Source: Sumerlaeia bacterium | GTDB lineage: Bacteria > Sumerlaeota > Sumerlaeia > SLMS01 > JAHLLQ01 | Reading direction: 5' to 3' | Length of the DNA: 13,460 nt | Assembly: GCA_040219255.1 (NCBI GenBank) | Contig: JAVJSW010000047.1 | Span: forward strand, 1-13,460 | Notes under the pieces: model-generated | Databases searched by the model: none | Seen by the model: only the letters and a program-made list of their open reading frames with translations | What the model was told of the DNA's origin: nothing | Made by a program: the position numbers and the translations under genes | Part shown: piece by piece, positions 1 to 13,460 of the stretch | Numbering within the stretch: position 1 is the first letter of the stretch | Layout: each line of letters begins with the position of its first letter

Positions 1-154
1 CGCGGATTCCAGCCCGGGCTTCCAACCGTTCGGATACGCGGGGGGCCTGTACGATGGTGACACGGGGCTGGTGCACTTCGGGTTCCGGGAGTACAGCCCG
101 CGGACGGGGCGGTGGATGACGAAGGACCCGATTGGGTTTGATGGGGGGTGGAAT
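1..154 (+). repeat. Rhs core direct repeat, copy 1
   Basis: Aligns without gaps to 1658-1811; 103-154 is identical to 1760-1811 (52 bp). Confidence 0.95.
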
Positions 155-706
155 CATTACGGATATGCAAATGCCGTTCCAATGGATTTGATTGATCCAA
201 TAGGGTTAATTGTCGTTCATTTGGGAGCAGGTGGAAGTGGCTCATTTATTGTCGCAGGAGACCTCAATATCGGATTCGCTACTGATTTCTCTAACATAAG
301 TATTTTCATAAATAGTGGCGCCGGACTAGGTACTCCGGGTGGTTCAGTTGGGGCCGATTTTGGTGTATCGGCAGCAAAAGATGTAAAGGAATGGGCAGGA
401 TGGGGTGCCGAACTTAGCGTGGATGGGGGTGCCGGCTTAGGGGGCGGAGTCGGTGTGAATACCACACTCCCAAACATGTCCTTTTCTCGCCTCTTTAGTG
501 ATCCAATAGGTGCATTTGGAGGGCAACACAAAGTGGGTGGAGTTGTTCAAGGAGGAGCTGGAGCAGGACTTGGAATTGCGGGTACTATTGGCCATACGTG
601 GCTCCCACTCACATTGCGAACAGTTAATGGCCCCTCGTTTGGGCCGCCAATTCCTAAAGGAAATATTGTTCAAGGAGGGAGCGGGGGGCGTGGATCAGCG
701 AAATAG
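2..706 (+). CDS. Rhs-family protein, 5'-partial: end of Rhs core plus glycine-rich C-terminal toxin tip
   Basis: Frame is open from base 2 ([45 protein letters not shown]), which is an Rhs-associated core signature. It ends in [10 protein letters not shown] (DPxGL boundary at ~208), followed by a 165-aa variable tip. Confidence 0.93.
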
Positions 707-1175
707 GCAGTATCTTGAATGTGCTATTTACACAAGCAGCACAATTGCCGCATTTTCATTTGTAGTGCATGTGTTGCTTGGTTTTGGTGGCCTTCTAATA
801 ATTGCGTATGCATGTGCAATTGTGCTTACTGTTGTCGATATAATGTATTTGGTCTTGCATCACGCCTTTGTTTTAAGGAGCCGCGCCTTCTTGTCTCGAA
901 GGCGTCTATTGTTGCGTAAGTATGCATTGTTTATGCCTTTGGCTATTTGTTTTCTTGTTTTGGACAAGGTCTTGATGGAATTGGTAATGTGGAATGAGCC
1001 GAGAGAGCTTGCTATATTTACTTGGATAATAATGATGAATTGTGTCATGTTTGGATTGGCTAATTCCTCGTCGTACATAGTTCTTTCCAAGAAGAGTCGA
1101 AAAAAGAGATTCCCTTCCAAAATTGAAAGCTCTGAGGCTGAGACGTGGGGCTATTTAGTGGAGCCAAGAATGTAA
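690..1175 (+). CDS. Putative immunity protein, integral membrane (~4 hydrophobic segments, ~161 aa)
   Basis: Lies within ORF 510..1175. GTG at 690 follows AGGAGG (673-678) and overlaps the toxin 3' end. AT-rich, with hydrophobic runs ([38 protein letters not shown]; [13 protein letters not shown]; [18 protein letters not shown]). Start codon is inferred. Confidence 0.72.
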
Positions 1176-1202
1176 GAGTGTGTCTGAAGACCCAAATCAC
1201 TC

Positions 1203-2393
1203 TTGGCAGTCGAGTGGCGCGTAGGAACCTTCCCTCCGCGCTCTCTCAGACCCAGCGCGACAGCTCCCGTCATCCGGCCCCTCTCCTTGAGCAGCGCGAC
1301 CGAGGCGCAATACACCTACGACTCCCGCGGATTCCTGGAATCGGTGACGTTAGGGTCCGACACGATCGCGTACGTCCTCGACGGCCAGGGCCGTCGTGTG
1401 GCCCGCGAGGAGAATGGTGTTGTCAAAGACCGCTTCCTGTACAAAGACTTCATCAACCCGGTGGCGTGGCAGGACGCGGGCGACAGCGTCGCGTATTTCG
1501 TTTACGGCGGCCGGGGGCATGTGCCGGACTGGATGGTGAAGGGCGGGGCGTATTACCGCCTGGTGACCGATCACCTGGGCAGCGTGCGGCGCGTGGTGAA
1601 TGTGGAAACGGGAGTTGTGGTGCAGGAAATGAACTACGACGAATGGGGCAACGTGATCGCGGATTCCAGCCCAGGCTTTCAGCCGTTCGGGTACGCGGGG
1701 GGCCTATACGACGGGGCGACGGGGCTGGTGCATTTCGGGTTCCGTGAGTATAGCCCGCAGACGGGGCGGTGGATGACGAAGGACCCGATTGGGTTTGATG
1801 GGGGGTGGAATTGGTATGAGTATGTCGCTTCCTACCCAATAGGCAGTATTGATGTTTCCGGGCTACGATTCACGTACCCAGGTCCTGTCGAAGATGTGCG
1901 GGCGGGTGTATTGATAGCTGATATGCCGAGGGGAGAGCTTCCAAACGCAATAAATGATACTTTGCGGTATGTGACAAGAGTCGGTGGAACAAGAAGCTAC
2001 ACAGCCACATCGGGGTTTTATAGTAATGCGGACTTTGTCAACGGGAGAAGGAACATGTTAGATAGCATTCAAGGTGACATACAAGGCGGTATTACAAGTG
2101 GGACGGAGAAGTTTTGGGTGGATTATACTCGCTCGCCAGAATATTATGCTTTTGGTAATAGTCGAGTAATAGCAAATTGGAGTTTGGTAACAGGGCCCGA
2201 TGGGCGAGCGTACATAGACATAAATTACTCAATGACTGATGAGTTTACAGATCCATTTGATATAGGGGAGGCTCTTCGCGACCACGGGCCCACATGGTCA
2301 GCGGAGGATCACGCAATTATAAATGCCTTACAAGATCATTTTGGAAAGCCTTTTGATATGCGGCTCGACGGCTCCGAAAAACTGGTAAAATGA
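1203..2393 (+). CDS. Orphan Rhs module: truncated YD-repeat/Rhs core plus ~175-aa C-terminal toxin tip
   Basis: YD repeats start near 1300 (YTYDSRG, YVLDGQGRR, TDHLGSVR, YDEWGN). Core motif FGYAGGLYD...[10 protein letters not shown] is present; boundary PIGSIDVSGL ends at 1865. True start is uncertain and the module may be silent. Confidence 0.88.
   Translation: MAVEWRVGTFPPRSLRPSATAPVIRPLSLSSATEAQYTYDSRGFLESVTLGSDTIAYVLDGQGRRVAREENGVVKDRFLYKDFINPVAWQDAGDSVAYFVYGGRGHVPDWMVKGGAYYRLVTDHLGSVRRVVNVETGVVVQEMNYDEWGNVIADSSPGFQPFGYAGGLYDGATGLVHFGFREYSPQTGRWMTKDPIGFDGGWNWYEYVASYPIGSIDVSGLRFTYPGPVEDVRAGVLIADMPRGELPNAINDTLRYVTRVGGTRSYTATSGFYSNADFVNGRRNMLDSIQGDIQGGITSGTEKFWVDYTRSPEYYAFGNSRVIANWSLVTGPDGRAYIDINYSMTDEFTDPFDIGEALRDHGPTWSAEDHAIINALQDHFGKPFDMRLDGSEKLVK
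1658..1811 (+). repeat. Rhs core direct repeat, copy 2
   Basis: Aligns to 1-154; similarity ends abruptly after the ...GGWN codons. Confidence 0.95.
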
Positions 2394-2869
2394 AGAAGAG
2401 GTTATACTTCTTTCTGGGCACCGTGTCTTTTGTGTCAATAATAATGGTGGTTTGTTGTAAGTATATGTCTTACGAAATGCTTAGCAAAGACTGGCTGTAT
2501 TCCCTTGAATGCTCTGGGGGTTCAGTAGTGGAATTGGGAAATTATGCCGGAGATGAGTGGATATTTTACGACAAATATAGCAAGAAGGACGTGGTCCTTG
2601 GCTTGGCGGAGATCAGGTTGTATCCGCAAGGATACCTTGTTATAGGTCATCCAATGACCGGAAATGCGAGTGCGCCAGATGTTGAGTCGCATGTTGATTA
2701 CAGCAAGAATTTATACTTATTATTTGACAAAGAAAGCTGTGAATATAAAATACTACACAACGAGTCCGATCTTAATAAATTGGGAATTTCCTTGCAAAAT
2801 GAAAACTCAAACGATTACAGAATTGTAAGACCTTTTGGAACCAAGGAGCATAGGGATAGGAGTAAGTAG
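2390..2869 (+). CDS. Putative immunity protein with N-terminal membrane anchor or lipoprotein-like signal
   Basis: ATGA overlap with the toxin stop. MKKR followed by a hydrophobic stretch and VVCC, then a soluble domain. Low GC. Confidence 0.8.
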   Translation: MKKRLYFFLGTVSFVSIIMVVCCKYMSYEMLSKDWLYSLECSGGSVVELGNYAGDEWIFYDKYSKKDVVLGLAEIRLYPQGYLVIGHPMTGNASAPDVESHVDYSKNLYLLFDKESCEYKILHNESDLNKLGISLQNENSNDYRIVRPFGTKEHRDRSK

Positions 2870-3049
2870 TAGTTTGGTTGAATAGGGTATGGAGAGGCGC
2901 CGGTTGGTTAAGAATCTCGACGAAATCGAACTTCTGTGGTTTTCCAGTTCTACTACTAGTCCAAGAGCAATCGCCCTACGTCGCTTCCCGCTGATACTCC
3001 CGGATCAACCCGCCCAATTCCTATCGGCATTGAGCTGAAATTCCCCCTC

Positions 3050-4264
3050 CTAATACTCCACCCGAAACGTCGGGCTCTCCTCCGGCCGCTCTCCCCGCCG
3101 GTCGTACATTTTCGTCGTCGAGATATCCGCGTGCCCGAGCCAGGCCTGGACCCGGGCGATGTCGGCCCCGTGGTCGAGGGCGTTCGTCGCCGCCGTGGCC
3201 CGCAGGGCGTGGGGGCCGATGCCTGAGGCGGCGATGCCCGCCTCGCGGCAATAACGCGCGACGATTTCGCGGTGGACGCTGCCCGGATCGAGCCCCCGCG
3301 CGAGGCCTTCCCCCGTCGCGTTATTGACGACAGGCCGGAACAGCGCCCCGCCCCCGTCTTCGCCGTGCCCAGCCGCCTCCAGGTACTCGTGCACCAGGCG
3401 CCCCGTCGCCGGATGAAGCGGCACATAGCGCACCTTCGCCCCCTTGCCAAACACCCGCAAATGCGCCACCCCGCGCCGCGCTTCGATGTCGCCGACGCGC
3501 AGGCGGCAGAGCTCCTCGCGTCGCAGGCCGTGATAGAGCAGCATGGACAGGATCGCCCGGTCGCGCTTGGCCTTGAGCGAATCGCCCCGGGGCGCCGCCA
3601 GGAGCGCTCGCGCCTGATCGTCGCCCAGCGCCGGGGTTTTGCCTTCGCGCGACTCGCTGCGGGGGCGCTTGACGCCGTCCACCGGGTTGCCGGCGACGGC
3701 GTTGCATTCGCAGAGGTGATCGAAAAGCGACGCCAGCGCGGACAGCTTGCGCCGGATCGTGGCCCGCGCCAGGCCGCGCGCCTCCAGATCGCCGCGCCAG
3801 GCGATCACATGCGCCCGCGTGACCCGGACGAACTCGCCCGCCTGGCGGATGCCGACGAAGGCCATGAAGTCCTCGAGATCGCCCCGGTACGCGCGGCGCG
3901 TGCGGGGGTTGTCGATGTTGGCGAACCACTCGAGCTCGGGCGGCAGGGCGGCCAGCCCTTGGAACTCGGCCGCCGTCAGGTGCCGTCCTTCGGGGCCAGC
4001 AGGAAGAAAGGTGGGGTCGGGGGCCGGTGGCGAGGGAGAAGCGGAAGCGGGCGGGTTTTCGCTGGCGGAGGAAGACGGCGGGGTGGGGGAGAGGAGGGCG
4101 CGGTCTTCGCCGCTGGCACCGGAAGCCTCTCCGGACTCTCGCTCCAGACAATTGTCATCCGTGGATGCGGAAGGCCATCGGAGCGGCCGATGCTCGGAAG
4201 GAGAGTCCGCGAGAAAAGACGCATCCCTTTTGTCTTCTAACTGCCCAGCTTGACGATCACCCAT
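3050..4264 (-). CDS. Tyrosine recombinase/integrase (XerC/D-like, probable resolvase)
   Basis: Catalytic residues are all present: HGLRREEL (R), VFGKG (K), HALRAT (HxxR), LGHADISTTKMY (H, Y). N-terminal core-binding region NPRTRRAY...TIRRKLSAL. ATG at 4264 has AAGGAG upstream and is preferred over 4345, which overlaps the inverted repeat. Confidence 0.93.
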   Translation of the reverse strand: MGDRQAGQLEDKRDASFLADSPSEHRPLRWPSASTDDNCLERESGEASGASGEDRALLSPTPPSSSASENPPASASPSPPAPDPTFLPAGPEGRHLTAAEFQGLAALPPELEWFANIDNPRTRRAYRGDLEDFMAFVGIRQAGEFVRVTRAHVIAWRGDLEARGLARATIRRKLSALASLFDHLCECNAVAGNPVDGVKRPRSESREGKTPALGDDQARALLAAPRGDSLKAKRDRAILSMLLYHGLRREELCRLRVGDIEARRGVAHLRVFGKGAKVRYVPLHPATGRLVHEYLEAAGHGEDGGGALFRPVVNNATGEGLARGLDPGSVHREIVARYCREAGIAASGIGPHALRATAATNALDHGADIARVQAWLGHADISTTKMYDRRGERPEESPTFRVEY

Positions 4265-4344
4265 CACAGAACTCCTTTGTAGCTGACAAACAATAATCGC
4301 TGCCACCGAAAAGCGAAAGAGAACACAGTCCGCTTCTGCGCCCA

Positions 4345-4376
4345 TGACGCGCGATAATCCTTTTTATCGCGCGTCA
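4345..4376. other. Candidate tyrosine-recombinase core site, 13-6-13 perfect inverted repeat
   Basis: TGACGCGCGATAA-tccttt-TTATCGCGCGTCA, directly upstream of the recombinase gene. Confidence 0.75.
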
Positions 4377-4425
4377 ACTCCCCCGTCAACCCCAAGCGAA
4401 GAATTCACGGCATTCCACTATGCGC

Positions 4426-4453
4426 CTATCACATAAAGGACATTATGTTGCGC
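4426..4453. other. Second dif-like site (11-6-11 layout)
   Basis: ctatcACATAA-aggaca-TTATGTtgcgc; same ATAA-N6-TTAT centre as the first site. Confidence 0.6.
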
Positions 4454-4554
4454 AAAAGGGGAGTCGAGCCAAAAAGGGCTGTCCAGCCCGGAAAGGACAG
4501 GCGTAAGAAAAGGAAGCAATGAGCGAGGCTGTCAAATCGGCTAAAGCGGCGCAC

Positions 4555-4582
4555 TTGACCGCAGCGACCAGGATGCTATAAT
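4555..4582 (+). promoter_or_regulatory. Sigma70-type promoter of the TA operon
   Basis: TTGACC (4555-4560), 16-bp spacer, TATAAT (4577-4582) with an extended -10 TG; about 30 nt upstream of the antitoxin ATG. Confidence 0.75.
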
Positions 4583-4612
4583 CGGCCAGTGATAGTGAAA
4601 AGGAGCAAAACT

Positions 4613-4921
4613 ATGGAAAAGACCATCTCGACGCGGGACCTCCGCGCCACCGTCGGCGAAATTATCAACACCGTCCGCCTGCGCGGGGACACCTATCTCG
4701 TCGAACAGCGGGGCAAACCCCAGGCCGCCCTCGTGCCCCTCCACATCTACGAAGCCTACCAGAACAACCGCAAACGCCTGGTGGAACTCATGGACACGGT
4801 TGCGGAGCGCAACGCGGACCGGGATCCGGAGGAAATCGAAGCGGCCATCGACGAAGCCGTCGCCGAAGTGCGAGCCGGGCGCCGGGCGGCGAAGGCCCCG
4901 CAAACGCCCGAAGCGCGATGA
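4613..4921 (+). CDS. Type II antitoxin, Phd/YefM family
   Basis: MEKTISTRDLRATVGEIINTV...YLVEQRGKPQAALVP matches the Phd fold pattern. AAGGAG precedes the ATG at 4613; ATGA overlap with the PIN gene. Confidence 0.9.
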   Translation: MEKTISTRDLRATVGEIINTVRLRGDTYLVEQRGKPQAALVPLHIYEAYQNNRKRLVELMDTVAERNADRDPEEIEAAIDEAVAEVRAGRRAAKAPQTPEAR

Positions 4922-5352
4922 ATCCCCCGCGCGTCGTTCTCGACACCAACATCCTTGTCAGCACCCTTCTTCGACATCAAGGTCCGGCCGCCGAAGTCCG
5001 TCAGGTCTGGCGCCGTGGCGGCTTCGTGCTGTGCAGCTCCACCGTGTTGCTGGATGAACTCCAGGACGTTCTGTCACGCCCCTGGTTCGCGAAGGTTTCC
5101 CGGCTGGAGGCACCGGAAATCCGGGAATTCATCGACCGGCTCTCGCGCGAGGCGGTCCTGGTGGAGCCGGAAACGGTCGAAGCCGTCGTCCGCGACCCCG
5201 ACGACGATCACGTTCTGGCGGCAGCCATGGCGGCGAGGGCTGACATCATCGTGACCGGTGACAAAGACTTGCTCGTCCTGCAACCCGCTCACCGCGGGAT
5301 CGCCATTGTGACCCTGAAGACCTTTCTTGAGAGCATCGGCGAGGAAGGGTAG
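4918..5352 (+). CDS. PIN-domain toxin (VapC-like, PIN_3 type)
   Basis: RVVLDTNILVS...LDEL...RDPDDDHVLAAA...IIVTGDKDLL acidic PIN motifs. Confidence 0.93.
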   Translation: MNPPRVVLDTNILVSTLLRHQGPAAEVRQVWRRGGFVLCSSTVLLDELQDVLSRPWFAKVSRLEAPEIREFIDRLSREAVLVEPETVEAVVRDPDDDHVLAAAMAARADIIVTGDKDLLVLQPAHRGIAIVTLKTFLESIGEEG

Positions 5353-5365
5353 AAGAGGTTCTGAC

Positions 5366-5464
5366 ATGGCGCACACCCCCACCTTCGAGGGCTACGGCCC
5401 CTTCCTCGAAAGCCTCAAGGACCGCATCCGCACCGCCCGCGTGCGTGCGGCCCTCAGCGTCAAC
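5366..5464 (+). pseudogene. Truncated DUF1016/YhcG N-terminal fragment (33 codons)
   Basis: MAHTPTFEGYGPFLESLKDRIRTARVRAALSVN resembles the N-terminus of the full gene in this window (YGHLLGDIKARVRHAQTRASQAVQ). GAGG lies upstream; similarity is lost after 5464. Confidence 0.78.
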
Positions 5465-5651
5465 GGTGGTAAACTCCGCAGGAGGCAAACCCTTGACGCG
5501 AGGGCGAGACTCCGAGCGCCAGTCTGGGGCAAACGGCGAGGCGGCCCCCCAACGTGTTCCGGCGAGGGCGATGCCGTGGTCAGCAAGGGCGCTGTTGCGC
5601 CCCCACGCCGGGGAAGCCCGAAAACGGGTTAGGGAAGGAAAAGGGTCGGAG

Positions 5652-6224
5652 TCACTTGAGTGCGCGCCTGCGCTGTAGCTGCTGCTTCACGCCGGTAGCA
5701 TTCAGCCGCCACTCCAGCATCTCTGTGCTCACGCCGTAGGTGTGAGCGGCTGCGCCTCGTTCCACCTTAGACGCGGCGATCTTCATCGCGGCGGTGCGAG
5801 GCACCAAAAGCACGCCCGCCAACCAGTTCGCCTCATCCTCTTGCTCCTTATCGTAAGAATTGAGGAGCATGCACCCATCTTCGGAGACATCCACGCGAGC
5901 GGCAATGTGGCCGATGAGCAGGTGAGACAGTTCATGCATCGTGGAACTGCGCTGCCGTGGCTGCGAGTGCGACGAATTCAGGATGATGAGCTCACCCATC
6001 CCATCGAGACACAGAGTGATGGCTGACCAGCTCTTCGGATCATGCCGAAGCAACTGGTCGAGAGCATCCTGGGGAACCCCCGGGATGTCTTCCGGGCGAA
6101 GGATTCTAACCCCCAAGAACTCCGCCAGGGCATACGGGTCCAAAGGGTCGGCGTGATCCAGACCCAGTTCGTTGCGGTACTCTTCCGACAGCTTTTCGCA
6201 CCAGCTTTTGAATCCTCGCTTCAC
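5652..6224 (-). CDS. ImmA/IrrE family zinc metallopeptidase (CapP-like)
   Basis: RQRSSTMHELSHLLIGH (HExxH) and EQEDEANWLAGVLLVP, with a C-terminal HTH-like YGVSTEMLEWRL. Starts immediately after the HTH gene stop. Confidence 0.93.
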   Translation of the reverse strand: MKRGFKSWCEKLSEEYRNELGLDHADPLDPYALAEFLGVRILRPEDIPGVPQDALDQLLRHDPKSWSAITLCLDGMGELIILNSSHSQPRQRSSTMHELSHLLIGHIAARVDVSEDGCMLLNSYDKEQEDEANWLAGVLLVPRTAAMKIAASKVERGAAAHTYGVSTEMLEWRLNATGVKQQLQRRRALK

Positions 6225-6584
6225 TCACTCGACTCCGTTCGGATTGCAGGTGTTTCCTCTGGACACAGCTTCCGCCCGTTCTGCGGCGAGGATGAGTTGT
6301 GCGAGCGCTTGCGCTGTCGCAGGCTGGATCGAGCTTTCCTTGCGGAAGTGGACGGCTATTGGCGCCCGGGCTGTCGCGGGTTTGATGCCGAGGACTTCCC
6401 CAGGGTCGATGTCGAGCCATCCGCAGATTTTCCCGAAAGTCTGGAGGTCCGGTAGATTCCCTCGCTCGACTCGGGAAAGCGTGGCGGGGCTGATGCCGAT
6501 TTCCTGGGCTGCTTCGCGGATGCCAACGCTCCCGCGCTTCTCAACGATCTTCCGCCCTAGGGTTCGCAGGGTCAGTTTCGACAC
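6225..6584 (-). CDS. XRE-family HTH transcriptional regulator (CapH-like)
   Basis: GIREAAQEIGISPATLSRVERGNLPDLQTFGKICGWL. GTG at 6584 lies 9 nt after AAGGAG (119 aa). Confidence 0.92.
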   Translation of the reverse strand: MSKLTLRTLGRKIVEKRGSVGIREAAQEIGISPATLSRVERGNLPDLQTFGKICGWLDIDPGEVLGIKPATARAPIAVHFRKESSIQPATAQALAQLILAAERAEAVSRGNTCNPNGVE

Positions 6585-6721
6585 AGTTGTTCGCTCCTTG
6601 TGTCGCGTGGTTCCGCCCGGGAGGCTGTTTGGTGCAGAAGTCCTTGGGATTTTTGCCGGTCGTGTTGAAGCCATAAACCGCTGAAAAATAAGGATTTGTC
6701 CAACAGTGTCCCCCTTGTGTC

Positions 6722-6835
6722 GTTTCACGCGTAAGAATTCCGTTTGACTTGAGAGACGACTGGCACGAGAACCGCGAAGTCGTTCTCACCGGAGACGCCA
6801 CAGTTTCGTTTGTAAGACAAGGCGTCAAGTCGAAC
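6722..6835. promoter_or_regulatory. Array of candidate XRE operator boxes in the divergent promoter region
   Basis: GTTTCACGCGTAAGAA (6722), GTTTGACTTGAGAGAC (6742), GTTCTCACCGGAGAC (6782), GTTTCGTTTGTAAGAC (6803). Confidence 0.55.
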
Positions 6836-6865
6836 ATCCCACGCCTCCCGAGGAGGGCCTATCAA

Positions 6866-7933
6866 ATGCACCAGACTCCAGCTACAGCAACCGCTGCTCC
6901 GAAGTGGGCCGCACTGGTAAACGACCGTATCGTCTCCCTACCGCGCCAGCGCGTGCCGGCGACGGTGATCCGCCACCAGGCGGGCGTTCTCGCCGACCAT
7001 GCCCTGGTTCGCGACCACAACTCGCCGGACGATCCCTTCATCGAAGACAACGCTGCGCTCGATCTGGCGCATGGCAACGTCTTCTACAGCGTTCCCGCCT
7101 GTGAGGTGAAACCCCGCCCGCACTGTGCCAGCGAGCCAAAGCGGGCGTATTTCGTCGATGACCGCTGGGAACTCGCCAGTCCTGTTGCCCAAACCGGGCG
7201 CTCGATCCGCGAACTCTTCGGACTCAACGGCGATGTCGAATTGCTGCGTGACCTCGAATCCCCAAACGACACACCGGTCGGTCTCGACGATCCGGCAATC
7301 TTCGGCGACGGTCCGGTGTTCCGTACTCGCAAGGGCACCGCGACGCTGAAGATTTTCGTGAATAACCAGCCCTTCACCGAAGCGGACGGTGTTCGCCGGG
7401 AAATGACTGGCAAGCAGATCGCCGCCCTGGTCGGGATGACCCCCAATGCCGCCGAGATCTCCCGTGTGGAAGGTTCGGTCCAGATTGCCGGTGGTGATAC
7501 GGTCAAGATCGAGAACTGTCAGCACTTCCGCGTCATCAAGAAGTGCGTGATCGCGGGCTTCGAGTCGTCCCGTGTCGAACGTGAACTCGCGCGTCTCCGA
7601 GAGGGGGGCGCGCGGGTCACTTTGGTCGCCAACCCAGATGGCGTCATTTTTCACGATCTGCCCGCCCTCGACGGAACGACGGTCGACGTCCTCGTCAGCG
7701 TGCCATCGGGCTACCCCGGGGGCATGTTGGACAATGCCTTCCTGCCCAAGGATTCTCCGCTGCTGAACGTGCTTCTTGGTGGTGTCCAGCACGCCATCTT
7801 CGCGAATGGTCGCGAGTGGATTCAGAAGAGCCTGCACCCGCACAATGCGCCCGGGAACCAGTGGGACAAGAACAGGCACGGCTTTCACACCTACTACGGG
7901 GAGATGCTCGCATGGGTATCGAAGCGCCAGTGA
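6866..7933 (+). CDS. Multi-ubiquitin-domain (3x beta-grasp) protein fused to a prokaryotic E2/UBC-like domain (BubAB-like), 355 aa
   Basis: AGGAGG at 6851-6856, ATG at 6866. Three internal repeats (LVNDR...RDHNSPDD...GNVFYS; FVDDR...TGRSIRELFG...RDLESPND...GPVFRT; IFVNNQ...MTGKQIAALVG...QHFRV) end in VIAG. They are followed by an E2-like VDVLVSVPSGYP...LDNAFL...GREWIQKSLH...W...FHTYY. Confidence 0.85.
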   Translation: MHQTPATATAAPKWAALVNDRIVSLPRQRVPATVIRHQAGVLADHALVRDHNSPDDPFIEDNAALDLAHGNVFYSVPACEVKPRPHCASEPKRAYFVDDRWELASPVAQTGRSIRELFGLNGDVELLRDLESPNDTPVGLDDPAIFGDGPVFRTRKGTATLKIFVNNQPFTEADGVRREMTGKQIAALVGMTPNAAEISRVEGSVQIAGGDTVKIENCQHFRVIKKCVIAGFESSRVERELARLREGGARVTLVANPDGVIFHDLPALDGTTVDVLVSVPSGYPGGMLDNAFLPKDSPLLNVLLGGVQHAIFANGREWIQKSLHPHNAPGNQWDKNRHGFHTYYGEMLAWVSKRQ

Positions 7934-9441
7934 ACATCGACCTGGACTCGGAAAGGTACGCGCTCCTTCGCATCTCGGGCTCTGCCCGCCGCGAACTGGA
8001 AAAACTCGTGTTCAGCAGGCATCCCGAACGCGAATGGGGGACCTTCTTCATGTTCGGCTTTCGCCGTACTCCGTGGGGCTGTGCGCTCAGCTACGTTTCC
8101 GCTGCTCCACCACTGCCTGGCGATCTCGACCGAAACACCCACGTCGTCAAGATTCGCAGCGGCTACACTTTCCGCGCGATGGGGTTGCTGGATACCAGCC
8201 CCCTGGGCATCGGCGTCGTCCATTCCCATCCCCAAGGCCGGGGAACGATCCCAAGTCCATTGGACGACAAGATGGACCGGTACTTCGGAACCGAACTCTT
8301 CCTGGGCTACGGCGTGGGCAATGAACGCCCCTATTCCAGTCTGATCCTGAATCGTCGCGAAGACGGTACGTTGGAGTTTTCCGGTCGGGTCAGGTTCGAC
8401 GGGCGTTGGATAGCGGTGCGTGAATTCCTCATCGTCGGCGACGCCCTGGAACGCATTTCATCACACCAAAATTCCGGATTCTTCCAAAGGAACGAAGGTC
8501 TTTCCGAGTCAACCACCGCTAGGCTGGAAAGTCTCCTGGGCTCGACCTCTCGCGATCGCCTACAACGTGCCGTTGTTGGCATTGTGGGATGCAGCGGGAC
8601 CGGATCGCCTGCCGTCGAAGCCCTCGCCCGGGCCGGTGTGGGCGAGCTCGTACTGGTCGATCCCCAACGCCTCAGCCCGTCAAACCTCGAGCGTGTTCAC
8701 GGCAGCACGCTCGCTGACGTTTCCGCACTCGAACCGCCGTACAAGGTGGCGTGCATGGCTCGGATGATCCGGGCGATAAATCCCGACTGCCGCGTCAGAA
8801 GCATCGTGGGCAATGTTCTCGATGACGAAGTGCGCGATGAGTTCCTGCGCTGCGATTTGATCCTCGGCTGCTCAGACACCCATCATGCTCGTGCCGCACT
8901 TGGCGACCTGTGCGCCCTTTATCTGGTCCCTTCGCTGGACGTTGGCGTTCAGATGGATGGGCGCGGGGGGAAAGTCTCCAGCCAAACTGCCGAAGTGCTC
9001 AAGCTCTCGCCGGACCTGCCGTGCCCCTTCTGCCACGGACGCATTTCTCCTGTCGCACTAAGCCAGGAGTTGATGAGTGAGGAAGAGCGAGTACAGCGCC
9101 AGCAAGCCGCACAGGAAGCACGCGAGCAGGGTGGAAACCCTGGCGTGTACTGGGCGGATGAGCCTCAACTGCACACAGTCGGGTATCTCACAACCGTTCT
9201 GGGGGCGATGGCAGCAGGCTACGCAATTGGCTGGATGACGGGGTCCTTCGGGATGCCGGGGGATCGGTTTCAGTTCGATCTGAGCAAGCCGAGCTTCGCC
9301 TTCGCACTGGCTCCGGGATCACGAAAGCCCGACTGCACCTGCGGGATGCTGCAAGGCTACAGCGATCAAGGCCGGGCCGACTTCAGCATTTCAAGACCGG
9401 GGCATTGGTCGGCGCCGGTAATCATCGAAGCCTCCCATTGA
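7912..9441 (+). CDS. JAB/JAMM peptidase fused to ThiF/E1-like adenylyltransferase (BubCD-like)
   Basis: JAB: EWGTF...VVHSHPQGRGTIPSPLD (E...HxH-x7-S-x2-D). E1: VGIVGCSGTGS, LVDPQRLSPSNLERVHG, YKV, GCSD, and candidate Zn ligands CPFC and CTC. Start is ATG 7912 (GGGGAG upstream) or GTG 7930 (GTGA overlap). Confidence 0.92.
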   Translation: MGIEAPVNIDLDSERYALLRISGSARRELEKLVFSRHPEREWGTFFMFGFRRTPWGCALSYVSAAPPLPGDLDRNTHVVKIRSGYTFRAMGLLDTSPLGIGVVHSHPQGRGTIPSPLDDKMDRYFGTELFLGYGVGNERPYSSLILNRREDGTLEFSGRVRFDGRWIAVREFLIVGDALERISSHQNSGFFQRNEGLSESTTARLESLLGSTSRDRLQRAVVGIVGCSGTGSPAVEALARAGVGELVLVDPQRLSPSNLERVHGSTLADVSALEPPYKVACMARMIRAINPDCRVRSIVGNVLDDEVRDEFLRCDLILGCSDTHHARAALGDLCALYLVPSLDVGVQMDGRGGKVSSQTAEVLKLSPDLPCPFCHGRISPVALSQELMSEEERVQRQQAAQEAREQGGNPGVYWADEPQLHTVGYLTTVLGAMAAGYAIGWMTGSFGMPGDRFQFDLSKPSFAFALAPGSRKPDCTCGMLQGYSDQGRADFSISRPGHWSAPVIIEASH

Positions 9442-9707
9442 AGCAGGAGAAAATTGGGCGAAAACGGCCCGCCAAAGGCCCAGGAGCCCCCGGCAATGGT
9501 GACGATCAACAAACGCGCAACCATCCCGCCGCCGGACCCAGCCCTGGCGCAGAAACAGGAAGTCGCTAATTAGCAGCACCCGGGTGTCTCAAATGATTGA
9601 CAGGTTCCGTTATACAAGTTTTTGCACAATTGACCCTCATCCCTTTTTCGTACCAGCTCCAGGGAGTTCGCAAGAGCTTCGTTAAACGCCAGATTATCGG
9701 CACCTCC

Positions 9708-10415
9708 TCACCGCCCCCCATGCTCCGCCAGCAGATTCCGCATCCACGCCGGTCCCCGGTGGCGCCAGCGGGGGTCTTGGGCTTTGGGGTGGCCGTCAGG
9801 TCCGGTTGACCAAGTGAGGGCGACTTCATCGTAGCTCTCGTCCTCGCCACGAGCCCGGCTTTCCGGAGGATAGTGCTCGACGATGACGAGGTTTTCACCT
9901 GCAAGTCCAAGCTCCCGCGCGGTGCTCGCTGCCAGTTCCTCGATGGCGTGTGTCACACTTCGCCCCTGGTTGTCGGGGCGTTCGGTGAAAATCGCCAGCA
10001 AGCGCCCGTCTGCCATGGGGTAGAGGGTCCGGTCGCAATGCGCCTGTCCCCCCTGATAGGTCATGCGACGCGGGGCGCCGGCCTCAAAGTTCGCCGTCCG
10101 TTCCCGTTCTCTTTGCCGCTGAACCCGGTGGAAAACCATCAGGGGCAGCGTCAGCTTGTTCTTTCCCACGCGCACTTCGACCATCTCGCCGCCTGGCGGC
10201 ACTTCCACCCGAAATCGCAGGGTGTCTTTGGCGGGATCACCGTCGGGGCCGCGCCCCAGGCGAATGGCTTGGATGAGCCGCGACCCGTCGGCAAACTCCC
10301 GCAAAGCAATGTCGCGCACCGAAACCTGGTCACGGCCACAGAGGATGACTTCTTCGACAAAGCTATTGGCGGCTTCGATCTCCGATGGAGCCGGGGCGTT
10401 TTCGGGGTTCGTCAT
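9708..10415 (-). CDS. Hypothetical protein, probably co-transcribed with the DUF1016 gene
   Basis: Starts 3 nt after the DUF1016 stop with GGAG upstream. Globular-looking C-terminal region (FTERPDNQGRSVTHAIEELA...IVEHYP...SYDEVALTW...PRW). Confidence 0.8.
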   Translation of the reverse strand: MTNPENAPAPSEIEAANSFVEEVILCGRDQVSVRDIALREFADGSRLIQAIRLGRGPDGDPAKDTLRFRVEVPPGGEMVEVRVGKNKLTLPLMVFHRVQRQRERERTANFEAGAPRRMTYQGGQAHCDRTLYPMADGRLLAIFTERPDNQGRSVTHAIEELAASTARELGLAGENLVIVEHYPPESRARGEDESYDEVALTWSTGPDGHPKAQDPRWRHRGPAWMRNLLAEHGGR

Positions 10416-10418
10416 GGG

Positions 10419-11513
10419 TTAGTCCTCCAACTCCTCCGACAATTCCGCCTCGATCTCCGCGATCGAGGGCAGGCTCGAGGCCAGGTCTTGGGGAAGAGCT
10501 GTTGTCAGCTCGTAGTCCGAAACGCCGATGGGTTTGTGGATGTCGCGCAGGGCGTACTCGGCCAGGACGCGGTCTTTCGTCTGGCAGAGGATCAGGCCGA
10601 TGGTGGGCTGGTCCTGATCGTGGCGCAGGAGGTCGTCCACGGCCGAGCAGTAGAAGTTCATCTTGCCGGCGTACTCGGGGCGGAATTTACCGCGCTTCAG
10701 CTCGATCACCACGAAGCAGCGCAGCTTCAGGTGATAGAACAGCAGGTCGATGTAGAATTCTTCCTCGCCAACCGTCAGCGGGTACTGGCGGCCGACGAAG
10801 GCGAAACCCTGCCCCAGCTCGAGGAGGAACTTCTCCAGGTGGCGCACCAGGCCGCTTTCCAGCTCCCGCTCGCGAAACGGCTCGTCGAGCGTCAGAAAAT
10901 CGAAGACGTAGGGGTCTTTGAGCATTTCTTCCGCCAGCGCCGACTGGGGCGGGGGCAGGCTTTGGTCGAAGTTGGTGACGGCGGCGCCCTGGCGCTCGTG
11001 GGCACGGGCCTTGATCATCGCCCCCAGCGTATCGCGGGACCAGCCTTGGGCGAGGGTCTGCCGGGCGTACCAGAGGCGGGTGGCGGGGTCGCCGGCCCGT
11101 TGCAGGAGCAGCAGATTGTGCGCCCAGGGAATGCAGGCGAACACCGAATCGCTGGCTGCAAGTTCCGTGTCTTCAGTAGGCGATTGCGGATTCTCCAATT
11201 GTGCAACGGGCCGTTGCACAATTGGAAAGAGGCCTGGGTGGGCCTCGCGAAACTGAACCATCGCGTAGAGATTGCGCTTCGAAAACCCCTTCACCTCCGG
11301 CAGTTCGTTCTTCAGATCGCTCGCCAACCGGGCGAGGAACCCGGCGCCCCAGCCCGCCTCGTCGCGGCGTTCGGCGATCAGGCCGCCCACTTCCCAATAG
11401 AGGCGCACCAGTTCGCTCTGCACGGCCTGGCTGGCCCGGGTCTGGGCGTGGCGCACCCGTGCCTTGATGTCCCCGAGAAGATGACCGTAGGCCGCGAGGT
11501 CGTCTTTCGTCAT
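10419..11513 (-). CDS. DUF1016/YhcG family PD-(D/E)XK nuclease-domain protein
   Basis: LYWEVG, KGFSKRNL, IPWAHN, LKDPYVFDFL, FLLELGQGFAFVGRQY, YIDLLFYHLKLRCFVVIELK, YAGKMNFY, PTIGLILC, PIGVSDY: characteristic family motifs. Confidence 0.95.
   Translation of the reverse strand: MTKDDLAAYGHLLGDIKARVRHAQTRASQAVQSELVRLYWEVGGLIAERRDEAGWGAGFLARLASDLKNELPEVKGFSKRNLYAMVQFREAHPGLFPIVQRPVAQLENPQSPTEDTELAASDSVFACIPWAHNLLLLQRAGDPATRLWYARQTLAQGWSRDTLGAMIKARAHERQGAAVTNFDQSLPPPQSALAEEMLKDPYVFDFLTLDEPFRERELESGLVRHLEKFLLELGQGFAFVGRQYPLTVGEEEFYIDLLFYHLKLRCFVVIELKRGKFRPEYAGKMNFYCSAVDDLLRHDQDQPTIGLILCQTKDRVLAEYALRDIHKPIGVSDYELTTALPQDLASSLPSIAEIEAELSEELED
11194..11226. repeat. 33-bp palindrome (16-1-16) inside the DUF1016 gene
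   Basis: TCCAATTGTGCAACGG-g-CCGTTGCACAATTGGA, perfect arms. Confidence 0.9.
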
Positions 11514-11580
11514 CGGGAAAGCCCTTCCACATTGAGAAAAAAGAGCTTACTATGGGGCACTGGCGGAAGCAACCCCCACC

Positions 11581-11618
11581 GCTTGGGGTCCGTGGCATTG
11601 GAGGCATGGACCCCAAGC
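11581..11618. repeat. Inverted repeat/hairpin upstream of the DUF1016 gene
   Basis: GCTTGGGGTCC (11581-11591) pairs with GGACCCCAAGC (11608-11618). Confidence 0.7.
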
Positions 11619-12158
11619 GCAAAGCCGACTTCCGTGGTTCAGCGCCCGAAAATTTTCTTTCAAGATTTTTGCGAATCGATTTTTGGTGTTTAAAAATATG
11701 ATTGTTGCAGGATGACTTCCTCCATTTCGCGCACAGCCAATTTCAATTATTGAGATTACAAAGACTTGCCCTTTCTCATAAGCGGAAAAACATTGCATTG
11801 CATGCAATGCCCGGGAAAGGCCGTAGGTACCAGTTGGTTCGACAGCTTAGTAATTGGCGAACAGGAAAAATTGTGGGTCCTCAAAAATTCTAGTTGCGTA
11901 CACACTAGTGAAGCAGTTTCTTATTACCATTGCTCATCCCTAGGCTTCCCTGTGAAGCGAGGTTGATGGCGCTTCCATTTCCTGCACAGCGGAAACTCCT
12001 CGGATTTTCCACATCACATTTGACGACCGAACGGGCGGATTACTCATTCTACACTCCTTAATGCAAATAGTTGCAGTCAAGTGGTTGTAATTCTGGGTAA
12101 CTCCCGCTGAAACCTTCAACCCCCAACCTCGATCAGCATGTCTCAGGAGGCATCACTC

Positions 12159-13460
12159 ATGCGAAACCAACTCCTTCCCATCGCCCTCGCGGCCTGCTCT
12201 CTTTCCCTCGCCCCCCAGGCCCACGCCGCTTGCACCGCGTCCACCCTCACGCCCCTCGCCGATGCCTCGGGCTGTGACTCCTGTGGCGGCTTCCTCCTCC
12301 CCGGAAGTCTCCACGACGACCCCAACACCACCTACTACATCAACTCCGACCTCCCAGAGCAGTTCCAAGGCACCGGCATCCTCTACTCCACCGAGGACCA
12401 ACTCCCCCCCAACGGCACCTCCAGCTCCTCGCTCCGCACCCAGACCAAAAACGGCTTCACCTACATCGACGACAATTTTGACATCTTCCTCTTCCACATC
12501 GAAGGCCAAGGCGGCAGCCAGGGCAAACGCATGGTCGTTTACGCCAAAAACGTCGGCTCTAACACCGTCACCGTCGATCCCAAGCAAGTCATGGTCACCG
12601 ACGGCATCATCCTCGCCGTTCACGAAATGGAAAATGACCTGGCCGAGAAGGTCATGAACGATGATTGGGACACCCCCGTCTCCAGCATGAACATCGCGCC
12701 GGGCCAAGGCAACGTCATCGCCTACTCCAAACGCTTCGACATGTCGAGCAGCGGCACCGACAAGAGCCAGAACATCAACTGCTTTGGCCGCGTCCGCGCC
12801 GATGTTTCGGGCTCCAACCCCAAACTCGAAGTCTACGTCATGGCCATCGACGACGCCGCGATTTCGGAGAATCAGTCCCGCGCCGAAGCTCTGCTCAACT
12901 CCGGCGCCACCAATGATGAAAGCGTCATCGACCTCAACACCGCCCCGGGGTCCTGCGAAACGCGCCGCGCTCTCGGTGTCTTCCCCAGCAAGCAGTGGCG
13001 TAACGACGCTATCACGGTGGACGTCAACGAACTCGGCATGGACGGCGTCAACTTCCGCATGGCCCTCTCCGAGGTCCAAAGCGCCGGTTGCTCAGCCGGC
13101 CGCCAGACCGCTGACGCCCTCCTCTATCCCGGCTTCGCGCCCGCGGATAACGTCGGCAACTACATGATGGATTACTATCTCAAGCTCAAGTTCACGAACC
13201 TGAACTCCGCCAACCCCCGCACCTTCGACCTCAACTTCGGCAAAGACACGGCCGACATCGGCCTCGCCTGGCGCGTTGTCACCACCAACTCCCAGCCCTC
13301 CGACTCGACCATCGACAACGCCACGCTGCGCATCGACTGGGCCGGGCCGAAGCAGTCCACCAATCACGTCTCCTTCTTGGAGAACGATGGCGGCGTCATC
13401 ACCCTTGAGCCCTGCGAAGAAAAATGGGTCGGCATCCACTTCCAGATCGTCGGCAACTCC
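12159..13460 (+). CDS. Secreted protein, DUF3370-like, 3'-partial (at least 434 aa)
   Basis: AGGAGG at 12145-12150, ATG at 12159. Signal peptide MRNQLLPIALAACSLSLAPQAHA-A. Frame is open to the window end with strong C bias at third codon positions. Motifs LPGSL...INSDLPE...GILYST...FDIFLFHI...GNYMMDYYLKLKFTN recall DUF3370; the family call is tentative. Confidence 0.85.
   Translation, partial: MRNQLLPIALAACSLSLAPQAHAACTASTLTPLADASGCDSCGGFLLPGSLHDDPNTTYYINSDLPEQFQGTGILYSTEDQLPPNGTSSSSLRTQTKNGFTYIDDNFDIFLFHIEGQGGSQGKRMVVYAKNVGSNTVTVDPKQVMVTDGIILAVHEMENDLAEKVMNDDWDTPVSSMNIAPGQGNVIAYSKRFDMSSSGTDKSQNINCFGRVRADVSGSNPKLEVYVMAIDDAAISENQSRAEALLNSGATNDESVIDLNTAPGSCETRRALGVFPSKQWRNDAITVDVNELGMDGVNFRMALSEVQSAGCSAGRQTADALLYPGFAPADNVGNYMMDYYLKLKFTNLNSANPRTFDLNFGKDTADIGLAWRVVTTNSQPSDSTIDNATLRIDWAGPKQSTNHVSFLENDGGVITLEPCEEKWVGIHFQIVGNS

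Follow-up and report, generated by a model that had tools for sequence, protein, structure and literature searches.

A probable Bub-type precursor protein joining three ubiquitin-like domains to a cysteine-free E2, with an invariant junction glycine, encoded beside a JAB-E1 gene in a Sumerlaeia bacterium

The window (the whole stretch of 13,460 nucleotides analysed here, from contig JAVJSW010000047.1 of the Sumerlaeia bacterium assembly GCA_040219255.1) carries two overlapping genes on the plus strand and, upstream of these, two genes on the minus strand (Table 1). The first plus-strand gene (6866-7933) is preceded by a ribosome-binding site, GAGGAGG, and encodes 355 residues followed by a TGA stop. 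The second, read from its ATG, overlaps the end of the first and encodes a fusion of a JAB peptidase to an E1 adenylation domain. On the minus strand (6728-5652) an HTH gene is followed by an M78 metallopeptidase gene, which is the CapH/CapP layout, divergent from the Bub-like operon.

Table 1. Coordinates of the Bub-like operon, its domains and residues, and the divergent regulators.
Feature	Positions	Strand	Basis and remarks
CapP-like IrrE/M78 metallopeptidase, immediately following the HTH gene	5652..6224	-	Peptidase_M78 1.2e-13; PADLOC capP 7.7e-8
CapH-like HTH regulator (XRE-type), oriented away from the operon	6225..6728	-	Pfam HTH_3 2.3e-7
BubAB-like precursor ORF, three Ubl domains and E2 fusion	6866..7933	+	Translation, ribosome-binding site, homologues
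Ubl (beta-grasp) domain 1, residues about 14-77	6905..7096	+	AlphaFold2 secondary structure, pLDDT, Foldseek
Ubl (beta-grasp) domain 2, residues about 93-156	7142..7333	+	AlphaFold2 model, Foldseek
Ubl domain 3 and C-terminal tail ending VIAG, residues 162-231	7349..7558	+	AlphaFold2 model
Gly231 codon GGC, predicted mature Ubl C-terminus; predicted scissile bond G231-F232	7556..7558	+	Conservation, split loci, complex model, Citrobacter G229
BubB-like E2 domain, residues 232-355, no cysteine	7559..7930	+	Prok-E2_E below cut-off; Foldseek 9eae_C
Ser322-Leu-His324, candidate E2 catalytic Ser/His (oxyester type)	7829..7837	+	Conservation and Citrobacter S333/H335
BubCD-like JAB-E1 fusion	7912..9441	+	ThiF Pfam, PDB match; 509 aa from ATG 7912; GTG 7930 is an alternative start
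JAB/JAMM peptidase domain, residues about 10-185 (E41, H104-S-H106-P, S115, D118)	7939..8466	+	N-terminal HSHP motif, conservation
E1 adenylation domain, residues about 205-509 (GxGxxG at 226-231, R261, D322, Y413, C371/C374, C475/C477)	8524..9438	+	Pfam, conservation, profile

A 606-aa ORF at 9873-11693(+) was considered as a third operon gene and rejected: it belongs to no family and overlaps both a well-supported YhcG/DUF1016 nuclease gene on the minus strand (10419-11513; Pfam 1.3e-68 and 1.8e-35) and a 235-aa ORF of that strand; a shadow frame in GC-rich DNA is the most likely explanation. The window holds no tRNA gene and a single weak 19-nt pair of direct repeats, so that the borders of an island could not be set. 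An operator search of 6690-6870, at the settings of the tool used, gave no inverted repeat of 8 nt or longer.

A homologue search with the ORF at 6866-7933 returned 220 matches at E ≤ 1e-3, the best 120 of which are 331-399 aa long and cover 92-100% of the query. The AlphaFold2 model, made with 32 homologues, has a mean pLDDT of 88.1. It displays three beta-grasp units (residues about 14-77, 93-156, and 162-225), a linker (226-233), and an alpha/beta E2-like domain (234-352). The linker scores lower than the domains, with pLDDT values of 74 and 79 in the two ten-residue blocks over 221-240. When the model was compared with the PDB by Foldseek, bacterial multi-ubiquitin proteins ranked at the top (E. 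coli 9cd2, E = 2.5e-10; Citrobacter 9d5a, E = 7.2e-10), and Citrobacter BubB (9eae_C) was matched at E = 1.3e-3, with a TM score of 0.59 on the target and an rmsd of 4.0 over 127 columns.

At the sequence level the resemblance is fainter. Searching the PDB chains with phmmer gave no match at E ≤ 0.01, and a 32-sequence profile reached 9d59 alone, at E = 0.15; this weak alignment provided no reliable mapping onto the ORF of the Ca2+-site residues of the Ubl3 filaments (Gong et al.). Among Pfam families, Multi_ubiq (PF14452) is absent at E ≤ 0.01, and Prok-E2_E (PF14462) is found at E = 0.0016 and 18.6 bits, under its curated gathering cut-off of 25 bits; neither PADLOC nor NCBIfam assigned a family to the ORF. 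Many close homologues carry one or both of PF14452 and PF14462 in their precomputed annotation, and one is titled 'Multiubiquitin/Prokaryotic E2 family E' by its source. The ORF is therefore a divergent relative that falls below the Pfam threshold, and what links it to the BubA and BubB chains already characterised is the modelled fold, together with the neighbouring gene.

The nearest described system is Type I Bub (formerly 6E.1/DUF6527) of Citrobacter sp. RHBSTW-00271, which consists of BubAB, BubCD, and BubE (Ye, Gong, Chambers, and Corbett, bioRxiv 10.1101/2024.11.21.623953; hereafter Ye et al.). In Type I systems BubAB comprises one to three beta-grasp Ubl domains and a UBC-like E2 in one ORF (Ye et al.). 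The Citrobacter operon and the present one have in common three beta-grasp domains joined to an E2 and, in the next gene, a JAB-E1 fusion, although the likeness to BubA and BubB is seen here at the level of the fold only.

The third Ubl domain ends in FRVIKKCVIAG and is followed directly by FESSRVERELARL, the E2 part opening with FESSRVEREL. The translation thus agrees with the original prediction, in which a third repeat ending in KKCVIAG was placed immediately before an E2-like domain, and puts the final glycine at residue 231. A cut after this residue would leave halves of 231 and 124 aa. In an alignment of 128 homologues with a mean column identity of 45%, eight columns are invariant, and Gly231 (128/128) belongs to these; with so few such columns, it is not a chance feature. 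It is the sole invariant residue of the linker, in which positions 226-229 and 233-235 are variable. Position 230 is Gly in 83 homologues and Ala in 44, and position 232 is Phe or Tyr in 122 of the 128. Conservation of the glycine among homologues had been named as a check of the predicted cut, and it proved to be complete.

The corresponding glycine is likewise invariant in the Type I Bub system, where it is G229. Citrobacter BubCD cuts BubAB directly after it, as determined by Edman sequencing, and cleavage is abolished by the BubCD changes E28A and D104A (Ye et al., bioRxiv 2024.11.21.623953). A cut after Gly231 would therefore be an instance of an already published mechanism, which we infer for this ORF by homology. 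The original prediction that the JAB domain cuts after the glycine is accordingly upheld as an expectation, in line with the behaviour of the homologous Citrobacter system. The idea is sound without being new, since the architecture has been on record since 2006 and the demonstration of the cleavage dates from 2024.

The junction is also marked by the arrangement of genes in relatives. Of 73 related loci, 52 contain a fused Ubl-E2 frame with BubCD directly downstream, and in 11 the E2 and a single-domain Ubl are encoded separately, in different reading frames, with BubCD next in line. Separate genes divided at the Gly231 position, which had been suggested as something to look for in homologous operons, are thus present in 11/73 loci. 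The Ubl ORFs of these loci end in EGG and a stop codon in four cases and in GG plus two to six residues in seven, and their E2 ORFs start about four residues ahead of the conserved R-[IV]-x-R-E-L. Since the genes are split exactly at the junction glycine, the mature ends of the Ubl and the E2 are fixed independently of the fusion.

The split-gene relatives (L060-L066 and L069-L072) come from Acidobacteriota, Gemmatimonadota, Armatimonadota, Nitrospirota, and others. They possess the same E2 and JAB-E1 families, with a BubCD identity of 38-44%, and their Ubl ends in GG where the present ORF has A230-G231. They differ from it in having two genes in place of one and one Ubl domain in place of three. 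The Ubl of the split-gene and single-Ubl relatives corresponds to the third domain alone of the present ORF. In the BubCD tree the seven split loci that were included form, together with L067, one side of a branch supported at 100/99. All-against-all clustering of 1,969 flanking ORFs revealed no gene downstream of BubCD common to most loci; the largest clusters are upstream regulators, found in 16 and 13 loci.

Between Ubl domains 1 and 2 and between domains 2 and 3 there are no Gly-Gly junctions, which suggests that the three domains would stay joined as one modifier and would not be cut from each other. The RD-x-(N/E)SP-x-D ... G-x-VF motif of domain 1 recurs in domain 2. In eukaryotes, polyubiquitin and ubiquitin-ribosomal protein fusions are precursors processed by deubiquitinases; the peptidase must expose the C-terminal glycine before activation by E1, and the fusion partner is made at 1:1. 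Here, in contrast, the Ubl is joined to the E2 of its own pathway, the peptidase forms one protein with the E1, and the Ubl domains, unlike those of polyubiquitin, would be kept together.

Residues 232-355 contain no cysteine. In the '6e' operons as tabulated by Iyer, Burroughs, and Aravind (2006, PMC1779556, Table 1 row 6e), which comprise a polyUbl, an inactive E2/RWD-like domain, a JAB-E1, and a metal-binding protein Y, the E2-like domain is treated as inactive for want of a catalytic Cys. This is a difference from the present proposal; the tandem Ubl repeats, sometimes joined to an E2-like domain, and the sporadic, mobile distribution given for row 6e are features in common. If the 2006 view held here, and the Cys-free E2 part accords with it, the ORF product would remain an intact multi-domain protein in which an inactive E2/RWD-like fold binds the Ubl domains, and there would be no processing. 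Such a reading is very improbable, the least probable of those considered here. Gly231 is invariant, genes are split right there in 11 loci, and E1 requires a free C-terminal carboxylate. Moreover, the Citrobacter homologue is demonstrably cleaved (Ye et al.).

It is also opposed by the conservation of the E2 itself. Among the 128 homologues, S322 and H324 are invariant (128/128 each), and D289 and D274 are nearly so (127/128 and 126/128). The Type I Bub E2 has no catalytic Cys, and has instead an invariant Ser near an invariant His and Asp (S333, H335, and D299 in Citrobacter), of which S333 and H335 are needed for conjugation (Ye et al.). Ser322 and His324 are candidate equivalents of S333 and H335 on the basis of motif, spacing, and fold rather than of a residue-level alignment, and D289 is the candidate catalytic Asp. 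The absence of cysteine and the invariant Ser and His are thus shared with Type I Bub.

The neighbouring JAB-E1 ORF has a ThiF/E1 domain (Pfam 4.9e-31), and its top PDB match is Citrobacter BubCD, both with the single sequence (1.1e-18) and with a profile of 30 homologues (5.6e-31). Within the JAB domain, E41, H104, H106, S115, and D118 are invariant in 30/30 homologues, and the HSHP and Asp residues align with the Citrobacter Zn ligands. The active-site residues on which the predicted cleavage depends are thus intact, and the JAB Glu/His/His/Asp set and the adenylation Arg are common to both systems. In the E1 domain R261 (30/30) and Y413 are invariant. R261 aligns with chain index 229 of Citrobacter BubCD, in which the index is the number used in the paper plus 2; this residue is taken to be R227 of the paper.

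The crossover loop of Citrobacter BubCD has no Cys and one invariant Tyr, Y370, which is needed for conjugation (Ye et al.). Here too the adenylation core is followed by a region with an invariant Tyr, and Y413 is a candidate crossover-loop tyrosine and the putative counterpart of Y370; this equivalence lies beyond the aligned part, as the profile covers Citrobacter BubCD only up to chain residue 315. The present E1 differs in possessing four invariant Cys (C371/C374 and C475/C477) and in the greater length of the insert that precedes the Tyr. C371/C374 lie about 40 residues upstream of Y413, at the start of the crossover region. Their invariance in this clade, as opposed to the Cys-free crossover loop of Citrobacter, makes a thioester possible at the E1 step.

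The complex between JAB residues 1-185 and BubAB residues 158-250 was modelled with Zn in three runs. The median ipSAE of the three runs is 0.83, as compared with 0.48 for the best of three controls; the ipSAE mark used is reached by 116/157 solved complexes and by 2/215 mismatched pairs, a calibration set from which the present model differs in using custom alignments and a riding Zn. Contact agreement among runs is at least 92%, and the pLDDT of the partner is at least 82. At the interface, JAB residues 41, 104, 106, and 115-118 contact BubAB residues 224-233. The model is therefore supportive of a placement of residues 224-233 in the zinc active site of JAB, with a score that may partly stem from likeness to solved JAMM-ubiquitin complexes.

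This model also bears on whether the cut might be made by another protease, such as the upstream M78/CapP-like enzyme or a host enzyme, or at another bond of the linker 226-233. A second metallopeptidase gene does lie 0.6 kb upstream, and the lowered pLDDT of the linker would suit an alternative bond. Nevertheless, we consider this highly improbable. The complex model sets the junction at the JAB zinc site, and Gly231 is the only residue of the linker that does not vary. The upstream pair is inconstant among related loci, whereas BubCD directly follows in 52/52 fused and 11/11 split loci. Finally, the described substrate of CapP-type peptidases is the partner HTH protein (Ye et al.).

The setting of the operon, among mobile-element and defence-type genes and with a CapH/CapP-like pair upstream, is shared with Type I Bub. 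Peptidases of the CapP type are generally directed at the HTH protein encoded with them. Divergent HTH genes and IrrE-like genes recur upstream in related loci, and CapH and CapP adjoin 168 of 544 Bub operons (Ye et al.). It had originally been proposed that cleavage of the fusion adds a second proteolytic checkpoint; with a repressor/peptidase pair of this kind upstream, such a checkpoint is plausible.

BubE (DUF6527) is encoded by all Bub operons according to Ye et al., and the metal-binding protein Y of row 6e in Iyer et al. was later named DUF6527/BubE. No BubE gene was found in the window, nor did a search of the source genome (completeness 92%) return PF20137 (DUF6527). Forty ORFs located after BubCD in related loci likewise gave no DUF6527 match. 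A motif and tblastn scan of the 73 loci and the window found no BubE and recovered the positive control, L074. BubE is missing in four of five related genomes; a copy is present in the remaining genome, on a different contig. In this respect the present system differs from both Type I Bub and the 6e operons. It follows that the JAB domain may also recycle conjugates, or that conjugation may be irreversible.

It may thus be asked whether the cut after Gly231 does occur, with the JAB mainly deconjugating or recycling the Ubl in this BubE-less clade, in which case processing would be a by-product and would form no regulated checkpoint. Besides the absence of BubE from the window, its genome, and the related loci, this reading can draw on the JAB peptidases of CBASS and Bil, which are described as cutting conjugates and/or pre-proteins (Ye et al.). 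It can also draw on the four of 11 split relatives whose Ubl already ends in GG and a stop; the HSHP JAB domain is intact even in these, and must therefore do more there than cut a fusion. On the other hand, Citrobacter conjugates built up despite an active JAB, and Ye et al. concluded that JAB acts mainly or solely on the pre-protein. Furthermore, the Phe or Tyr at P1' in 122/128 fused forms suggests selection on the precursor site itself. A mainly deconjugating role is accordingly rather unlikely, although it carries far more weight than the two alternatives above.

Other bacterial conjugation systems with E1, E2, and JAB components that occur in defence islands are Bil (BilABCD) and type II CBASS (Cap2/Cap3), whose JAB can expose or remove the C-terminal Gly (Ye et al.). 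Bil has a separate Ubl, a Cys-containing E2, and a JAB, together with a large E1; at the present locus, in contrast, the Ubl is joined to a Cys-free E2, and the JAB to a single adenylation domain. In type II CBASS Cap2 is an E2-E1 fusion, and there is no Ubl. The PADLOC E1-E2 models match the E1 core alone at this locus. Relative to Citrobacter, two more differences exist: the Ubl ends in -AG here, with -GG being commoner in the clade, and the hosts of the clade are Verrucomicrobiota, Planctomycetota, Acidobacteriota, and others, as opposed to the Proteobacteria and Cyanobacteria in the figures of Ye et al.

The product of the ORF at 6866-7933 is probably a pre-protein of a Bub-type (bacterial ubiquitination-like, '6E') system, with maturation by JAB and a conjugation relay as follows. 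The BubAB-like ORF would be translated as a single chain, with probable translational coupling to the JAB-E1 gene that overlaps it. The JAB/JAMM domain of the JAB-E1 protein would bind the third Ubl domain, thread the junction KKCVIAG/FE into its zinc site, and hydrolyse the G231-F232 bond, releasing two products: a BubA-like tri-Ubl of 231 aa with -Ala-Gly at its end and a BubB-like, Cys-free E2 of 124 aa. Gly231 would then be adenylated by the E1 domain, and the Ubl would be passed on through oxyesters, first to the crossover-loop Tyr (candidate Y413) and then to Ser322 of the E2, aided by His324 and an Asp (candidate D289), before finally reaching lysines of the targets. In response to DNA damage or phage infection the CapP-like peptidase would remove the CapH-like repressor, which probably keeps the operon silent up to that point.

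The present analysis provides the domain architecture, the pattern of conservation, the point at which the genes are naturally split, the intact state of the catalytic residues, and a complex model in favour. The cleavage site, the oxyester chemistry, and the conjugation were shown by others, for Citrobacter only, and we infer each of these steps for the present ORF by homology, as well as the Y413 and D289 equivalences and the regulation and biological role of this operon.

Since the central claim has already been demonstrated for Citrobacter Type I Bub, the value here is that of a correct annotation and not of a discovery. Two points go beyond the published work. The first is that the junction glycine shows no variation across a clade that is distant and rich in members, some of which have the gene split at exactly this glycine; its fused and split forms map the ends of the mature Ubl and E2. 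The second is that the same clade has no detectable BubE, contrary to the statement on all Bub operons by Ye et al., which raises the question of whether JAB alone performs both processing and recycling or whether conjugation is one-way.

As a tentative proposal, with somewhat less than even chances, the window may represent a large and hitherto undescribed two-gene branch of Bub that occurs in Verrucomicrobiota, Planctomycetota, Acidobacteriota, and others (BubAB and BubCD only, usually controlled by a CapH/CapP-like switch) and has dispensed with BubE. In such a branch the E1-fused JAB would perform both maturation and deconjugation, or tagging would be irreversible once induced. Because the branch keeps a ThiF-like Cys tetrad in its E1, the E1 step might differ from the all-oxyester relay of Citrobacter. 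No Bub operon tested has given protection against phages (Ye et al., bioRxiv 2024.11.21.623953). A minimal system of two genes, controlled by a DNA-damage-type switch, could be convenient as a model.

Translation of 6866-7933 (+) bears out the junction sequence of the original prediction. In the BubAB-like protein, in which three Ubl domains are fused to an E2-like domain, residue 231 is Gly (codon GGC, 7556-7558), and the sequence ...FRVIKKCVIAG is followed by FESSRVERELARL.... The ATG at 6866 is preceded by GAGGAGG. The AlphaFold2 model (mean pLDDT 88.1; 32 homologues used) contains three predicted beta-grasp units (approximately residues 14-77, 93-156, and 162-225), joined by a short linker (226-233) to an alpha/beta domain (234-352). 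When this model was compared with the PDB by Foldseek, bacterial multi-ubiquitin proteins ranked first (E. coli ZDHYS365 9cd2, 2.5e-10; Citrobacter 9d5a, 7.2e-10), and Citrobacter BubB (9eae_C) was also matched (1.3e-3; TM 0.59 on target, rmsd 4.0). The protein matches Pfam Prok-E2_E weakly (E 0.0016; 18.6 bits vs a cut-off of 25); PF14462 and/or PF14452 appear in the precomputed annotation of many homologues. The ORF differs from Type I Bub in that its similarity to the solved BubA and BubB chains cannot be detected at sequence level.

A word-indexed protein search with this query gave 220 homologues at E ≤ 1e-3. The 120 top-ranking ones are 331-399 aa long with query coverage of 92-100%. These 120 were aligned with the query, six single-Ubl fusions, and one distant fusion (n = 128). 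Only eight columns are invariant (G231, P280, Y283, P284, S322, H324, W333, and W350), and the glycine after which cleavage was predicted is thus conserved throughout the alignment. At position 230, 83 sequences have G and 44 have A; at position 232, 122 have F or Y; and D289 and D274 are kept in 127 and 126, respectively. A complex of the JAB domain (residues 1-185) with BubAB residues 158-250 and an accompanying Zn was modelled with a score of 0.83 (median of three runs), while three controls scored 0.48 at best; in calibration, 116 of 157 solved complexes attained the mark for this score, as did 2 of 215 mismatched pairs. Contacts are at least 92% consistent from run to run, partner pLDDT is at least 82, and JAB residues 41, 104, 106, and 115-118 face BubAB 224-233. 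The model supports this pose without showing it, and resemblance to solved JAMM-ubiquitin complexes may have contributed to its score. Cleavage by another protease, or at another site, is considered very improbable.

The downstream JAB-E1 fusion (BubCD-like; 7912-9441) starts at ATG 7912, 22 nt ahead of the BubAB-like stop, so that the ORFs overlap; an alternative start, GTG 7930, overlaps the TGA itself. Its ThiF/E1 domain is recognized by Pfam (4.9e-31), and of all PDB chains Citrobacter BubCD matches it best, both with the single sequence (1.1e-18) and with a profile of 30 homologues (5.6e-31). The JAB signature in the N-terminal part (E41, H104-S-H106-P, S115, and D118) is invariant in 30 of 30 sequences, as are C371, C374, C475, and C477 (CxxC ... 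CxC). We take these cysteines to resemble the structural zinc site of ThiF/MoeB; they may form such a site or have a role in the E1 step. In contrast, the crossover loop of Citrobacter BubCD is described as lacking Cys (Ye et al.). Between the adenylation core and the conserved TVGY motif, a single Tyr, Y413, is invariant. It would be the equivalent of Citrobacter Y370, an assignment by inference because the profile alignment ends before this region.

A scan of one genome per species gave 73 related loci, in which BubCD matches within 400 nt downstream were counted. The fused tri-Ubl-E2 frame occurs in 52 loci, all followed by BubCD (in L028 as a C-terminal remnant only). In 11 further loci, all with BubCD, a single-domain Ubl gene and an E2 gene lie in different frames. 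The remainder consist of E2 alone at a contig edge (two loci, both with BubCD), part of the Ubl region only (six, one with BubCD), and degraded or fragmented copies (L030 and L059, both with BubCD). Genes split at the Gly231 position, another expectation to be checked in homologous operons, are seen in 11 of 73 loci. The split Ubl ORF ends in ...EGG-stop in four (L062, L065, L066, and L072) and in GG plus a tail of 2-6 residues in seven (L060, L061, L063, L064, L069, L070, and L071). The E2 ORF opens with a Met that lies some four residues ahead of the conserved R-[IV]-x-R-E-L, and free-standing E2 proteins of 130-141 aa with the same start were also found in an exhaustive protein search. That the fusion stays unprocessed and inactive is rated very improbable. 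In a BubCD tree that took in seven of the 11 split loci (midpoint root, for drawing only), these seven and L067 lie on one side of a 100/99 branch and 22 fused loci on the other, as would fit a single splitting event.

Four operon copies (L028, L030, L058, and L059) have apparently decayed; the matches in L030 and L059 are broken into several pieces, and L058 joins a Ubl fragment to the second half of BubCD. In L023, L035, L048, L049, L052, and L059, the gene after BubCD encodes an AAA+ ATPase with a C-terminal HTH, and a cluster of proteins of about 770 aa is encoded further downstream in seven loci. Neither is in the window, and they may represent a neighbouring defence module. Domains 1 and 2 of the BubAB-like protein recur in free-standing Ubl proteins of about 245 aa, whose third domain is different. 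A DD-x-S end (DDNS, DDVS, DDTSWH) replaces Gly in seven of the 12 Ubl-only proteins fetched (DD-x-S proteins and loci: P0141, P0143, P0148, P0153, P0161, P0179, and P0190; L044, L053, L055, and L056); near L044 and L056, E1 matches are confined to the adenylation core.

Features of the window around the Ubl-E2 operon
Feature	Position	Strand	Remarks
Rhs/YD-shell fragments	2-706 and 1203-2393
Small ORF	2390-2869		in low-GC stretch (43%)
Tyrosine integrase	3050-4345	-
Phd/YefM-PIN toxin-antitoxin pair	4589-5352		further upstream
IrrE/M78 peptidase gene	6224-5652	-	divergent upstream; PADLOC capP match 7.7e-8
HTH gene	6728-6225	-	divergent upstream of BubAB-like ORF
BubAB-like ORF	6866-7933	+	355 aa, TGA stop
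235-aa ORF	9708-10415	-	without Pfam match
YhcG/DUF1016 PD-(D/E)XK nuclease gene	10419-11513	-	Pfam 1.3e-68 and 1.8e-35
Open-ended ORF	12138-13460		DUF3370 match 6.6e-8

The genes downstream of BubCD run convergent to the operon, which therefore consists of two genes. A 606-aa ORF at 9873-11693 (+) was rejected as a third operon gene; it has no family, overlaps the nuclease gene and the 235-aa ORF, and is probably a shadow frame. The open-ended ORF sits where GC skew is strongly negative (-0.41 at 12001-12500). Positions 2-5352 form a mobile or defence-type context, and the window has neither a tRNA gene nor clear flanking repeats. The BubAB-like gene is single-copy in its own genome and was found in one of 40 relatives searched (a partial match at a contig end); related loci are spread over many phyla. 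This distribution, together with the integrase and toxin-antitoxin context, fits a mobile cassette.

Operon type 6e, listed in 2006, comprised polyUbl, an 'inactive' E2/RWD-like domain, JAB-E1, and a metal-binding protein Y; in some species the polyUbl and the E2-like domain form one fusion (Iyer et al., PMC1779556). Ye, Gong, Chambers, and Corbett (bioRxiv 10.1101/2024.11.21.623953) treat these operons, formerly '6E' or 'DUF6527', as Bub. They report that Citrobacter BubCD cuts BubAB directly behind its conserved G229, as determined by Edman sequencing, that BubB lacks a catalytic Cys, that BubB S333, H335, and D299 and the BubCD crossover-loop Y370 are invariant and required for conjugation, that Citrobacter BubCD mutants E28A and D104A are inactive, that CapH and CapP occur in 168 of 544 operons, and that no phage protection was found. 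Three-domain Ubls form Ca2+-dependent dimers and filaments, according to Gong et al. (bioRxiv 10.1101/2024.11.21.623966).

The prediction that the neighbouring JAB domain cuts the fusion after Gly231 is supported, and matches the published mechanism. It is probable that the downstream JAB cuts between G231 and F232; the tri-Ubl ending in -AG would then be adenylated and reach its targets through a Tyr/Ser oxyester relay, with the operon under CapH/CapP-type control. According to Ye et al. (bioRxiv 10.1101/2024.11.21.623953), all Bub operons encode the deconjugase BubE (DUF6527, PF20137), whereas none was found for the window operon: PF20137 searches detected none in its genome (92% complete) or among 40 ORFs that come directly after BubCD in related loci, and scanning the 73 loci plus the window by motif and by tblastn returned the positive control only. 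Of five related genomes, one has a BubE, on another contig, and the other four have none. In the literature searched, where BubAB, BubCD, or DUF6527 occurred only in the two Corbett-lab preprints, no BubE-less Bub clade was found described. It is conceivable, if rather unlikely, that JAB acts mainly as a deconjugase in this clade, a reading that overlaps the preferred one because it also assumes the cut at G231. Lacking BubE, the operon falls outside a strict 'Type I Bub operon' and is therefore filed as a BubE-less variant working like Type I Bub, in which the predicted JAB cut of the Ubl-E2 fusion is the published mechanism reproduced, not a new one.

What the first reader, a model, noticed from the sequence alone, without database searches (positions are those of the whole stretch)
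7559..7933. E2-like domain has no cysteine; Ser322 in WIQKSLH is the candidate nucleophile
Seen: there is no Cys in the 124 residues after VIAG. WIQKSLH corresponds to the WQRWSRH-type motif I recall for prokaryotic E2 family E. Established (recalled): Bub pathways were reported to use oxyester rather than thioester intermediates. Inference: Ser (7829-7831) with the nearby His carries the Ubl, in a divergent SLH variant.
Basis: partly seen in the sequence, partly recalled or inferred. Interest (0 to 1): 0.7.

Follow-up and report, generated by a model that had tools for sequence, protein, structure and literature searches.

The report
Cysteine-free serine E2 (BubB-type) domain
The stretch encodes the E2-like end of a bacterial ubiquitin-like conjugation protein that has a conserved serine where normal E2 enzymes have cysteine, a mechanism already described for "Bub" systems, here in a divergent branch that lacks one of the usual partner genes.

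Summary
Residues 232-355 of the protein encoded at 6866-7933 (+) contain no cysteine, and Ser322 (AGC, 7829-7831) sits in WIQKSLH.

The gene is a BubAB-type fusion: three beta-grasp Ubl units, an invariant Gly231, then an E2 domain. It is followed by a JAB-E1 fusion (BubCD, 7912-9441) and preceded by a divergent HTH plus M78 peptidase pair that resembles CapH/CapP.

Ser322 and His324 are invariant in 55/55 and 36/36 aligned relatives and in 58/58 related loci. Asp289 is invariant or nearly so. No cysteine column is conserved.

The AlphaFold model (pLDDT 94) matches Citrobacter BubB (9eae_C; TM 0.67) best, then canonical E2s. Profile alignments put D289/S322/H324 in register with the D..S-R-H of Citrobacter and of a classical BubAB. 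In Citrobacter, S333A/H335A abolishes conjugation (PMC11601596).

What differs is the branch:
- about 19% identity to Citrobacter BubB;
- below the Pfam cut-off;
- an S-[YILV]-H-P signature;
- no BubE/DUF6527 gene;
- a different E1 crossover loop.

Residue-level superposition could not be done.

The parts
6866..7933 (+). bubAB-type gene: Ubl(x3)-E2 fusion, 355 aa
   Evidence: ORF and start. 220 homologues at E<=0.001. Full-length AF2 model has pLDDT 90. Foldseek top hits are the multi-ubiquitin proteins 9cd2 and 9d5a (3.3e-10), plus BubB 9eae_C (9.8e-4).
6866..7558 (+). BubA part: three beta-grasp units (about residues 13-77, 93-156, 162-225), ending in VIAG with Gly231 (7556-7558), the predicted JAB cleavage and conjugation end
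   Evidence: DSSP of the model. Gly231 is invariant in 55/55. Citrobacter BubAB is cleaved after the equivalent G229 (PMC11601596).
7559..7933 (+). BubB-type E2 domain (residues 232-355), cysteine-free
   Evidence: 0 Cys. AF2 pLDDT 94, pTM 0.88. Foldseek 9eae_C TM 0.67/0.65, rmsd 2.9 A over 124 columns. hhalign to a classical BubAB gives prob 87%, E 3.7e-6.
7829..7831 (+). Ser322 (AGC), candidate nucleophile
   Evidence: Invariant in 55/55, 36/36 and 58/58. Aligned with the Ser of Citrobacter YQRWSRH and of classical QWSRH.
7835..7837 (+). His324 (CAC), partner of Ser322 (S-x-H)
   Evidence: Invariant in 55/55, 36/36 and 58/58. In register with Citrobacter H335.
7730..7732 (+). Asp289 (GAC) in GYPGGMLDNAF, third conserved active-site residue
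   Evidence: 54/55 (one Asn), 36/36, and 56/58 loci. Aligned with the Asp of GYPVNMLDMF in Citrobacter BubB. The D-to-S spacing is 33 residues here and 34 in Citrobacter (D299/S333).
7912..9441 (+). bubCD-type gene: JAB/JAMM peptidase-E1 fusion, 509 aa, overlapping bubAB by 22 nt
   Evidence: ThiF 4e-31. Prok-JAB weak, 0.0047. Citrobacter BubCD is the best PDB match: 1e-18 for the single sequence, 4e-44 for the profile. Conserved residues are E41, H104, H106, S115, D118, R261, D322. It lies next to BubAB in 60 of 64 related loci.
9148..9150 (+). Tyr413 of BubCD: candidate E1 tyrosine, by conservation only
   Evidence: YW is invariant in 28/28 members of the branch. It is not aligned to Citrobacter Y370.
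6225..6728 (-). HTH (Cro/C1-type) regulator, divergent from bubAB; CapH-like
   Evidence: HTH_3 2.3e-7. The position and its pairing with the M78 gene also fit. No PADLOC capH hit.
5652..6224 (-). M78/IrrE-type metallopeptidase; CapP-like
   Evidence: Peptidase_M78 1.2e-13. The best PADLOC hit is capP, 7.7e-8. An M78-like gene cluster lies upstream in 21 loci, counting the window.

Best explanation
The stretch encodes the E2 domain (BubB) of a BubAB pre-protein from a Bub-type (formerly '6E') ubiquitination-like operon.

Proposed course:
1. The JAB domain of the neighbouring BubCD cuts BubAB after Gly231. This frees a triple-beta-grasp Ubl with a C-terminal glycine and a 124-residue E2.
2. The E1 domain of BubCD adenylates Gly231.
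3. The Ubl is passed, probably through a tyrosine of the E1 crossover region, to the hydroxyl of Ser322. Ser322 is activated by His324 (S-x-H) and Asp289, and an oxyester forms.
4. The E2 then transfers the Ubl to a lysine of a target.

Expression is probably held off by the upstream HTH repressor until the M78 peptidase responds to DNA damage or phage.

Shown here: the architecture, the absence of Cys, the invariance of D/S/H, the fold, and the register with Citrobacter BubB. Taken from the literature: the Citrobacter S333A/H335A and Y370F data. Inferred: every chemical step in this protein, the role of Tyr413, and the regulation.
For: - No Cys in residues 232-355 and no conserved Cys column.
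- S322 and H324 are invariant and D289 is invariant or nearly so, in alignments whose mean column identity is 53% (A1) and 34% (A2). The same holds in 58 loci.
- The AF2 model (pLDDT 94) matches Citrobacter BubB 9eae_C best: prob 1.00, TM 0.67/0.65, rmsd 2.9 A. Canonical E2s follow at TMq 0.53-0.60.
- The profile-to-PDB alignment puts D, S and H in register with Citrobacter BubB.
- hhalign to a classical BubAB, itself a Prok-E2_E hit at 1.2e-32, gives prob 87%, E 3.7e-6, with QKSLH on QWSRH.
- The partner BubCD has intact JAB and adenylation residues, and Gly231 is invariant.
- PMC11601596 (Results read): S333 of Citrobacter BubB lies at the structural position of the E2 cysteine. S333, H335 and D299 are invariant in Type I. 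The S333A/H335A mutant abolishes conjugation in vitro and in cells.
Against: - Sequence links to the characterised protein are weak. phmmer of the window protein finds no BubB in the PDB.
- The profile hit to BubB has E 0.28, and a flagellin chain scores about the same at 0.38.
- The Foldseek E-value is 1.4e-3, and no match reaches E<=0.001.
- Pfam is below its cut-off.
- No coordinates were available, so the Ser322 side chain was never superposed on a catalytic Cys or on S333.
- In the sections of the paper I read, the serine role rests on a double mutant (S333A/H335A) and on structures. I saw no direct detection of an oxyester adduct described.
- A second serine, S297, is also invariant within this branch (55/55; 34/36).
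- The E1 tyrosine could not be aligned.
- BubE is absent.
Confidence: 0.85

Rival explanations
1. The domain is a catalytically dead, RWD/UEV-like E2 fold. It only binds the Ubl or the E1, and conjugation, if any, is done by the E1 alone.
For: It has no Cys and no HPN motif. Iyer et al. 2006 (PMC1779556, passages) classed the Cys-less E2-like domains of row 6e in exactly this way.
Against: An invariant S-x-H plus Asp across alignments of 34-53% mean identity is not what a mere binding scaffold predicts. In the Citrobacter homologue, mutating the equivalent Ser and His abolishes conjugation (PMC11601596).
Confidence: 0.05
2. The domain is an active E2, but the nucleophile is another residue: Ser297 in LPKDSPLL, or His324 itself. 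Ser322 would then play a supporting role.
For: S297 is invariant in 55/55 and present in 34/36, and it aligns with a Ser in the classical BubAB of G005.
Against: In the alignment to Citrobacter BubB this position falls in a gap. The paper lists only S333, H335 and D299 as invariant in Type I. Two of 36 branch members have C or N there.
Confidence: 0.05
3. Ser322 is the nucleophile, but in this branch it takes the Ubl straight from the E1-bound adenylate, or from an E1 residue other than the classical tyrosine. There would then be no Tyr oxyester step.
For: The crossover region differs from classical BubCD. It carries CxxC plus CxC, conserved in 28/28 branch members. The likely Y370-equivalent column of the classical protein is not Tyr in this branch. 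The profile alignment to Citrobacter BubCD stops before Y370.
Against: A YW pair (Y413-W414) is invariant in 28/28 members a few residues downstream in the same loop. Loop alignments are unreliable. The four Cys have the pattern of the structural zinc site of ThiF/MoeB-type E1s (my knowledge, not tested).
Confidence: 0.15

Closest known systems
Citrobacter sp. RHBSTW-00271 BubB (E2 part of BubAB), Type I Bub operon; PDB 9EAE chain C, 9EAV (Ye, Gong, Chambers, Corbett; PMC11601596)
   Same: - Ubl(x3)-Gly-E2 fusion of nearly the same size: 355 aa with G231 here, 362 aa with G229 there.
- Cys-free E2.
- Asp...Ser-x-His in register.
- Best structural match.
- JAB-E1 partner.
- A CapH/CapP-type regulator pair, as in 31% of Bub operons.
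   Different: - About 19-20% identity and no phmmer hit.
- Motif W-x-x-x-S-[YILV]-H-P-[HY] instead of Y-Q-R-W-S-R-H.
- No BubE/DUF6527 gene.
- The E1 crossover loop has Cys pairs and a differently placed Tyr.
Classical Type I Bub operon found in genome G005 (L066: BubAB 217 aa, BubCD 465 aa, BubE 132 aa)
   Same: The E2 domains align with prob 87%, E 3.7e-6, and D/S/H are in register. The BubCD architecture is the same.
   Different: - The classical protein scores 1.2e-32 on Prok-E2_E, against 0.0016 for the window protein.
- It has one Ubl unit.
- It has BubE directly downstream.
- BubCD is 25% identical to the window's.
- The same genome also carries a copy of the window-type pair (L062), so the two kinds coexist.
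Canonical UBC-fold E2 enzymes (UBE2N, UbcH7, Cdc34)
   Same: UBC-like fold: TMq 0.53-0.60. In the model the nucleophile lies at the end of the last strand, before the long loop that leads into helix 2.
   Different: Ser replaces Cys, and there is no HPN motif upstream. By the paper's description of BubB, the two C-terminal helices are also lacking. The model here has a single C-terminal helix.
RWD/UEV-type inactive E2 folds (the 2006 reading of row 6e, PMC1779556)
   Same: E2-like fold without cysteine.
   Different: The invariant Ser/His/Asp and the Citrobacter mutant data argue for catalysis.

Membership tests
BubB / Pfam PF14462 Prok-E2_E (serine E2 of Bub systems) | Match to the family profile above the curated cut-off | tested here: not met
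   Window protein: E 0.0016, 18.6 bits against a cut-off of 25; 0 families at E<=0.001. However, 49 of 55 aligned homologues match at E<=0.001. hhalign of the branch profile to a bona fide member gives prob 87%, E 3.7e-6.
BubB / Pfam PF14462 Prok-E2_E (serine E2 of Bub systems) | Diverged UBC fold resembling solved BubB | tested here: met
   9eae_C is the top Foldseek hit: TM 0.67/0.65, rmsd 2.9 A, 124 columns. It is found again with the full-length model.
BubB / Pfam PF14462 Prok-E2_E (serine E2 of Bub systems) | No catalytic Cys; invariant Ser with His two residues on and an upstream Asp (Type I signature: S333/H335/D299) | tested here: met
BubB / Pfam PF14462 Prok-E2_E (serine E2 of Bub systems) | Ser occupies the 3-D position of the E2 catalytic Cys | not testable with these tools
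   No model coordinates are returned. The point is inferred through alignment to S333 and the paper's statement.
BubB / Pfam PF14462 Prok-E2_E (serine E2 of Bub systems) | Ubl~Ser oxyester intermediate; loss of conjugation on Ser/His mutation | not testable with these tools
   Needs biochemistry.
Type I Bub operon (6E.1) as defined by Ye et al. | Ubl-E2 fusion (BubAB) with a conserved Gly at the junction | tested here: met
   (G231 in 55/55).
Type I Bub operon (6E.1) as defined by Ye et al. | JAB/JAMM-E1 fusion (BubCD) adjacent | tested here: met
   Adjacent in 60 of 64 related loci.
Type I Bub operon (6E.1) as defined by Ye et al. | E1 crossover loop without Cys and with an invariant Tyr (Y370) | tested here: inconclusive
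   An invariant Y413-W414 exists in 28/28, but it is not aligned to Y370. The loop also contains a conserved CxxC.
Type I Bub operon (6E.1) as defined by Ye et al. | BubE (DUF6527 serine protease) gene in the operon ('all Bub operons encode BubE') | tested here: not met
   - No PF20137 match in the own genome, which is 92% complete.
- No candidate ORF within the contig.
- No conserved third gene beside 60 related pairs.
- phmmer with a real BubE finds nothing significant.
- 14 of 15 genomes holding related loci have no DUF6527, and the one hit belongs to a separate classical operon.
- Caveat: the published set was drawn from DUF6527-containing operons (PMC11601603 Methods passage), so BubE is partly a selection criterion.
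Type I Bub operon (6E.1) as defined by Ye et al. | Association with CapH+CapP or CapW regulators (frequent, not obligatory) | tested here: met
   HTH_3 and Peptidase_M78 genes lie divergently upstream. The best PADLOC hit of the peptidase is capP, 7.7e-8. The HTH has no capH hit.
Canonical E2 (UBC/UQ_con) | Catalytic Cys and HPN motif | tested here: not met
   No Cys. No UQ_con Pfam hit. Only the fold is similar.

The most novel reading that the evidence does not exclude
The window represents a distinct, widespread two-gene 'minimal Bub' branch. It occurs in Verrucomicrobiota, Planctomycetota, Acidobacteriota and other phyla (64 related loci, 60 of them with the BubAB-BubCD pair), and has no BubE deconjugase. 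Its serine-E2 signature is its own (S-[YILV]-H-P-[HY], plus a second invariant Ser297). Its E1 keeps a Cys4 site and carries an invariant YW in the crossover region. If so, either the JAB domain does both maturation and deconjugation, or conjugation is irreversible, and the E1-to-E2 hand-off may differ from the Citrobacter paradigm.
Probability: 0.55. Interest if true: 0.5.

Novelty: new variant of a known kind. Interest (0 to 1): 0.35.

Why it matters
Serine-based E2 chemistry has so far been reported from one laboratory, on Citrobacter (Type I) and E. coli (Type II) systems. This protein shares only about a fifth of its residues with the Citrobacter E2, yet it keeps exactly the Asp/Ser/His set. 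That is independent comparative support that these three residues are the functional core.

The branch also shows that BubE, described as universal in Bub operons, is dispensable. The published catalogue was drawn from DUF6527-containing operons, so it probably missed this group.

The branch offers a simpler two-protein system for testing how an oxyester cascade works and what it modifies. No Bub operon has yet been shown to protect against phage (PMC11601596 Discussion; PMC13373217 passage).

Tried and rejected
- phmmer of the whole protein against PDB sequences gave only chance-level hits (chorismate mutase 0.11, MSS4) and no BubB.
- The profile of the E2 alignment against the PDB put BubB on top, but at E 0.28, with a flagellin chain at 0.38. 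It is used only for its register, not as statistical evidence.
- NCBIfam and PADLOC have no model that matches BubAB.
- The search for an operator-like inverted repeat (6690-6880) found nothing. The sigma-70 promoter scan of 6600-9800 also found none.
- Candidate BubE ORFs with C-x-C-x-C motifs in related loci were antisense or noise frames. The one marginal phmmer hit (L020, E 0.012) is an HTH_30 protein, not DUF6527.
- The 235-aa ORF at 9708-10415 was considered as a BubE substitute. It was rejected because it is absent from all 64 related loci and has only a weak SduA/DUF4263 similarity.
- Complex prediction was not used. An E1-E2 pair with solved homologues would pass by likeness and would not have changed my odds.
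- Supplementary Table S1 of the Bub papers (the list of 544 operons) could not be seen, so I cannot say whether any member of this branch is listed there.

Full report
**Observation.** The longest frame over the finding runs 6749-7933 (+). The likely start is the ATG at 6866, behind a GAGGAGG box. VIAG is residues 228-231. The 124 residues after it (7559-7930) hold no cysteine. WIQKSLH begins at residue 318, and Ser322 is AGC at 7829-7831. The description is therefore exact. A Cys-free stretch of 124 residues is not unlikely in itself (0.15-0.37 for ordinary Cys frequencies). The significance lies in what the domain is and in what is conserved.

**What the gene is.** A search of the 5.8-billion-protein collection gave 220 homologues at E<=0.001. 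The best three are 80-86% identical and the rest are 58% or less. Many carry precomputed Prok-E2_E (PF14462) and Multiubiquitin (PF14452) hits. I aligned 54 of the 120 listed homologues with the window protein (A1). Of the 55 sequences, 49 match PF14462 and 39 match PF14452 at E<=0.001. The window protein itself reaches only E 0.0016, 18.6 bits against a cut-off of 25.

The full-length AlphaFold2 model (pLDDT 90) shows three beta-grasp units (about 13-77, 93-156, 162-225), a short linker containing Gly231, and a compact alpha/beta domain. Its best PDB matches are the multi-ubiquitin (BubA) proteins of E. coli ZDHYS365 and Citrobacter (E 3.3e-10), together with Citrobacter BubB.

**The neighbours.** The next gene (7912-9441, overlapping by 22 nt) is a JAB-E1 fusion. 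It scores ThiF 4e-31 and has a weak Prok-JAB hit. Citrobacter BubCD is its best PDB relative, at 1e-18 for the single sequence and 4e-44 for a 29-sequence profile. The JAMM residues (E41, H104, H106, S115, D118) and the adenylation residues (R261, aligned to Citrobacter R227, and D322) are conserved in 54 sequences.

Upstream and divergent lie an HTH_3 gene (6225-6728) and an M78/IrrE-type peptidase gene (5652-6224). The best PADLOC match of the peptidase is capP. This layout is that of a Type I Bub operon with CapH/CapP-type control, as described by Ye et al. (PMC11601596; outline, Results, Discussion and figure legends read).

**The E2 domain and Ser322.**
- An exhaustive phmmer of the 124 residues against 1.84 billion cluster representatives found 59 proteins at E<=0.001.
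- I aligned the window domain with 28 of those 59. The 31 dropped were fragments, partial matches and the weak tail. I added 7 homologues from the first search, giving 36 rows (A2) with 34% mean column identity.
- The invariant columns are P284, D289, G305, S322, H324, P325, G339, Y343 and W350.
- In A1, S322 and H324 are 55/55 and D289 is 54/55.
- Across 64 related genomic loci, 58 have a readable E2 domain. Ser and His are 58/58, and Asp is 56/58. Of the other two, one locus has a degraded copy with Thr and one does not cover the position. The other 6 loci gave no E2 match.
- The residue between Ser and His is free: Y 48, I 8, L 1, V 1. 'SLH' is therefore a rare but unremarkable spelling.
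- No Cys column exceeds 11/55, and about half of the sequences have no Cys at all in the domain.

**Link to the characterised enzyme.**
- The AF2 model of the domain (pLDDT 94, pTM 0.88; helix, four-strand meander, a further hairpin ending at Ser322, a long loop, and one C-terminal helix) has Citrobacter BubB (9eae_C) as its best PDB match. The values are prob 1.00, TM 0.67/0.65, rmsd 2.9 A over 124 columns, and 19% identity. Canonical E2s (UBE2N, UbcH7, Cdc34) follow at TMq 0.53-0.60.
- The statistics are modest. The Foldseek E-value is 1.4e-3 and no hit is below 1e-3.
- phmmer of the single sequence misses BubB. The A2 profile finds it first but at E 0.28, next to a flagellin chain at 0.38.
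- That alignment nevertheless pairs GYP..mlD with GYPVNMLD, and S-x-H with the S-R-H of YQRWSRH.
- A stronger bridge came from genome G005. This genome carries both a window-type pair (L062) and a textbook Type I operon: BubAB of 217 aa (Prok-E2_E 1.2e-32), BubCD, and BubE/DUF6527 (1.7e-22).
- hhalign of A2 against that classical BubAB gives prob 87%, E 3.7e-6 over 109 columns, with LDNAF on IDMVY and QKSLH on QWSRH.
- The paper states that S333 of Citrobacter BubB occupies the structural position of the E2 cysteine. It also states that S333, H335 and D299 are invariant in Type I, and that S333A/H335A abolishes conjugation in vitro and in cells.
- By transitivity, Ser322/His324/Asp289 are the equivalents. 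The D-to-S spacing is 33 residues here and 34 there.
- I could not superpose side chains, because no coordinates are returned.

**Mechanism.** The most likely course has four steps.
1. The JAB domain cleaves after Gly231.
2. The E1 adenylates the new C-terminus.
3. The Ubl is transferred to Ser322 as an oxyester, with His324 and Asp289 assisting.
4. The Ubl is transferred on to a lysine.

Only the anatomy is shown here; the chemistry is inferred from Citrobacter. In the sections I read, the Citrobacter evidence consists of mutants and structures, and I saw no trapped oxyester described.

**Rivals.**
- The 2006 reading of these Cys-less domains as inactive RWD-like folds (PMC1779556, passages) is contradicted by the invariance and by the mutant data.
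- Another nucleophile is possible. Ser297 is invariant within the branch, but it falls in a gap against Citrobacter.
- The hand-off from the E1 may be direct or different.

**What is different.**
- BubE, said to be present in all Bub operons, is missing.
  - There is no PF20137 match in the window's genome, which is 92% complete.
  - There is no candidate on the contig.
  - There is no conserved third gene beside 60 BubAB-BubCD pairs.
  - phmmer with a real BubE found nothing.
  - DUF6527 is absent from 14 of 15 genomes holding related loci, and the single hit is the separate classical operon.
- The published catalogue was taken from DUF6527-containing operons (PMC11601603, Methods passage). 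BubE-less systems would therefore have been missed. I could not see Table S1.
- The E1 crossover region also differs. It has a conserved CxxC/CxC set and an invariant YW (Y413-W414, 28/28). The likely Y370-equivalent of the classical BubCD aligns about nine columns upstream.
- Literature searches turned up only the two Corbett-laboratory Bub preprints and the CapK/CapS paper (held both as a preprint and as the EMBO J article), together with the 2006 survey and other unrelated listings. None of the passages I read describes a BubE-less group.

**Verdict.** The mechanism is already known, so the finding itself is of modest interest. The protein belongs to a divergent, BubE-less variant of Type I Bub. 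That variant is worth a note and offers a simple test system.

Noticed in passing
window 7912-9441 (BubCD), residues 371-477: The E1 crossover region carries a conserved CxxC (C371/C374) and CxC (C475/C477), plus an invariant Y413-W414. The classical BubCD of G005 lacks these Cys, and its probable catalytic Tyr aligns about 9 columns upstream. The E1 nucleophile of this branch is unresolved.
   Followed up: partly
window 1-13460 and genome G000: No DUF6527/BubE gene was found anywhere in the 92%-complete genome or beside 60 related BubAB-BubCD pairs. This branch is a two-gene system.
   Followed up: yes
L066 (G005:C1:688000-700000) 5894-8354 (-): A classical Type I Bub operon (BubAB 217 aa with one Ubl, BubCD 465 aa, BubE 132 aa) lies in a genome that also has the window-type pair (L062). 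It is flanked by a subtilase (S8) gene and a ResIII/SNF2-type helicase gene.
   Followed up: partly
window 9708-10415 (-) and 10419-11513 (-): There is a YhcG/DUF1016 PD-(D/E)xK nuclease (PADLOC candidate system PDC-S02, 2.7e-141). Next to it is a 235-aa ORF with only a weak SduA/DUF4263 (Shedu) similarity (6e-5), absent from all related loci. This may be a separate defence gene pair.
   Followed up: no
window 2-706, 1203-2393, 2390-2869 (+); 3050-4345 (-); 4589-5352 (+): Two RHS/YD-shell C-terminal fragments are followed by a small ORF (possible toxin tip and immunity cassettes). There is also a tyrosine integrase and a Phd/YefM-PIN toxin-antitoxin pair. The Bub genes therefore sit in a mobile or defence island.
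   Followed up: no
L061, L062, L063 and proteins P0131-P0135, P0142, P0145, P0146, P0149, P0153: Some relatives appear as stand-alone E2 proteins of about 126-140 aa, or as ORFs containing only the E2 part beside BubCD. The Ubl-E2 fusion may therefore be split in part of the branch. Start-codon calls were not checked.
   Followed up: no
related loci L003, L050, L023 and others, upstream of bubAB: Many related loci have, in place of the HTH/M78 pair, other conserved divergent upstream genes. These form clusters of 6-10 loci, and their sequences looked to me, by eye only, like sigma-factor or other regulatory proteins. They were not annotated.
   Followed up: no
window 7922-7924 (Lys353): The E2 domain ends ...VSKRQ, with a Lys two residues from the C-terminus. 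In Citrobacter BubB the only Lys (K358, four residues from the end) is the site of in-vitro auto-conjugation. The window domain has four Lys.
   Followed up: no
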